Shown: positions 1 to 60,027, numbered from the stretch's first letter. The stretch: 60,027 nt of DNA from a virus (IMGVR_UViG_3300032315_000413:1-60027), one strand, 5' to 3'. Numbers and translations: made by a program. The notes: generated by a model from the letters alone, not told the origin.

Positions 1-123
1 ATTATCCCAATCCAGAAACCGCGCAGGGTCCGCGTTGATGTTCACCTCGTACATGCGGCCTGTTTTAGGAACCGTTGTAAAATTCGCAAGCGGCGATCCG
101 CTTTTTACCAAGTCAAGCGTTCG
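1..123. repeat. Terminal direct repeat (circular assembly overlap), copy 1
   Basis: Bases 1-123 are identical to 59905-60027, and a minus-strand reading frame continues in frame across the join. Confidence 0.97.
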
Positions 124-2301
124 TTGGTACGTTTTCCGACTTGCTTCATCTAGATTGAGGTTTGCAATGTCGTCCTGAAGAACTTTTAATACGCGGTCGC
201 GTCCACCATATTTTGCGTAGGTTTTGTTGAGAGATGCGGCCAAATGTTCAGGTTCCATTGAATTATACGGCTGACCTCCAACAAAACGATCAGTGCCATT
301 AGTCAACATATCTCTGTAATTTCGCGCCACGCCTTCGTTCTCGGCAAAATACAGCCCATGCCCGTAGGCCTGCGCGCCCTCGCCCGTGCCGATCTTTGAC
401 ATATCGAAGCGGTCAAAATCATGCGGGCTGCCGTGGTACGCCTTGATGCGCCGCACCGCGTTGATCGCGTCTTTCATCGGCCCCGCTTCGGCCTCGTCGG
501 GTTGCATGGCGATGCCAGCCGCAGCCAGACCCAGCGCGGGGCGCGCGGCGCGCCGTGCGAGGTCGCGACCGCCCTTGAAGCCCAAGACGTTTGCGACGTC
601 CATGCCGACATCCATGTAGTCGGGCGCTTCGGCACCCTCGGCACCCGTGGCGACGTCGGCCATCTTGTAGAGCGACGACACCGGCAGCGCCATCTCGGTC
701 GTGTCGCGCACGTTGCGGCCAACCGTGGCAAGCGGGTCGGTCATGAGGCCAATGGCCTGATCGCGGTAGTGCTGCCCGATGCCGCGTGCCGCCATGCCGG
801 GGAGGTCGCGTGCGATCTCGCCCATGGTGCGCGCGGCGTCGCCCATCGAGTAGGACGGCATCGCGCGGTTCATGTCGCGGATGCGCGTCTGCTCCACAAG
901 ATCCGGCATGCGCCCGCGCCCCGCCAGAGCGCGCCGACGCTGCCGCTCGGCCTCCATCTCGTAGTCCACGCTGCCGCCGTCGTCGTAGCCCGCGAGGCCA
1001 CCGGAGGCCATGCCGCCGACACGTTCGCGAAACCATTTCATTAGCGGCTCAATTTCGCTGCCTTCGTAACTGAGGCTGTCCACCGTGGCTTGTTTTTTTG
1101 GATCGGTTATTTCAAACCTTGGCAAATCACGATCGGGCGTGCGTGCGGTGAGGCGACGGTGGCCCTCAAGAGCGCGCAAAAGCTGTTGCTCGTCCGGCAT
1201 CACGGTCATTTCAAACCCAACACCTGTATCCATTGGCATAAATCGCGCTGACCGTGCGCGCGTCATAAAATCGTACATGGCATCTGTTCCGCCAGCATCA
1301 ATGCCGGGAATATCTTGTATTTCACGATGGTCGGTGTATCGCTTGCCGCCCATGTAATCTCGCATGCCGCGATTAGGCACATGGAAATCGCCAATGCGTT
1401 GATAGTCTCCGGTATCTGCCTTGCCGCTCAAATCAAGCATTTGCCCTTTTGGCATGATGTACCCAGCCTCTGCTGGGTTTCGTGTAAGACCAAATTTTTC
1501 AATGGCTGATTTTACAAGCGCCTCGTCAGCCATCGGCAATTCAGTAGCCTTTACTGCGGGCTTTGGTGTAGCCCTCGCAATGGCCTTCATGCCGCGTTTT
1601 AAAATGCCACCATCGCCGAAATGCGGAACGCCCCCATCCGCAAACTTGCTCTCGTCCACTGCCTCGTTGAGGGCGGGCAATGCGAGCGCGCCTGCGCCGA
1701 TGCCTGCCAGCAGATCACTGCTGTCGCGCTTGGCAGGGTCGAACTGTGCAAAGCGGGAGCGGATGTTTTTGGGATCAAAAGATACAATCGTTTTCTCATC
1801 AGGAAAGTATGAATCAAAGCCAGCCGCTTTCATTTTGGCCGCACCCTGATCGCTACCGCCAATAATAAACGCTAATTTTTCGCCTAAAATTTTACCGTCT
1901 TTGACGTACCATTTCTCGACCCAATCGGCAGACGGACCAGCCGCAGATCGAAGTTCTGGCGTCCAATCATATTGCTGATTGGCGCGAACGCTGTTGCCGG
2001 GATTGATCCTAAGCGGCATGACATTGCCGCCCATTTGTTCTGCATACCCAGACGCAACGCTTGGATCGGTTGACGCATAAAAACCGTTGCCGTTTATTGG
2101 CGACTTGCCAGAAGCTGATCCGACCTTATCCATCGAAACGGCATCATAGTCAGACGCCCTGCCATGGTATGCCTCGACCGGGAACATCTCCTTGCCGCGC
2201 GCCACACGCGCAGCCTCGGCGGCGTCGGGCGCAGCCTTCGGCGCACGCTTGGCACCCGTCTTGAGCAACGCCTCAATGGCTTCAATGAGCGACTTACCCA
2301 T
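1..2301 (-). CDS. Polyvalent putative virion protein with two ART-PolyVal-like ADP-ribosyltransferase domains, 5' part (continues 59904->59464; 913 aa total)
   Basis: Hand translation: ATG at 2301 overlaps the terL stop, with no in-frame stop found down to base 1. Motifs AYHGRASDYDAV...GNGFYASTDPSVASGYA...GFDS...VSFDPKNIRSRFAQFDP and AYHGSPHDFDRFDMSKIGTGEGAQAYGHGLYFAENEGVARNY. Confidence 0.85.
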   Translation of the reverse strand, partial: MGKSLIEAIEALLKTGAKRAPKAAPDAAEAARVARGKEMFPVEAYHGRASDYDAVSMDKVGSASGKSPINGNGFYASTDPSVASGYAEQMGGNVMPLRINPGNSVRANQQYDWTPELRSAAGPSADWVEKWYVKDGKILGEKLAFIIGGSDQGAAKMKAAGFDSYFPDEKTIVSFDPKNIRSRFAQFDPAKRDSSDLLAGIGAGALALPALNEAVDESKFADGGVPHFGDGGILKRGMKAIARATPKPAVKATELPMADEALVKSAIEKFGLTRNPAEAGYIMPKGQMLDLSGKADTGDYQRIGDFHVPNRGMRDYMGGKRYTDHREIQDIPGIDAGGTDAMYDFMTRARSARFMPMDTGVGFEMTVMPDEQQLLRALEGHRRLTARTPDRDLPRFEITDPKKQATVDSLSYEGSEIEPLMKWFRERVGGMASGGLAGYDDGGSVDYEMEAERQRRRALAGRGRMPDLVEQTRIRDMNRAMPSYSMGDAARTMGEIARDLPGMAARGIGQHYRDQAIGLMTDPLATVGRNVRDTTEMALPVSSLYKMADVATGAEGAEAPDYMDVGMDVANVLGFKGGRDLARRAARPALGLAAAGIAMQPDEAEAGPMKDAINAVRRIKAYHGSPHDFDRFDMSKIGTGEGAQAYGHGLYFAENEGVARNYRDMLTNGTDRFVGGQPYNSMEPEHLAASLNKTYAKYGGRDRVLKVLQDDIANLNLDEASRKTYQRTLDLVKSGSPLANFTTVPKTGRMYEVNINADPARFLDWDN

Positions 2302-3781
2302 AGACCGGCCCTCCGGCGTAGCGCAGGCGGCGCTTGGTTTCGGGCAGCTCATCGACGAACCGCTCGACGGGCTTGGTGGAGCGCAACAGGTTCATGTCGG
2401 ACAGCACGCGCAGCGCCTGCGTGGCGGTGTCCATCAGGTCATCGTGCTTGACGTTGGGGAACGCGCAAAGCTGCGAGACGAGATCCTCGCACCACGAGCG
2501 TAGCTGGCCGGGGCGCTTGTCGCTCTCAGGCATCCACACTTGGCCCTGTTTGAAAAAGGGCGACGCAAGGTGCAAGCGCGCCAGCTTGTCGGCCTTGCCG
2601 GGGTTATAGGCGTAGGCAGGCACGCCAGCCTGTGCGAGATACTGCCGCAGCGACTTGCCAGCACCGATGTCCTCGATCACGATCGTATCCACGCGCCGAC
2701 CGCCAAGCTCGGGGAGCTGCGAGCCGATCAGGGGTGCGATCATCGGCTTGTCAACTTCGCCGTAGCGGAACTGCATCTCTTCCTTGACCTTGGAGACGAG
2801 ATCGGGCAGGCCCAAGCGGTCTTGCCACGCATCGAGAAGGATCACCTCCAATCGTTTGGTTTCGGGATTATTCCAAACGCCCCAGCATGAGCAGCCGGTG
2901 TAGTCGGGGTCGTTGGTCTTGTTGTCGAGCGTGCGCTCGGTGAACGCCGTGTCGAGCGAGAGCAGCACATGCTCGAACTTGGGCAACGCCTTCGATGCAG
3001 GCCACATCTTGATCCACGATCGGCGGATGATGCCGGACTCTTCGGGATCGATCAGCTCACCGTCCAGCTCTTGGCGACCCAGACGGGTTCCCTCAAGCGA
3101 CTTGATCTGATCGAAGAACGAGGGCGCAAGATTGGCGCGATTATCGTAAGTGGTGCCGCGTGTAATTACAACGTCTGCACGCTTGGTGAGATTGCGAACC
3201 AGCTCGACCGGCTTCGGCGTCGTCGTGAACATCGCACGCGGATGCTGGCCGAGGCGCAGGCCGAGCATCGCCATGTCGAACGTCTCGACGCCGTACTGCC
3301 ACGCCGCGATCTCGTCGCCCCAAATGCGATGCGCCTGCGGGCCGCGCAGACGATCAGGCTCGGTGGCGCTGAAGCCCTTGATCAGCGATGCCTTGCCGTT
3401 GCGCGACTTTATCCTGATCTCAGATAGCGACGAGTTATAGTCCAGAAGAATCTCGTGCGGGATGCACGCAAGCAATCCGCTCTCACCCTCGATGCATACG
3501 CCGCGCAAATCACCATGAGTAGGAGCAATGACATGCGTGCGCGTTTCAGGATTGCTGTAAGCATACCACCACGTCTCCTCAGCGCCCGGTCTCGTTTTCC
3601 CGAAGCCGCGACCCGCTTGCATGAGCCAGATATTGTAATTGCCGAGCGGCTCGCGCTGCGCCGGTCGAGACTTCTCAAGCCAAGCCAAGCGCGCTGCGAT
3701 CGCCGCGAGATCCGGCACATCGTAATTCGCCAGCTCGCTGCGGATGGCGTCCGGCTCCAGCGTGGCGAGATCCTGAAGCAT
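2294..3781 (-). CDS. terL: Terminase large subunit (Terminase_6 type)
   Basis: Walker A AGRGFGKT, LRGPQ...IWGDE Walker B, TTTPKP coupling motif, nuclease-domain DTA and HDDLMD. Confidence 0.95.
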   Translation of the reverse strand: MLQDLATLEPDAIRSELANYDVPDLAAIAARLAWLEKSRPAQREPLGNYNIWLMQAGRGFGKTRPGAEETWWYAYSNPETRTHVIAPTHGDLRGVCIEGESGLLACIPHEILLDYNSSLSEIRIKSRNGKASLIKGFSATEPDRLRGPQAHRIWGDEIAAWQYGVETFDMAMLGLRLGQHPRAMFTTTPKPVELVRNLTKRADVVITRGTTYDNRANLAPSFFDQIKSLEGTRLGRQELDGELIDPEESGIIRRSWIKMWPASKALPKFEHVLLSLDTAFTERTLDNKTNDPDYTGCSCWGVWNNPETKRLEVILLDAWQDRLGLPDLVSKVKEEMQFRYGEVDKPMIAPLIGSQLPELGGRRVDTIVIEDIGAGKSLRQYLAQAGVPAYAYNPGKADKLARLHLASPFFKQGQVWMPESDKRPGQLRSWCEDLVSQLCAFPNVKHDDLMDTATQALRVLSDMNLLRSTKPVERFVDELPETKRRLRYAGGPVYG

Positions 3782-4128
3782 CAGTACTTCGCCTTGGCGA
3801 TGATACCGACGATCTTCTCAAGCAGTTCTTGTTTGATCTCGTGTTTGACGCTGACGTCAGCCGTGATCTGCGTCTGCGCGAGCTTCGGGTGGATGTAGGG
3901 CGCAACGCCCTTGGCGGCATCGATGCGAATCTCGATCTCGCGGTTTTCGTCGCGCATCACGCTGGTCAAGAACTCGATTGCGGTCATGCCGGATGCGGCC
4001 ATCTCGCGCTCGCGAGCCGCCGACGCGCGGTTCGGCTTGCCCTTTCGAGAGCCGCCGCGCCGCACTTTTACTGCACTTTGCGAAGCATTCGCAACGTCAT
4101 CCAAGGCGGCATCCCCTCTTCCGAGCAT
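3781..4128 (-). CDS. terS: Putative terminase small subunit (start uncertain)
   Basis: Directly upstream of terL with overlapping stop/start. GGSRKGKPN and RIDAAKGVAPYIHPKL motifs are typical of these small basic packaging proteins. Confidence 0.7.
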   Translation of the reverse strand: MLGRGDAALDDVANASQSAVKVRRGGSRKGKPNRASAAREREMAASGMTAIEFLTSVMRDENREIEIRIDAAKGVAPYIHPKLAQTQITADVSVKHEIKQELLEKIVGIIAKAKY

Positions 4129-4199
4129 GTCAAGCCTTTGTTGATGATTACGCTGTGGAAAAGCAAGCGCCGTGATGCGGTTTGTACGCATCATTTTGC

Positions 4200-4450
4200 G
4201 ATCAATAGCTAAGTCATTGAAATACTGAATAATACTAAATAATACAAGATAATGCATTAATAGTTCAAATCAAGAATGACCGCTAACCCATTGAAATTGT
4301 TGTCTTTTTTATATTAATTAATAATAATATGAATAATACTAAGAAAGAGAGAGGTAGAGGGAAACTCGAAAACACCCCCCACCGGGGAGGTCGAAATTAA
4401 TTAGTTTAAGGCTAGGTGTCTCTGGGCAAATAACTTTAGTATTATATCGT
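4200..4450. promoter_or_regulatory. AT-rich intergenic region with 10-bp direct repeats and IHF-like sites (candidate pac/origin and divergent promoter region)
   Basis: AATACTGAAT/AATACTAAAT/AATACAAGAT in tandem at 4221-4250. GCTAAGTCATTGAAAT (4208) and GCTAACCCATTGAAAT (4282) resemble the IHF consensus YAANNNNTTGATW. Sharp GC drop between divergent operons. Confidence 0.5.
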
Positions 4451-4632
4451 TCAGACCCGCGTTCGTTTTAAGCGGGGCAGCATTTGATTGCGATCATCGC
4501 CTAAAAAGTTCGGCCAAATATATTTGGGATCGTGAATTATCCCCCCGCCGTCAAAGTTCAATTGCGGCGCTTGACAGGGAAACAATATACATTGATATGG
4601 ATAATCCACACACAATATGAGGATCACAAACA

Positions 4633-4815
4633 ATGCCCCCGCGCCCTCACGACGACCCGTCGCTACTGATCAATTTCAATATCCCCTACTCACTGCACTG
4701 CGATTTGATGCAGGAAGCTGACGCTGCCGGTGAGAACCGCAGCCGTTTTATCCGCGACGCGGTACAGCTTCGCATTCTGCTGATCCGCGAGGAACGGGCA
4801 AAAGGGCGCAAATGA
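4633..4815 (+). CDS. Ribbon-helix-helix (CopG-like) DNA-binding protein
   Basis: 60 aa: beta strand LINFNIP then helices ending NRSRFIRDAVQ. A TTGACA lies upstream at about 4571. Confidence 0.6.
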   Translation: MPPRPHDDPSLLINFNIPYSLHCDLMQEADAAGENRSRFIRDAVQLRILLIREERAKGRK

Positions 4816-4896
4816 CCGACATCACCGTCACCCTAACCGGCCCCGCCGAGCGCGCGGTTGTTTACGAGGTCACTCTTACTTTGGAGGGCAAAGCCA

Positions 4897-5397
4897 GTGC
4901 CTAATCACCGTAAGGCCGTCGAGACGCTTCAAAAAATGTGTGATCAAACCGGCATCATAATTGTCGGGCGACCCGTCGAAACGCTCGCCCTGCACCGGGC
5001 GCTCGTCGGTGTGTTTAATGCCGCCGTCGAGCGCAACGAAGCGAACGCCATGCTGCTTGCCGCCAAAAACAATCGGCAGATTGCCCTTTGCGATCCAAAC
5101 GCCGACCTCGCGTCGTACGATGAGGCACAAAGAAACGCAATAAATCACGCATCTAATTGCAGCAGAAAGATCACCAAGAAAATGGTGTCGCTGACCAATC
5201 TCGTGCGTTCGATGCCCAAACCCTGCACCACCGTGGAGATCAATTATGACCGAGATCACTTTGACCTTGAGCGGCCCCGCCGAGCGCGCGGTCGCCTACG
5301 CGGTTGGCATCGGCCTGCCCCCCGAACGGCTGATCGAGACGGCGATTCTCAATTGGATACGCCAGAACAATCTCAGCCACGTTCTGCTGGCCCCTGA
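4897..5397 (+). CDS. Hypothetical protein
   Basis: GTG start after a GGAGG RBS. The 3' end overlaps the next gene. Confidence 0.45.
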   Translation: MPNHRKAVETLQKMCDQTGIIIVGRPVETLALHRALVGVFNAAVERNEANAMLLAAKNNRQIALCDPNADLASYDEAQRNAINHASNCSRKITKKMVSLTNLVRSMPKPCTTVEINYDRDHFDLERPRRARGRLRGWHRPAPRTADRDGDSQLDTPEQSQPRSAGP

Positions 5398-5791
5398 GAG
5401 GCCGGAGAAGCCTGCCCCTCGCCCTGTGGGCCGACCGCCCAAGACGCTCGCCACGGACGCGCCCAGCCCGGTTGCGGGCCGCATTGAGGCCCTGCACCGC
5501 GACGAGGCAGGCAAGCAGATCGAGTTTGAGATATCGATCGCGGGCGACAGGGCGCGTATTCGCGTGGCAGTGCCGTGGGAGCCTGCCATCGACGCCCGCG
5601 TGCAGCTTGTGGCCCTGATGCCAATCGCTGGCATGGCATCGTGGAAAGACCTCGTCGGCAGGCTGGTGAGGCTGCTGGGCGGCGCGCTCCTGCCCCGTCC
5701 GCAGGCCGAGATCGACGCCGACATCGCGTGGCTCGAACAGCAGGATCTTGACGCGGCGGATCGCGCCGCATTGGCAAGTGTGAAAGGATAA
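5246..5791 (+). CDS. Hypothetical protein with AT-hook-like motif, immediately upstream of the GGC-NN arrays
   Basis: 181-aa ORF with phage-like codon usage and an RPVGRPPK motif. It stops 3 nt before array 1. Confidence 0.65.
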   Translation: MTEITLTLSGPAERAVAYAVGIGLPPERLIETAILNWIRQNNLSHVLLAPERPEKPAPRPVGRPPKTLATDAPSPVAGRIEALHRDEAGKQIEFEISIAGDRARIRVAVPWEPAIDARVQLVALMPIAGMASWKDLVGRLVRLLGGALLPRPQAEIDADIAWLEQQDLDAADRAALASVKG

Positions 5792-5794
5792 ATT

Positions 5795-5903
5795 GGCAGG
5801 GCAAAGCGTGGCCTAGCTGGGCATTGCGCGGCACAGCACGGCAAGGCAAGGCAAGGCAAGGAACTATTTGGTTTGGTCAAACGGTGTCTGTGACGCCGTT
5901 TGA
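5795..5903 (+). ncRNA. GGC-NN pentamer array 1 plus 3' hairpin (putative guide-like RNA)
   Basis: GGCAG GGCAA AGCGT GGCCT AGCTG GGCAT TGCGC GGCAC AGCAC GGCAA GGCAA GGCAA GGCAA (5795-5859), then a 12-bp stem TCAAACGGTGTC-TGT-GACGCCGTTTGA (5877-5903). Confidence 0.75.
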
Positions 5904-5917
5904 GCAAGCCAATGTCA

Positions 5918-5992
5918 GGCTCGGCTCGGCAGGGGCATGCGCGGCAGGGCGCCGCGATGCGCGGCTTGGCCCGGCGAGGCAAGGCAAAGCAT
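5918..5992 (+). ncRNA. GGC-NN pentamer array 2 (putative guide-like RNA)
   Basis: GGCTC GGCTC GGCAG GGGCA TGCGC GGCAG GGCGC CGCGA TGCGC GGCTT GGCCC GGCGA GGCAA GGCAA AGCAT: 15 units in unbroken 5-nt phase. Confidence 0.75.
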
Positions 5993-6060
5993 TCATCTGG
6001 CGGTCGGTTCCGCGTCAGGTGACGGTGAGGCAGGGACCACAAAAAGAGCGAGGCAAAACA

Positions 6061-6666
6061 ATGTTCATCAATGTGAGAATCGAAGGCATCACACCGCTGA
6101 TCTGCAACAAGTTTTTTGACGAGGCGGCGTTTGCAGCGTCGGGCGGAACGCGCAACTCGAGTGCGGCGCAGGAGCGCGGCACGCCGCAAGAGCAGGCTGA
6201 AAAGAAACTTTATCTTAGCTTGCGGACGGGAAAGCCAATGATCCCGCAGCCAAACCTTTTGCGGTCGCTGATCGACGGCGGCACGTTCCACAAGGTCGGC
6301 AAATCGCAAGTGACGACGTCATCGAAGTCCATGCTGTTTTCGTGCTTGGACATCGATGCGGCTGAGATCCCTCTCGAATACAAGCAACCGTGGCGCGTCA
6401 ATACGCGGGCGGTCGTAATCCCGGCAACGAAGGGCCGGATTCTGGCGCACCGGCCCATGTTCGACGATTGGGCGCTCACGTTTACGCTGATGCTCGACGA
6501 TACGATCGTGGGCGTGAAGCTGCTGCGGCAGATCGTAGACGACGCTGGCAAGCGCGTCGGCTTGGGCGACTTTCGACCGGCCAAGAAGGGGCCATACGGC
6601 AAATACTCCGTCGTGCAGTGGGAAGTGCAGTCGGCGACGACGCATCTCCAGCAGGCGGCGGAATAA
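6061..6666 (+). CDS. Stand-alone RAMP/Cas7(Csm3)-like RNA-binding protein (Vipr-like), 201 aa
   Basis: N-terminal strand INVRIEGITPLI, PMIPQPNLLRSL (compare RAMP P.IPGSSLKG.L), RPMFDDWALTFTL strand, and C-terminal Gly-rich loop VGLGDFRPAKKGPYGKYSV. Confidence 0.8.
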   Translation: MFINVRIEGITPLICNKFFDEAAFAASGGTRNSSAAQERGTPQEQAEKKLYLSLRTGKPMIPQPNLLRSLIDGGTFHKVGKSQVTTSSKSMLFSCLDIDAAEIPLEYKQPWRVNTRAVVIPATKGRILAHRPMFDDWALTFTLMLDDTIVGVKLLRQIVDDAGKRVGLGDFRPAKKGPYGKYSVVQWEVQSATTHLQQAAE

Positions 6667-6669
6667 CTG

Positions 6670-6799
6670 GGCACGGCCTGGCGAGGCAAGGCTTGGCGCT
6701 GCTGCGCACGGCGGTGCGGCGCACGGCGCGGCTAGGCTTGGAGAAGCCCGGCGAGGCGAGGCTAGGCGGTACACGGCCATGCAAGGCAAGGCAAGGGAA
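6670..6799 (+). ncRNA. GGC-NN pentamer array 3 (26 units; putative guide-like RNA)
   Basis: GGCAC GGCCT GGCGA GGCAA GGCTT GGCGC TGCTG CGCAC GGCGG TGCGG CGCAC GGCGC GGCTA GGCTT GGAGA AGCCC GGCGA GGCGA GGCTA GGCGG TACAC GGCCA TGCAA GGCAA GGCAA GGGAA, starting 3 nt after the stop codon. Confidence 0.78.
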
Positions 6800-6801
6800 G
6801 G

Positions 6802-6823
6802 CGGGGGCGAAAGCCCCCGTTTT
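6802..6823 (+). terminator. Rho-independent terminator closing array 3
   Basis: CGGGGGC-GAAA-GCCCCCG followed by TTTT. Confidence 0.85.
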
Positions 6824-6864
6824 CATGCTATCAAACAAAGCAATAATATTACCCAAATAATCTG

Positions 6865-6894
6865 TTGACGCCGATTGCATAACCCTGATAGGGT
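6865..6894 (+). promoter_or_regulatory. Putative sigma70-type early promoter
   Basis: TTGACG-N18-TAGGGT with an A/T-rich upstream stretch. Near-identical architecture at 19687-19716. Confidence 0.6.
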
Positions 6895-6927
6895 CTTTTT
6901 GAGATTGAGATTCACCCACCAAGGAGA

Positions 6928-7110
6928 ATGAAAATGACGGTTCAGGAAATTCGCGCGGCGGTCAAACGCGGCAAGGCTCAAGCGGCGGCACGCCTTGATC
7001 GCGAGATGGGTGCTGGCACGTTTGCCAAAATCGCCGCGTATAGCGCAAGCGACAAGAGCCGCGCCGCATTGGCGCATTTGGCCGCGATCTGCAAAGCGGA
7101 GGGCCGCTAA
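6928..7110 (+). CDS. Hypothetical protein
   Basis: AAGGAG RBS; first gene after the promoter. Confidence 0.6.
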   Translation: MKMTVQEIRAAVKRGKAQAAARLDREMGAGTFAKIAAYSASDKSRAALAHLAAICKAEGR

Positions 7111-7111
7111 C

Positions 7112-7210
7112 ATGCTCCGCATTTTTGCTGAAGCAATTGGCTTCCTGCTGGGCCTCGCTGGCCTGCTGGCATTGGTGCTGCTGGCTTACGCCGCCCTGTA
7201 CCTGATCTGA
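7112..7210 (+). CDS. Small single-TM peptide (32 aa)
   Basis: MLRIFAEAIGFLLGLAGLLALVLLAYAALYLI, tightly packed in the operon. Confidence 0.5.
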   Translation: MLRIFAEAIGFLLGLAGLLALVLLAYAALYLI

Positions 7211-7220
7211 GGAGATCGAC

Positions 7221-7469
7221 ATGTTCTACCACGACATGCCCGTGAGCCTGCACATCGGACGCGGCGAGGACACGCACCAAGACATCGACGCGACCGCCGT
7301 CTACACCTATCGGCCAGCGATCCGCGCGACCTACGACGACCCCGGCGACGGCCCCGAGATCGAGCTGCTGAAGGTGATGGTCGGCTACACCGACCTGTTG
7401 CCCATCATCGACGTCGATATCCACGATGACATCGTGGTCTATATTCGCGAAAATCACGAGGAGGCGTAG
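7221..7469 (+). CDS. Hypothetical acidic protein
   Basis: GAGGAG RBS and strong GC3 codon bias. Confidence 0.7.
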   Translation: MFYHDMPVSLHIGRGEDTHQDIDATAVYTYRPAIRATYDDPGDGPEIELLKVMVGYTDLLPIIDVDIHDDIVVYIRENHEEA

Positions 7470-7646
7470 ATGAAAATCAAAACCGAATACGACCCGCGCG
7501 CCCTGCTGCCCTCATGGGAGTGGACCGCGTGGGACGAAAGCACCTACGACGGGGCCGACGACGCCGGTCCCAAGGCGCGCGCCATCGGGTGCGGCCCGAC
7601 CGAGGCGGAAGCGATCGCAGACCTCATGGAGCAGCTCGAATCGTGA
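7470..7646 (+). CDS. Hypothetical protein (58 aa, below ORF-track cutoff)
   Basis: GGAGG RBS. MKIKTEYDP...WEWTAWDESTYDG...IGCGPTEAEAIADLMEQLES; abuts both neighbours. Confidence 0.7.
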   Translation: MKIKTEYDPRALLPSWEWTAWDESTYDGADDAGPKARAIGCGPTEAEAIADLMEQLES

Positions 7647-7816
7647 TCAACAAGATGCGCCCCGGCGATGTGTTGGTCGTCGTACGCGTGCCGCACGGGG
7701 CCAAGCCGCCGCCGGGGTTCAAGCATCGCGACGGTGCCGTTGGCACGCATCACGGCAAGCACACGACGCACGCGGTGCGGCTGGTGCGGAAGCGGAAAAA
7801 GAAGGTGAAGAAGTGA
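7643..7816 (+). CDS. Small basic hypothetical protein
   Basis: GTGA overlaps with both neighbours. Confidence 0.5.
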   Translation: MINKMRPGDVLVVVRVPHGAKPPPGFKHRDGAVGTHHGKHTTHAVRLVRKRKKKVKK

Positions 7817-8100
7817 CCAGCCCCCTTACAGAGTTCGACCGCGCCATTGCTGACATCACCCAACGCCGGGGCGACGTCTACGGTCACCCTGCCGATCACT
7901 TTGCGCGCATCGCCCAGATCAAGGCGGGCGTGGCCGACTGCCAAAATCCGCTTATCCGGCACGCACTCGAGATGATCGCCGTGAAGATGGCGCGGCTGGT
8001 GACGTCGCCGGACCATATCGATAGCCTGATCGACATTGCGGGGTACGCCCGCTGTGCGGCGATGATTTTGGACAGACAAAAAAACTGCGAGGCAAAATGA
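7813..8100 (+). CDS. DUF6378-like phage protein
   Basis: RGDVYGHP..HFARIA...MIAVKMARL...HIDSLIDIAGYA signature. Confidence 0.8.
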   Translation: MTSPLTEFDRAIADITQRRGDVYGHPADHFARIAQIKAGVADCQNPLIRHALEMIAVKMARLVTSPDHIDSLIDIAGYARCAAMILDRQKNCEAK

Positions 8101-9587
8101 CAAAGATCAAAAAAGAACCAGCGAAGCCCACGCTTGACGTGGCCGCTGCCCCCCGTGCGGTGCAAGGTGCCAAGGGTGGCGTCGTGCGAATCGAACCGCA
8201 CGGGGGGACTTCCTATCAGGCGTTTTTGGCATCAAAGGCCGTGCGCGCTTCGATGCGTGGGCTAAAGCAAGTCCCCGAACTTGCGGCGCACCTGTTCAAC
8301 TATCAGGCGCATAGCGTCGCGCACGCTTTGCAGGCAGGCGGGGCGGGCTTGTTCCTCGATACTGGCTTAGGCAAGACCGAGTGCCAGCTTGAATTTCTGC
8401 GGCACGCTGGCGAGACAACAAACGGGCGCACGCTGCTTTTGACGCCGCTTGCCGTCGCCGGTCAAACGAAGCGCCGCGCCGAACGGTGGGGATACGAGGC
8501 CCGCGTCATTCGCGACCAAAGCGAAGCGGGCGAGGGCATCAATATCGTGAACTATGACCGGCTTGATAGGATTGACCCATCATGGTTTGGCGCCGTGTCG
8601 CTAGACGAAGCTTCGATCCTCAAAAGCTTTACCGGCAAGACGACGCGCGCACTTATCAATGCGTTTCGCGGGCATAGGTTCAAGCTTGCCGCAACCGCAA
8701 CGCCTGCGCCTAACGATCATATGGAACTCGGAAACTACGCCGAATTCCTAGAGATTATGCAGGCGAATGAAATGCTGTCCCGCTGGTTTATGAACGATAC
8801 CAGCACCGCAAGCCAAGAGTGGCGATTGAAGGGCCATGCGGAATCGGACTTTTGGGATTGGCTGGCATCGTGGGCGCGTTGTGCCGAACTGCCATCGGAT
8901 CTCGGGGGCGACGATACGGGCTTTATTTTGCCCGAGCTTGCAATCTTCCGGCATCGTTCGGCGGAAACGCATATAAAGGGCGGCGAAGGCCTGTTTGCCG
9001 ACGTAAGTATGTCGGCAACTAATATGCACGCGGTCAAACGGCAAACGAGCGCCGCGCGCGCGGATGCGATTGCGGGCGTCGTCGCGCGCGAGGCTGGCGA
9101 GGCTTGGCTTATCTGGTGCGATACAGACTACGAGGCCGACGCGCTAAAGGCGGCAATCCCGAGCGCGATCGAGGTGCGCGGCTCGCACACGACCGAGCAA
9201 AAGGAAGAACGGTTAGAAGCTTTTGCAACAAATCAATCAAAGCACTTGATCGCCAAGCCGCAAATGTGCGGGTTTGGTCTGGACTGGTCGCACTGTGCGC
9301 GCATGGCGTTTGTGGGGCGGTCTTATAGCTACGAAACCTTCTATCAGGCCGTGCGCCGTTGCCAGCGTTTTGGGCAGACGCGGCAGGTGCAAGTGCATAT
9401 CGCAGTCGCAGAAGGCGAAGCCGAGATCGGGCGCATCGTTGAACGCAAGACCGCCGATCACGCCAAGATGAAGATTGCAATGCGGGCCGCGATGGCCCGT
9501 GCAAAGGATGCGTCGCGTGTTGCGCGCGTCGAATACGAACCAAAACACAAAGGAAGGCTTCCAAAATGGCTCACATCCGTTGCTTGA
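8097..9587 (+). CDS. SNF2-like superfamily 2 helicase
   Basis: DTGLGKT, LDEAS, TATPAPND, GFGLDW and QAVRRCQRFGQ motifs. Confidence 0.9.
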   Translation: MTKIKKEPAKPTLDVAAAPRAVQGAKGGVVRIEPHGGTSYQAFLASKAVRASMRGLKQVPELAAHLFNYQAHSVAHALQAGGAGLFLDTGLGKTECQLEFLRHAGETTNGRTLLLTPLAVAGQTKRRAERWGYEARVIRDQSEAGEGINIVNYDRLDRIDPSWFGAVSLDEASILKSFTGKTTRALINAFRGHRFKLAATATPAPNDHMELGNYAEFLEIMQANEMLSRWFMNDTSTASQEWRLKGHAESDFWDWLASWARCAELPSDLGGDDTGFILPELAIFRHRSAETHIKGGEGLFADVSMSATNMHAVKRQTSAARADAIAGVVAREAGEAWLIWCDTDYEADALKAAIPSAIEVRGSHTTEQKEERLEAFATNQSKHLIAKPQMCGFGLDWSHCARMAFVGRSYSYETFYQAVRRCQRFGQTRQVQVHIAVAEGEAEIGRIVERKTADHAKMKIAMRAAMARAKDASRVARVEYEPKHKGRLPKWLTSVA

Positions 9588-10453
9588 ACGAATCGCATGG
9601 CAATAACTTTGCCGTCTATAACGGAGATTGCGTCGATATTGTTGGTCAATTGCCGGATGCGTCGATAGATTTTAGCGTCTACTCGCCGCCGTTTGGCTCG
9701 CTTTTCGTGTACTCGGAAAGTGCCGCCGACATGGGCAATTCGACGGACGAAGAATTTGCTAAACACTACGCGTGGCTTGTGCGCGAGAAATTCCGAGTTA
9801 CCAAGCCGGGACGATTGACCGCCGTGCATTGCAGCGACTTACCCATGACGAAATGGCGCGATGGTGCCGTTGGCATTAAAGATTTTTCGGGCGACATTAT
9901 CCGTATCCATCAAGATGCCGGATGGATCATGCACTCGCGTCGCACGATCTGGAAATGCCCCGTTGTCGAAATGACGCGCACGAAGCATGTCGGGTTACTT
10001 TACAAGCAACTTATGAAGGATAGCAGCAAGTCGCGCGGCGGTATGCCTGACTATCTGATTACATTTATCAAGTCTGGAGAGAACGCATCGCCCATCGTTC
10101 ACACGCCGGAGAATTTCCCGCTTGACCAATGGCAGGAATGGGCGTCGCCGGTATGGATGAGCATCAATCAATCGAACGTGCTTAACGTCAAGCTGGCACG
10201 CGAACAAAACGACGAGCGCCATCTTTGCCCGCTCCAATTGGACGTTATCGAACGCGCGCTGATTATGTGGAGTAACGCGGGCGATATTGTGCTTTCCCCG
10301 TTTACCGGCATCGGTAGCGAGGGCGTTATGTCGCTAAAGCTTGGCCGCAAGTTTATCGGCACCGAGCTGAAGGAAAGCTACTGGAAACAGGCGACGCGCT
10401 ACTTGCAAGCCCAAGACGCGCAAGACGATCTGTTTAAGCGTGAAATTGCGTAA
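9566..10453 (+). CDS. DNA N6-adenine/N4-cytosine methyltransferase (beta class)
   Basis: Catalytic SPPF motif, then HLCP and VLSPFTGIGS SAM-binding motif, FIGTEL. Confidence 0.9.
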   Translation: MAHIRCLNESHGNNFAVYNGDCVDIVGQLPDASIDFSVYSPPFGSLFVYSESAADMGNSTDEEFAKHYAWLVREKFRVTKPGRLTAVHCSDLPMTKWRDGAVGIKDFSGDIIRIHQDAGWIMHSRRTIWKCPVVEMTRTKHVGLLYKQLMKDSSKSRGGMPDYLITFIKSGENASPIVHTPENFPLDQWQEWASPVWMSINQSNVLNVKLAREQNDERHLCPLQLDVIERALIMWSNAGDIVLSPFTGIGSEGVMSLKLGRKFIGTELKESYWKQATRYLQAQDAQDDLFKREIA

Positions 10454-10458
10454 CCGCC

Positions 10459-10647
10459 ATGACCCTCACCGAAGAGGCCCTGATCTACTGGACGACGGCG
10501 CTCTATATCAGAGACGCCAAACGGCTCGCGGTCTACCTGACCAAGGATGACATCGCGCAAATCCGCGCCAATGCCACGGCGCTGGCCGCAAGCCGCAATG
10601 CGACCGTGCGCCGCGTGGCGCGCAATCTGCCGGTCGTCATCACTTAG
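10459..10647 (+). CDS. Hypothetical protein
   Basis: 62-aa ORF filling the gap before the convergent primase gene. Confidence 0.5.
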   Translation: MTLTEEALIYWTTALYIRDAKRLAVYLTKDDIAQIRANATALAASRNATVRRVARNLPVVIT

Positions 10648-12874
10648 CTTTGTAGACCGTCGTCGGCTTGGTCGAGGTGGGGCGGATCTCGCTCGTGATG
10701 CTCTCCGCCTCGACCAGCGACTTCAGCACCTGATCGCGATCGCGCCCAAGGAAATGCGTGGCGCGGATGAGGGCCGACCGCGTAATGCCGCCCGCACCGG
10801 CAGCGCGGATCACTTGCAGCGTGCGCTTGACCTGAGACTCGGCGGCATTGTCGGCCACATGCTTGTCGATGCCGTCGATCAGCAAATTGACGCTGCGCTG
10901 CACGACGATCTCCGCCCATCGTACATCCGCGAGCGTGATGACCGGCTTCTGCGGATCTCGGCTGACGGCGCGGATCATTGCGAGGCGGCTCGTGTACTCC
11001 CACTGCCGCGCGAGGATCGCCGTGTAGGCCGTCCCGGCAAGCTGCCGCTGCTGGCTGTTGATCTCGTTACTGATCGCGTCCAGACGCGCCTCGGCATCCG
11101 GCTCCAATGGCACGGTCATAAGCTCTTTGGGTGCAACGTCGCCGCCCGCCATAAACTGCGACAAGTTGCCGGTTGACCCAAGCGGCCACGCGACCGCGCG
11201 CAGGCCATCGATCAAATCATCCGACAGATCGATCTCGCCGTCGATCTTCTTCGGGTCTGGGTAGGATTCTTCCGTCTGGAAAATCAGAAAGCGTGCAATC
11301 GAACCATCGTGCGCGTTGCCGCTCTGGAGTGCGCTCCAAAACTGCCCCGGCGTGGTCGTGCCGTGAATGCATGCGTGCGGCTGGATGATGGACTTGCGGG
11401 GGCGCTCCTTCTGGTCGCCGTACTCCGTGCCTAACCACACACCGTTCGCGGCGGTGTAGAAGTCTGTGAGGTTATCGATGACCTCAGTCAAGTGGCGCGG
11501 GCTGCGCTTGCGGTCGGCAATCGCGCTCATAAATTGCCCGAACTCATCCTGCTGGAACAAAATCGCCGGATGCCGCGCGACGGCGCTGATCAGGCCCGCC
11601 CCCGAGGCGATCTTGTGACCGCCAAGATATTCCTCAAGGCCCGCATCCAAGAACGCGCGATTGATGACCTCGCGCGCGACGTTCTTGCCTGCCCCCGAAT
11701 CCGCGATGCTGACGACATAGACGTTGGAACGCAGATTGCTCGTCGTGCGATATTTGCGACCCATCAATACGCCCATGGCCGCGATGCAGGCACCCACGGC
11801 CAAAATCGGCTGCGGTCGGCGTGCCGACGCGATAATAGCATCGAACAAATGCTGCATGATGCCGCCGACGTCGAAGAAGCCGGGGGCCACAGGTTCTGCG
11901 CGCGGCGCTGTTTCTGGCTCCGGCTCCTCTTGCGTCTGCGATTTCGGCTTCATTTGCAGGACGATCGGCGTGATGTTCGGCATGCCGACACGCTCTTTGA
12001 GCCAATTGGTCGCCGCATCGAAGTCGCCGCCCGCCGCCGCCATCACGAGATCGAGCGGCGTAAAGGATCGCCCCTCGCCCCAATCGGTAATGCCGTCGGG
12101 ATGGATCGACACGTTGGGGTTTTCGCAATTGCGCCAGTGCGCTGTGACGCGGTACGAGCCGTCGCCGCGCGCCTTCGCCATTGGAAACAGCTCCGGTACC
12201 CATGTGCTGAAGTCGGCCATCGCGCGGTCGTTGATCTCGCGCCAATAGCTGTCGTTCTCGCCAAGGACGACACTGCGCTTGACGGTCGGTGCCTTGTCGT
12301 CGTCCGACTGCCAAGGTGCGATGACACGCTCGACGCGCTCGATCAGATCGTCGGGCAACTCCGGCAGCTCGCGCGCGGATGTGTTCTCAAGCGTGTCCGG
12401 TGTCAGCCACGCATACGGCATGCCGTCGGGATGGATCGTCGGCGGCAAGACCGTCTGCCGCCCATGGCCGAGGATCTCCATCACGCTCTGGCCGCCCACG
12501 CGCCACTTACGCGCCGTGATGTCGGAACCGCGATAGAAGGCCGTGTAGCCCTTGGCGCCCTTCTTCTTGACCGGCGACGGCGGCAGCAAGGCCTCGAGCT
12601 GACGGCGAAGATCGTCTGGCCCGTAATCGAAGTCGATCGCGATCAGGTTCGATGCGCGGCCCAAGGCCACGCACACGCCCGCATCGGGCCACTTCTCCCA
12701 ATTATTGACCTCAAACGTGGTCGGCAGGCGGTCGCAGTAGCGTTCCCACTCCTTCATGCCGCGCCACTCGCCGCGCATGAACGCACCGGGGCGTTTTTCG
12801 CCGGGGACAATGGGGATCGCCGAGTACCCGAGGTCGATAAGACGCGGGGCGACGCGGTTGTAGGGTGAGGTCAT
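10640..12874 (-). CDS. Bifunctional primase-polymerase fused to DUF3987-type P-loop helicase
   Basis: N-terminal AIPIVPGEKRP, LIAIDFD and QTVLPPTIHPDG..YAW; C-terminal DSGAGKN Walker A and QQDEFG. ATGA overlap with the MTase stop. Confidence 0.85.
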   Translation of the reverse strand: MTSPYNRVAPRLIDLGYSAIPIVPGEKRPGAFMRGEWRGMKEWERYCDRLPTTFEVNNWEKWPDAGVCVALGRASNLIAIDFDYGPDDLRRQLEALLPPSPVKKKGAKGYTAFYRGSDITARKWRVGGQSVMEILGHGRQTVLPPTIHPDGMPYAWLTPDTLENTSARELPELPDDLIERVERVIAPWQSDDDKAPTVKRSVVLGENDSYWREINDRAMADFSTWVPELFPMAKARGDGSYRVTAHWRNCENPNVSIHPDGITDWGEGRSFTPLDLVMAAAGGDFDAATNWLKERVGMPNITPIVLQMKPKSQTQEEPEPETAPRAEPVAPGFFDVGGIMQHLFDAIIASARRPQPILAVGACIAAMGVLMGRKYRTTSNLRSNVYVVSIADSGAGKNVAREVINRAFLDAGLEEYLGGHKIASGAGLISAVARHPAILFQQDEFGQFMSAIADRKRSPRHLTEVIDNLTDFYTAANGVWLGTEYGDQKERPRKSIIQPHACIHGTTTPGQFWSALQSGNAHDGSIARFLIFQTEESYPDPKKIDGEIDLSDDLIDGLRAVAWPLGSTGNLSQFMAGGDVAPKELMTVPLEPDAEARLDAISNEINSQQRQLAGTAYTAILARQWEYTSRLAMIRAVSRDPQKPVITLADVRWAEIVVQRSVNLLIDGIDKHVADNAAESQVKRTLQVIRAAGAGGITRSALIRATHFLGRDRDQVLKSLVEAESITSEIRPTSTKPTTVYKAK

Positions 12875-13995
12875 AGCTTGTCCACCATTGCAATCCTCTG
12901 CCCTATCCAGCGCATGCACGGCACGGCCATGCTGTTGCCGATCGCCTTGTATCGCGACCCGTCTGCTGCGGGCTTGTTCCGGTACGGCACCAGCGTCCAA
13001 TCGTCGGGAAATCCCTGCAATCTTTCACACTCTCTGGGTGTAAGGCGGCGCACGGCGGTCGATTGCATAACTTTTGGGCCGCTGTGGTTTGGCGCACCGC
13101 TTTCGGCGTTCAGTGTCGCAGCGACCTCGCCGCTGATGGCGTGATTGTAAACATCAACCGCCACAGCCACCTGACCGTCGGCATTGGCATGGCTCGCGCT
13201 GTGACCCATCGCACGCAGCGTCGGTGCCGTATCGCCAGCGTCGGCACCGTGATCCTTGCATGTGAAGGCCACTAGGTTCTGGCACTCGTCGCCGCCCGGC
13301 CCGCCTGTACCCTTGGACCATTTGGACGACACGGCCCCGACGATCAGGCTGTCGGCGCTATCGGCGCATGTGCCGTATGTTCTGCCGCCGCTTGTAGGGC
13401 CAGCGCCAATTGTGGGGGCAGGCTTTTGCCCCGCTTGTCGGCGCGGCGCAGGATGCCCCGACAGGCTGTGGCGCTCAAATAGAACCGCTGCGGCACGCTG
13501 CCAGCTTCCAAGATGTCCGACAACGAACACGCGACGCCGTCGCTGGGGTACTCCAAAGAACTGAGCGTCAAGCACTCGGTAGGCGATGCCATACCCGAGT
13601 TCGACCATGCCCCCGAGTATGGAACCAAAGTCCCGTCCGCAGTTTGATGACAAGACGCCGGGTACGTTCTCCCAAACCAGCCATCGGGCGCGCGTTCGTT
13701 GAGCAAGTCTAAGAAACTCGAGGGCCAAGTTGCCACGGTCGTCGGCCAAGCCGCCTCTAAGCCCTGCGACCGAGAAAGATTGGCAGGGGGTTCCTCCAAC
13801 AAGAAGGTCGATTGGCCCATATTCGTCGCCTTTGATCGTGGTGAAGTCGCCATGGATCGGCACCTCTGGAAAACGATGTTTCAAAACCGCGCGCGGGAAC
13901 GCCTCGATCTCGCTGAAAAACGCAGGCTCCCAGCCAAGCGGATGCCACGCGACGGATGCGGCCTCGATGCCGCTGCACACGCTGCCGTATCTCAC
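12871..13995 (-). CDS. DNA cytosine-5 methyltransferase
   Basis: SVCSGIE (I), GGTPCQSFS (IV), WENVPG (VI), PQRRRRVF (VIII), RRLTPRECERLQGFPD (IX), IGNSMAV (X). GTG start at 13995. Confidence 0.95.
   Translation of the reverse strand: MRYGSVCSGIEAASVAWHPLGWEPAFFSEIEAFPRAVLKHRFPEVPIHGDFTTIKGDEYGPIDLLVGGTPCQSFSVAGLRGGLADDRGNLALEFLRLAQRTRARWLVWENVPGVLSSNCGRDFGSILGGMVELGYGIAYRVLDAQFFGVPQRRRRVFVVGHLGSWQRAAAVLFERHSLSGHPAPRRQAGQKPAPTIGAGPTSGGRTYGTCADSADSLIVGAVSSKWSKGTGGPGGDECQNLVAFTCKDHGADAGDTAPTLRAMGHSASHANADGQVAVAVDVYNHAISGEVAATLNAESGAPNHSGPKVMQSTAVRRLTPRECERLQGFPDDWTLVPYRNKPAADGSRYKAIGNSMAVPCMRWIGQRIAMVDKL
13344..13853 (-). CDS. Nested alternative-frame ORF resembling the M.EcoHK31I beta polypeptide
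   Basis: WSNSGMASPTECLTLSSLEYPSDGVACSLSDILE...FYLSATACRGILRRA..RGKSLP resembles the beta subunit as I recall it. Start is uncertain. Confidence 0.6.
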   Translation of the reverse strand: MATSPRSKATNMGQSTFLLEEPPANLSRSQGLEAAWPTTVATWPSSFLDLLNERAPDGWFGRTYPASCHQTADGTLVPYSGAWSNSGMASPTECLTLSSLEYPSDGVACSLSDILEAGSVPQRFYLSATACRGILRRADKRGKSLPPQLALALQAAAEHTAHAPIAPTA

Positions 13996-14396
13996 GTTGC
14001 CGTCACCGTAACGACGACGCAATCATTGTGGGCATAGTGCTTCTCGACCAGCATCCAATAAATTTGGACATCATCGACGTACACGATGCCGTTCAAAGAA
14101 TCTGCCCAAACCTTTGCAAGATTGTCCGCGTCCGGTTTGGTCAGACACGGCGAGCCGATTGCAGCCTCGCGTTTTGTTTTGCTCCACGAGGCTGGCGGCG
14201 CAAAATACGCCTGCAGGATGAATTGCACGCGCCCCGTAAAAGGCTCGCGTCCCGCCATCGCCTTGCGTGCGGCGTACTGTATCTCTTGCGTGTAGCTGCG
14301 CGTCTTATCCGGCGTGTACGCGTGACCGCTTCGCGTGAACCGAGGCCGACCCTTGCCCTGCGGCTTTAACATCAACGATATTGTGATCGGTTCCAA
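13992..14396 (-). CDS. rusA: RusA-family Holliday junction resolvase
   Basis: PQGKGRPRF...YTP and KPDADNLAKVWADSLNGIVYVDDVQI catalytic motif. TTG start after GGAGG. Confidence 0.92.
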   Translation of the reverse strand: MEPITISLMLKPQGKGRPRFTRSGHAYTPDKTRSYTQEIQYAARKAMAGREPFTGRVQFILQAYFAPPASWSKTKREAAIGSPCLTKPDADNLAKVWADSLNGIVYVDDVQIYWMLVEKHYAHNDCVVVTVTAT

Positions 14397-14784
14397 GGAA
14401 CGCCTCCAATTTGATTTTCTTGTCGGTCGCATTGATGAGCAGGCGCGCGATGTCGAGCGAAGGCTCGACGGCACCCGACATGATGCGTGCGAACTGTGTC
14501 TGCGTGACGCCGATCGTGGCTGCAATGGCGCGAAGCTCGACGCCATTGATGCGCGCCCACGCACGAACGCGGCAGCGCCAATCTTGCGTGTCGCACTCGG
14601 TGTCGTAAAAATCTTTGACCCGCACTTGGCCCTTTGTGACGCGCTCGATCTCGCGCATCTGCGCGATCTCGGGGCGACGGTTTCCCAGCACCCAGCGCGT
14701 GACGGACGCGCGGGACGCATTAATGAGGCGCGCAAAATCGGCCTGATTTATGTGCGCTTTTGCAAGGTATGTCTTGAGTTTCAT
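14305..14784 (-). CDS. Tandem double HTH (XRE/Cro-like) regulator
   Basis: Two HTH units: NQADFARLINASRASVTRWVLGNRRP and LRAIAATIGVTQTQFARIMSGAVEP. First gene of the leftward operon. Confidence 0.8.
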   Translation of the reverse strand: MKLKTYLAKAHINQADFARLINASRASVTRWVLGNRRPEIAQMREIERVTKGQVRVKDFYDTECDTQDWRCRVRAWARINGVELRAIAATIGVTQTQFARIMSGAVEPSLDIARLLINATDKKIKLEAFLGTDHNIVDVKAAGQGSASVHAKRSRVHAG

Positions 14785-14789
14785 GCTGC

Positions 14790-14845
14790 CTGTATAGCCC
14801 CAAAATAAATTGTTGACAAGGGTTTTGAGGCAGGGCTATAAACAG
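14790..14845. promoter_or_regulatory. Divergent promoter/operator region
   Basis: TTGACA (14813)-N18-TATAAA (14837), with inverted repeat TATAGCCC...GGGCTATA flanking the -35. Confidence 0.6.
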
Positions 14846-14885
14846 ACCGTTGAAGCAGCAGGGCCAAGGCCCAATGGAGAATGAA

Positions 14886-15308
14886 ATGGGAAAGAGCATC
14901 AGCAAGACCGCAGCGCGCAATCGCACGCCGCAAGATATTGCCGCCGAATTGATGGCAGCAAAATCGGCAGAGGCGAAAGCCAACGCCGCCCGCGTCGAAC
15001 TCGAGCAGGAGTTCATTGATGCGGTTTCCTTCGACAAAACCGAAGGCAGCACCACCTACAACGAGGGTCCGTATCGCGTGACCATCACCGCCAAGTTGGA
15101 TCGCAAGGCGACCGACTTCGGCGATTTCCTTGAAGCCTGCAAGAAGCTCCCCGGCAATCTCCAGCCGACCAAGAACAAGGTCGAGTTGGACGTCGCTGGT
15201 CTGAAATTTCTTCAGACCGAGCAGCCCGATCTCTACAAGATCGTCGCCAAATATTTGGTGACGAAACCCGCGAAGACGGCTGTCGTCGTCGTGAAAACGG
15301 AGGAATAA
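14886..15308 (+). CDS. Conserved phage protein upstream of Sak4
   Basis: GGAGA RBS; N-terminal coiled coil (AKSAEAKANAARVELEQE) and C-terminal TKPAKTAV. Confidence 0.7.
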   Translation: MGKSISKTAARNRTPQDIAAELMAAKSAEAKANAARVELEQEFIDAVSFDKTEGSTTYNEGPYRVTITAKLDRKATDFGDFLEACKKLPGNLQPTKNKVELDVAGLKFLQTEQPDLYKIVAKYLVTKPAKTAVVVVKTEE

Positions 15309-15314
15309 CCAAAG

Positions 15315-16154
15315 ATGGCAATCAATCTTGCATCACTGCGGCGCACGGCGGTCAAGCGACCGCCGCGCATTTTTGCTTACGGCGCAGATGGGACCGGCAA
15401 AAGCACGTTTGCTGCCGCCGCACCCAATCCCGTTTTCATTCAGACCGAAGACGGCTTGGACGCGCTCGATGTGCAGGCCTTTCCGCTTGCACGTTCGTTT
15501 GCCGACGTCATGGATGCGATCGGCGCGCTCGCAGAAGAGGAACACACGTTCCAGACCGTCGTGCTAGATTCGGTTGATTGGTGCGAACAGCTCATCTTTA
15601 AAGACGTCAGCCAAGAAGCCAAGGTCGCGAATATTTCTGAGATCGGCTATAGCAAAGGCTTCGTCGCGGCGTTGTCGCGTTGGTCGATGTTGCTTGAAGG
15701 CCTCGACATCCTGCGGAACGAGCGCAACATGGGCGTCATTTTGATCGGCCACGCTGCCATCAAAAAGTTCGACGACCCGACGACCGAATCATACGATCGT
15801 TGGCAACCGGACATGCACGCGAGTGCCGCAAGCACTTTGTCGGAGTGGGCTGACGTTCTTGCGTTCGTCAATTTCCGCGTGGCCGTCAAGCAGCAGGACG
15901 TCGGCTTCAATCGCAAGATCGCCAAGGGTACCGGCAACGGCACGCGCACAATGTTCCTTGAGAGCCGTCCTGCGTTCCAAGCCAAGTCGCGCTGGCGCAT
16001 CGGCACCGACTGCCCCCTTGATTGGTCGACGTTCGCCGCACGCCTCGAAAAGGCGCAAGGCGGTCAGGACGCGGCCCACGTCGAGGATGCCGAGCCGGTG
16101 GCCGAGGAAAAGCCGGTCGAGATCAAGAAGGAAGGCAAGGTGAAAGCCGCATGA
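15315..16154 (+). CDS. Sak4-like AAA_24 ATPase / recombinase
   Basis: YGADGTGKSTFA, FIQTEDG, TVVLDSVDW, LIGH, EWAD and AKSR motifs. Confidence 0.9.
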   Translation: MAINLASLRRTAVKRPPRIFAYGADGTGKSTFAAAAPNPVFIQTEDGLDALDVQAFPLARSFADVMDAIGALAEEEHTFQTVVLDSVDWCEQLIFKDVSQEAKVANISEIGYSKGFVAALSRWSMLLEGLDILRNERNMGVILIGHAAIKKFDDPTTESYDRWQPDMHASAASTLSEWADVLAFVNFRVAVKQQDVGFNRKIAKGTGNGTRTMFLESRPAFQAKSRWRIGTDCPLDWSTFAARLEKAQGGQDAAHVEDAEPVAEEKPVEIKKEGKVKAA

Positions 16155-16258
16155 GCGGCTATGACGAAGTGTTTGAGCGTTTCAACCTATGTCCAGATGT
16201 TCACGAGGATCGCCTGCGGGCCATCGACATCTGGATTGCTGAAAGGAATGGAAAGACA

Positions 16259-16780
16259 ATGGCTCAACTTGGGCAGACTTTCGACGCCAACAGCGTGCCG
16301 CTTGCGGACGACTTCCAGCCGCTGCCGGTGGGCGACTATCGCGTCGAGATCGTGCAAAGCGAAATGCGGACCACGAAGGACGGCAACGGGCAGTATCTGT
16401 GGTTGGAGATGGCGATCATCGACGGCGAGTACGCCAACCGTAAAATCTGGGACCGCCTGAACCTGATTAACGGCAACCAGCAGGCTGTCGAGATCGCGCA
16501 GCGCACGCTGTCGAGCATCTGCCACGCGGTCGGCAAGATGACAGTGGACGACAGCGAGGAGCTGCACCAAATCCCGTTCGTCGCCAAGGCCCGCCTCGTG
16601 CCGGATAAGCAGCGTGGGGGCGTGCAGAACGCCTTCTCGTACAAGGCCGAGGGGGATGCAGCCCCCGCCAAGCCCGCAGCGCGCCCAGCGGCCCCGGCTG
16701 CGCGCCCCGCACCGGCTGCAGCGGCCAAGCCCGTCGGCGCACCGGCAGGCAAGCCGTGGGAGCGCGCCAAACGCGCGTGA
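16259..16780 (+). CDS. DUF669 ssDNA-binding protein
   Basis: FQPLPVGDY, GEYANRKIWDRLNL and LSSICHAVG; Pro/Ala-rich tail ending PW. Confidence 0.88.
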   Translation: MAQLGQTFDANSVPLADDFQPLPVGDYRVEIVQSEMRTTKDGNGQYLWLEMAIIDGEYANRKIWDRLNLINGNQQAVEIAQRTLSSICHAVGKMTVDDSEELHQIPFVAKARLVPDKQRGGVQNAFSYKAEGDAAPAKPAARPAAPAARPAPAAAAKPVGAPAGKPWERAKRA

Positions 16781-16788
16781 GGTCAATG

Positions 16789-16824
16789 CCCCCGGTGGCG
16801 TCAAGCTGCCGGGGGATTCTTTCT
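16789..16824 (+). terminator. Hairpin after the SSB gene
   Basis: CCCCCGGTGGC-GTCAA-GCTGCCGGGGG followed by ATTCTTTCT. Confidence 0.55.
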
Positions 16825-16834
16825 GCGAGGGCCA

Positions 16835-17794
16835 ATGTCTAAGCTCCCCGACATCCAAGACCCGACCCTGCTCGCCATCGATGCCGCGATGGAGGCTTAC
16901 GAGGCCCGCAAGCCGCCGCGCCAGTATTTGGGCGCGTCCGGCATCGGTCACGCCTGCGAGCGCAAGTCGTGGCTCGATTTCCGGCATGCGTCCCCACGCA
17001 AGATCGACGCCAAGGGCTTGCGGCGCATTCAAGACGGGTTCGCGGGCGAGCAGGTCATGATCGACCGCCTGCGGATGGTCGAGGCGATCACGCTGGTGAC
17101 GCATCAAAACATCAACGAGCAGATCGGGATTGAGGACCACGGGGGCCACTTTCGCGGTCACTTGGACGGCATGATCTTTGGCCTGATCCAAGCGCCCACC
17201 AAGTGGCATGTCTGGGAGTGCAAGGTTTGCGATCAAAAAAAGATTGATGCGCTCGCCAAGCTGAAGCACCAGCACGGCGAGAAGGGCGCGCTTAAGGCGT
17301 GGGACGAAATCTACTACGGGCAGGCGCAAATCTACATGCACTACACAAACATTGACCGGCATTACTTGACCGCCTGCACTCCCGGCGTGCGCGATGTCGT
17401 CACCTGTCGCACCGATTACGACGAGGCCGACGCGCTTCGTATTGTCGCCAAGGCCAAGCGTGTGATCGAGGCCAAGAACCCGCCCGCGCGGATTTCGACC
17501 GACCCGTCGTGGTTTCAGTGCCGGTGGTGCGACCATAGCGACATCTGCCACGGCAGCACGATCGCGGCGCAGTCTGGGTGCCGCACTTGCGTCTATTCGA
17601 CGCCTGCGCCTGACGGCACATGGCATTGCGCGCGGTTCGATGAAACGCTGGACTTCAACAAGCAACGCGCCGGATGCCCAGCACATCTGTTCATTCCGGC
17701 CCTTGTGCCGTTTGAGCAGACCGACGCGGGCGACGATTGGATCGAGTACACCAAGCCGGATGGCAGCACATGGGTGGACGGGGGCGCTAAGTGA
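16835..17794 (+). CDS. Cas4-like PD-(D/E)XK exonuclease with Fe-S cysteines and an extra C-terminal Cys cluster
   Basis: YLGASGIGHAC, GHLDG, WECK, QAQIYM, CRWCDHSDIC and CRTC...WHC...GC..H. Confidence 0.88.
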   Translation: MSKLPDIQDPTLLAIDAAMEAYEARKPPRQYLGASGIGHACERKSWLDFRHASPRKIDAKGLRRIQDGFAGEQVMIDRLRMVEAITLVTHQNINEQIGIEDHGGHFRGHLDGMIFGLIQAPTKWHVWECKVCDQKKIDALAKLKHQHGEKGALKAWDEIYYGQAQIYMHYTNIDRHYLTACTPGVRDVVTCRTDYDEADALRIVAKAKRVIEAKNPPARISTDPSWFQCRWCDHSDICHGSTIAAQSGCRTCVYSTPAPDGTWHCARFDETLDFNKQRAGCPAHLFIPALVPFEQTDAGDDWIEYTKPDGSTWVDGGAK

Positions 17795-19428
17795 TTACGC
17801 TGCGTGACTACCAGCATGATGCCATCGACGGCGTGTTTGAGTGGTTTGAGCGCGAGGACGGCAACCCGCTCGTCGTGTTGCCGACCGGCACCGGCAAGAG
17901 CCTCGTGATCGCCGCATTCTGCGGGCGCGTTTTTGATGAGTATCCCGACAGCAAAATCCTGATCGTGGCGCATGTCCGCGAGCTGATCAGCCAAAATTAC
18001 GCCGAAATGATAGGGCTGTGGCCCGAGGCACCGGCAGGCATCAACAGTGCAGGCATCGGTCGGCGCGACTACCGCCACCAGATCATCTTCTGCGGCGTGC
18101 AGTCGGTCGCCAAGCACGCACACAAGTTTGGCAAGGTCGATATCATCCTTGTAGACGAAGCGCACATGATCCCGCGCGACAGCGACACGCAGTATGGTCG
18201 CCTGATCTCGACGCTGAAGATCGCGAACCCCTACGTTAAGGTCGTGGGCCTGACGGCCACACCGTACCGGCTTGACAGCGGTCGCCTCGACAAGGGCGAC
18301 GGTCGCATGTTCGACGGTATTGCTTACGACTATGATGTGCTGCGCGCGGTCAAGGACGGCTACCTGTCGCCGTTGGTCACCAAGGCGACGGAGATGAAGC
18401 TCGACGTCACAGGCGTCGGCAAGCGTGGCGGCGAGTACATCCCCGACCAGCTTCAGAAGGCGGTAGACAAGGCCGACGTCAACGATGCCGTCATCTCCGA
18501 AACGATACACTGGGCGACGGCGCAAAACCGCAAGGCGTGGCTCGTGTTTGCGTCAGGCGTCGATCACGCGGCGCATCTGTGCGCGCTCATTCGCGAGCGC
18601 GGCTATTCATGCGAATGTATTACCGGCGAGACGGCCAAGGCCGACCGCGATCGCATCGTGCGCGACTTCAAAGCAGGCAAGATTACGGCTCTGTGCAGCA
18701 TGGGCGTGCTGACGACGGGCTTCAACGCGCCCCTTGTGGATCTGATCGTGATGGCAAGGCCGACCGGCTCGACGGGCCTCTACGTTCAGATTCTGGGCCG
18801 TGGCATGCGGCTGTTCCCCAGCAAAAAGGACTGCCTCGTGCTGGACTTCGCACGCAACATCGAGCGGCACGGCACGCTCGATTCTGTGGCCCCGCGCACC
18901 CCCGGCAACGGCGAGGGTGTCGCCCCCGTCAAGGAATGCCCTGAGTGCGCGAGCATGGTTCACGCGAGCAGGCTTGAGTGTCCCGATTGCGGTTACGTGT
19001 TCCCATCGCGTGAATTGAAGATCGTGGCCGAGGCAAGCACGCTGAAGGTCTTGTCCGACAACAAGCCGGAGTGGGTGCGCGTCGATAGCGTCTCGTACCG
19101 GCGGCACAAGAAAGAAGGCAAGCCGGACAGTATGCTCGTGACGTATGACGCAGGCTACACGACGCACCGCGAGTGGGTCTGCTTTGAGCATCAGGGCTAC
19201 GCCAAGACGAAGGCGGCGCGGTGGTGGTGGGAGCGCACAGGCGATCGCGTGCCGCCCGCGACTGTGACGGACGCATTGGCAAGAATTAGCGAACTGAAGG
19301 TGCCGGATGAGATCGCGATCAAACGCAACGGACGCTACACCGAGATCGTTGACGCGCGGGGTCTGCAGGTGCGGGCGAGCGGAGCGCGGGTTGATGTTCT
19401 TTCAGATGACGAAGCGATACCTTTCTAA
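17791..19428 (+). CDS. DEAH-box helicase (RadD/YejH-like) with Zn ribbon
   Basis: LRDYQ, PTGTGKS, DEAH, TATP, LTTGFN, QILGRGMR and CPEC...CPDC. Confidence 0.93.
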   Translation: MITLRDYQHDAIDGVFEWFEREDGNPLVVLPTGTGKSLVIAAFCGRVFDEYPDSKILIVAHVRELISQNYAEMIGLWPEAPAGINSAGIGRRDYRHQIIFCGVQSVAKHAHKFGKVDIILVDEAHMIPRDSDTQYGRLISTLKIANPYVKVVGLTATPYRLDSGRLDKGDGRMFDGIAYDYDVLRAVKDGYLSPLVTKATEMKLDVTGVGKRGGEYIPDQLQKAVDKADVNDAVISETIHWATAQNRKAWLVFASGVDHAAHLCALIRERGYSCECITGETAKADRDRIVRDFKAGKITALCSMGVLTTGFNAPLVDLIVMARPTGSTGLYVQILGRGMRLFPSKKDCLVLDFARNIERHGTLDSVAPRTPGNGEGVAPVKECPECASMVHASRLECPDCGYVFPSRELKIVAEASTLKVLSDNKPEWVRVDSVSYRRHKKEGKPDSMLVTYDAGYTTHREWVCFEHQGYAKTKAARWWWERTGDRVPPATVTDALARISELKVPDEIAIKRNGRYTEIVDARGLQVRASGARVDVLSDDEAIPF

Positions 19429-19669
19429 GGTCGAATATTTCTGCAGCGTGCGCTGCCAATACGGGAGAGATAAGATGGTTGATCCAACCGAAGCCGAGAT
19501 CGCGTCGATGGCCGCAGCGGGCGCGCTCGCGGGCGAGTATCTGGAGCATCTCAAAAAGACCGACCTTGCGGCGTTCAGCGAATCTGAATGGAACACGCTG
19601 ATCGAGACGGTCGTGACCGGATATATTGAGGAAATGCAACGCCGGACGCAAGACGACCCGCCTTTTTGA
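19349..19669 (+). CDS. DUF6511-like protein (alternative start 19475)
   Basis: Cys-bearing N-terminus (CRC...FCSVRCQ), then DPTEAE...GEYLE..KKTDLA.FS..EW..LIE.VVTGY. Confidence 0.7.
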   Translation: MTRGVCRCGRAERGLMFFQMTKRYLSKVEYFCSVRCQYGRDKMVDPTEAEIASMAAAGALAGEYLEHLKKTDLAAFSESEWNTLIETVVTGYIEEMQRRTQDDPPF

Positions 19670-19686
19670 GGGGTCAAAAATACTTG

Positions 19687-19716
19687 TTGACGGCGGTTGC
19701 GACCGTTTGGTAGGGT
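19687..19716 (+). promoter_or_regulatory. Putative sigma70-type early promoter
   Basis: TTGACG-N18-TAGGGT, shared with 6865-6894. Confidence 0.6.
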
Positions 19717-19753
19717 TTTTCTTGTCAGATTGAAACACCCAAGGAGCAAGGCA

Positions 19754-20023
19754 ATGATCACCCCCACGATCCATTTGAACGGCACATCCGGCGCGGTTCT
19801 TCTTGAGCAGCAGCTCAAGGCACTTGCTGCGTTGCGCGCGGCATTGGACGCCATGATTGAGGCGTACCCCAATGGCCGCGATTACTACACGCAGGGTGCC
19901 GGGGCTGGCACTCAAGCGCAGCGCGAACACGAGGCGCGTATCGCCGCCGTCGTTGCCGTCGTGGACGAATACGACGCGATCGCGGAGGCGATCTCCGATC
20001 AGATATCGGTGCGCGCACGATGA
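19754..20023 (+). CDS. Hypothetical phage protein
   Basis: AAGGAG RBS; PTIHLNGTS...PNGRDYY motif. Confidence 0.75.
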   Translation: MITPTIHLNGTSGAVLLEQQLKALAALRAALDAMIEAYPNGRDYYTQGAGAGTQAQREHEARIAAVVAVVDEYDAIAEAISDQISVRAR

Positions 20024-20078
20024 GCGAGATCATCGACGCCCTGCTGTGGGTTCTGAAAGTTTTACTGGGAGATGCCAC

Positions 20079-20267
20079 ATGATTTGCTATCGCGACATGA
20101 CGTTCTGTTCCGCGTTCCCGACCGTGTGCAAGAACGACAAGTGCGAGCGCGCGTTTACCGAAAGCGAGCGCAAGGCCGCACGCAAGTGGTGGCACAATTC
20201 TGAGGGTATTGTGCCGGTCGCGTTCTCCAACTTTGGGCCGGGATGCCCGCATAAGGTGCTGGCATGA
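20079..20267 (+). CDS. Small Cys-rich protein
   Basis: MICYRDMTFC...C...C; GGAG RBS; ATGA overlap with the next gene. Confidence 0.65.
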   Translation: MICYRDMTFCSAFPTVCKNDKCERAFTESERKAARKWWHNSEGIVPVAFSNFGPGCPHKVLA

Positions 20268-20488
20268 TCTGCGCTCTCGTCGCTTGTGCGTTGGCTGTCG
20301 GCTCGCAGACGTACTGCGACCGCAGCCAGCCGCAGAAGGTCCAGTACATCCAGAATCCTGAGGTCATCGCCACGCAGCATGAGTGCGACGAGGTGTTTAA
20401 GATTTTTGAGCATGTGCTGCTCGAACACGGCGTTTCGATGCGTCGCCGCGAGTGGTATGCGGAACCCAAGGAGCCGAAAGATGAGTGA
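20264..20488 (+). CDS. Hypothetical protein with hydrophobic N-terminus
   Basis: Coupled overlaps on both sides. Confidence 0.5.
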   Translation: MICALVACALAVGSQTYCDRSQPQKVQYIQNPEVIATQHECDEVFKIFEHVLLEHGVSMRRREWYAEPKEPKDE

Positions 20489-20660
20489 CAAACCTCTCTA
20501 CCCGACCCTCTACACCTACGACCCCAAGAACCCACCGGGGCCAGATGTCGAGTATATCCCGAGCTTGAAGGACATCGAGCGCATTGGAGCGTTCAACCGT
20601 CATGTTGCCGGGGATAAGAATGCGTGGGTCGAATATGACGCGAAGTGGAAAAACAAATGA
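20481..20660 (+). CDS. Hypothetical protein
   Basis: AAGGAG RBS; ATGA overlap with the next gene. Confidence 0.55.
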   Translation: MSDKPLYPTLYTYDPKNPPGPDVEYIPSLKDIERIGAFNRHVAGDKNAWVEYDAKWKNK

Positions 20661-21574
20661 ATGACAAGCTGACGCCGGGGCAGATTGCGCAAGTGTTGCG
20701 CGAGGTTGTCAAATGCACAGACTCGGAATTAGAACTTAACCCGTTTGCACTTGGCGACAGGGCCAATGCGCTGGACCGCGAAGAAGCCGCCCGCCGCGAG
20801 GGTGAGCAGAAGCCGGAGGCGTGTGCCGTCCATGATTGGGACTGCCGCCCTACCCGACCTTGTGTTTGCCTTCGCTGTGGCGCCACAGCAAGTTTGCCCG
20901 CCGAGCGCGAAGGTATGGGCAGCGCCGCCGCTTTTGAGCGCTGTGCGGGATGCATCACGCCGCTGATGTGCACCAACAACCAAGCGTGCTTGCGTGAACC
21001 GGAAGCGCAGGCGCTGCAGACGGACGCGAGGGATACGGCGCATCGGTTGCTTGACCACTTGCAAACATACGCGCAGGAACTGTCGCTGTCTGTTGTTGTC
21101 GATATTGCCAAAGCAGCCGCCCACATCAAGGCGCAGGCGCGGGAGATTGCACAAGCCAATGCGTTTATCGCTAACGACGCCGTGCGCGAAAGCTTGGCTT
21201 TTGCCGCCGTCGAAGCCGAACGCGACGCGCTCAAGGCCCGCGCTTTCCAATATGAAGCAGGCAGCGGCCCTCGGATTGTGATCGCGGACAACGTAAACGC
21301 CGAACTTGAGCGACTGCAAACCCGCGTGGCAGACGCCGAGCATATGTGCGCGGTTGCAACCTCCGACTATGCCAACGAGAAAGCGCGCGTGGCGGAGTTG
21401 GAGGCGGAGCGAACAAAGGCGTTTGATGAATTTCAAGTCACGTTGAAGGCCGAGCAGGCTCGGTACGACCGGGCCGAGGCCCGCGTGGCGCAGCTGGAAA
21501 ATGCGTTGCGCGCGGTTGAATTGGAGAGGCTGACAGACACGCCAGAAGATATTGGGAGCGTGCAACCAAGATGA
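20657..21574 (+). CDS. Mosaic coiled-coil protein with Cys/His clusters
   Basis: CAVHDW...CLRCG and C..C....C.....C motifs, followed by heptad-like repeats (ARVAELEAE). Confidence 0.65.
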   Translation: MNDKLTPGQIAQVLREVVKCTDSELELNPFALGDRANALDREEAARREGEQKPEACAVHDWDCRPTRPCVCLRCGATASLPAEREGMGSAAAFERCAGCITPLMCTNNQACLREPEAQALQTDARDTAHRLLDHLQTYAQELSLSVVVDIAKAAAHIKAQAREIAQANAFIANDAVRESLAFAAVEAERDALKARAFQYEAGSGPRIVIADNVNAELERLQTRVADAEHMCAVATSDYANEKARVAELEAERTKAFDEFQVTLKAEQARYDRAEARVAQLENALRAVELERLTDTPEDIGSVQPR

Positions 21575-21607
21575 CAGACGCAGCCTTCGCGCCCAAGGAG
21601 ACGAACA

Positions 21608-21841
21608 ATGGATGAGATTGCAAAACTTCAACGCGCATTGTGGGCTGCACACAAAGCGTTTGAGCGCATCAGTTTTTGCGATAAACGGCCTTCGCGCGGA
21701 TCGGGCGGCATGTCGCTTGAAGTGCAGGAGCGGAACGCCGTTTATCGCGATGTTCCCGCGTCCGCATTTTACGACGCGCAACAGGCCGTTGAGGAATTGC
21801 TGGACGTGAATTACAAACCCAAGGAGACGAATAATGGATGA
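21608..21841 (+). CDS. Hypothetical protein
   Basis: AAGGAG RBS. Confidence 0.6.
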   Translation: MDEIAKLQRALWAAHKAFERISFCDKRPSRGSGGMSLEVQERNAVYRDVPASAFYDAQQAVEELLDVNYKPKETNNG

Positions 21842-22247
21842 AGCCGAACGGTTGTTGGAGGAGTTTGAGAAAGCAAGTGCGCCGTCGAATTACGACACAA
21901 CGGCCTACGCTGCGTGCCGAGATGCCGTCCTCGCCGCGATGCGCAAGGGCGGGGTGCCGGAGGGTTGGCAGTTGGTGCCGAAGGTGCCGACAGAGGAAAT
22001 GAAGGCCGCCGTTCTTGCCATCGAAAGCTGGATACAAGTTGACGAAGGCGATGGCCCATCGACGGTCGGAATGTGCGACGGCCTTGAAGCGTGGGACGAA
22101 ATGCTCGCGGTCGCACCGCAGCCGCCCGCGCTCGACCGCGACGGCGTTATCGAGGCGTGTGCGAAGGTGGCGCAAGGTGACTGGCTCACAAGCAAATTGT
22201 GCGAGGAAATAGCCGCCGCGATCCGCGCGATGAAGGGGCAATCGTGA
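21834..22247 (+). CDS. Hypothetical phage protein (Ea/DUF551-associated motif)
   Basis: VPEGWQLVPKVPTEEM...WDEMLAVAPQP motif; AAGGAG RBS. Confidence 0.7.
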   Translation: MDEAERLLEEFEKASAPSNYDTTAYAACRDAVLAAMRKGGVPEGWQLVPKVPTEEMKAAVLAIESWIQVDEGDGPSTVGMCDGLEAWDEMLAVAPQPPALDRDGVIEACAKVAQGDWLTSKLCEEIAAAIRAMKGQS

Positions 22248-22433
22248 ATTGGCCGGAAGCGTTTGTTGAAGTCAGCAAATTCGCGTGCTTTCTCGCGTTT
22301 TTGGCTTTTGGTCTTTGGCTTATTTACAGGAGCGACAAATGAAGCGTGAAGAAAAAATAGCGTTGGCCGTTATCGTTTTTGGCTGGGCGTGCCTGCCGGT
22401 TGTGTTTTTCATTCTGCGCTCGGATTACTGCCA

Positions 22434-22679
22434 ATGACAGACGCAAGCGAAGTCGTCGTGAGCGACGCGGAGATTGATGCGTTCATCGCGACAATTGAGA
22501 AAGCTGTAAGCGTCAAGACCAATCGCGATCTATGCCGCAAAGCCCTTGCCGTGTTCCTCGCAAGGCGCGTGCCGGATGCGATGGTCCCGCGCGACGAAGA
22601 AATTGAAAGTGAATGCTGGTCTGTTCGCGAAGGCGGCTTCAACGCCTGCCGCGAACGTGTGTTGAGAGGTGAGCAATGA
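22434..22679 (+). CDS. Hypothetical protein
   Basis: C-terminal GFNACRERVL motif common in phage early proteins. Confidence 0.55.
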   Translation: MTDASEVVVSDAEIDAFIATIEKAVSVKTNRDLCRKALAVFLARRVPDAMVPRDEEIESECWSVREGGFNACRERVLRGEQ

Positions 22680-22873
22680 CCACGCACCGCATCGAGCCAT
22701 CTAGCAGGCCTGCGCGCATCATCTCGCACGACGGACCGCTTGACGCGCCGGTCGTCGCCGTCGTGCAGGCTGGCGGCGTCGCGGAGGACATCAAAGGTCG
22801 CGAGATGTTGATGTGTTTCAGCCGCGACTACGAATCAACGACAGGACATCGACTTGTGGAGGTCAAAGAATAA
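22676..22873 (+). CDS. Hypothetical protein
   Basis: GAGG RBS and coupled overlaps. Confidence 0.5.
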   Translation: MTTHRIEPSSRPARIISHDGPLDAPVVAVVQAGGVAEDIKGREMLMCFSRDYESTTGHRLVEVKE

Positions 22874-23310
22874 TGGCGAACTACAACGGCATTACAGTAC
22901 GGTTTGGCTGCTGGACGGTGGCAGAGCGCAAGCGCCTGTTTGACATGCGGATTGCTGGTCACAGCTTTGAGGAGATTTCCGCGCAGATGGGGCGCTCGGT
23001 TGGTTCTTTGAAAGCTATGCTCAATCGCGAGCGCCGCCGCCAGACCAAAGGCACGCCGCCGATGGCCCGCATCCCACTGCACGGGTTAGATCTAAGCAAG
23101 GTCCATCATTCGTTGCGCGCATTGATCAAGATCGCCGCGACCGAGGGCTACACTTACCGCACGCTGTCGAAGAAGGTTGGCATCAGCCGAGGCACGCTCG
23201 CCAACATCGTCAACGGCAATCCGACCTACGGCAATGTCGTCGCACTCGCCGACGCACTCGACTGCCAGATCAAAATCGTCCAGAAACAGGAGCAGGCAAA
23301 TGGTGACTGA
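22873..23310 (+). CDS. Double HTH protein (Myb/GcrA-like N-terminus plus XRE HTH)
   Basis: WTVAERKRL...SFEEISAQMGRS and TYRTLSKKVGISRGTLANIVNGNPT. Confidence 0.75.
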   Translation: MANYNGITVRFGCWTVAERKRLFDMRIAGHSFEEISAQMGRSVGSLKAMLNRERRRQTKGTPPMARIPLHGLDLSKVHHSLRALIKIAATEGYTYRTLSKKVGISRGTLANIVNGNPTYGNVVALADALDCQIKIVQKQEQANGD

Positions 23311-23932
23311 GTGGGGCCGCACGTGGACCGAGGCAGATATTGAGCTGATCACCAAGCTCTGGAACGAAGGCGTTTCGGCTGGGCAGATCGCCAAGCAACT
23401 TGGCGATGGGCGCACAAAAAACAGCGTGCTGGGCAAGATTACGCGCATGCGCCGCGACGGTGCGCTGATCGAATCTAGGCCCGTGATCGTCGGAACTCCA
23501 ATGGTAAAGGCCGCAGCCGCCAAGAAGCAACGCTCCAAAGAGCTTTACGAAAAGATTGCCGGAGCCTACCAATCGGGCATCATCGACGTCGATCTTCTCA
23601 GCACGCGGTACGGTCTCTCGCGCCTGCGGATCGTAGGCCTGCTCAACGCGCGCGGTATCAAGATCGGCTATCTGACCAAGCGCGCGGAGTTTATCCAGAA
23701 GGCGGCAGAGGAGCGCAAGAAACTGCCCGCCGATCGTTTCATCCACGCCGTCGATGAGGCTGATCTGGTCAAGGGCGTCGGCGGATCTAGGCAGCATTGC
23801 CAGTTTATTCCCGGCCCCCCGAAGGGTGCCGACACACTCTACTGCGGCAAGCCCACCAGCCATATCTACTGCCTGCAGCACACCGTGCTGTGCTACGCCA
23901 AGCCTCAAGAGCATAAGGGAGATCAACGATGA
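23300..23932 (+). CDS. gcrA: GcrA-like cell-cycle transcriptional regulator
   Basis: WTEADIELITKLWNEGVSAGQIAKQLG..TKNSVLGK..R N-terminal HTH and C-terminal CQFIPG...YCG...YC..H...Y. Confidence 0.85.
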   Translation: MVTEWGRTWTEADIELITKLWNEGVSAGQIAKQLGDGRTKNSVLGKITRMRRDGALIESRPVIVGTPMVKAAAAKKQRSKELYEKIAGAYQSGIIDVDLLSTRYGLSRLRIVGLLNARGIKIGYLTKRAEFIQKAAEERKKLPADRFIHAVDEADLVKGVGGSRQHCQFIPGPPKGADTLYCGKPTSHIYCLQHTVLCYAKPQEHKGDQR

Positions 23933-24150
23933 CCGAAGAAGAGGCCAAAACTAAGTGGTGTCCGCAGCGTCCGCGCACTTCTGGGGAGATGGGAGTCGAA
24001 TCAAATGACGCAGGACAGAACCGAAACTTATTTTTTCTGTGCGTGGCGTCCAATTGCATGGCGTGGCGCACGCTTGCAACTGAAACAGACGGGTTCAACC
24101 GTCCGCTTGGCCCCACACAAGGCTACTGCGGCTTGGCAGGTGCGCCATGA
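23929..24150 (+). CDS. Small Cys-containing phage protein
   Basis: MTEEEAKTKWCP...CVASNCMAWR...GYCGLAG motif. Confidence 0.75.
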   Translation: MTEEEAKTKWCPQRPRTSGEMGVESNDAGQNRNLFFLCVASNCMAWRTLATETDGFNRPLGPTQGYCGLAGAP

Positions 24151-24398
24151 ACACGGTTGAGAAAGTCGCGCGGGCGATCAGCGAGACGCGGGACTTGTGC
24201 TGGGACCAGTACAGCCCTGAGCTAAAGGCGACGTACAAAGCGATGGCCCGCGCCGCAATCGCAGCCATGCGCGAGCCGAGCGAGGCGATGGTGGAGGCGG
24301 CAGGCTGTGCGCCTGTTAAATCTTACGCATGGCAAGATGGCGTCAAGGCAAGTTGGGAAGCTATGCTCGACGCCGCATTAGCGGAGGAGCCAAAATGA
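24147..24398 (+). CDS. Hypothetical phage protein
   Basis: VEKVARAI...ARAAIAAMREPSEAM...WEAMLDAAL motif. Confidence 0.75.
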   Translation: MNTVEKVARAISETRDLCWDQYSPELKATYKAMARAAIAAMREPSEAMVEAAGCAPVKSYAWQDGVKASWEAMLDAALAEEPK

Positions 24399-25273
24399 AA
24401 GCCGCATTTATCACGACGTCAACCGACAACTGCAACCCAATCGTGGGGGGCTGGGAGAGCTTCAATGAGACGCCTGCGTGGACGCGATATCAAGAGGGTG
24501 CAAGCGAGCCTGATGACGCTCACTTGCTGCCGTTCGTCAAGGCTGCGGCACCGGATGTTGTGTTTTATATCGGGGCTGCGTACCTACCGGGAAATCCCCG
24601 TATCGAAACTTTGCAATCGATCCGCAAACTTGCCCCGTTCGTCCACATCTGCTTTGACGGAGGAGACAATCCGTGGTGGCCCACGATGGCGGAGTATCGC
24701 GAAGCTGGCTGCTTCTCTCGACAAGTCAATATTGACGGGGCGAATTGCCCCACCGCAGATCTTACGACGCTAGTCCCTGTAGACCCGCGCCCGTATGCAG
24801 GTGATTACACCAAGCGCCGCAAGGCCGGATTCGCAGGCTTTACTGCCAACACCTACAGAGGCTCAATTATCAACCCGTTGGTGCAACACGGTCTAGTTGA
24901 ATTACGCCACCGCAAGACAGGGTACAAGAACAACGACTACGATGATTTTGCCAAGTGGCTCTGCGAGACGGGCATCACGGTCAACACGGCAGTGACCGGC
25001 ACCGAGTGGCGGCGACATGTCAAAGGGCGCGTGATCGAGGCAGGCCTCGCCAAGTGCTGCCTGCTGGAAGACGATCAATCGCCGACCAAGAACTGGTTCA
25101 CGCCGATGGTGGACTACATCCCGTTCGGCACGCCGGAAGAAGCCGCCTACATCATCAAGCACATGCCCGAGCAGCAGGCGCGGACGATCGGCGAGAGCCT
25201 GCACGCCAAGATCCACGAGCAGTATTCCGCCAAGACGATCTACGAGGCTATGCTGAAGGAGCTGCCGCGATGA
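24395..25273 (+). CDS. Glycosyltransferase (GT-B, CgeB/Glyco_trans_1_2-like)
   Basis: PDVVF, GFAG....R and HVKGRVIEAGLAKCCLLED...WFTPMVDYIPF signature. Confidence 0.75.
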   Translation: MKAAFITTSTDNCNPIVGGWESFNETPAWTRYQEGASEPDDAHLLPFVKAAAPDVVFYIGAAYLPGNPRIETLQSIRKLAPFVHICFDGGDNPWWPTMAEYREAGCFSRQVNIDGANCPTADLTTLVPVDPRPYAGDYTKRRKAGFAGFTANTYRGSIINPLVQHGLVELRHRKTGYKNNDYDDFAKWLCETGITVNTAVTGTEWRRHVKGRVIEAGLAKCCLLEDDQSPTKNWFTPMVDYIPFGTPEEAAYIIKHMPEQQARTIGESLHAKIHEQYSAKTIYEAMLKELPR

Positions 25274-25488
25274 CCATGCCCGACGATCCCCTGAGCATGA
25301 AGCACTTGGAAAAGACGCTTGTTTCTGTTTCTGCTTATGCAAGCATGTCGCGCGATCGTCTCCGCGCGCACAACGAAGTATGCATGAGCCTGCGGACCAA
25401 TTTGTACAGCAAGAACGACCTTACCCCGCGCCAGATCGAGTGGTGCAGGGCGTGGATTCCCGCGTTTAATCCGAAGGTGACGCCGTGA
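25270..25488 (+). CDS. Hypothetical protein
   Basis: AAGGAG RBS and coupled overlaps. Confidence 0.5.
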   Translation: MTMPDDPLSMKHLEKTLVSVSAYASMSRDRLRAHNEVCMSLRTNLYSKNDLTPRQIEWCRAWIPAFNPKVTP

Positions 25489-25697
25489 CTGACAAACCTT
25501 TCAACATTGACGAACTTGCGCGCGAGGGGTCCGTTTGGCGCGACGTCCTTGTTACAGAGGACTTGCCCGATATTGCGCTTGCGCGTTTTGGCGCAAATCA
25601 CTTTATGAAGAACCGCGTCGAGCTGAAGGGCAAGATATACCGGCGCACCTACGACGAGCGCGGCATTCTTACGGGGCGCGTAAAGGAGGAGACATGA
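25485..25697 (+). CDS. Hypothetical protein
   Basis: GTGA and ATGA overlaps with neighbours. Confidence 0.5.
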   Translation: MTDKPFNIDELAREGSVWRDVLVTEDLPDIALARFGANHFMKNRVELKGKIYRRTYDERGILTGRVKEET

Positions 25698-25930
25698 GCG
25701 ACGACGAAGAAGGCATGGTTCATCGCGTTCCACTGTACGTCGTATGCCGTCAGTGCCGACATATTTACGACATGGCGCACGACATGTGCCCTCAGTGCAG
25801 CGAGCTTGTTGGCGATCAAGAAGGATTCTTCGACCGCGTCATCGCCGAAGCCTACGCAGTCGGGCAGTGGCTGCGCGATGGTTACAGCTTGATCGACGTC
25901 CGCGACCCGTACTTCAATCCGAGGAGATAG
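25694..25930 (+). CDS. Zn-ribbon protein
   Basis: CRQC...CPQC; AGGAGG RBS. Confidence 0.65.
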   Translation: MSDDEEGMVHRVPLYVVCRQCRHIYDMAHDMCPQCSELVGDQEGFFDRVIAEAYAVGQWLRDGYSLIDVRDPYFNPRR

Positions 25931-26050
25931 GGCGATGACATTCCGCACATTCCTTCTTTCTACCGTCCACCGCCAGCCGCTAGAGATCGTCGAGTTCGAG
26001 CGCATCATGCGGATCAAGCTGGCGCGTGCGAAACAGAAGGAGGAAAACAA

Positions 26051-26239
26051 ATGAAAGATCAAAAATGGGACGGGTTCTACCCGATCAGGCACAAGATAAC
26101 GCAAAATGAAAAAGTTTTTTCTTTTCCTGCTTGCGGCTTATCGGACGCTATTGTCTCTGTCGGTGGAGAGAAAATAACGATTACCATCGGTATCCCGAAC
26201 AGCGATTTGACTGCCAAACTGACCGTGACGGAGGATTAG
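26051..26239 (+). CDS. Hypothetical protein
   Basis: GGAGG RBS. Confidence 0.5.
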   Translation: MKDQKWDGFYPIRHKITQNEKVFSFPACGLSDAIVSVGGEKITITIGIPNSDLTAKLTVTED

Positions 26240-26536
26240 ATGATCCAACCATCAAGACGCGGTTTCCTCGGTCTGATCGGCGTCGGCCTCGCGGCACCGT
26301 TGATCGTGCGCGCGACCAGCATCATGCCGGTGAAGGCGATGCCGGTTGCGCCAAACTTAGTTGTATTTCCAGAACATTGCTTCTCAAACTCAACCGTGAC
26401 CTATTACACAGTAGTTGGCCGCGACGAGTATGGGAACTTTAGGTCAGAGACTTTTCTGCTGGGACCAAACGAAGAAAAGCACGTTGTCTCTAAGACTCTT
26501 GCGCTTAGTGACGGATGTTTGACGGTAAACTTTTAG
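26240..26536 (+). CDS. Protein with twin-arginine (Tat)-like N-terminus
   Basis: SRRGFLG followed by hydrophobic LIGVGLAAPLIV; GGAGG RBS. Confidence 0.65.
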   Translation: MIQPSRRGFLGLIGVGLAAPLIVRATSIMPVKAMPVAPNLVVFPEHCFSNSTVTYYTVVGRDEYGNFRSETFLLGPNEEKHVVSKTLALSDGCLTVNF

Positions 26537-27117
26537 CTTTTCCCACTAGCCTTCTTGGCGATCTCGCCTAGTGCATTGCTGGTCGCCTGCGCGTTGGCGC
26601 GGGCGCTTACGCTGCTGCCGAAGAAGAAACCGTAGACCTGCTCGGCCTTGGAGTTGACGAAGCCTGCCAGCATGCCAACGGCGTTAGCGATCGCGATGAC
26701 CAACTCAGGGTTCTTGATCTGCACGCCCTGCGTCATGAGGGCGTAGTAGCCCCAGAGCATCGTGCCATTGATCACAAAGAACGCGGCCACGGTGATGTAG
26801 GCGAGGTTGCTGGAGACGTTCTGACCCCCGTTGCGGAAGAGCTGCCGCGCGTCCTGAACGTCGCCCAGCTCCGCCAGCCGCTCTTGGTGCGCGCGGTCGG
26901 CTTCCTTGTCGCGGACGTCGAGCAGCTTCTCCTTGAAGCGCAGGGCCAGCGTCGGATCTTTGGCGATGGCCGTCTCGACGGCGTCCTTGTCGTCGGTGCC
27001 GAAGACGCTCGTGGCGACCTCGGTCACGGTCTTAGCGACGGCCTCGCCGTTCTTCCCGAAGATCGCCCCAGCCAAGCCGGGGAGCAACTGCAACGCAAGC
27101 GGAATCAGGGGTAACAT
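26533..27117 (-). CDS. Holin-like membrane protein
   Basis: N-terminal amphipathic segment, DVQDAR motif, two TM helices and YGFFFGSS motif; adjacent to the endolysin candidate. Confidence 0.7.
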   Translation of the reverse strand: MLPLIPLALQLLPGLAGAIFGKNGEAVAKTVTEVATSVFGTDDKDAVETAIAKDPTLALRFKEKLLDVRDKEADRAHQERLAELGDVQDARQLFRNGGQNVSSNLAYITVAAFFVINGTMLWGYYALMTQGVQIKNPELVIAIANAVGMLAGFVNSKAEQVYGFFFGSSVSARANAQATSNALGEIAKKASGKS

Positions 27118-27118
27118 C

Positions 27119-27574
27119 TCAAGCCTCCAAAGCCATGGTGACACCCTCAAAGATATCGCGGTCTTGGAACCACGGCGTGCCTTCCGGCCTGCGACCGTTC
27201 TCCTTGATCGAGATTGCCTTCGCGAGCATGAAAAGAGTGTGATTGTCGAACGGCAGGTCTTGGTCGGCGCCGAAGCCTGCCATGACCGACACGAACCGGA
27301 TATATGCTTCGGTATCGTTCTCGTTGGGTGGCGCCCAGCGGCTGATGATGCCGCGAATCGTCTTGATGCCGTGCTTTTTGCGATAGTTCAAGATGATCTT
27401 GACGAGCGCGCGGAAGCCGTATGCCGCCGAGATGAACGTGTCGAACTCAGGATCAACGCCAAGCCCACGCGGCGCGAGGCCTTTCCAATCTTGGCCTTTG
27501 CGTATGTTCCCCGGATTTTGATTCCTAAGTCCGCGCGGTCCTGCTGCGCGTCCGACTGCCACTGATGCACTCAT
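27119..27574 (-). CDS. Lysozyme-like endolysin / virion muralytic protein
   Basis: PRGLRNQNPGNIR, GFRAL, TIRGIISRWAPPNENDTEAYI and AI..KENG motifs. Confidence 0.8.
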   Translation of the reverse strand: MSASVAVGRAAGPRGLRNQNPGNIRKGQDWKGLAPRGLGVDPEFDTFISAAYGFRALVKIILNYRKKHGIKTIRGIISRWAPPNENDTEAYIRFVSVMAGFGADQDLPFDNHTLFMLAKAISIKENGRRPEGTPWFQDRDIFEGVTMALEA

Positions 27575-27584
27575 AACTGCCTCC

Positions 27585-27782
27585 TTACAGTTCGTCCGAG
27601 ATAGACTTGTTCAAACAGATCGCCATTAGCGCCAGCTCCGTAATGTCTGCCGACCACTGCGCGTAGGTGTGGCCGTCCTTCTGGATGACGACGATCGCGA
27701 AGCTCTCGATCGCGTCAGCTTTCTTCTGAACTTCTTCAAGGACGTCGGCGGGTGTGCGACGAAGATTGACGACTTTTGGCAT
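27585..27782 (-). CDS. Hypothetical protein
   Basis: 65-aa ORF coupled to the upstream gene. Confidence 0.6.
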   Translation of the reverse strand: MPKVVNLRRTPADVLEEVQKKADAIESFAIVVIQKDGHTYAQWSADITELALMAICLNKSISDEL

Positions 27783-28120
27783 TAAAAGTACCTCTTGCTA
27801 TCGAAGCCATGAACGTCGCAGATGCGCTTGGCGCAACGCTGAAACTCAGGCCCGTGGTGCGCCTTCACGCCGCGCCGGTCCAAGTAGACATGGATCATCT
27901 CGTGGGCCATCGTGCTGAGAAGGCTATGCGTGTGCGCCGAACACTTCTCAGAGATGCCGATCTCGCTCCCAGCGCAGTAGCCTGCATCCGTCATCGATTT
28001 AGTGACCTTGAACTTGATGTCGTGGGCAGGCGGCAGCTTCCAGCGGTTGAAGGGCGGCGTCGAACGCAAGTAGGTGTACGCAGCGGCAATTATCTCAGGC
28101 GTCAAGTGCAAGCCAGCCAC
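27782..28120 (-). CDS. SprT-like zinc metalloprotease domain protein
   Basis: TMAHEMIH followed by HHGPEF. Confidence 0.8.
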   Translation of the reverse strand: MAGLHLTPEIIAAAYTYLRSTPPFNRWKLPPAHDIKFKVTKSMTDAGYCAGSEIGISEKCSAHTHSLLSTMAHEMIHVYLDRRGVKAHHGPEFQRCAKRICDVHGFDSKRYF

Positions 28121-28122
28121 GG

Positions 28123-29250
28123 CTAGAGGCCCGCACGCTTACGCTTGAAGGTCAGGAACTCCGCACCCTCTTCGATGTCGTGGATGACCGTCACGAGGCG
28201 CGGGTCGTCGTCGGCGTATTGCGGGTCGATGATCGTCACGACGGCGGGGGTGATATTTTGGTTTGGCAAACCCAGCTCTTTGCCGTAGCGGTCGTGGATC
28301 TTGTAACCGGCGACGCGGATCGCGTGGCTAATGAGGCCGTTGGCGGGGTCTTTGAGGATCTGGTAGCCGCTCGTGTGCTTGTGGCCGCAGGTCAAAATAT
28401 GATCGCGCCAGCCCATCTGGATAGCCTTCGCAGGACCGTGCGCCGTGTTCCACTGGCTATGTCCGGCGAAGTCGTGGCGGGCGTTGACGCGCACCTCTTT
28501 GCCGTTCAGGAATTGCAGGCCAAGCCTTGCGCCCCATCCTTCGTACTGCACGCCTGCGTGCTTGCTAATCCAATCGAGCGGGTCACCGGCACCGGACCAG
28601 AGGTCGTGGTTGCCGCCGATCAGATAGAGCCACGGTATCTCTTTGACCATCCACTCCGTCAACGTCCAAGCCTCTTTGGCGCTCGTGGACTGCTCGGCGT
28701 AGAGACGCGCGAGGCGACCAACCCAGTTATTCTGCAAGTCGCCGACATTTCCGCCCATCATGCCGGGGGTGTTCTTGACGGTTTTCAAATGCCGCTCAAG
28801 GGCGACGATGTCTGTGCCGGGATCGTCAACGTGCGGGTCGCCAAAGTGGACGATGCCGACCGGACCCGCGATTTTGACTTTGACGTTGATCAGCCTGCGC
28901 GCCGTCTCGGCCTTGGACTTGCGCGCCCACTCGAGCTTGCGTCGCTCGATCAGTTCCCCGATGGGTGCCTCGGCAGAAGGCAGCGGCTCGCTGGAGAAGA
29001 CCGCGTTAAATTGCGTGTGACGCCCCGTGCTGGCGGCATGCTCAAGGACACAAAGTGCCGCCTTGGGCAGCTCGCCTTTGGGCATCATGCCGCGTATGAC
29101 AGCCTGCCCAAGGCGGCGAGAGAAGGTTGGCGTTGAGACACCTTGATCGGCTGCTGCCGCCTTCAAATTGCTTCCGGTTGCGCGGTACGACTTGACGGCG
29201 GCGGCGACGACCTCATCTGAGGTCTTGTGATAAGTTCGAGCGCGAGGCAT
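28123..29250 (-). CDS. Calcineurin-like metallophosphoesterase with N-terminal HTH
   Basis: GDPH, GDLQNN, GNHD, RH and GHKH motifs; N-terminal helix-turn-helix. Confidence 0.85.
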   Translation of the reverse strand: MPRARTYHKTSDEVVAAAVKSYRATGSNLKAAAADQGVSTPTFSRRLGQAVIRGMMPKGELPKAALCVLEHAASTGRHTQFNAVFSSEPLPSAEAPIGELIERRKLEWARKSKAETARRLINVKVKIAGPVGIVHFGDPHVDDPGTDIVALERHLKTVKNTPGMMGGNVGDLQNNWVGRLARLYAEQSTSAKEAWTLTEWMVKEIPWLYLIGGNHDLWSGAGDPLDWISKHAGVQYEGWGARLGLQFLNGKEVRVNARHDFAGHSQWNTAHGPAKAIQMGWRDHILTCGHKHTSGYQILKDPANGLISHAIRVAGYKIHDRYGKELGLPNQNITPAVVTIIDPQYADDDPRLVTVIHDIEEGAEFLTFKRKRAGL

Positions 29251-29540
29251 CAACTTCTCCCAGATGGCGTGACGCGGAATAGTGTGCCGCGATTCAACGT
29301 GCAGGCGAGTGCGCTGTTTGTAGGAAAGAAGGCTACAAGCCACTCTTGGGTCTGCGGCTGGTAGAGGATGACGTTTTTGTCGCCGTCATTGTCGATCCCC
29401 GTGGCGACAAAATCATACCCGCTTTCGGTTACGATTTTAATAAATAAACCCAGAGGTATGCAGCCGGAGCGGATGTTTTCGGGCGATGCCTCGGCGGGCG
29501 CAGATAGCAAAAGGCTGGCTAATGCTACCGTGGCCCACAT
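29250..29540 (-). CDS. Secreted/periplasmic hypothetical protein
   Basis: Signal peptide MWATVALASLLLSAPAEA and two Cys residues. Confidence 0.6.
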   Translation of the reverse strand: MWATVALASLLLSAPAEASPENIRSGCIPLGLFIKIVTESGYDFVATGIDNDGDKNVILYQPQTQEWLVAFFPTNSALACTLNRGTLFRVTPSGRS

Positions 29541-29549
29541 GGCGATCTC

Positions 29550-29813
29550 CTATTTTCCAAGTATCCAGTGAACGACAGCCGCAAAACCGCCGCCGACGGT
29601 GACGATCAAGCCACCGATCTTGACGCTCGCCCACCAAGCCCCCTGCCCCATGTTGGCGGCAGTGACGAGCCGGTTTAGCTTCTCGTCTATTCCGTCGAGG
29701 CGCTTCTCGATCCGCCCCTCACTTTCCTCAAGGCGCTTCTCAAGGGCGGCGACCTCGGCCTGAAGGCGTCCGATGTCACGTTCGTTATTTGGCATCCGGC
29801 GGTCTTCGACCAT
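29550..29813 (-). CDS. Coiled-coil plus C-terminal TM protein (lysis-associated candidate)
   Basis: DIGRLQAEV coiled coil, then GQGAWW and a hydrophobic helix. Confidence 0.7.
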   Translation of the reverse strand: MVEDRRMPNNERDIGRLQAEVAALEKRLEESEGRIEKRLDGIDEKLNRLVTAANMGQGAWWASVKIGGLIVTVGGGFAAVVHWILGK

Positions 29814-29816
29814 GTT

Positions 29817-31814
29817 CTATTCCTCGTCTTCGGGGAGTGGCGTTTGCTGGCGCAGGGCGTCCGGCGACGCGGCAGCAGACCCGAAGGCTCCGGCTCCGAT
29901 CGTGTAGCCCAAGTTTTTGCGTTCCGTTTCTTTGACCATCTCAGCTTGACGGCTGCGAAGGCGCTGCAGGATCTGAGCCTGTTCGGCGGGGTCGGTCGCA
30001 AACAGCAAGCGGCTCGCCTCGTCGCCGGTCTTGCTGCCGACACCCAAGCCCTTGGCCTTCGCCGCCAGCCAGCTTGCTGCAAATTGCGTCGGCGAGCGAA
30101 TCGCCTCGATGACCTGCGGCACGAACTCGTCCTGCTCTTGGACCTCACGCATGGCGGCACCGCGCGAGGCAGTCGGAGAGCCGAGCGTCATCTTGGAACG
30201 AGCAGAAGCGTTCTTGGCTTCCGTTTCCAAAGTCTTTATAAGCGTGTCGTATTCGGCTTGGTCGGGCGTGATCGCGCGCAGCTTGTTGCGAATGTGACCG
30301 GTGTTGACGAGGCTCGCCGCCTTGTTGGCACCATCCGTCTGTTTCATCAGTTTTTCGTCCAACGCCTGCACAGCTCCGGCGCGATAATGCTCCTGCTCGT
30401 TTTTCGAGAGGGCGCTGATTTGCTTCCTCATCTGCTCCGGCGTCATGTACGACAGCATCGCCTTGCGGCCATCTTCCATCGATTCCTGCACCGACTTTGC
30501 GTCGCTGTAGATGCTTTGAGCATCAGCAAAAAGCGGGTTGCGTTGTTTGCCGATTCGATCAAGGTTTTTGTAAGCGTCCGTAAAGTTGCTGGCGTGCGCT
30601 GCTCCGCTGCGCCACAAACCATCCTTGACCTCGCGCAGCCCGCGAATAAATGCGTGCCATTCGGCAGTGTTCATGTCGATAGGGAACTCAACATCGACGA
30701 TGTTTCCCTCATTGTCTTTCTTAAACTTAAAGAACTCGCGCGGAGGCTTGCCCACATTGAGCGGGTCCGTGGTGTAGACCTTTCGGGCTGCTGCAGACGC
30801 TTTTTCAAGTTCATCTTTTGGGATAAGCTGCAAGATGTCGGAGACGTCTCTGCCCATCATATTGATGGGAGCTGCGTAAGCCCTTTCATACATTGGAGCG
30901 GATTGCTGCTTCAGCACCGCGTCGATGTCGGCCGCTTTTTGGACGTAGTCTCCGGCACCCGTGCGCGCATGCAAAGCATTGCTAACGCGCGCACCTTGAC
31001 CGCTGTGAGCCTGTTCGATCTCGCGCCGCGCTACGTTCATTCCGGCACCCGGAAGATTGGCGATGCCTTCGCCGAGCGAGGTCATGTTCGGGCCTTGCGT
31101 TGCCATCATTGACGGAATGCCAAGCGCATTCTCTTCGGCCAGCCGCGCGCCGATGTCGTCAACACTAAGGTTGTCTCGCCCCATAGACTTTAGGGCGAGA
31201 CGCTCGCCCTTTACGGAAGCAGGGAGCGTAGCTGCGTTCCAAACGCCGCGAGCCGCATCCATAACCAGAGGCATAGCGCCGCCAACAGTAAAGCCAGCAG
31301 CCGCATCTTGAGCCGCGTTCGCCAATCGATCACCAGCACCTCCCTCGCCTTGTCCAAAACCTGCAGCACCACCCGTCAGACCGCCGACAGTCGCCGTGCG
31401 CGCAGGAACCGGCATACGTTCAAATTGCGCGCTGAGGCTAGCCAAACCACGCTCGGCTGCTTGCGGGGCAAAGCGCGAGATAGCAGAACGCGCAAGGCCG
31501 ACAGGGCCGGTTAGCGCCAAACCTCCAAGACCCTCTGTCAGAAACGAGCCGACCGGATTTTCGCGGTTGAATGCCGCGACCTGACCGCGCTCGTCTTCAA
31601 GGGCTGTGTCGTAGTCCTCGCCAAGCGCCGAGCGGATGCCCGCAATAGCCTCGTCTCCAAAACCCAGCGTCGCCCCTTGAAACAGCGAGCGGCCCGTGTT
31701 CTTGAGGTTAGTGGCAGGCGTCGGGTCGGGGCGTGTGCGGCGTCCCGGTGTCGCCACGCCGCTCTTGGCGCGCAGCTTGTCAAGTTCTGTTTGCTCTTCG
31801 GGGGTCAAAGCCAT
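29817..31814 (-). CDS. Internal virion / DNA-ejection protein
   Basis: QGATLGFGDEAIAG motif, Ala/Gly-rich helical protein, located after the nozzle gene. Confidence 0.7.
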   Translation of the reverse strand: MALTPEEQTELDKLRAKSGVATPGRRTRPDPTPATNLKNTGRSLFQGATLGFGDEAIAGIRSALGEDYDTALEDERGQVAAFNRENPVGSFLTEGLGGLALTGPVGLARSAISRFAPQAAERGLASLSAQFERMPVPARTATVGGLTGGAAGFGQGEGGAGDRLANAAQDAAAGFTVGGAMPLVMDAARGVWNAATLPASVKGERLALKSMGRDNLSVDDIGARLAEENALGIPSMMATQGPNMTSLGEGIANLPGAGMNVARREIEQAHSGQGARVSNALHARTGAGDYVQKAADIDAVLKQQSAPMYERAYAAPINMMGRDVSDILQLIPKDELEKASAAARKVYTTDPLNVGKPPREFFKFKKDNEGNIVDVEFPIDMNTAEWHAFIRGLREVKDGLWRSGAAHASNFTDAYKNLDRIGKQRNPLFADAQSIYSDAKSVQESMEDGRKAMLSYMTPEQMRKQISALSKNEQEHYRAGAVQALDEKLMKQTDGANKAASLVNTGHIRNKLRAITPDQAEYDTLIKTLETEAKNASARSKMTLGSPTASRGAAMREVQEQDEFVPQVIEAIRSPTQFAASWLAAKAKGLGVGSKTGDEASRLLFATDPAEQAQILQRLRSRQAEMVKETERKNLGYTIGAGAFGSAAASPDALRQQTPLPEDEE

Positions 31815-34800
31815 TTACTTGCCCTCGCGCTTTTCGAGGTCTTTCATGCGGAAGTACTCCTGCCAAGTCATCCGGTTCTCGACGAGCTTGTACGGAAGTT
31901 GGCCGCGCCTAGCGTTCGTAACTGGGACCGCGAGCGGATTGGCGTTTTTGTACTCATCCCAAGCCGACTGCGCGCCTTGCATTGTGCGGTTTGCCGCGAA
32001 GTACGCGCGGTCGAACTCGGCCTTCTGCTTGAGATTGGCAGCGGCACGCAGGCGGTAGTCGATGATCTGGTCGTTGGCTGCTTTGCTTTTCTCAATAGAA
32101 GGCTGCTGGGCGACCAACTGCTTGGCGTCAAAGTCGGACACGGCACCCGTTCCGGCTACGCGCCCGAGGGGTGCGATCTCCGCCGTGATGGACTCCATGC
32201 GTTGGAGTGTGTCGCTGCCAAGCACCACGCCTTGTTTGATCAGCGGAATGTTGAGGGCGGCACCGCCCGTGTTGGCGCGACCGGACAGGGCCTTCCACTC
32301 GCCGAGCAAGTCTTCGACGCGGGTTGCCTGATCGATGTCGCCCTGCCGGTCGGCATCCTGCTTCAGAAAATCAGCTTGAAACCTGACCAGCAGCTCTTCG
32401 CGCTTTTTCGGGCTAAGACCACGCCACGGCAAGGTCGTCAGCGCAGGCACGTTAAGTTGGCGCGCCGTCTGAGCGATCTCGGCGGGGTCCCCCGCCTCGG
32501 CTGGCTTGGTCCGATAGGGGCTGGCCGCAGGCGTCGCACCGGGGGCGCTAGGGGCTTCGCTGGCGGGCGCAGGCGTCGTCGGGGCAGGACGCTCGGCCCC
32601 CGGCTGCGGGGGCGTGCCCGCGGTCGCCGCAGGAGCGGCGCGAAGGGTGCCGGGGCGCGGTGTGCGAGCCTCAAAGTCCTCGCGCTGCTTGGCGACGTAA
32701 TCCTCGATGAACGCAGGCTGGTCTTCTTCATGGATGTTGGCTGCTGCCACGCGGGCGGCTCGACGCCAAGTCGGCTCCAAGCGTCCCACGAGCGCGTCCC
32801 ACTGCGCGCCTTGCGCTGCCTCGGCGGTCGTGCGCGCTGTCTCTGCGGCCTGTTGACGGACGCCAAGATTGCCCTCGGAAATCGTCCGTGTCAGATCGCG
32901 CTGCGCGGCACGATCAGCAGCCGTTTGCTCCATCTGCGCCTTGCGGTCAGTCGCCGCCTGCCGGTCGCGCAGCACGCCCGCGATGCTCGTCAGGCGGTCG
33001 CGCTCGGACTGCGTCAGTTCCTTGCGGTTCTCGCGGCTCATGTCGAGCTGGATTTTGGCGAGTTCGCGCCGCGCCTGCCGTTCAGCGCTGTCGCGTTGGT
33101 CAGCGCCCCGGTCCATGTAGCCGACGCCCTGCGCGAACGCACGGCCCAGCGATTGGCTGTCGGAGTTCGCCATGCCGACGCCGAGGTCCGACAGGTTGCG
33201 CCGCCAGTCGCCGCCCTTGGGCTGGTATTCCTTCATTAGGTCGGCAAGCGCACGCGACTCACCCTCGCGCGCGGCGCGCATCTCGTTGGGGTCTGGTGCC
33301 TGCATCAGGCGGCGTGCATACTCCTGCTCAAGGTCCATGCCGCTCATCTGCGCCGGTTGCGGGCGCGCGGGTGCTGCCGGAGCGGCAGGACGCGGTGCTG
33401 CAGCCGGGAGATGCGGGATCATCGTCGGAGCGATCTGCGACGGCATGTTCGCGGCACCGCCAACAGTCACAGGCGGCTGCGCTTGCGCGTTCATCACCAT
33501 CGGCGACTGCTGCGGATTGTTGCTCGGCATGATGCCTGCGGCACCGCCCATTTGTGCCAACGTGCGTGCGCCCTCTTCCGGTGTCATCTGATACGGCATT
33601 GTCACCGGACGCGGGCTGGGCGTCGGAGGCGGCAGGCGCATCAGGTCCGCGCTAAACTGCGGCGACGTTTCGGCGGTCATTTGCTGGTCGCGTGCGCCAT
33701 CTTCTGCGCGTCGCAAAATGCCGTTGATGCTGTCATCTTCCAGCACCGGCAATGTTTTTTCGTCAATGCCCATGCGACCGCCGACATCAAAGCGCGCCAG
33801 CCCGCCGCTGCGGTAGTTCTTGCGCGTTGACGGTGCCGTGTTGACCTGCGCCATCGGCTCCTTGTAGTTCTGCGAGGTGAACGACGTCCCCGGCTGGCTG
33901 TACATCGCGCGCAGGCGGGCGATCGTGTCGGCAGGAAGCTCGCGCCCCGGCTCGGGCTTGGAGGCTTTGCCGCCGTCGGCAAGGTAGCTACCGCCGCCAA
34001 AGAAATTAAAATCGTCGGCAATGCCGCCTGAACCAAGGCCACCGCCGCTGAACAGATCTCCGATGCTGTAATCACCGCCGCCAAAGAACCCAAGATCGTC
34101 AGCAATACCGCCAATCCCAATGCCACCGCCCGTGGAATTAGAACTTCCGCCGCCGCCAAACAACCCGCCAAGGCCGCTCAACGCTGACGATCCGGCACTG
34201 ATCAAGCCGCCGATGCCGCTCTGGACGTTCGGATTGAGTGCGGCAAGACCTGCCGACAAACCGTCTTTCCACGGGTTGTTCGGTGTCGATGTGAGAGCTT
34301 GCGAACCCATGCCTTTGGTGCCAGCGTTGATCAGGTTGGCGCTAATGTCCCACGGGTACTGGCGCTGCGCGAAGCCTTCCGTGCCAAGCACCTTCGCATT
34401 GTCAAGCTGCGTAGCGCGCCAATCTTTTGCCAATTGCGGCTGCAACGCTGCCAGCGAGGTCTGCTGCGTAATGTCGCTACGACCAAGCTGGTTGTTGAGG
34501 TTCGACTGCTGCTGCGCGTTGCTGAAGCCTTGCTGGTTAAGGCTGGCGTTCAGATCTTGCAACGACCGCGCGCGTTTGTCGTTGGCAAGTTCGAGTGCGA
34601 TTTGCGAGCGGTCGCCAAATCCCGACATGTTCTGAGCAGCACCGGCACGGTCAGCGTTCTCAGCGCGGTTCGCCGCCTGCGTCGCGTAGTCCATCGTGTT
34701 CGCCGTGACGAGCTGCTGCCACGGGTTCATGTTGTTGGTGATGGCCTGTGTCGCCGCACCGGGGTTGGCGTTCCAGTTAGCGCCGCCCTGCATGTTGGCG

Positions 34801-35108
34801 AGCTGGTTGCTCAAGCCGCCGAAGGTCTCCGCCGTCTGTCCGATGACGTTGCCGACCGTCGGATCAGTCGCGGCGCTCCCCAGCATCTGCTGGTAGGTCT
34901 TGATCCAATTGTTGGCGTCGTAGGGCTGCGCGCCCGCCGTGTTGGCGATGGCCGTTCCCTGATTGTAGATGCCCTGCGCGCCGCTGGAGAGGAACTGCGG
35001 CGTCGTCGTCACAGTGCTGGTCTGCGGCGCACTCGTCGCATAGCCGAGTGCTGCTGCGCCCAGCGGTGCCGCAGACTGCAAGAAGTTGCCCCAGTTGAAA
35101 TCGGCCAT
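31815..35108 (-). CDS. Large internal virion / ejection protein (1097 aa)
   Basis: Gln/Asn-rich N-terminus (NPW, GFGDRS), Gly-rich linker with xxxGG motifs, Pro-rich middle and helical C-terminus (GAVSDFD). Confidence 0.7.
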   Translation of the reverse strand: MADFNWGNFLQSAAPLGAAALGYATSAPQTSTVTTTPQFLSSGAQGIYNQGTAIANTAGAQPYDANNWIKTYQQMLGSAATDPTVGNVIGQTAETFGGLSNQLANMQGGANWNANPGAATQAITNNMNPWQQLVTANTMDYATQAANRAENADRAGAAQNMSGFGDRSQIALELANDKRARSLQDLNASLNQQGFSNAQQQSNLNNQLGRSDITQQTSLAALQPQLAKDWRATQLDNAKVLGTEGFAQRQYPWDISANLINAGTKGMGSQALTSTPNNPWKDGLSAGLAALNPNVQSGIGGLISAGSSALSGLGGLFGGGGSSNSTGGGIGIGGIADDLGFFGGGDYSIGDLFSGGGLGSGGIADDFNFFGGGSYLADGGKASKPEPGRELPADTIARLRAMYSQPGTSFTSQNYKEPMAQVNTAPSTRKNYRSGGLARFDVGGRMGIDEKTLPVLEDDSINGILRRAEDGARDQQMTAETSPQFSADLMRLPPPTPSPRPVTMPYQMTPEEGARTLAQMGGAAGIMPSNNPQQSPMVMNAQAQPPVTVGGAANMPSQIAPTMIPHLPAAAPRPAAPAAPARPQPAQMSGMDLEQEYARRLMQAPDPNEMRAAREGESRALADLMKEYQPKGGDWRRNLSDLGVGMANSDSQSLGRAFAQGVGYMDRGADQRDSAERQARRELAKIQLDMSRENRKELTQSERDRLTSIAGVLRDRQAATDRKAQMEQTAADRAAQRDLTRTISEGNLGVRQQAAETARTTAEAAQGAQWDALVGRLEPTWRRAARVAAANIHEEDQPAFIEDYVAKQREDFEARTPRPGTLRAAPAATAGTPPQPGAERPAPTTPAPASEAPSAPGATPAASPYRTKPAEAGDPAEIAQTARQLNVPALTTLPWRGLSPKKREELLVRFQADFLKQDADRQGDIDQATRVEDLLGEWKALSGRANTGGAALNIPLIKQGVVLGSDTLQRMESITAEIAPLGRVAGTGAVSDFDAKQLVAQQPSIEKSKAANDQIIDYRLRAAANLKQKAEFDRAYFAANRTMQGAQSAWDEYKNANPLAVPVTNARRGQLPYKLVENRMTWQEYFRMKDLEKREGK

Positions 35109-35117
35109 GTTTAACTC

Positions 35118-36971
35118 CTACGCCTTCGGGGGCGGCAAGCCGCCCAGCTTCTTGCGATACTGGTCGCGCGTCGATGTCACGAGGTCGGCGAGCTTCTTGG
35201 CCCCAGCATTGCTGGAGCCGTCGCCGAGCGCCGCGACGACATCTGCCGGGATGACGTACTCGTCGATCGACAGCATCGCCGGGACGTCGTCGCTGCGCCC
35301 GTCGCCTTGACCGTGAACCTGCGTCCCCATGTTGTAGTGGTGCGGGTTGTTCCCCGGCTCGAGTGATCCGAGGCCACCCATCGCCATGTTTTGGCGTTGC
35401 ACCGCTGGCATCGCCTCATATCGCGACCACGGGTCGTAGCCGAGTTGGTCAGCGTCGGCGTTGACGCGGTCCCACGGCTCGATGCGGTAACGCTCGTCGT
35501 TCAGCCCGCCGCTGGCAAACTTGCGCGGCTGCTGACGCGCGAGGCCACCCATCGCGTAGAGTGCTTGCATGAATTGGTCGCTGTTCATGTCGTCTGCTCC
35601 AATGCGCCCGCCGTTTGCTTCGCCGCCTGTACCGCCGCCGATGCCGTCGCCTGCGCCGGATGTGTTGCCACCGCCGTCAGTGCCCCCGCCGCCTGTCGGG
35701 CCTTCGCCGCCTGTCGGGCCTGTTGTCGTGTCCGTCGTGGTCGTGTCTGTCGTGGTCGTGTCCGTCGTGGTCGTGTCATCCGTCGTGCGTGCTTGGTCTG
35801 CGCGCTCACTAGCGTCCATTGCTGCGGCAGCATTTGCGGCAGCAGCTTCAGCCGCCGACCGCGCCGCCTCGCCGACTGTGCCGCCGCCATACGAGATACC
35901 GCCAATCGTGCTGCCGTTGTCCCAAGGTGTGACGCCTGTGTTAAGATAATCCGCAAAACTCTGCATCGTCGGGAAGTTGCCGTAGGCACCGGGAGTTGCG
36001 GCACCGTAGCCGTCAACGCTGCCGAGGCCACGGTCGATTGCGCGCGTGCCATATGCACCGCGCATGTCAGCCGCGAGTGCTGCTGCGGCATCGGCTTTAG
36101 CCTGTTCGCGGGCAGCGATCTGCGCCGCCGTCATGTTTTCTTCGGTGTTCGGCGCAACGTACCCACCCTTCGGGTCGAAAGATCCGCCAACACGCGAGCC
36201 GCCCCAGCCGCCAAGTTGACTGCCAAGGAAACCACCAATTGGACCGCCTAAGAGCGTACCAGCGATTCCGCCAAGAATGGAACCGCCCGTGCGGCCAATC
36301 GTTGCCCCGGCTGGCGCACCCGCTGCCGTTCGACCGAGAGCGCCACCGATAGCACTGCCAAGCGGCACCCCTGAAAGACCACCAATCACATTTCCAGCAA
36401 GACCAGCCATGCCGATGTCGGTCCCGACACCTGTGCCGCCCACGCCGTAGGTGCCGCCAAGGCCGGTGCCTGCAAAGCCGCCCCAGTCGGTGCTTGACGG
36501 CGTACCGCCAGCAGTCGCGTTGCTCCCGGTTCCGCCGTCGCCACCGCCATAGCCGGTGTTGATGTAGTAGCCATTGGCGTCCAGCGTCGGGCGGTTGGCG
36601 TTCGCAGCAGCCCCCGCATCGCTGCCAACACCGCTGCTGCCGTAGCCGCCAAGACCCGATCCACCACCAAGCGACCAACTGCCGCCGGGGCCAAGCGACC
36701 AGTTTCCAGCGGGTCCAAGCGTCCACTCACCCGTCGCGCCACTGCTCGCAGGAAGGCCAAAATTCGACCGCTGGATGCCTGCCGCGAGCGTCTGGCCGAC
36801 ATTGCCCCCAAGCATCGGCGATCGCCCCTGCAGGCGTCCCAAACCCTCGTAGTGCGAGCGCCCAGACGGCGACACGCCAAGATCCACCATCGAGCGCACA
36901 TCGGGATTGGCCGCGAGATAGTAGCCTTCGTCAAAACCGAGATTGCTGCTGGGGACGATCGTGCCGCTCAT
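35118..36971 (-). CDS. Gly-rich putative internal virion protein with C-terminal GDGRSDDVPAMLS..EYVIPADVV domain
   Basis: 617 aa; N-terminal FDEGYYLAANPDV repeat unit, glycine zippers, Thr/Asp repeats and a conserved C-terminal module. Confidence 0.75.
   Translation of the reverse strand: MSGTIVPSSNLGFDEGYYLAANPDVRSMVDLGVSPSGRSHYEGLGRLQGRSPMLGGNVGQTLAAGIQRSNFGLPASSGATGEWTLGPAGNWSLGPGGSWSLGGGSGLGGYGSSGVGSDAGAAANANRPTLDANGYYINTGYGGGDGGTGSNATAGGTPSSTDWGGFAGTGLGGTYGVGGTGVGTDIGMAGLAGNVIGGLSGVPLGSAIGGALGRTAAGAPAGATIGRTGGSILGGIAGTLLGGPIGGFLGSQLGGWGGSRVGGSFDPKGGYVAPNTEENMTAAQIAAREQAKADAAAALAADMRGAYGTRAIDRGLGSVDGYGAATPGAYGNFPTMQSFADYLNTGVTPWDNGSTIGGISYGGGTVGEAARSAAEAAAANAAAAMDASERADQARTTDDTTTTDTTTTDTTTTDTTTGPTGGEGPTGGGGTDGGGNTSGAGDGIGGGTGGEANGGRIGADDMNSDQFMQALYAMGGLARQQPRKFASGGLNDERYRIEPWDRVNADADQLGYDPWSRYEAMPAVQRQNMAMGGLGSLEPGNNPHHYNMGTQVHGQGDGRSDDVPAMLSIDEYVIPADVVAALGDGSSNAGAKKLADLVTSTRDQYRKKLGGLPPPKA
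35725..35787. repeat. 15-bp tandem repeat encoding (DTTTT)x4
   Basis: GTCGTGTCYGTCGTG units. Confidence 0.85.
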
Positions 36972-37306
36972 GTCACCACCGATGCGTCAGTTACGCGCCG
37001 CCAGACTGTGCCGTCGCTATAGACCGGGACTGCCCCGCCGCTGGCATTGGAGCAGAACACAAGCCTTGCCCCGGCGTTCTGTGTCAGCGCAGGCTTGTAG
37101 CGATAGGTGCCGCTCGCCGTCAGATACCCGTTGAGGCCGCTCACCGTAGAGGGCACCAGCACGACCGCGTCGTTTTGCGTCAGGTTGTCGCGGTCGGCCT
37201 GTTGAATGTAGCGCTCCAAAGTCCGCACAAGTTCGTTCGCCCACTGTAAGAAGGCGGGCGGGATACCCTGATCGTCGGGCGGCAATGGGAGGCGCGGGAT
37301 CGTCAT
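36968..37306 (-). CDS. Small virion protein downstream of the nozzle gene
   Basis: LPLPP...NELVRTLERY and C-terminal VPVYSDGTVWRR motif. Confidence 0.7.
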   Translation of the reverse strand: MTIPRLPLPPDDQGIPPAFLQWANELVRTLERYIQQADRDNLTQNDAVVLVPSTVSGLNGYLTASGTYRYKPALTQNAGARLVFCSNASGGAVPVYSDGTVWRRVTDASVVT

Positions 37307-39627
37307 CGGTAGCCACCCCCTGTAATGTCAATGCGGCTCTTGCCGAGCCGGAAATAGTTGTTGCTCTGAATCGTCGCCGTCATCTGCCGTCCCTGCGCGC
37401 GAACGTCGGTCTTCTCAGTCGTCGGCGGGATCGCGTATGGGCCTTTAGCAGTGACAGGCCCATCCGGCCAACGCGACAAACCCATCGTCAGGTTCAGCGT
37501 GCCAGACTGGTTGGCGTTGACCACCCACCGCCGCACGTTCATGACCTTGTCGCCGTCGCCGATGTCGATCGGCCCCCAAGTAACGTAACGAGACAGCGTT
37601 GCGCCGTTCGCCGCGTCGGAGTTTTCCATGTAGAAGAGGGTGCCGCTGCCGTTGGTCGTGAGGGGAAAGTCGATCAACCCTCGATCCAAAGCAGCCGTCA
37701 CTGCGGCAGTTCCGACCGACCATCCGGCATTTCCATCCGCAGAAGCCTCGGGCAGATCGAGGCGGATGTAACTGTCGTTTTCGTAGGCGGTCGCTGTCGC
37801 AGAGACACTAGGATAATACCATATTAGCGCGGGATACAGTGAGTCGTAAACCCCATAAATCTTGTAATTTTGGTCGGTCGCTAGATTTCCAGCAAAGAAC
37901 TTTTTAACCGGCGAGGGCAGCGGGCGCGGAGATCCACCGTTGTAGATGTACGGCAGGAACGACGAAGTGATCCAATACGCCGTGCCATCCTGCTCGATGG
38001 CCGCGTTCGGACCCGCGAGGCCGCAGCCCTGCCCAAGCATGTCGATGGTGTACGGGTTGTCCTGCTGGCCGGTGTAGCGCAGAAAATACATCGCATAGTC
38101 GGACCATCCGAAGATGCCCGAGCGCGACTTTTTGAGGCCGACCATGATCGAGCCGATGGTCGCTGTGAAGCCGCCCGCGAGATTGGTGGCGCTCGGCACC
38201 CACTGCGTGATGTCGCCGTTCAATCCGCCGTCCGAGTTGCGGAAGCGCATCGGCGCGTAGGTATTGCGCCGGTAGAAGCCGGACGAGCCGCCGCCCGAGC
38301 CAGTGACGTTGGCTGGTCCCGACATCGCGATCTGGATCGTCGTTGGGCCAAGCGCCGCCGTCACATAATAGTTGTTGATGACGTTCACGCCGCCGACTGC
38401 TGTTAGCCCTTGGATCGCGATCTCGTCGCCCGCGACCCAGCCGTCGGCAGGCACGGTCACGTTAACGATCGGCGAGCCGCTCGTCGTCGCAATAGGTGCC
38501 GCATTGCTAAACGACGTCAACGCGCCAAGCTGCGTCGTGCCGCACGCCATGATAAAGCGTTCATTGGTAAAGACCGTGTAGGCATTGCGCTGCGGGCCGG
38601 TATCCATGCGTGCCGCGCGCTGCGACCAGTTTTGCGTCCAAGTGTAGATGGCCCCGCCAAGCGGCGTGGCGATGAGCTGCGAGCCGTTGTTGTCCAATGC
38701 CCAGATACGGGTGTTGATTGTGTCTGGTGCCGCGACGCTGTTGAGGCCAAACAGACCTGAGCCGTAGTCGCCCGAGCCGAAGCCGCCGCCTGCACCCTGC
38801 GAGTTATTGAGACCAGATTTAAGTTCAAAGCGATACGCGATGTTGAACCCGCCGCCGCTGCCGGTCGCGTTGGCGTTGGTGCGCGACAGAACTTGGAACG
38901 TGTCCGCGCTCGGCACCGCCGTCACGACGTAGGGCTTGCCAATGCTGTAGGTTGGCGTACCGCCACCTTGGCCGGTTGCAGTTGGACGCGCGTTGTGGTA
39001 GACGTAGAAGTTGCTCGCGTCCGTAACAGACGTCATGTAGATGCCCGACAGCGTCACCCCGTTGATGGCGGTCGCTCCCGAGATTACGATCTCATCGCCG
39101 CTGCTCATCGAATGGCTCGAGAGTGTGCAGAGAACGCGGTTGGTGCCAGCCAGAACATAGAACGGATTGCTGCTGAACGATCCACTGCCACCGCTCAGGC
39201 GCACGTTGTTGAACGTCGTGTCACCGCGAATGACGACCGTGTCGCCGGTCGCCGCTTGGTGGTTCGTGCAAGTGATCGTGACGTTGCCCGAGCCGGTCGA
39301 AGTTGCAATGGGGCCAGAGCCGGTCAGCACGCCATTGCAGCGTTCCGGCGTGATGTTGTAGAGCGTGCCGTCCGCGAAGACCTGCAACTTCGTGCTGGTG
39401 CCGATCGCCGCGTAAATGTTGCCCGCCGTGTCGGCCCAAGAGAACAGCCCGCGCGCGATGCCGCTAAACGTACTGCCGTCGTTCACCGCAGCCGTGTACC
39501 CGCCCAGCGACTGCGCCTTGCCGCGCACCCAGCGAATCCACTGGGTGTCGGTGGCGTAGCCTTCCGCCGCGTAGGCAGGGTCGTCTTTGACGACCCCCGG
39601 CTTGTATGGGACGTCGGTCAGCGCCAT
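37303..39627 (-). CDS. Tail nozzle / tail tubular protein B-like with inserted FCCH-like beta domains
   Basis: KPGVVKD, IRW..G.AQSLGG, GCGLAGPNA and DVRAQGRQ..FRLG motifs; three TxxxH...GD.xxI.G repeats. Confidence 0.8.
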   Translation of the reverse strand: MALTDVPYKPGVVKDDPAYAAEGYATDTQWIRWVRGKAQSLGGYTAAVNDGSTFSGIARGLFSWADTAGNIYAAIGTSTKLQVFADGTLYNITPERCNGVLTGSGPIATSTGSGNVTITCTNHQAATGDTVVIRGDTTFNNVRLSGGSGSFSSNPFYVLAGTNRVLCTLSSHSMSSGDEIVISGATAINGVTLSGIYMTSVTDASNFYVYHNARPTATGQGGGTPTYSIGKPYVVTAVPSADTFQVLSRTNANATGSGGGFNIAYRFELKSGLNNSQGAGGGFGSGDYGSGLFGLNSVAAPDTINTRIWALDNNGSQLIATPLGGAIYTWTQNWSQRAARMDTGPQRNAYTVFTNERFIMACGTTQLGALTSFSNAAPIATTSGSPIVNVTVPADGWVAGDEIAIQGLTAVGGVNVINNYYVTAALGPTTIQIAMSGPANVTGSGGGSSGFYRRNTYAPMRFRNSDGGLNGDITQWVPSATNLAGGFTATIGSIMVGLKKSRSGIFGWSDYAMYFLRYTGQQDNPYTIDMLGQGCGLAGPNAAIEQDGTAYWITSSFLPYIYNGGSPRPLPSPVKKFFAGNLATDQNYKIYGVYDSLYPALIWYYPSVSATATAYENDSYIRLDLPEASADGNAGWSVGTAAVTAALDRGLIDFPLTTNGSGTLFYMENSDAANGATLSRYVTWGPIDIGDGDKVMNVRRWVVNANQSGTLNLTMGLSRWPDGPVTAKGPYAIPPTTEKTDVRAQGRQMTATIQSNNYFRLGKSRIDITGGGYR

Positions 39628-40115
39628 GCTGCACCCACCAGCGCAAGACCCATCAGCAGCCCCGTGCAGAGCTCCGCGCGCTCTGTCCAGTCTGTGCCGA
39701 AGCGCCGTCCGAACGGTTTGTTGATCGCGTATGCAGCGACAGCGAGCGCGCCGATTGGCGCAAACCACAGCACCTCGAAATTGAAGGCGGCGAGAGGCGC
39801 GATGGAGATTGACGCGACGACTAAACCCCACAGCGCAAGGAACAGGTGATCTCGGCCCGGCTGCTCAAGACCCATGCTCTCGTCGAAGTAACCCAGCGTC
39901 ATGGCGACGTAGATCGACGGCCACAGCACGATCATTGAAGGATCAAACCAAACAACCAACGGTGCCGCCATCAACAACGCGCAAACGATGCGGGTGACGG
40001 TTGTCCCCGGCTCGACAAAGAACAGCTTGCGGACGATGGCACCGAACCCGCCGCCACGCAGCGTCCAGACGTAGCCGCACCAGACGACGTAGAGGGATGC
40101 AAGCGCGTAAGTCAT
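39618..40115 (-). CDS. Multi-pass membrane protein
   Basis: Four to five hydrophobic helices; LRGGG and AELCTG motifs. Confidence 0.7.
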   Translation of the reverse strand: MTYALASLYVVWCGYVWTLRGGGFGAIVRKLFFVEPGTTVTRIVCALLMAAPLVVWFDPSMIVLWPSIYVAMTLGYFDESMGLEQPGRDHLFLALWGLVVASISIAPLAAFNFEVLWFAPIGALAVAAYAINKPFGRRFGTDWTERAELCTGLLMGLALVGAAWR

Positions 40116-40423
40116 AGCTGGCCCCGCAGCGTCGCGATCTGCGCGTCCACAGCCGTCAGCCAATCACGGCCTTCTTGCGTCAGGATTGCTTCGCGCTTGC
40201 GGCGCTCGGTGATCGTGGCTTCAAGGGCTAGGATTTGCGAAGTGATGCTTGGCGTGGGAGGCACGACGGGGGGCAACAGCGCAAACTGCCCGCCTTCGTA
40301 TTTGTGCGTCTGCGGCGTCACATCGTCGGCACACTCGATCCATGCGAGCGGGGGTGTGACTTCAAACGGTTGCGCTTCGACTTGGAACACGCGGGTATGG
40401 TCGGGATGTGTCAGTGCAAACAT
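40112..40423 (-). CDS. Tail fibre assembly/chaperone-like protein
   Basis: FEVTPPLAWIECADDV..YEGGQF and ILALEA.IT.RR.REA motifs; follows a fibre gene. Confidence 0.6.
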   Translation of the reverse strand: MFALTHPDHTRVFQVEAQPFEVTPPLAWIECADDVTPQTHKYEGGQFALLPPVVPPTPSITSQILALEATITERRKREAILTQEGRDWLTAVDAQIATLRGQL

Positions 40424-40432
40424 GCGTGCCTC

Positions 40433-41008
40433 CTATTCGATCCACTCAACTTGAACAGCGCCGGAGCCGGGGTTGCCGTTGTTGGTTGAGCCTGCTGCGC
40501 CAATCGTGACAGTAATAGACTGCCCCGGCGTGACGGGAACGAGACCTGCGCCGAAGCCGCCTTGCCCAGCGCGCGTAGCTGGTGCGCCAGCCAACAGGAC
40601 AAACCCGCTAGAAAAAGGAGAAGCACCAGCGCTTCCGCCCGCCGGGCTAATGCCAGAGATAAAAATTCCACCCGCCGCGTTTGTCGGCGTTGCGTTGGCG
40701 TTGTTGCTGCGAGGGTTGACAACAGAATTGGCGAATGTCGCGACCCCGTTTGACGCCGCCGTGGGGGGCGATGCCGCCACGCCGCCCGCGCCTCCGGTGC
40801 AGGAAATGAATGAGCCGAAGCTACTTGTCCCCCCCGCGCCTCCGTTAGATACGTCGTCCGTGCCGCCGCCACCACCAGCAACAACCGTTGCTGTGACCCA
40901 CGCTACATTGGCGGGGACAGTAAATGTCCCAGTCGAAACGAACGTGCGGCGATTTAGCCGCATCGGATATGGCACGCCTGTCGGAGGGGCGAAAATTCCG
41001 TTGTTCAC
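40433..41008 (-). CDS. Gly-rich tail fibre domain protein
   Basis: TGTFTVPANV...VVAGGGGG, GGAGGTSSFG and VTPGQSITVTIGAAG motifs. Confidence 0.75.
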   Translation of the reverse strand: MNNGIFAPPTGVPYPMRLNRRTFVSTGTFTVPANVAWVTATVVAGGGGGTDDVSNGGAGGTSSFGSFISCTGGAGGVAASPPTAASNGVATFANSVVNPRSNNANATPTNAAGGIFISGISPAGGSAGASPFSSGFVLLAGAPATRAGQGGFGAGLVPVTPGQSITVTIGAAGSTNNGNPGSGAVQVEWIE

Positions 41009-41028
41009 AGCAGCACCTGTCTTTCAGA

Positions 41029-41424
41029 TCAGAGGTCTGCGTACTCGCAGTCGATGTTTGTTGCTTGCGCAATTGCACCAGAGACGCGAAGGAGTGTCCC
41101 CGAAGATTGAAGGACGACGCCCGCAAGTGCCGGCACCTCGGAATACTGCCCAAGGACAGTTGCGCTGACGGTCGATGCAGAGAGCAGGACGTCGCACAAA
41201 AAGCGGTTGGTCGATCCGCTGTCGGTGCTGATGTAAAACCGAATGGAGTTTGCGAGGCCGGTTCCGACAGCGCCGGTTACGGCAACGCGACGAATGCGGC
41301 GACCGTTTGCGGTTCCGGCAACTACCGTGACGATCGTACCTGTGCCGTCGATGTTTGTGTTTGACGAGGACGTCTGGACGTTGGTACGTCCCGGCGTCGC
41401 AGCATATTGGGGTGCGGTAGCCAT
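41029..41424 (-). CDS. Virion structural protein
   Basis: Beta-rich Thr/Ser/Ala protein within the tail module. Confidence 0.65.
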   Translation of the reverse strand: MATAPQYAATPGRTNVQTSSSNTNIDGTGTIVTVVAGTANGRRIRRVAVTGAVGTGLANSIRFYISTDSGSTNRFLCDVLLSASTVSATVLGQYSEVPALAGVVLQSSGTLLRVSGAIAQATNIDCEYADL

Positions 41425-42761
41425 TAGATCACTCCTGCGTTCATAATGAGGAAGTCTTGATAAGTCGATGCAGAGGCGGAGGTTCCGACTGCCGCGCCTG
41501 TCGCGCGGGTGTAGACGACGACTGTCGCTTGGCTGGTCGTGTCTGCGCGCACGATGGCGCGGTCGCCTTCAGCGGTTGTAATGTTCGCGCCGCTGTTTGG
41601 CAAGACCATCAAGCCTGCCGATTGCGTCAGCACATTGACGCCGGTAAACACCAGCGTGCGCGTGCCTCCCGCTTGCGGGGCGGTGCCGAAGTTCAGGATC
41701 GTCCCCGAACCTGTGACGTACATGTAGTTGCCGCTCGTCGTCCAAATATTGGTAGACGATGCCGACAGAACATCCGGTCCGCGCAACTCTTCGATGGCTC
41801 CGAGCAGCGAGCCGCCCGTGATACCACCTGTTGCGCCGGTCGCACCTGTTGCTCCCGTTGAGCCAGTTGCACCTGTAAGCCCAATTGGCCCTGCATCGCC
41901 CGTGCGAGAGTAAAGCAGAATGACGTTAGCGGCATTCGTCAGCGGATTGGCAAATGAAATTGAGTTTAGCGCCACGTTCAGCTTGCGGTATGTACCCGTG
42001 CCGGAAACGCTCGTGACGTTGTAGATGACCCAATCGGTTGCTGCTGCCGCCTCGCGGATGACAAGCTGCCCGCGATTGTTCGACTGCGTGCTGAGTGCAA
42101 GACTGTCAAGCCACGCGGCATTGTTGCCGCCGTTTCCCGCCGTCGTCGAGACGTAGATCGCGATGGCCGCACTTTGCGTTGAGGTATCGAGCTTGAGGAT
42201 GCCAGCACCGGGGTCGCTGTCGCCGGTCGCGGTGCTGAAGGCGTAGCTGAAGAAGCCGCTCGCAGCCGGAACGATGCCGTCAACGTAGTTCTTGGTGGCG
42301 GCATCGCTGGCGACTGCCGGATCGACGAGATTGGTGATGCGCCCGCTCGCCGTGTAGGACGGCGTAAGCTGGAACGCATCCGTGCCATCGGTGTAGTAAA
42401 ACGCGCGCGAGAGCGACGGCACGGTCGCCTGCACGCCGCCAGTTACGCCCCACGTAACGGTCTGGCCGGTTGTCGTGTTGCGGATGGCCGTCATCTTGCG
42501 CCGCGCTGGGGCGACGATCGTCATGCCCGTACCGAGCGTGCCGGTGATCAACAAGCCTGCTGCGATTGCTTCCGCCGTGCTATCGTAGTCGGTGTTCGTC
42601 AGCGTGTAGGTGCCACCAGTCGAGGTGAGCGTGGCGAAGCGCGTCGTCGCTGCGTCGAAGATGTCGAGGTTCGCGTTGAGGTACGGGTCGCCCCAGACGT
42701 TGGAGTTCGACGCAAGCGACTGCTTGCGCGCACGGAGGGACGTTGTTGGGGTATCAGGCAT
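41424..42761 (-). CDS. Tail fibre protein with collagen-like segment
   Basis: N-terminal anchor (WG...NANL..FD), ITNLVDP...DAATKNYVD and (G-x-T)n repeats. Confidence 0.8.
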   Translation of the reverse strand: MPDTPTTSLRARKQSLASNSNVWGDPYLNANLDIFDAATTRFATLTSTGGTYTLTNTDYDSTAEAIAAGLLITGTLGTGMTIVAPARRKMTAIRNTTTGQTVTWGVTGGVQATVPSLSRAFYYTDGTDAFQLTPSYTASGRITNLVDPAVASDAATKNYVDGIVPAASGFFSYAFSTATGDSDPGAGILKLDTSTQSAAIAIYVSTTAGNGGNNAAWLDSLALSTQSNNRGQLVIREAAAATDWVIYNVTSVSGTGTYRKLNVALNSISFANPLTNAANVILLYSRTGDAGPIGLTGATGSTGATGATGATGGITGGSLLGAIEELRGPDVLSASSTNIWTTSGNYMYVTGSGTILNFGTAPQAGGTRTLVFTGVNVLTQSAGLMVLPNSGANITTAEGDRAIVRADTTSQATVVVYTRATGAAVGTSASASTYQDFLIMNAGVI

Positions 42762-42771
42762 CGGTTACTCC

Positions 42772-43380
42772 TCAACCATCTTTGGCGTACGTGCCCTGCT
42801 GGGCATTGATCGCTGCGATGCCTTCTTTGTATCGCGCCGTGTAGACCGCAATCAGGCCTGCCTGCCTGTCGTCCATGACAAACCTTGCTCCGTCGGAGAG
42901 ACACGCTGCCAGCAGCGTGTCGTAGCAATTGGCGCTCAGATAGTTTGAGCTGTTGGTCGAGCTAAGATACGCCAGCCGCTTCTTGTATTGGATCGTGTAG
43001 AAGTACGCGTCATTCGGTGTCGGTGCTGTCATGAACGTGTTTTCGTTCAAGACACCGTAGTAGATCGGGACTGCCGTCTGCGACTGCTGCGGCCAGAATT
43101 GCTCAAGGTAGCCGCGATCGCGATAGTTGAGCGACACCAGACCCGATGCCGTCAAGATGGTCATGCCGCGCAGCATTAAAATATCGGACGGACGCGACAC
43201 TGAAATGCTGCTCTGTGTCAACGTACCCGACGTCGTGCCGAATAGCTCCGCGATCGTTAAATCGCGGAGCATCGTGTCCTGCGCGTTGGTGATGATCGTC
43301 GGGAGATTGTTGGCAAGCTCCGTCGAATCGTTTTCCAAGAACGCAGGAATGTCGGTCAACAGTGTCGCGTATGTTCCCAT
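42772..43380 (-). CDS. Head-tail adaptor / tail tubular protein A-like
   Basis: TYATL..DI..FLE, P.II..AQ, PIYY and APTP...Y...YK motifs. Confidence 0.75.
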   Translation of the reverse strand: MGTYATLLTDIPAFLENDSTELANNLPTIITNAQDTMLRDLTIAELFGTTSGTLTQSSISVSRPSDILMLRGMTILTASGLVSLNYRDRGYLEQFWPQQSQTAVPIYYGVLNENTFMTAPTPNDAYFYTIQYKKRLAYLSSTNSSNYLSANCYDTLLAACLSDGARFVMDDRQAGLIAVYTARYKEGIAAINAQQGTYAKDG

Positions 43381-43382
43381 CG

Positions 43383-44786
43383 CTACTCAGCCGCCTTCTG
43401 CTGCGGAATCTCTTCCGGCTTGCGGCTGTACTGCGCTTCGGCCATGCGATCCATCAACATATCGTGCATGCGCCCGTAGAACGTCTTCTGGCCTTGGTGG
43501 CCAAGCATGATCATCTGGTCAATCCAGACATCTTCGCCCAGCGCGCGCCAGCGTTGGCAGAAGGTGTAATCCTCCGACCAAAGCTCAGGTGCGCCGTCTG
43601 GCCCTGTCGGCTGATTGGTGAATTGGAACAGATGCGGGAAAGTTTTGCCGCTTGCGCGGTCGCGCCAGCGCAGGCTTGGATACGCCTCCAGCATCTTCTC
43701 GACGCAGCGACGCGAGATAAGCATCATGCCGGTGCCGACCTCGTTGACGGCCAGCAGGCCCGTCTCCATGCACTGTTTGATCTCAGTGATGTTGACGCAG
43801 AACGTCGGCGGGCCTTCGGTCTTGCGGACGCCAACCGCCGCCACGACGTCCTTGTTGTGGCCGAGTAGCTTTATGACGTCGGAGCCTGCCCAGCCCATGT
43901 CGGCGTCGATGAACAGCAAGTGTGTCGCCGGAGAATCGATGAATTCCTGCAACATGATGTTGCGGGCCTTCTCGATGCTGCTCTCGTTCGGGATCGTGCG
44001 GTACTGGAACGCGATGCCCGCACCGAGCAGGCGCGGGATGGTATCGACCATGCCGTGCAGGTAGATGTCGTCGAGCTTGCCGCCGTAGGCCGGGGTCGCG
44101 ATGAACAGCACCATTTCCTTGAGCTTGTTGGCGCGCGCACCGCCGAGCTTCTCAAGCGAAGCCTCAAGGTCCGTCTTGAACCAATTCTCGAACGCGATCT
44201 TGTCCGGCTCGAGGTGCTTGAAGGATTCTTGGTAGCTGGCATCGACCTTGCCGGTGACGCCGTGGTGGTCGTGCCGCACAAGGTACGCCATGAGGCAGCG
44301 CCACTTGCCGGTCGTGCGTCCCAGCGTCTCCCACACGTCGTCGATGTACATGTGGTTGAAGCCCTCGGGGAACCACCAGCCGAGCTTTTCCAGCATCGGG
44401 CCTGCCCAGACGGTCGCGCTGTGCATGCGGTGCGGTGCCTGCCAGCCGTCATTGCACGAGGCGATGCCGTCTTCGCCCGCCGCCTCGACGAGCGCCTTGT
44501 CCCAGCCGGAAGTAACCGGCACGTTGTCGTCGCAGAGCTGTCCGTACCACGGCAGGCCGGGGAACTCCTTGAAGCACCAGCGCACGGCGGCACCCATCGT
44601 CATGTCGGACGGCAGGCGGATCATTGACCAGCCCTCGGGCAGGAACGCGAGGCACTCGTCGTATTCTGCAGGCTGGTCGCCGCCATTGACGACGACGATG
44701 CCGGGGGTCGTGACGCCGGTCGCAATGCACGCCTTGAGCGTCTCAAGGCAACGGTCGGGACGTTTATGGGTGATCAGGAACCACAT
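43383..44786 (-). CDS. Two-domain GT-A glycosyltransferase
   Basis: Domain 1: CDDNVP..SGWD, HMYIDD. Domain 2: IATPAY, ARN, THLLFIDADM, GTGMMLI, SEDYTFC, GHQG. Confidence 0.85.
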   Translation of the reverse strand: MWFLITHKRPDRCLETLKACIATGVTTPGIVVVNGGDQPAEYDECLAFLPEGWSMIRLPSDMTMGAAVRWCFKEFPGLPWYGQLCDDNVPVTSGWDKALVEAAGEDGIASCNDGWQAPHRMHSATVWAGPMLEKLGWWFPEGFNHMYIDDVWETLGRTTGKWRCLMAYLVRHDHHGVTGKVDASYQESFKHLEPDKIAFENWFKTDLEASLEKLGGARANKLKEMVLFIATPAYGGKLDDIYLHGMVDTIPRLLGAGIAFQYRTIPNESSIEKARNIMLQEFIDSPATHLLFIDADMGWAGSDVIKLLGHNKDVVAAVGVRKTEGPPTFCVNITEIKQCMETGLLAVNEVGTGMMLISRRCVEKMLEAYPSLRWRDRASGKTFPHLFQFTNQPTGPDGAPELWSEDYTFCQRWRALGEDVWIDQMIMLGHQGQKTFYGRMHDMLMDRMAEAQYSRKPEEIPQQKAAE

Positions 44787-44802
44787 GGATTTTGCCTCTC
44801 CA

Positions 44803-45090
44803 TTAGGATGTTGAGCCGCCGACGTAGGACCAAGTGTAGCTCGACGTCGTACTGCCTGACGTCGTCGAGATGTCCGCGTCGGGGCGGGGGAACTGCAAAT
44901 TGATCGACTCCGGCTGCCTCGCCGCAAGCCGATACGGGTCGTACTCGTCTACGCAAGTGTTCCTGCAAACGCGCAGGGTGACCGTGTTTGGGTCAGTCGT
45001 CAGGTCGTCATAGTAACGCTTCATGCGGCAGCGGTCGCAAATCGCGATCGCCATTGTAGCCCCATTTCTCGGTGGAAGAAATAAGGTCAT
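44803..45090 (-). CDS. Conserved Cys-containing small phage protein
   Basis: AIAICDRC...LRVC...C.D..DP...PRPD motif. Confidence 0.75.
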   Translation of the reverse strand: MTLFLPPRNGATMAIAICDRCRMKRYYDDLTTDPNTVTLRVCRNTCVDEYDPYRLAARQPESINLQFPRPDADISTTSGSTTSSYTWSYVGGSTS

Positions 45091-46145
45091 GCTGTGTAGA
45101 TCGAAATATTCGGCCCGTACTTGATGGGCGAATTATCTCGCTCTTCTGTCTGTGCTTCCAACAGTGCGCGTCTGTACCGTTGATCGACGTAGGCCATGAT
45201 CTCGCCGGGGACTTGCGGCAGTTCCGTCGCCATCGACGAGGCAAGACCCCACACGATGGCGTCGTACCAACGCTGCGGCACTTCGATCTCGTTCGTGTAG
45301 ACGCCGGGGTCCATGATGTGGCGATGACGCAGCAGCACGACTTGGTAGAAGCTCTGGTCGGGCGCAGGCCACAAGTTCAAAATCGGCGCGGTTCTTGCGC
45401 GGTTCAGCCAATACTGCAGCGGGCGACCCTGCGACGTCTTGTTGTTGAGGTTGAAGTAGTCGTCTTTGTTTAAGCGCGCGATCGGCTGCTCAGTCGGCGC
45501 GGACGCGAACACGAGCTGCGTCACGTTGAGTGTGGCACCGCCCGTCTCGCGCACGCGGAAGGCCGTCGTCGTCAGCGGCTGCGCGTCGATGTCGAAGTAG
45601 TACCAGACGCCCGCCGTGTAGCTCTGCGCCGGGACCGTCAGCACGGTCGTCCAAGTAGCACCGCTGTCGGCACTGCGCTCAAACGCGAGCGCGTAAGACA
45701 GTGTCGCAGCCGACATGATGCCGACATTAACGATCTGCTGCGGGGTCGCGTAGGCCAGCGAGATGTTGCCATTGGCGCTCGTCTGCGTGCAGGCGTTCGC
45801 CAGTGTGAGGTCGAAGGCGTTCGCCGCCGTGCCGCCGTCCGAGGATGCCGCCGTGCCGGTCGGGGTCGTCACCGTCCGCAGGTTGGCATTCTCAAGGTCC
45901 ACCGTACCCTGCGGCGTCGTTAGCGTCGCTTGGCCCTGCAGCGGCCCGATGATTACCTTCTCCAAGCACCAAAGCGGGTAGCCTTGATTGGCGAGGGCCG
46001 ACGTCAACAGGTACAGGTTATCGTGCGCCGCCTCGAGGATCTCGGCGTCGATAACCGCAGGCTGGACCTTGCAACGCCGGAAGGCGTGGTTGATGATCTG
46101 GTCCGTCCTGAAGACCACGCCGGAGATGGAATCCGAGACGGCCAA
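45087..46145 (-). CDS. Head-tail connector/adaptor protein with inserted discoidin-like domain
   Basis: II..AFRR, LANQG.PLW, GRPLQYW, LWPAPD and EVPQRWYDAI..GLA motifs; central AANAFD beta insert. Confidence 0.75.
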   Translation of the reverse strand: MAVSDSISGVVFRTDQIINHAFRRCKVQPAVIDAEILEAAHDNLYLLTSALANQGYPLWCLEKVIIGPLQGQATLTTPQGTVDLENANLRTVTTPTGTAASSDGGTAANAFDLTLANACTQTSANGNISLAYATPQQIVNVGIMSAATLSYALAFERSADSGATWTTVLTVPAQSYTAGVWYYFDIDAQPLTTTAFRVRETGGATLNVTQLVFASAPTEQPIARLNKDDYFNLNNKTSQGRPLQYWLNRARTAPILNLWPAPDQSFYQVVLLRHRHIMDPGVYTNEIEVPQRWYDAIVWGLASSMATELPQVPGEIMAYVDQRYRRALLEAQTEERDNSPIKYGPNISIYTA

Positions 46146-46146
46146 C

Positions 46147-46539
46147 CTAGCACCCGACCATCGGCTTGCGGCTGTAGGTACTCAAGCCGCCGCGCTTCAT
46201 AGGCGTGAGCGGCTTGCCGGGGTGCATCACCTTCTCGTGCTTGTGGACGGCCTTCTTGACCGTCGCCTTGTCCTGTGCCATGTCGGCCTTGCCACCCTTG
46301 GCGTAGGAGCCAGCGGCGAGCGTGACCTCGGACGAGGCCTTCGGAGCCATGCCGCCATTGGCGAGGCCACCGGGAGTCGTCGCGCGGCGCACGAAGTCGG
46401 GTTTGCTGGGCTTGCTGGTCTTGGGCTTGCGCGTGTACGTTTTGACGGATTGCACGCCCGCCGAGCCGGTGAAGCCGCCGTCGGCCATAAACACATGTCC
46501 GGCTTGCTTCATGGGCTTCATGTCGCGATAGTCTTTCAT
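46147..46539 (-). CDS. Basic low-complexity protein with four xxxGG motifs
   Basis: MADGG, LANGG, YAKGG and MKRGG, plus D..QDK...KKAVHKHE..MHPGK motif. Confidence 0.75.
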   Translation of the reverse strand: MKDYRDMKPMKQAGHVFMADGGFTGSAGVQSVKTYTRKPKTSKPSKPDFVRRATTPGGLANGGMAPKASSEVTLAAGSYAKGGKADMAQDKATVKKAVHKHEKVMHPGKPLTPMKRGGLSTYSRKPMVGC

Positions 46540-46550
46540 TGTTTGGCTCC

Positions 46551-46895
46551 TCAACCGAATTGCCCGACCTGAATGATGGTCAGGTAGACGGCACCGCTGG
46601 TCGTCAAGTGCGGCGTCCAGCGAAGCGCGCGAAAATGCGTCGAGTTGAAGTTGATGATCGTGATTGCACCAGCAGCCGTCACCGCACCAGAAGCATTGAC
46701 CCAGTTTGCATTCGAGTAGCTCGACGAGTACGTCAAGAACGGGTCGTCGTAGCTGACTTGCAGGTGGCCGGATGCCGTGCCGCGAATGTCAATTTGGACC
46801 GAGACGTTGGTCGGGTTCTGATAACTGTCGATAACGACAGGAGCGTTGCCGATACATCCGCCCTGCGTCAGAATCGTCTGATAGATTGGACGCAT
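46551..46895 (-). CDS. Virion structural protein
   Basis: AGGAG RBS; beta-rich; YDDP motif. Confidence 0.7.
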   Translation of the reverse strand: MRPIYQTILTQGGCIGNAPVVIDSYQNPTNVSVQIDIRGTASGHLQVSYDDPFLTYSSSYSNANWVNASGAVTAAGAITIINFNSTHFRALRWTPHLTTSGAVYLTIIQVGQFG

Positions 46896-46915
46896 CTAGC
46901 ATCTCCTAAAGGAAA

Positions 46916-46938
46916 GACGGGGGCTTTTGGCCCCCGTC
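46916..46938 (-). terminator. Rho-independent terminator
   Basis: Minus strand reads GACGGGGGC-CAAAA-GCCCCCGTC followed by TTTCCTTT. Confidence 0.75.
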
Positions 46939-46940
46939 CG

Positions 46941-47714
46941 TTACGCTTGCACGACGCCGTAAGCGCCGCTGGTCGTAGCCGTATCGACGACGTTGATCCA
47001 GAACGTCGCCACGTTGGCAGCGTTCGTCGCCGTCTGCAGCGTGTACGAACCACGCACGTTGTTCGTAGACGCCGTCGCCGGAACCGTCGCATCGGCAGCA
47101 ACAAAGCCGGTGTTGTTCGCGGTCACAACCGTACCCGACATCGTAACCATGAAGTCGGATGCGTTGTTCACGCGGACAGGGAAGCCGATCTTGTCGCCAA
47201 CACCAAACGAGACGCCCGAGCCGGTTGCGCTGCCCGTGACCGTGATCGAGGACAGGTAGCGCAGCGTCTTGTTCGATTCGACCGTGTTGCCGGAGGTGGC
47301 GCCCGCGAAGGAGCCAGTGACCGGGACTTCGTACATGTCGAAGCCCGAGAAGACGACCGTGTTGGCACCGGCACCGCCAGCACCACCGGCTGCAACAGCA
47401 CGAAGGCTGCGCTCACCGGCTTGACCGACGATGTCGTAGACCGTGTTGCCAAACAGCGTCGTCTGCGTGACGCCCGTACCTGCAACGATGCTCACCGGGA
47501 ACGCAGCAGCACCCGAGTATGTGGTCGCTGCTGCGAGGTTTGTCGAACTTGCTGCAGGCAGAGCCGCAAGCCGGTAGACGACAGGCGGCTGAACCGCAAC
47601 TCCCGGACCAGCCGTCGCGAACGAAGACCCACGGCCAAGCAGGCCGGGGTTGTTCGGGTTCGGCGCGTAGCCTGCCGTCCCAACGGCGATGCCGTCACTG
47701 AAGTGGGTTGTCAT
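46941..47714 (-). CDS. Capsid decoration/auxiliary protein
   Basis: Follows MCP; MTTHFSDG N-terminus and G.GDKIGFP.R and DAT.PATAST.NVRG.Y motifs. Confidence 0.7.
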   Translation of the reverse strand: MTTHFSDGIAVGTAGYAPNPNNPGLLGRGSSFATAGPGVAVQPPVVYRLAALPAASSTNLAAATTYSGAAAFPVSIVAGTGVTQTTLFGNTVYDIVGQAGERSLRAVAAGGAGGAGANTVVFSGFDMYEVPVTGSFAGATSGNTVESNKTLRYLSSITVTGSATGSGVSFGVGDKIGFPVRVNNASDFMVTMSGTVVTANNTGFVAADATVPATASTNNVRGSYTLQTATNAANVATFWINVVDTATTSGAYGVVQA

Positions 47715-47736
47715 GATGCTCTCCTTTCAAAAGATT

Positions 47737-47759
47737 GGGGGCCGGGGCTACCGGCCCCC
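47737..47759 (-). terminator. Hairpin after the MCP gene
   Basis: GGGGGCCGG-5 nt-CCGGCCCCC stem, followed by AATCTTTT on the minus strand. Confidence 0.6.
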
Positions 47760-47774
47760 GAGTTGGGGAGAAGA

Positions 47775-48689
47775 TCACGCACCAGCCGTGCCGAAGACGG
47801 CACGCGGGTCGGTCCACGAGATGTCGTAACGCTGGGTCGCCTTGTAGCGAACCGAGTCCGTCTCGAAGTCGCCTTCCATGGATTTCTCCAAGTTACGGCG
47901 ATTGAGATACTTCAGACCTTCCGGCGCGTCCGTCTGGATCCACCAAGCGATGTTGGAGGTCAGACGGCTGACGACCTGCGCCCCACCGCTCAGCAACTTT
48001 GCCGAGACGATCGGGTTGATGTCGTTGTTGGCCGTGCCGGTGCGAAGGACGGACTTGAGCAGCACTTCCGCCGTGAACATGTTCGACGGAGCAACGATGA
48101 GCTGCTTCGGCGTGAGGCGGATACGACGACCGTTGTTGTCCACCGCGTTGCGGACTTGGATCAGCATCTGCTCGAGCGACGTCTGCGAGAGAGCAGCCGC
48201 CGTGCCGAGGATGTTGCTGAAGGTGCCGCCGTAGATCGGGTGGGCGACGTTCGAGAGCGTCACGTTGTCGCCGCCGACGAAGGCCGTGTTGAACGCGCGG
48301 TTCAGCACGTTGGCTGCGACAGTTTCTTCCGTCTCGATCATCGACTGCGCGAGGTGGCGCGACATCGTCTGGCCGATGCGGATGTGGTCGCCGTCTTCGA
48401 CGAGAACCTTCGTCAGCGCAAACGCAAGGCCGTAGACCTTGTAGTTATAACGCTTGATGAAGAGGACGCCGCCGCTGCGGTAGTTGACCGGCTGACCTTC
48501 CGGCAGTTCGGGCGCTTGGCCCATGCCGTAGAGAACCGGCTCCTCGTGGTACTGGCGAGGCGTGCCTTGGCTCTTTTTGAAGATCGGCTTGTACTCGTCC
48601 GCTCGCTGGTCGTAGACGCCGTCGAACTCTTCCGAGAGGATCGGCTCGACGATGGAGCGGAAGTCTGTAGAACGCATTGGAGTTGCCAT
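47775..48689 (-). CDS. Major capsid protein
   Basis: 304 aa; EG..V.Y, YGLAFALT...EDG, E.VAANVLN.AF, PKQLIV.P and GDFETD.VRYKA..RY...WTDPR..FG..GA. Confidence 0.88.
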   Translation of the reverse strand: MATPMRSTDFRSIVEPILSEEFDGVYDQRADEYKPIFKKSQGTPRQYHEEPVLYGMGQAPELPEGQPVNYRSGGVLFIKRYNYKVYGLAFALTKVLVEDGDHIRIGQTMSRHLAQSMIETEETVAANVLNRAFNTAFVGGDNVTLSNVAHPIYGGTFSNILGTAAALSQTSLEQMLIQVRNAVDNNGRRIRLTPKQLIVAPSNMFTAEVLLKSVLRTGTANNDINPIVSAKLLSGGAQVVSRLTSNIAWWIQTDAPEGLKYLNRRNLEKSMEGDFETDSVRYKATQRYDISWTDPRAVFGTAGA

Positions 48690-48704
48690 GGTTCAGGTCC
48701 TCCC

Positions 48705-49283
48705 TTAGATGGCGGTCTTGACCGCGACGTACTGATGACGCGCGATCTGGACCTGAACGGTGGTGAAAGCGTCACCCCACGCATTATCCGGAGTCGGATC
48801 GAGAGCGACGATCCGCATCTGACCCTGAACGCCGACGCCCGCGAGCGTGGAGTTGATGGTCGCCTGCGAGATGCCGAGGCTGGTGTTGCCCGAGCCGGTG
48901 TTGTTGAAGTAGCCCTGATCGCCAATGGCCGTCGCCGCGATCGAACCCGAAGACTGGATGCGATAGACGATGAGCGGATCGGTGTAGACCGAGACTTCCA
49001 ACGTGCCAGCCGTGTACGCCGCACCTGACGGCCACGAGTTCTGGATCACAGGACGACCGTTGTTCGTCGGCGTATACTTGACGCCAGCGAATGCGCCAAG
49101 AAAGTCCGACGATGTGGTCGTCACAGGCTGGATCGTGCCAGCGGCCGTGAGCAGGACCGGCTGGTTCTGGAAGATGTCGGACGAGAACGTCGAAACGATC
49201 CCATCGACAAAAACCTGAGGGCGAACGAGGCCCGAAGGATGCGCAATCGGCTCAAGGCCGAAAGCATTCAGGGTAGCGGGCAT
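48705..49283 (-). CDS. Capsid-associated (cement-like) protein
   Basis: Immediately upstream of MCP; AFGL.P, GAF.GV.Y and DP.IVY.IQ motifs. Confidence 0.7.
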   Translation of the reverse strand: MPATLNAFGLEPIAHPSGLVRPQVFVDGIVSTFSSDIFQNQPVLLTAAGTIQPVTTTSSDFLGAFAGVKYTPTNNGRPVIQNSWPSGAAYTAGTLEVSVYTDPLIVYRIQSSGSIAATAIGDQGYFNNTGSGNTSLGISQATINSTLAGVGVQGQMRIVALDPTPDNAWGDAFTTVQVQIARHQYVAVKTAI

Positions 49284-49320
49284 GATGCCTACTCCTTGGG
49301 GTTGGATTGAGGGTCCGACG

Positions 49321-49863
49321 TCACCATGACGTCGGGGCTTGCTGGCTCTTGCCCAAATCCTTTATCCCATCTTCGATATCGACTCGCCCACCTGCCGTAG
49401 CTGCCTCCGACTGCACGGATTCGATCTGGCTGCGAATGCCGGATTCCATCGCGTGCGGTTCGTCGTGGTGCATGTACTGCATAATGCGGTTGTAGAGATC
49501 GACCCGAATTTTGGCACCCAGCATCTCGTTAACGCCGACGAAGCTCGAATACTGATCGGAGGCGCAATTGCCGTGGACCCAACCGGGAACGTCAGCCGGT
49601 GTAAGCAGCTCGTATCCCATCTGTTGACGCCATGCGATCGTATCGGAGGGGTTGTTCGTCGAGAGCCAGCAAGTGTGGTAGCCACTGATGGTAGGAAGGT
49701 TAGGCAACTTGATCTGTGCCGTCCCGATCTTGAGCATCTCCAGCCGTTCATCGTCCGAGATTTCTCGGCGTTCCGTCACGGCGCGATCTTGCATCGCGCG
49801 CGAACTGCGATCGGCATTCTGAGGTTCAGGTTGAGCGGACTTTTTGAGGCGGTCGTCGGACAT
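49321..49863 (-). CDS. Conserved head-module protein
   Basis: LP..P.I.GYHTCWLST and R..MGYE motifs; sits between scaffold and MCP. Confidence 0.7.
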   Translation of the reverse strand: MSDDRLKKSAQPEPQNADRSSRAMQDRAVTERREISDDERLEMLKIGTAQIKLPNLPTISGYHTCWLSTNNPSDTIAWRQQMGYELLTPADVPGWVHGNCASDQYSSFVGVNEMLGAKIRVDLYNRIMQYMHHDEPHAMESGIRSQIESVQSEAATAGGRVDIEDGIKDLGKSQQAPTSW

Positions 49864-49880
49864 AGCATGCTCCTGTGGGG

Positions 49881-50855
49881 TCAGCGTGCGGCTTGGTTAC
49901 GGTCGAACTCGGCGTAGCGGCGCAGGTACTTCGCACGCGCTGCCGGGTCGTCCCACACGCCAGCCTCTTGAAGAGCGCGTTTGCGCTCAGGCGTGACATG
50001 CACGACAAGTTTACCGGCGGAGGGGCTGCTCTCGCGCCCTGAGCCTCCAACCGGAGGGCCACCGCGACGAGGTGCGGGAGCATCTTCCACTTCGATGTCC
50101 TCCGCTTCGTCGCGAGCCTTTGGCTTCTTCGTCACAGCAGGGCGAACGTATTTGCTCACCCGCTGGTCGAGCTGTTCCCAGAAGGCTGGCGTATTAGGCC
50201 GGTAGCCTTCGTTGATCAGCGTGTCGTTGATGGTACGCGCGATGCGGCTCTCTTCGTTGCCGCCGTTCGGGTCGTACCAAGTGTTCTTCTTCACCCACTC
50301 CTGCACCAGCCGCGCCTCGGCGGGGTCGGGGCCGGTCTGGCGGGGCGGTGCAGCCATCTTGCGAAGCTGCACATCCATCGCCTGCGCCGCCTCGCGGGCC
50401 TCGTCGCGCGCCTGCAGAGCCTCGCGTGCGCGCTTGCCGTCACCCGCCTCGATCGCCAGACCCAGTTCCTCGTCGGCGCGGTTGTGAACCGCGATGGCCT
50501 GCCGAATGCGCTCTTTGAGGTTCTGCTCAAGCGTGCCGTTCTGCGTCTGCTGGATCTTGCTAACCTGCGCGCCGAGTTCGCGGTTCTGGCGGCGGAGGTC
50601 TTCAAGTTCGTTCCGTTCCTTGTCGCGAAGCTCCTTCTGAAGCTCCTTGGTCACCTTGCGGCGCAGGCGGCGCTCTTGGCGAAGTTTCTCGCGCAGAGGG
50701 TCCGCGTCCGGCTTCTCGTCGTCCTCTTCCGCCTTTGCCTCGGCGGAGAGCCTTCCGTCTTCTGTATCGTCCGGCTCCGGCTTTTCCTCTGCCACAGGAA
50801 CAGTCGCGGATTCGACGATCTCGATCTCGGGTTCGTCTTTTTTCTCGGTGGACAT
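49881..50855 (-). CDS. Capsid scaffolding protein
   Basis: Acidic N-terminus, long coiled coil, W..KN.WY, and C-terminal VTPER..AL..AG.WDD. Confidence 0.75.
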   Translation of the reverse strand: MSTEKKDEPEIEIVESATVPVAEEKPEPDDTEDGRLSAEAKAEEDDEKPDADPLREKLRQERRLRRKVTKELQKELRDKERNELEDLRRQNRELGAQVSKIQQTQNGTLEQNLKERIRQAIAVHNRADEELGLAIEAGDGKRAREALQARDEAREAAQAMDVQLRKMAAPPRQTGPDPAEARLVQEWVKKNTWYDPNGGNEESRIARTINDTLINEGYRPNTPAFWEQLDQRVSKYVRPAVTKKPKARDEAEDIEVEDAPAPRRGGPPVGGSGRESSPSAGKLVVHVTPERKRALQEAGVWDDPAARAKYLRRYAEFDRNQAAR

Positions 50856-50871
50856 AATCGTCTCCTTTCGG

Positions 50872-51324
50872 TCAGACGAATGATTTGACGATGAGCGGAT
50901 TCTTCACGCGGCCCTTGAGTTCTAGGTCGTTGAACTGACAGAGCATGACCGGCTCCGCGACGCCCTTGACCGTGATCTCCCAGCGATCGTTCGTGTGTTT
51001 CGGAACACGAATAAACTCGCCGACTTTTGCCCACGCACCTTCAGGCCACGGTGCGCCAGTGTTTCGGTTCTTGAAGGCCATCGGCCCGATACCAAGAACT
51101 TTGGCAACCTGCACGTTCGATTTGTCGGCCTCGCGGATGGCATCCGGCAGCTCAATGCCGCCCTTCGTGCGCCGCTTAGACTGACGAATCTGCACCAGCA
51201 CCAACGAACCGAAGCACTCAAAATTGATGTCTTCTTCGGTCAAGGTGGGGAAGGCGTCTTCAAGGCTGTCGAAGCCAAACTGAATGTTGTGAAACGACAG
51301 CGACCCGGCTGATCCCTTGCTCAT
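50872..51324 (-). CDS. GroES-like co-chaperonin
   Basis: G..VLV, TKGGIELPD, AKVLGIGPMAF, W.KVGEF and NDLE motifs. Confidence 0.88.
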   Translation of the reverse strand: MSKGSAGSLSFHNIQFGFDSLEDAFPTLTEEDINFECFGSLVLVQIRQSKRRTKGGIELPDAIREADKSNVQVAKVLGIGPMAFKNRNTGAPWPEGAWAKVGEFIRVPKHTNDRWEITVKGVAEPVMLCQFNDLELKGRVKNPLIVKSFV

Positions 51325-51521
51325 GAGTACACCGCCGATCGCGGCTGCGGCGAAGCAGCCTTGGGCGCGTGCGCCTCGTAGAACATGTCCATAGCCTCTT
51401 GAATGCCAGCATACTTGCCAGCCGTAAGGGCGTGGTCGAAGGGGTCTTTTTGGGGGTGCTGCAGCGAGCTATCTGCCAGCTCGCGTAAGCGCGCATTAAG
51501 CGCACTGATGTAATTGTCCAC
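51321..51521 (-). CDS. Hypothetical protein upstream of the GroES-like gene
   Basis: AGGAGG RBS; GKYAGIQEA motif. Confidence 0.7.
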   Translation of the reverse strand: MDNYISALNARLRELADSSLQHPQKDPFDHALTAGKYAGIQEAMDMFYEAHAPKAASPQPRSAVYS

Positions 51522-51556
51522 TTATAGCCTCCTTTTGGGCTGATGTAAATCGGTTT

Positions 51557-51673
51557 CTACTTTTTGGGCTTGACTTTCGTTTTGTCGGCCCCGTCCTTGA
51601 CGGTCGCCTTGCCAACGCACGACGCCATCTTGCCCATTGCCATCTTTTTGTGCTGCGGCATTTCGTTCGCCAT
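51557..51673 (-). CDS. Tiny basic protein (38 aa)
   Basis: AGGAG RBS; MANEMPQHKKMAMGK...KPKK. Confidence 0.55.
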   Translation of the reverse strand: MANEMPQHKKMAMGKMASCVGKATVKDGADKTKVKPKK

Positions 51674-51683
51674 TTTCCGTCTC

Positions 51684-52298
51684 CTACGCTGCTACGAGGG
51701 TGAGCATAAGGGCGAGCGCCTCATCCTCTTGTTTGCGCCGCCGCTTCTGATCGGCCACTCGCGCTGTGAACATTTCGAGCATTTTCTGCTCGCTTTTAGC
51801 CATCTCTTGGTAGGCCCAAGGGCGATACGGCGCGCGCACCGGCTCGAGTTCCAAGACCTCGACGGCCTGCTGGTACGCGGCTTGAACTTGCTGCTCGATA
51901 AGCGCGAGCTTGGCTTTGATTTCAGCCTGCTCGGCGTAAAGACCCGCCATGACCTGCCGGGAGGCAGCCGACTGATCATGGCGAGGAGCGCGCGTCGCGG
52001 GCTGCGAGGCTTTTCGACGGCGCTGCCTTTTAGCAGGCTCCTGTTCCTGCCCGAGTTCTTCGTCGTCGGGGTAAACGACGATGAGCGGAGCCCGCTTCAT
52101 CTTCTTGCGGTTGGCCCGCAATGCTTCTTCAAGCTCGCGCTTGTCGGCCTCGGCCTGATTAGCGAGGATTTGCTCGATGGCCCACTGTCGGACCCACTGG
52201 TTGCGGACGACGACCGCAGGGCCAGCACCGGAGGGCTTGGCACCCATGCCCGCCGTTGCGACTAAGCCGTCTGGTCCGAGGCCGCGTGTGACAAGCAT
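51684..52298 (-). CDS. Hypothetical protein
   Basis: Begins MLVTRGLG with an overlapping upstream stop; helical; ends RRRKQEDEALALML. Confidence 0.65.
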   Translation of the reverse strand: MLVTRGLGPDGLVATAGMGAKPSGAGPAVVVRNQWVRQWAIEQILANQAEADKRELEEALRANRKKMKRAPLIVVYPDDEELGQEQEPAKRQRRRKASQPATRAPRHDQSAASRQVMAGLYAEQAEIKAKLALIEQQVQAAYQQAVEVLELEPVRAPYRPWAYQEMAKSEQKMLEMFTARVADQKRRRKQEDEALALMLTLVAA

Positions 52299-53233
52299 CA
52301 AGCGAGCCTGTCCCGGCGATTGATGCCGCCGCCGCTGTAGGTCTGCGTGCCTGCCACGTCGCTGAAGATGGCCCCTGTATAGAGGACCGTGGCGCCGTCG
52401 TCCTCGTAGACCGTCATGATGCCCGTGTCGGGGTCCGTGACGGTCTTGTTCCGCAGGATTTTGAGGATTAATTGGGCTTGAGCATATGTGGGCCCGGAAA
52501 GCGTTCCCAGAATATAGCCCGCCGTGCCGCTTGAGTACGTCCCCGGCAGGCTCGTCCCCCACGGGTCGCCCGCCGCCCCGGCACTGTTCAGCTTGTTGCC
52601 CATCGTGCCAGCCGTATTGTAGGCGCTCGCTACGGCCTCCCAGACCGCTGCGGCAACGCTCGCAGGCGTAACGGCGTCTCCCTCGCCGCCAATGTCGGCA
52701 GTCATGGTGCCAGTGGCTGTGATCGACGTCGTGATCGTGCCGGTGCCGATGATCGCCGATGTCAAATTGCCGAGCGCGCCGAGCGCCGCCGTAATGTCGC
52801 CTTGGCCTGCCAGCGTCGCCGTCGCCGTCGCGATGCCGATCAGCGATCCGGTGATGGCGCCCGTACCGACAAGATCTGCGAGGCCACTGACAATCAGCGA
52901 GCCTGCCGCGTTGGTGATCTCGCCGCTGCCGGTTAGCGTTGATGTGATGTTAACACCACCGACCAACGTGCCGAGCGTAATCTCGCCACTGCCCGTGATC
53001 GTGCGGAACGTCGCCATGCCGCCGCCGCGAAGTGCGATCGTGTAACAGTAGGGCGGATTGTAGCCGAGCGGTATTTGGCTCTTCTGGTCAAAACCGAGGT
53101 CGTAGTCGCCCGAGTAGATGTTTCGCTGCGAGCCGCCTTTGTTCGATTGCGGACGATTGCCGAACAGCGACTGCCCCGACAGCGATCTGCCGGGGTTTTT
53201 CTGGAACACATCCATGTTGCCGAGCAGGGCCAT
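52298..53233 (-). CDS. Beta-repeat virion/fibre-like protein
   Basis: LxGxGxIT repeats, VAAAVWE...GTMG.KL and ILRNKTVTDP.TG motifs. Confidence 0.7.
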   Translation of the reverse strand: MALLGNMDVFQKNPGRSLSGQSLFGNRPQSNKGGSQRNIYSGDYDLGFDQKSQIPLGYNPPYCYTIALRGGGMATFRTITGSGEITLGTLVGGVNITSTLTGSGEITNAAGSLIVSGLADLVGTGAITGSLIGIATATATLAGQGDITAALGALGNLTSAIIGTGTITTSITATGTMTADIGGEGDAVTPASVAAAVWEAVASAYNTAGTMGNKLNSAGAAGDPWGTSLPGTYSSGTAGYILGTLSGPTYAQAQLILKILRNKTVTDPDTGIMTVYEDDGATVLYTGAIFSDVAGTQTYSGGGINRRDRLA

Positions 53234-53401
53234 CTATTCCATCGATCGAATAAGGGCGGCGAGATCGTACTGCCCCATCTCTTCCAGCTTCAGCGCGCAC
53301 TCTTCCTTCTGTGCTGATGCGATCTGCGTCGCAAAGCGATACGGATCGAACTTTGCCAGTGGCGTGTTGTTGACCAACTCAAGGAGTGCGCGCGTGTCCA
53401 T
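53234..53401 (-). CDS. Hypothetical protein (55 aa)
   Basis: MDTRALLELVNN...LAALIRSME exactly fills the gap between neighbours. Confidence 0.6.
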   Translation of the reverse strand: MDTRALLELVNNTPLAKFDPYRFATQIASAQKEECALKLEEMGQYDLAALIRSME

Positions 53402-53404
53402 GTC

Positions 53405-54286
53405 TCAACCCCACCCAAAGTCGATGTGGCCGTAGAACGGCGCAGATGTCGGCGTCGCCGAGCCTGCGAAGTAGAGCCACTGCAAATTGGCCCCGTCTTG
53501 AATTTGCGGCAGCGACGGGAGCTGGTTGAGCAGGTCGCGCTCGGCGGCGACACCGACAGTAGTCAGCGGCAACGTGAAGAGCGGCTTGCACAGCACCAGC
53601 GTCAAGAAGCCCGACACCATCGACGTTTGAATCGTGATCGACTGCACGGAGCGAATGCCGCGATCGCCCGCCTGCAGTGGCAAGAACGGGCCGTAGCGGT
53701 TGGCGGCGTTGCCAGTGTGGATGATCGTGCCGCCTGCCGACGACGACGGGGCCGACACAATGAAGGGCAGCGAGCGTGCTGCTACACCAGACTGGTTGGT
53801 GTAGCTCAAACCAAGGTTCGTTGCGCCAGCGCCCATTGTCGATCCCGCCGCGATGTAGGCGCGCACGCCGACGCCATCCGCGTAGCGTGGCAGTGTGACG
53901 CTGGTCGTCAAAAGTTGCGACGTCGTCGTCGTGACGGTCGTGATCGGATAGAACAGCAGTTGATCGACCAGCATCAGCACGCCGGGGACGCCGAGCGTCG
54001 AGGCGTTATAAGCTGAGGCGTTGATGACGTGTTTAGTGTCGGAGCTGACGTTGCCAGCGTTGTAGATGCCGACGCCGAAACTTTCCGAACGCGATGACGA
54101 CGTTAGGTTTGTGCCGCCGGAAAAGTTGGGATCTGCGACGGGGTTTCCCGGCGCAAACGACCAGTCATACCAGTTTCCAGCCGCGTAGACTGTCGTCGGC
54201 TGCGTGGATTTGTTCCAATCCGCGCGCCAGAACTTGCCGTTGGTTGTGACTTCGTTGATGAAGTCGTCCATTGAACTAAAGCCCAT
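53405..54286 (-). CDS. Beta-rich virion protein (paralogue of 54290-55144)
   Basis: LPRY.DG.G, YTNQSG, GPFLPLQAGD.GIRSVQSI and LVL.KPL motifs; ends WG. Confidence 0.75.
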   Translation of the reverse strand: MGFSSMDDFINEVTTNGKFWRADWNKSTQPTTVYAAGNWYDWSFAPGNPVADPNFSGGTNLTSSSRSESFGVGIYNAGNVSSDTKHVINASAYNASTLGVPGVLMLVDQLLFYPITTVTTTTSQLLTTSVTLPRYADGVGVRAYIAAGSTMGAGATNLGLSYTNQSGVAARSLPFIVSAPSSSAGGTIIHTGNAANRYGPFLPLQAGDRGIRSVQSITIQTSMVSGFLTLVLCKPLFTLPLTTVGVAAERDLLNQLPSLPQIQDGANLQWLYFAGSATPTSAPFYGHIDFGWG

Positions 54287-54289
54287 GAC

Positions 54290-55144
54290 TTACCCCCACA
54301 CAAAGGTTGCGTCGCCGAAGATCGGGATAGCGGCGACCGATCCGTTGGGACATGCGATAAAGTTCAAGTAGGCACCATCTACGATCTGCGGCATCGACGG
54401 CGTCTCGATAAAGAAATCGCGTTCCGTCACGGCATCGATGCCGCGCACCGCGAATGTCGCCAGCGGCTTGACTAGCACGAGCGCGCACAGACCGCCGCCG
54501 CCTGCGAAGAACGTGATGTTGGTGATCGACTGAATGCCCGTGTCGCCTCTCTGAAGAGCTACAAACGGGCCTCGCGACAGCGCCGTATTGCCTAGCACCG
54601 AGGAATATGCGTTTACGGCAGTGTTGATGCCTTGGATTGGCGTCACGGCGGCATTGCCAGATTGATTGATGTAGTTGATCTCGAACGTCTGGCCGCCAGC
54701 ATACGTCGTGTGGCTGATCATCATCAATTGCAGGCCCGCACCATTCGTGTAGCGCGGCAACGGGACAGAGTTCACCATTGTCTGCGTGTCGGTGCTGTCC
54801 ATATCGACAAACGGGTAGTAAAGGACATAGTCGCACAGCGTGACCGTCATCGGCAGTGGCGTAGCCGTCTGCACCGACATCGTTAAGCGCGACAAATATT
54901 TCTTGTACGGCGACACGGCACCGCCGTGATAGAGGCCCTCGTTGAACGGCAGAGTCGCCGATACCAGCGGCGTCGAGGCGTAGTAGTTCGGCACGGGATT
55001 GCCGGTGCCGGAGTTAATCGAGAGATCTACCCAGACATTGGCAATGGTTGCCTGCGACGGCGTCTTGCGGAACGTCGAGTATTGCTCCGCGCCGTTGTAG
55101 GCCTGCGCGTCCGTCCGCGCGCCCCATGTGACGAAACCACCCAT
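54290..55144 (-). CDS. Beta-rich virion protein (paralogue of 53405-54286)
   Basis: LPRY.NG.G, YINQSG, GPFVALQRGD.GIQSI and LVLVKPL motifs; ends WG. Confidence 0.75.
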   Translation of the reverse strand: MGGFVTWGARTDAQAYNGAEQYSTFRKTPSQATIANVWVDLSINSGTGNPVPNYYASTPLVSATLPFNEGLYHGGAVSPYKKYLSRLTMSVQTATPLPMTVTLCDYVLYYPFVDMDSTDTQTMVNSVPLPRYTNGAGLQLMMISHTTYAGGQTFEINYINQSGNAAVTPIQGINTAVNAYSSVLGNTALSRGPFVALQRGDTGIQSITNITFFAGGGGLCALVLVKPLATFAVRGIDAVTERDFFIETPSMPQIVDGAYLNFIACPNGSVAAIPIFGDATFVWG

Positions 55145-55338
55145 TACAGCCGTTTCTCCGCGCGCTCGGCGTCCGACATCTCAGCGATGCGCGCCAGCCC
55201 GTAGGCCGTCGCCGTCATAATCGCCGCCACCGGCTCGCGGCACGCGGCACCATCTCCATTCGGACACGCGCGGATGATGCCGTCATCCGTCAGGATGACC
55301 GCGCGCTTGCACTTTTGGCAGTGATGCGTCTTGCTCAT
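55144..55338 (-). CDS. Small Cys-rich protein
   Basis: CQKC...RAC...C and A.M.ATAYG; coupled to the next gene. Confidence 0.65.
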   Translation of the reverse strand: MSKTHHCQKCKRAVILTDDGIIRACPNGDGAACREPVAAIMTATAYGLARIAEMSDAERAEKRL

Positions 55339-55340
55339 CG

Positions 55341-55775
55341 TCAGACCTCAGTGACCGTCAAACCGCTGATATTGAATTGCGGCTGAATGAGGTCCGCGAT
55401 CGCGAGGCCTGCACCGTTGAGCGAGCCTTGGTAGTACATCGTGCCGGAGCCGGTTGAGGCCGACCCTATGCCGACATGCGTGGCCGTGACGCCCGCACCG
55501 GAGCAGGTGCCAAACTGCGCCAGTGCGGCGTTGCTCGTGGCGCCAGCCGAGGGCGTCACCCAGCCGCCCGTCGTTCGCAGCACTGCGAGGCGCGCATAGC
55601 CGGTGTAGCTGATCTCGTTGGTGCTTTGAGAACCGCCCGTTCACGGCGTCGCCGAGTGCAGCGACAAATACAGGTTCGTGAGCGGCGCTGCGGCGTTCTG
55701 CGCGAGGCTCGTCATGCTCGTCGCATTGAACACAAGGCCGAGATACTGGTTGCAGAGTGCTGTGGACTTGGGCAT
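55341..55775 (-). pseudogene. Fibre-associated structural gene interrupted by one in-frame TGA (codon 45, 55641-55643)
   Basis: One frame reads MPKSTALCNQYLGLVFNAT...LYLSLHSATP*TGGSQSTNEISYTGYARLAVLRTTGGW...LTVTEV. The ATG overlaps the portal stop. Confidence 0.75.
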
Positions 55776-58573
55776 TACCTTTCTCCTTCATGGATTTCGC
55801 CGGATTCGATGTTCCCATCTTCTCCGCGTTTGAACTTGACCGTGCGCTGGCGCGGTTTGGCTGCTGTTTCGGCGACAGTCTTCGCGATGTCGGTCGCAAG
55901 ACGCTCGCGGTCTTGGGCCGTGCGCTCTTGGTCGATCATCATCTGCTGACCGGCGACGAGTTCCTCAAGCCGCTGCTTGGAGAACGCGAGTTCGGACTGC
56001 AGGGCTTCGATGCGCTGCTGGAACAGCATGTCGGCGTTTGCCATCTGCTGCTCGAACAGACGCTGGCGCTCGTCGGATTGCAGCTTCTGTTGTTCGAGGC
56101 CCATGGCGCGCTCTTCGTTCGAGAGCTTGATCTGAACCTCGAGCCACTCGCGCTCGGACTTCTTCTGCTCCTGCATTTCCTCGCGCATCTGACGCTGGGA
56201 CTCGAGGTCCATTGCCATCTTGTCAAGCAGCAGTTGTTTTTCCTTGATCGCGTTGTCGGCAGCGGCTTTCTGCATCGTGATCTGGCCGTCCATCTGCGCG
56301 ATCTTGAGGTCGTTCTGCGCCGCAGCCGCGTCAGCCTGCGCTTTCTGAGCCTTAGCCTGCGCGTCCGCTTGGACCTTCTGCATCTCAAGGCGCATCGGAT
56401 CTTGCGGCATGTTCTGCTGCAGCATCTGGCTCATCTGCTGCAAGATCGGCATCGCCTTCATGACGACTTCGTTGGCGGCGAGCGTCTGCTCGACGCGCAC
56501 CGAGGCGAGCGCCTCGATCTGGTCGTCGGTCATGTTGAACGGGGGCGCAGCGGGATTGGTCGCGTGTGCCATCTGCATCTGCGCCTTGATGACCGGGATC
56601 ATCTGATTGACGCCCTTCGTGTAGATCGCCGACAGATGCTTGAACAGGTGCGGCACCAGTGCAGGCGTCGCTTTCATCGCGACGAGCGGGTTGCCGCCAA
56701 GCATCGGCGACTGGAAGAACTGAATGTGCGCCATGATGTGCGCGATGTCGTCTTGGTCGGGGTAGACTTCGACTTTGTCGTTGCCGACCATCATCGCGAC
56801 GTTCTCGGCTGCTGCCGTGCGGCGCTCCGGCTCGGGCGGGATGTTTAGGTATTTCTCGGCGTTCGGCATCCGCAGGACGTCCTGCACGAACGCGCGCTCG
56901 ATCTCGTCGAGCTTGTAGAGCTGCGGCACGAGCGCCGCACGCTGCTGGAGTGCCGTAAACTGCGCGAGCCGCTGCTGCTCGCTGTAGATGGTCGGGTTGG
57001 CGACCGGGATAATGTCGATCTCGCCTTGGAAGTCGCTCGGCTCGACGAACTTCTCGTCGCCAAGCTCGGGCAGGTTCATCTCAGGCAGATAGTCGCGATT
57101 GATCTCGTGCAGGCGCTTTAGCACGCGGTTCATGGACGTGTACTGGCGCATGAAGATCGAACTGAAGACCACGAGGCCTTGCTCGACACGACTGAGCTGC
57201 GTGCCGACCGGCGTGTTCTGGTTGGTGTCCATCGCCTCGTTGTCGAGGCTCGTGCGGACCACACCCTTGGCCGCTGTCGTCAGGAAGCCGAGCAATTGAA
57301 ACAGGACCGGCGACGGCGGGTTGAACGGGATCGGCATCATCGTCTTGCGAATGTCTTGGTCGGGCGAGAGTTGCCCGTCAACCTCGATCACCTCGGTCGG
57401 CTGCATCGTCAGAGATTCGCCGCCGCGACTGCCGCCCTTGAGCTTCAACAGCGTCGGCATGTTGTTGATCAAGGCGCTGTCGAGGAGTGCGCGCATGGCA
57501 CCCGTGATGGCCCCCGCAAGGCCTCCCGCGATGTGCGGAATGCCGATGCCGTAAGACCCGCGCCAGCGGATGAAGTCGAACTCGAACAGGTGGTCGATGG
57601 GTTGGCAATGCTCGTCGTCCTCTTGGTAGTTGCGATAGATCGCCAACAGTCGCATCGTCGCCTTGTCGATGACGATCAGGTACGGACACGGCTTGTCGTC
57701 TTCCTCGAGTGCGATGGTCGTGTAGCACTCGTAGATGTCGCGCAGGCCGTCCTCGTTGTACTGCGTGGATTCTTTGCCCTCGATCTTGCGGTTGGCCGTC
57801 TCGGCGGCTGTCGCCTCCGGCTCTTGCGTTTCGGGGATCAGGTCAAGATCGCGATAGATGCCCGCATCGACGCGGCGCTCGAACTCGAACTGCGTCAAGT
57901 GCAGCACGCGCGTCTTGCGGTGGGCCGAATAGAAACCGCTTGCCGCGAAGGGCAGCAGCACATCGTCGATCGGCACGAACTCAGGGACGGGACGGCCCAT
58001 CTCTCGGTCGAAGTAGATGCTAAAGTACTGCGAGCCGCCGAGCGGGACTTGCGTCTCCATCTGCTCAAACTCGGAGCGGAACTCCGGCATCTGCTCGGTG
58101 ATCTGCCAGTTCATAAAGCGCGACTTGCGTTTGGCCTTCTGGACCTTGTCGTCGGTCGCTTCGCCGAGGATCTTGTCTTTGACCGGCCCGTCGAACGGCA
58201 TCATCTCCTTCATGATGCGCGCACTGAAGTCGATGCACGCCTCAGTGATGATCGGATGCACCGCCTTCGATGCGCCGTTGAACTGCGCGCCACCGGGGGC
58301 GTCGTCGCCCAAGCCGGTGCGACGCAGGCCTTCCTCGTACTGCTCGACGCGCTTCTTGCGCGCCTCGGCGTCCCGCTCAATCTTCTGAATGAGATCCGTC
58401 GCCAGCGTCGATAGCTCGACCTCCGGCATGCTCTCGGCTAGGTTCGCGTAGAAGCCCTCGTCGCGCTCTGGGGCGTCCCCCAGCACGACCAGCGCCCCGC
58501 CATCCGGCGTGTCTTGCACGTCGTCAGGCGGGGCTTCGATCTCGATGAACTCTTCGTTTGAGGGGTCGCTCAC
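55775..58573 (-). CDS. Portal protein with long C-terminal coiled-coil barrel
   Basis: FYANLAE, HPIITEACIDF.AR, FMNWQITE.MPE, GSYGIG..H..GGL, PVGT....EQG..VFS motifs; Gln-rich tail. Confidence 0.9.
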   Translation of the reverse strand: MSDPSNEEFIEIEAPPDDVQDTPDGGALVVLGDAPERDEGFYANLAESMPEVELSTLATDLIQKIERDAEARKKRVEQYEEGLRRTGLGDDAPGGAQFNGASKAVHPIITEACIDFSARIMKEMMPFDGPVKDKILGEATDDKVQKAKRKSRFMNWQITEQMPEFRSEFEQMETQVPLGGSQYFSIYFDREMGRPVPEFVPIDDVLLPFAASGFYSAHRKTRVLHLTQFEFERRVDAGIYRDLDLIPETQEPEATAAETANRKIEGKESTQYNEDGLRDIYECYTTIALEEDDKPCPYLIVIDKATMRLLAIYRNYQEDDEHCQPIDHLFEFDFIRWRGSYGIGIPHIAGGLAGAITGAMRALLDSALINNMPTLLKLKGGSRGGESLTMQPTEVIEVDGQLSPDQDIRKTMMPIPFNPPSPVLFQLLGFLTTAAKGVVRTSLDNEAMDTNQNTPVGTQLSRVEQGLVVFSSIFMRQYTSMNRVLKRLHEINRDYLPEMNLPELGDEKFVEPSDFQGEIDIIPVANPTIYSEQQRLAQFTALQQRAALVPQLYKLDEIERAFVQDVLRMPNAEKYLNIPPEPERRTAAAENVAMMVGNDKVEVYPDQDDIAHIMAHIQFFQSPMLGGNPLVAMKATPALVPHLFKHLSAIYTKGVNQMIPVIKAQMQMAHATNPAAPPFNMTDDQIEALASVRVEQTLAANEVVMKAMPILQQMSQMLQQNMPQDPMRLEMQKVQADAQAKAQKAQADAAAAQNDLKIAQMDGQITMQKAAADNAIKEKQLLLDKMAMDLESQRQMREEMQEQKKSEREWLEVQIKLSNEERAMGLEQQKLQSDERQRLFEQQMANADMLFQQRIEALQSELAFSKQRLEELVAGQQMMIDQERTAQDRERLATDIAKTVAETAAKPRQRTVKFKRGEDGNIESGEIHEGER

Positions 58574-58809
58574 GTGACGGCCTCATAGAAATCATGGAAC
58601 AACGAGTTCGCGATGACGCGCACGGGGTAGCCATCCTCCAGCACAATCCAATCACCTGCCTCGACAACGTCGCGGTTCTTGAGCAGCAGACGCCCGTCGT
58701 TCAGCACCAGCTCGATCTGGCTCACGACCCAGCCGGGGTATGCCTCCGGCGGCGGGTTCGTCCACTGCAGGGCATCGATCGTGGCGCGCTTGCGGCGATA
58801 CTGGGTCAT
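58570..58809 (-). CDS. Conserved small phage protein (YRKK...A.QW / GDWI family)
   Basis: YRRKRATIDALQW...AGDWIV...F..FYE. Confidence 0.7.
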   Translation of the reverse strand: MTQYRRKRATIDALQWTNPPPEAYPGWVVSQIELVLNDGRLLLKNRDVVEAGDWIVLEDGYPVRVIANSLFHDFYEAVT

Positions 58810-59288
58810 GTTCTCGGCTCATATTGACGGAGGGAGGGGATACCCAATTCATCTTCGCGGCGCTCGCGCTCGGTGTCAGGCAAAAGCGCCATGTGGTAAA
58901 CCTCGTCGGATTGTTTCTGCTTCTTGAGTGTGGACTTGCCCACAAGATACGCCACGAGCTGCGCGCTGCTCATCGTGTGCAAGCGCCAACGGACGATCGC
59001 GTTGCCATATTCCGGCATGATCTCTTCCGGCATTACACGCCACACGACGACGTCGTGGTCACGCGGCTGCTGACTGATCCACTCTACCGTCGCCATGTTG
59101 ACGTCGGCGCGCGAGATCGGCGTGGTGAACTCGCCAATGCCCTTGCCCTGCGGGACGGCGACACCTTGAACGAACGCGATATACGGAATGCCAAACTGTG
59201 AAATATGTTTGGCGTCGCCAATGATCTGGATCGGGAAGTTGGCCGCGATCAAGTCGCGGATAAGTTCGGTAGTGGGTTGTGGGGTCAT
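58806..59288 (-). CDS. Hypothetical protein
   Basis: ATGA overlaps on both sides. Confidence 0.65.
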   Translation of the reverse strand: MTPQPTTELIRDLIAANFPIQIIGDAKHISQFGIPYIAFVQGVAVPQGKGIGEFTTPISRADVNMATVEWISQQPRDHDVVVWRVMPEEIMPEYGNAIVRWRLHTMSSAQLVAYLVGKSTLKKQKQSDEVYHMALLPDTERERREDELGIPSLRQYEPRT

Positions 59289-59467
59289 TGCAGCCTCGCA
59301 TAGTTGATGAGCATGGCATCGGGAATGTACGTCGCGTAGCGCGGCTCGTCGTCGAAACGCAACGAATACTCGCGCACTGTGTAGCCGAGCAGCTTCACCA
59401 TCTCGCTATCCAGCACCGTGCCGCAGCGTCCGTCAGGCAGCGTCACCTTGTCGCCGAGGTACATCAT
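59285..59467 (-). CDS. Small SH3/KOW-like hypothetical protein
   Basis: LGDKVTLPDGRCGTV; ATGA overlaps. Confidence 0.6.
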   Translation of the reverse strand: MMYLGDKVTLPDGRCGTVLDSEMVKLLGYTVREYSLRFDDEPRYATYIPDAMLINYARLQ

Positions 59468-60027
59468 GCGAGGAGCGCCTCGATGCGCGCGAGGGTGTCG
59501 GTCGGGGCGGTTTTGTTTACCTTTCCACCCCGCTTATACTTGCGAAGAATGTCGATGAGCTTGTCGTCAAACACGACGTAGTTGCTTGTTCCGGCGCCCG
59601 CGCGGCGCGAGCCTTGGTCGAGATAGCGGATGCCGGGGATGCCCCGCTCTGCCAAATCGCGGCGCGCGAGTTCTGTAGGCTTTGCAAAAAGCGCGTTTTC
59701 GCCAAACTTTGTTTTTAGCGCGTCCCGGTTCGCTTCTATTGACCGCGTGAGCGAATTATAAAGCCCGCCGCCTGTCATGTTTTCGTTTCGGGACGCAAGA
59801 AACGCATTCTTTGCCATATTTCTGTCGGCGGCATTCAATGCGCCACTACCTTGCATTCCCAATTCCGCGACGCGATCCCGCAAGGGGCTATCCATTGGAA
59901 CGGGATTATCCCAATCCAGAAACCGCGCAGGGTCCGCGTTGATGTTCACCTCGTACATGCGGCCTGTTTTAGGAACCGTTGTAAAATTCGCAAGCGGCGA
60001 TCCGCTTTTTACCAAGTCAAGCGTTCG
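59464..60027 (-). CDS. C-terminal part of the origin-spanning polyvalent ART-like protein
   Basis: GRMYEVNI...FLDWD and GIPGIRYLDQGSR...TSNYVVFDD..IDIL; in frame with 1-2301. Confidence 0.85.
   Translation of the reverse strand, partial: RTLDLVKSGSPLANFTTVPKTGRMYEVNINADPARFLDWDNPVPMDSPLRDRVAELGMQGSGALNAADRNMAKNAFLASRNENMTGGGLYNSLTRSIEANRDALKTKFGENALFAKPTELARRDLAERGIPGIRYLDQGSRRAGAGTSNYVVFDDKLIDILRKYKRGGKVNKTAPTDTLARIEALLA
59905..60027. repeat. Terminal direct repeat (circular assembly overlap), copy 2
   Basis: Identical to bases 1-123. Confidence 0.97.

Follow-up and report, generated by a model that had tools for sequence, protein, structure and literature searches.

The DNA analysed here, called the window, is a viral contig of 60,027 nt. 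Between positions 5795 and 6824 it carries one gene and three arrays of five-base units, all on the same strand, and the arrays lie both upstream and downstream of the gene (Table 1). Large and small terminase subunits, a helicase and a methylase are encoded on the same 60-kb contig, so the locus is virus-encoded. The distance from the arrays to the terminase genes is about 1.5 kb, and the helicase lies downstream of the arrays.

Table 1 Features at and around the arrays, numbered from the first base of the window
Feature	Position	Strand	Remarks
Sigma-70-like promoter matches, two overlapping	4300-4337	+	9/12 each, consensus match only
181-aa ORF	5246-5791	+	Ends 3 nt before array 1; sole candidate for vap, by position
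Array 1 (putative vrRNA)	5795-5861	+	13 GGCNN units (5795-5859), the last four GGCAA (5840-5859), then GG
Hairpin after array 1	5868-5912	+	Core stem 5877-5888/5892-5903, loop UGU, no U run after it
Array 2 (putative vrRNA)	5918-5992	+	15 units, unit 4 degenerate; 3' end GGCAA GGCAA AGCAT
Weaker stem proposed after array 2	6006-6040	+	At chance level
vipr homologue	6061-6666	+	P0001, 201-aa protein with a predicted single-RRM RAMP fold, between arrays 2 and 3
Array 3 (putative vrRNA)	6670-6799	+	26 in-phase units
GAAA-tetraloop hairpin	6797-6824	+	Followed by UUUU; 5' arm overlaps the last units of array 3

To compare the arrays with the rest of the window, GC dinucleotides were followed at 5-nt spacing. 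Only three places in the 60,027 bases had GC in at least 8 of 10 steps, and these were arrays 1 to 3. The observed maximum was 10/10, while 100 first-order Markov simulations reached 6 (48 runs), 7 (47 runs) or 8 (5 runs); the arrays are far above chance expectation. Over the 54 units, position 1 was G in 39, position 2 was G in 53 and position 3 was C in 51, and the last two positions held 15 different dinucleotides. Tandem Repeats Finder picked up only fragments of the arrays. A preliminary description of this DNA had stated that arrays 1 and 3 each begin 3 nt after a stop codon, which is correct: TAA at 5789-5791 is followed by GGCAG at 5795, and TAA at 6664-6666 by GGCAC at 6670. The array endings that it gave were found as well, namely (GGCAA)4-GG for array 1 (5840-5861), (GGCAA)2-AGCAT for array 2 (5978-5992) and TGCAA-(GGCAA)2-GG for array 3, where 6780-6799 reads TGCAA GGCAA GGCAA GGGAA. 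Beyond the GGCAA units the three tails differ from each other. Array 3 possibly contains more than one guide.

The Vipr homologue and its gene neighbourhood

The protein encoded between arrays 2 and 3, P0001, matched phrog_4652 with an E-value of 7e-18 (function not assigned in PHROG) and no family in Pfam or NCBIfam. As a single sequence searched against PDB it matched 36pp_D, annotated as "SUSP1 Vipr protein", over residues 123-184 (E 1.6e-7), and the profile of 80 relatives matched the same chain over the whole length (E 2.2e-19, profile 1-183, chain 1-188). Alignment by hhalign with the homologue of Escherichia phage tootiki (Felixounavirus) gave a probability of 99.3% and an E-value of 1.2e-20 over 170 columns with 21% identity. 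AF2 run on P0001 alone gave a pLDDT of only 31, and an alignment-based model was used instead, which had a pLDDT of 94.6 and a pTM of 0.88. Foldseek analysis of this model against PDB returned 88 matches at E ≤ 0.001, of which the top ones were the Csm3/Cas7 backbone subunits of type III and type VII CRISPR systems, and the best match was 6ifl_F (E 6.9e-7, probability 1.00, TM about 0.5). We are confident that P0001 is predicted to have a RAMP/Csm3-like fold, and the label "RAMP protein" in the preliminary description is correct in view of the SUSP1 Vipr homology, the AF2 model and the Csm3/Cas7 matches together.

In the SUSP1 structure each Vipr protomer takes one repeat, with G1 held by H17 and D177 and G2 by R138 and W178, and the Y3 pocket includes R179 (10.64898/2026.04.26.720927). 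According to the hhalign alignment, the GGY-contact residues R138, D177, W178 and R179 of SUSP1 Vipr align with R131, D170, F171 and R172 of P0001, and H17 aligns with N16, which is a substitution. Across the Vipr family, R131 and R172 are nearly invariant in the alignment of 80 relatives.

VIPR (Viral Interference Programmable Repeat) systems are described as mostly phage-encoded; they combine Vipr, a minimal RAMP protein, with vrRNAs and, in the typical case, a single accessory gene, vap (10.64898/2026.04.26.720920). A vrRNA consists of 9-16 YNNGG repeats, with GGY conserved and NN hypervariable, and then an invariable 3' "tail", which in the SUSP1 clade is formed by a hairpin and a pseudoknot of roughly 40 nt; the SUSP1 vrRNAs measure about 100 nt and are recovered together with purified Vipr (10.64898/2026.04.26.720920). 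The same paper distinguishes seven types (I-VII) with six named vap genes and gives staggered, hammerhead-interspersed and single array layouts; staggered and ribozyme-interspersed arrays are the subject of its legends to figures S18 and S19.

By position the 181-aa ORF would be the vap candidate of the window. It had no family in Pfam, PHROG or NCBIfam, its Atlas scores were below 0.8, and no homologue of it was found in any of 87 related loci. When the ORFs lying up to 1.5 kb from vipr were clustered across 69 distinct loci, every same-strand neighbour was confined to 14 loci or fewer; the recurrent ones were a long helicase-type protein and other proteins. The largest neighbour cluster (58 loci) contained minus-strand ORFs only and was taken as an artefact. 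Thus no accessory vap gene was identified by the family searches, in the 87 related loci or by the neighbour clustering in 69 loci. A locus without vap may still be a VIPR member, because the discovery paper calls vap "typically" present and names six vap genes for seven types. Searches for a class 1 CRISPR-Cas system found no Pfam cas family in the twelve ORFs between 2294 and 10453 and no repeat-spacer array, as the tandem-repeat scan gave only the 5-nt tracts and short-period tracts.

On the + strand, the next promoter-like match after the pair at 4300-4337 was at 6820-6847, following the hairpin behind array 3, and there was none between 4337 and 6820. The arrays and the gene lie on the same strand, the only promoter-like site for them is upstream (about 4300) and a probable terminator follows at 6797-6824. 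This layout makes it plausible that the upstream ORFs, guide 1, guide 2, vipr and guide 3 are read as a single polycistronic transcript. The arrays and vipr would then be transcribed as one early operon that ends at this hairpin.

A word-indexed search for relatives of P0001 retained 801 of 981 candidates at E ≤ 0.001, and a full scan of representative clusters gave 2394 at E ≤ 0.001, 648 at E ≤ 1e-10 and 68 at E ≤ 1e-30. As a single-sequence query against genome contigs P0001 found no relative. The wide alignment was too diverse to serve as a search query, so a closer alignment was used to obtain the relatives' loci, and the set of relatives consists of 80 IMG/VR loci with a Vipr 52-69% identical to P0001. 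Apart from the window, the carriers of homologous loci were IMG/VR contigs and phage records. When P0001 was compared by tblastn with 50,697 phage records, 152 records matched, and 31 of them covered at least 80% of the protein, all with less than 60% identity. At the nucleotide level, blastn of window positions 4400-8100 matched 13 phage records, all of them Mycobacterium phages, and the match was confined to array 3 (query 2268-2407, which is 6667-6806 of the window) and fell on arrays just upstream of the homologous gene.

Arrays with a five-base period adjoin the vipr homologue in Mycobacterium phages Saal and Donkeykong and in Gordonia phage MakoManhole, and Listonella phage phiHSIC, which has an AT-rich genome, carries an array of NNGCA units beside its homologue. 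The Vipr homologues of these four phages are 25-31% identical to P0001. Arrays beside the gene were also present in the IMG/VR relatives, and distinct array ends were called in the window and in 55 of the 80 relatives. In the Mycobacterium phages and in locus L012 consecutive guides abut, and the register shifts from one to the next. ORFs are annotated across putative vrRNA arrays in public phage records (Donkeykong gene 48 and phiHSIC ORF21).

Array endings and hairpins in the window and its relatives

To be called, an array had to keep GC at a 5-nt period over at least 6 good units, never with two bad units in succession, and at least 40% of its units had to carry GGC. After removal of arrays poor in GGC units and of ends less than 60 nt from the edge of a locus, and with identical ends counted once, 174 distinct 3' ends from 56 sources including the window remained. 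The tail and hairpin counts from this set are approximate, as adjacent guides can be joined or divided by the caller and ends that abut another array were kept. AA was the variable pair in 96/174 of the last units, 94/174 of the second-last, 47/174 of the third-last and 44/174 of the fourth-last, compared with 197/1902 (10%) of the internal units. The two bases after the last unit were GG in 117/174 ends, and in 81/174 ends GG was followed by at least 5 A/T within 7 bases, so that the consensus of the array end reads GGCAA GGCAA GG ATTTT. The constant GGCAA tail claimed in the preliminary description is thus kept among homologous loci, with AA in 96 of 174 last units against 10% of internal ones. 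No motif was seen at the 5' ends of the arrays in the window and its relatives.

The ending of array 1 of the window (GGCAA, then GGAACTATTT) is closely resembled by endings in L025, L047 and L062. L092, the closest relative fetched (72% identity), has arrays with the same type of ending, which are A/T-rich and have no hairpins. L048 contains at least 12 tandem guides, each with GGCAA-GGATTTTAG at its end and the next guide following at once without a hairpin. By comparison among the loci, the clade has conserved the shared ending, which is what one would expect of a constant 3' handle; its role in loading, nucleation or capping is putative.

Downstream structure was analysed separately for the three arrays of the window. 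The hairpin after array 1 folded with -30.8 kcal/mol (z -8.14, 0/200 shuffles as good), and the 12-bp stem that had been described at 5877-5903 is real and extends to 5868-5912. This hairpin matched no Rfam family and had no counterpart in any fetched relative locus. It would be a local 3' structure of that single guide; it may correspond to a structured tail of guide 1, or it may be something unrelated. The possible stem at about 6006-6040, which had been hedged as weaker, did not hold up, since the fold of 5994-6060 (-19.2 kcal/mol, z -0.74) was equalled or bettered by 42/200 shuffles and a second test gave z -0.2, and we do not regard it as a feature. The GAAA-tetraloop hairpin after array 3 had been called a terminator, and its fold of -24 kcal/mol (z -4.62, 0/200 shuffles as good), followed by UUUU, agrees with this; it is probably the intrinsic terminator of the operon. 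The consensus terminator scan did not have this hairpin in its list, and we think that the short U run was counted there as part of an extended stem. Rfam searches gave no family in window 4000-9000 at E ≤ 1 and none in 7 related loci at E ≤ 0.1, and no hammerhead; ARAGORN found no tRNA in the window.

Interpretation and comparison with known systems

The preliminary description had proposed that the hairpins define the processed 3' ends of the guides, which would make the 3' end of each guide depend on a hairpin downstream of its array and the hairpins conserved processing signals of the cassette. Significant hairpins do stand behind two of the three arrays of the window, and structured tails exist in other clades: the published hairpin-pseudoknot tail of the SUSP1 clade was seen in the Felixounavirus locus L091, and the more distant L071 (53% identity) has a conserved hairpin repeated after each array. 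G+C-rich hairpins directly 3' of the last array were also found in L012 (-29.5 kcal/mol, z -5.3), L016 and L018. For the relatives as a whole, 50 nt downstream of each of the 174 ends were folded, together with 221 random 50-nt pieces from the same loci as controls. Folds with z ≤ -2 occurred at 15/174 ends and in 17/221 controls, folds with z ≤ -3 at 6/174 and in 4/221, and a minimum free energy of -15 kcal/mol or lower at 50/174 and in 54/221. Among the seven non-window ends listed at z ≤ -2.5, five had strong hairpins with no further array within 50 nt (L012, L027, L032 and two in L044), and the other two sit inside a following array. Because hairpins are no commoner than in the controls, while L071 and the Felixounavirus locus have them, structured tails appear to be clade-specific and not part of the cassette in the clade of the window. 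With the chance-level stem after array 2, the hairpin-free A/T-rich endings of L092 and the at least 12 tandem guides of L048 with no hairpin between them, we consider it unlikely that hairpins set the guide ends. Conservation among homologous loci was one of the tests that the preliminary description itself had named, and by this test the GGCAA tail stood and the hairpins did not.

Two further explanations would take the arrays out of the guide RNAs altogether. They might act as DNA, with a phage protein binding them as iterons or as sites of packaging or replication, and their place near the terminase genes and upstream of the helicase, together with a visible 10-bp sub-period, would suit this. 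Against it, the motif is strand-asymmetric (GGC, not GCC) and lies on the strand of the RAMP gene in the window, in four annotated phage records and in the relatives' loci inspected, the partner protein has a predicted RNA-binding RAMP fold, and the homologous arrays of SUSP1 are reported to be made as RNAs of about 100 nt that co-purify with Vipr (10.64898/2026.04.26.720920); this explanation is very improbable. Even less credible is that the arrays are coding sequence or annotation-grade ORFs of the kind found in GenBank for Donkeykong and phiHSIC. Long ORFs overlap the arrays in the G+C-rich DNA of the window, and the two phage records annotate ORFs that cover arrays, but a 5-nt period is at odds with codon periodicity, the two free positions vary while GGC is kept, the Saal array matching the window has no annotated feature, and the annotated ORF of phiHSIC is on the opposite strand.

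We therefore prefer to read 5795-6824 as a VIPR locus of a tailed phage, with a vipr gene and three same-strand vrRNA arrays, and give this reading, including the proposed roles of tail and operon, a probability of about 0.88. VIPR identity follows from the gene homologous to Vipr, its predicted RAMP fold, the GGCNN arrays beside the gene and the arrays beside the gene in distant phages. In its protein and its predicted RNAs the locus fits the definition of a VIPR system. The definition asks for at least four tandem YNNGG or GGYNN units beside the gene, and the window has 13, 15 and 26. It also names a structured tail; the conserved ending is short and unstructured in most relatives, and in the window only array 1 is followed by a hairpin of its own, the one after array 3 being the terminator. 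The claim that the arrays are RNA guide cassettes of a RAMP protein is supported by the identity of the 6061-6666 product as a Vipr homologue and by the co-purification of GGY/NN repeat RNAs with Vipr in SUSP1. The essentials, a repeat RNA tied to a RAMP protein and closing with a constant 3' sequence, had been deduced in the preliminary description from the sequence alone. The VIPR class has already been described, in bioRxiv preprints of 2026, and the locus adds one more example, not a new class.

In published systems the NN pairs of the vrRNA bind double-stranded DNA with one target base skipped per unit and transcription is repressed, and the natural targets are rival phages and satellites (10.64898/2026.04.26.720920). 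By extension from the SUSP1 and P. fulva work, Vipr protomers of the window would each bind one pentamer and form a helical filament, in which the GGY bases are sequestered and the two variable bases of each unit exposed. The exposed bases would pair with double-stranded DNA, every third target base being skipped, and this binding would silence transcription of a competing mobile element. Target searches were carried out with the 1-nt skip rule. In 502,084 bases, made up of the window and all fetched loci, the guides matched no better than shuffled guides, with best local scores of 18/26, 21/30, 18/26, 19/26 and 29/52, none above the shuffled guides; the lack of a self-match agrees with the absence of self-targeting described in the VIPR paper (10.64898/2026.04.26.720920). 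Exact patterns of 9 or 10 units, a kind of matching that misses imperfect targets, gave 0, 3, 0 and 0 hits in viral contigs and 0 in genome contigs. The three hits concern one homologous gene in three related contigs and were judged to be chance, as the full guide matched at 22/30, below the 80% threshold used in the discovery paper. In these hits the real ORF is on the opposite strand and the skipped base falls on codon position 1, not on the wobble position.

The SUSP1 pseudoknot "caps the 3' end" and is described in the structural paper only as a cap (10.64898/2026.04.26.720927), and a shared tail is said to make the vrRNA "competent for Vipr complex formation" (10.64898/2026.10.15.759431). 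The main text of the discovery paper is silent on guide excision and capping and contains neither "RNase" nor "polycistron" (10.64898/2026.04.26.720920). In the clade of the window, the GGCAA run, GG and the A/U-rich sequence would form the constant 3' end of the vrRNA in place of the SUSP1 pseudoknot tail. We tentatively go one step further, with less than even confidence, and suggest that this 3' handle is built of repeat units (one to four GGCAA, GG and an A/U-rich stretch) and replaces the pseudoknot cap, that the AA units mark the end of the filament, and that a host single-strand endonuclease cuts the A/U-rich stretch. The A/U-rich stretch after GGCAA-GG may resemble an RNase E-type site. 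If such a unit-built handle exists, long, unstructured, back-to-back guide arrays would become possible, for example the 12 or more guides of L048, and the vrRNAs of this clade would be matured and capped in a second way, independent of ribozymes and of structured tails.

VIPR experiments have so far been done mainly in two type II clades, and the present clade has a different and much simpler vrRNA 3' end. The window locus and the 80 relatives examined represent a clade with no recognisable accessory gene. A conserved ending defined by sequence gives a handle on the excision and capping of guides, and it would aid the automatic calling of vrRNA boundaries.

Like published VIPR systems, the window encodes a homologue of SUSP1 Vipr, a small RAMP protein with one RRM, in a compact phage locus, and its GGY/NN pentamer arrays share the strand of the gene and have a constant 3' end. 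Unlike them, P0001 is only about 21% identical to the Felixounavirus/SUSP1-type protein, the tail of its clade is made of AA-coded units, GG and A/U-rich sequence and not of a hairpin-pseudoknot of about 40 nt, and the window has no identified vap, which VIPR loci typically have. Array 3 with its 26 units exceeds the 9-16 units of the published clades, and in-phase arrays of more than 16 units made up 55/174 of the called arrays, a count to which merging of neighbouring guides by the caller can contribute. Y is C throughout the window, while the Felixounavirus locus uses T. The guides of relatives that abut with a register shift resemble the staggered arrays of the discovery paper (10.64898/2026.04.26.720920), whereas the arrays of the window, unlike the staggered or ribozyme-interspersed layouts given there, have unique sequence and the gene between them. 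The predicted fold of P0001 resembles the backbone subunits of class 1 CRISPR systems (Csm3/Cas7, types III and VII), which polymerise along a guide RNA, but the window has no CRISPR repeat-spacer array, no nearby cas genes and no second RRM. The period of class 1 CRISPR systems is 6 nt on an arbitrary spacer, whereas that of the window is 5 nt with a sequence-specific GGC.

Rejected candidate target and AA-coded units

Nine consecutive units of array 2 in the window have an exact match under the 1-nt skip rule (NN pairs match DNA, every third target base skipped) in a 256-aa ORF of three related AT-rich viral contigs (L088 to L090). This match was taken as chance and rejected as the target of array 2, because the flanking units mismatch and the codon register is off.

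In the Felixounavirus VIPR locus of Escherichia phage tootiki, both vrRNAs (guide RNAs of pentamer units) that were read carry GGTAA GGTAA two or three units ahead of the tail. On the strength of these two vrRNAs (n = 2), AA-coded units close to the 3' end, a feature of the window's clade, may therefore not be confined to it.

Coordinates of features in the window and related loci
Feature	Locus	Position	Strand	Remark
Array 2 nine-unit match	L088	5528-5553
Array 2 nine-unit match	L089	1463-1488
Array 2 nine-unit match	L090	822-847
vrRNAs with GGTAA GGTAA	L091 (tootiki)	1975-2090, 3255-3340
Tandem vrRNAs	L048	1644-2445
Arrays	L001 (Saal)	2985-3181
Gene 51	L001 (Saal)	3193-3939		annotated vipr gene
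Arrays	L002 (Donkeykong)	2899-3188
Gene 48	L002 (Donkeykong)	2847-3233		annotated over vrRNA array
ORF21	L003 (phiHSIC)	3605-3886	opposite	annotated over vrRNA array
tRNA-like elements	L004 (MakoManhole)	1650-1692, 2985-3027, 3102-3145
tRNA-like element	L007	2775-2835
Terminase small and large subunits	window	2294-4257	divergent
DUF6378 protein	window	within 7813-10453	+	E 1.2e-13
Helicase	window	within 7813-10453	+	phrog_62, E 3e-55
N6/N4 DNA methylase	window	within 7813-10453	+	E 8.9e-17

Neighbouring genes and gene annotations

The genes for the DUF6378 protein, the helicase and the methylase lie 3' of the window's VIPR locus. In the GenBank records of Saal, Donkeykong and phiHSIC, vrRNA arrays are overlaid by annotated protein-coding genes; in Saal, the annotated start of vipr (the RAMP protein gene) coincides with the array end, about 200 nt ahead of where homology starts. 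These annotations in the three phages are probably artefacts.

Arrangement of arrays and intervening elements

At least 12 vrRNAs of 8-15 units apiece stand in tandem upstream of vipr in the IMG/VR contig L048, each with the 3' ending GGCAA-GGATTTTAG, and this series is a handy natural sample for the study of guide boundaries.

tRNA-like elements occur between vrRNA arrays in Gordonia phage MakoManhole (three copies) and in L007 (one). They consist of an acceptor-type stem and a T arm with the loop GGTTCGANTCC, received no call by ARAGORN or Rfam, and could serve as RNase P/Z processing signals. The main text of the discovery paper (10.64898/2026.04.26.720920) mentions hammerhead-interspersed arrays and contains neither the word tRNA nor the word Mycobacterium.

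The Mycobacterium phages Saal and Donkeykong (Cheoctovirus, the genus stated in their records) have four or five arrays, and most of these consist of 12 units; neighbouring arrays abut, and the register shifts between them. This arrangement resembles the 'staggered arrays' named in the legend of figure S18 of that paper.
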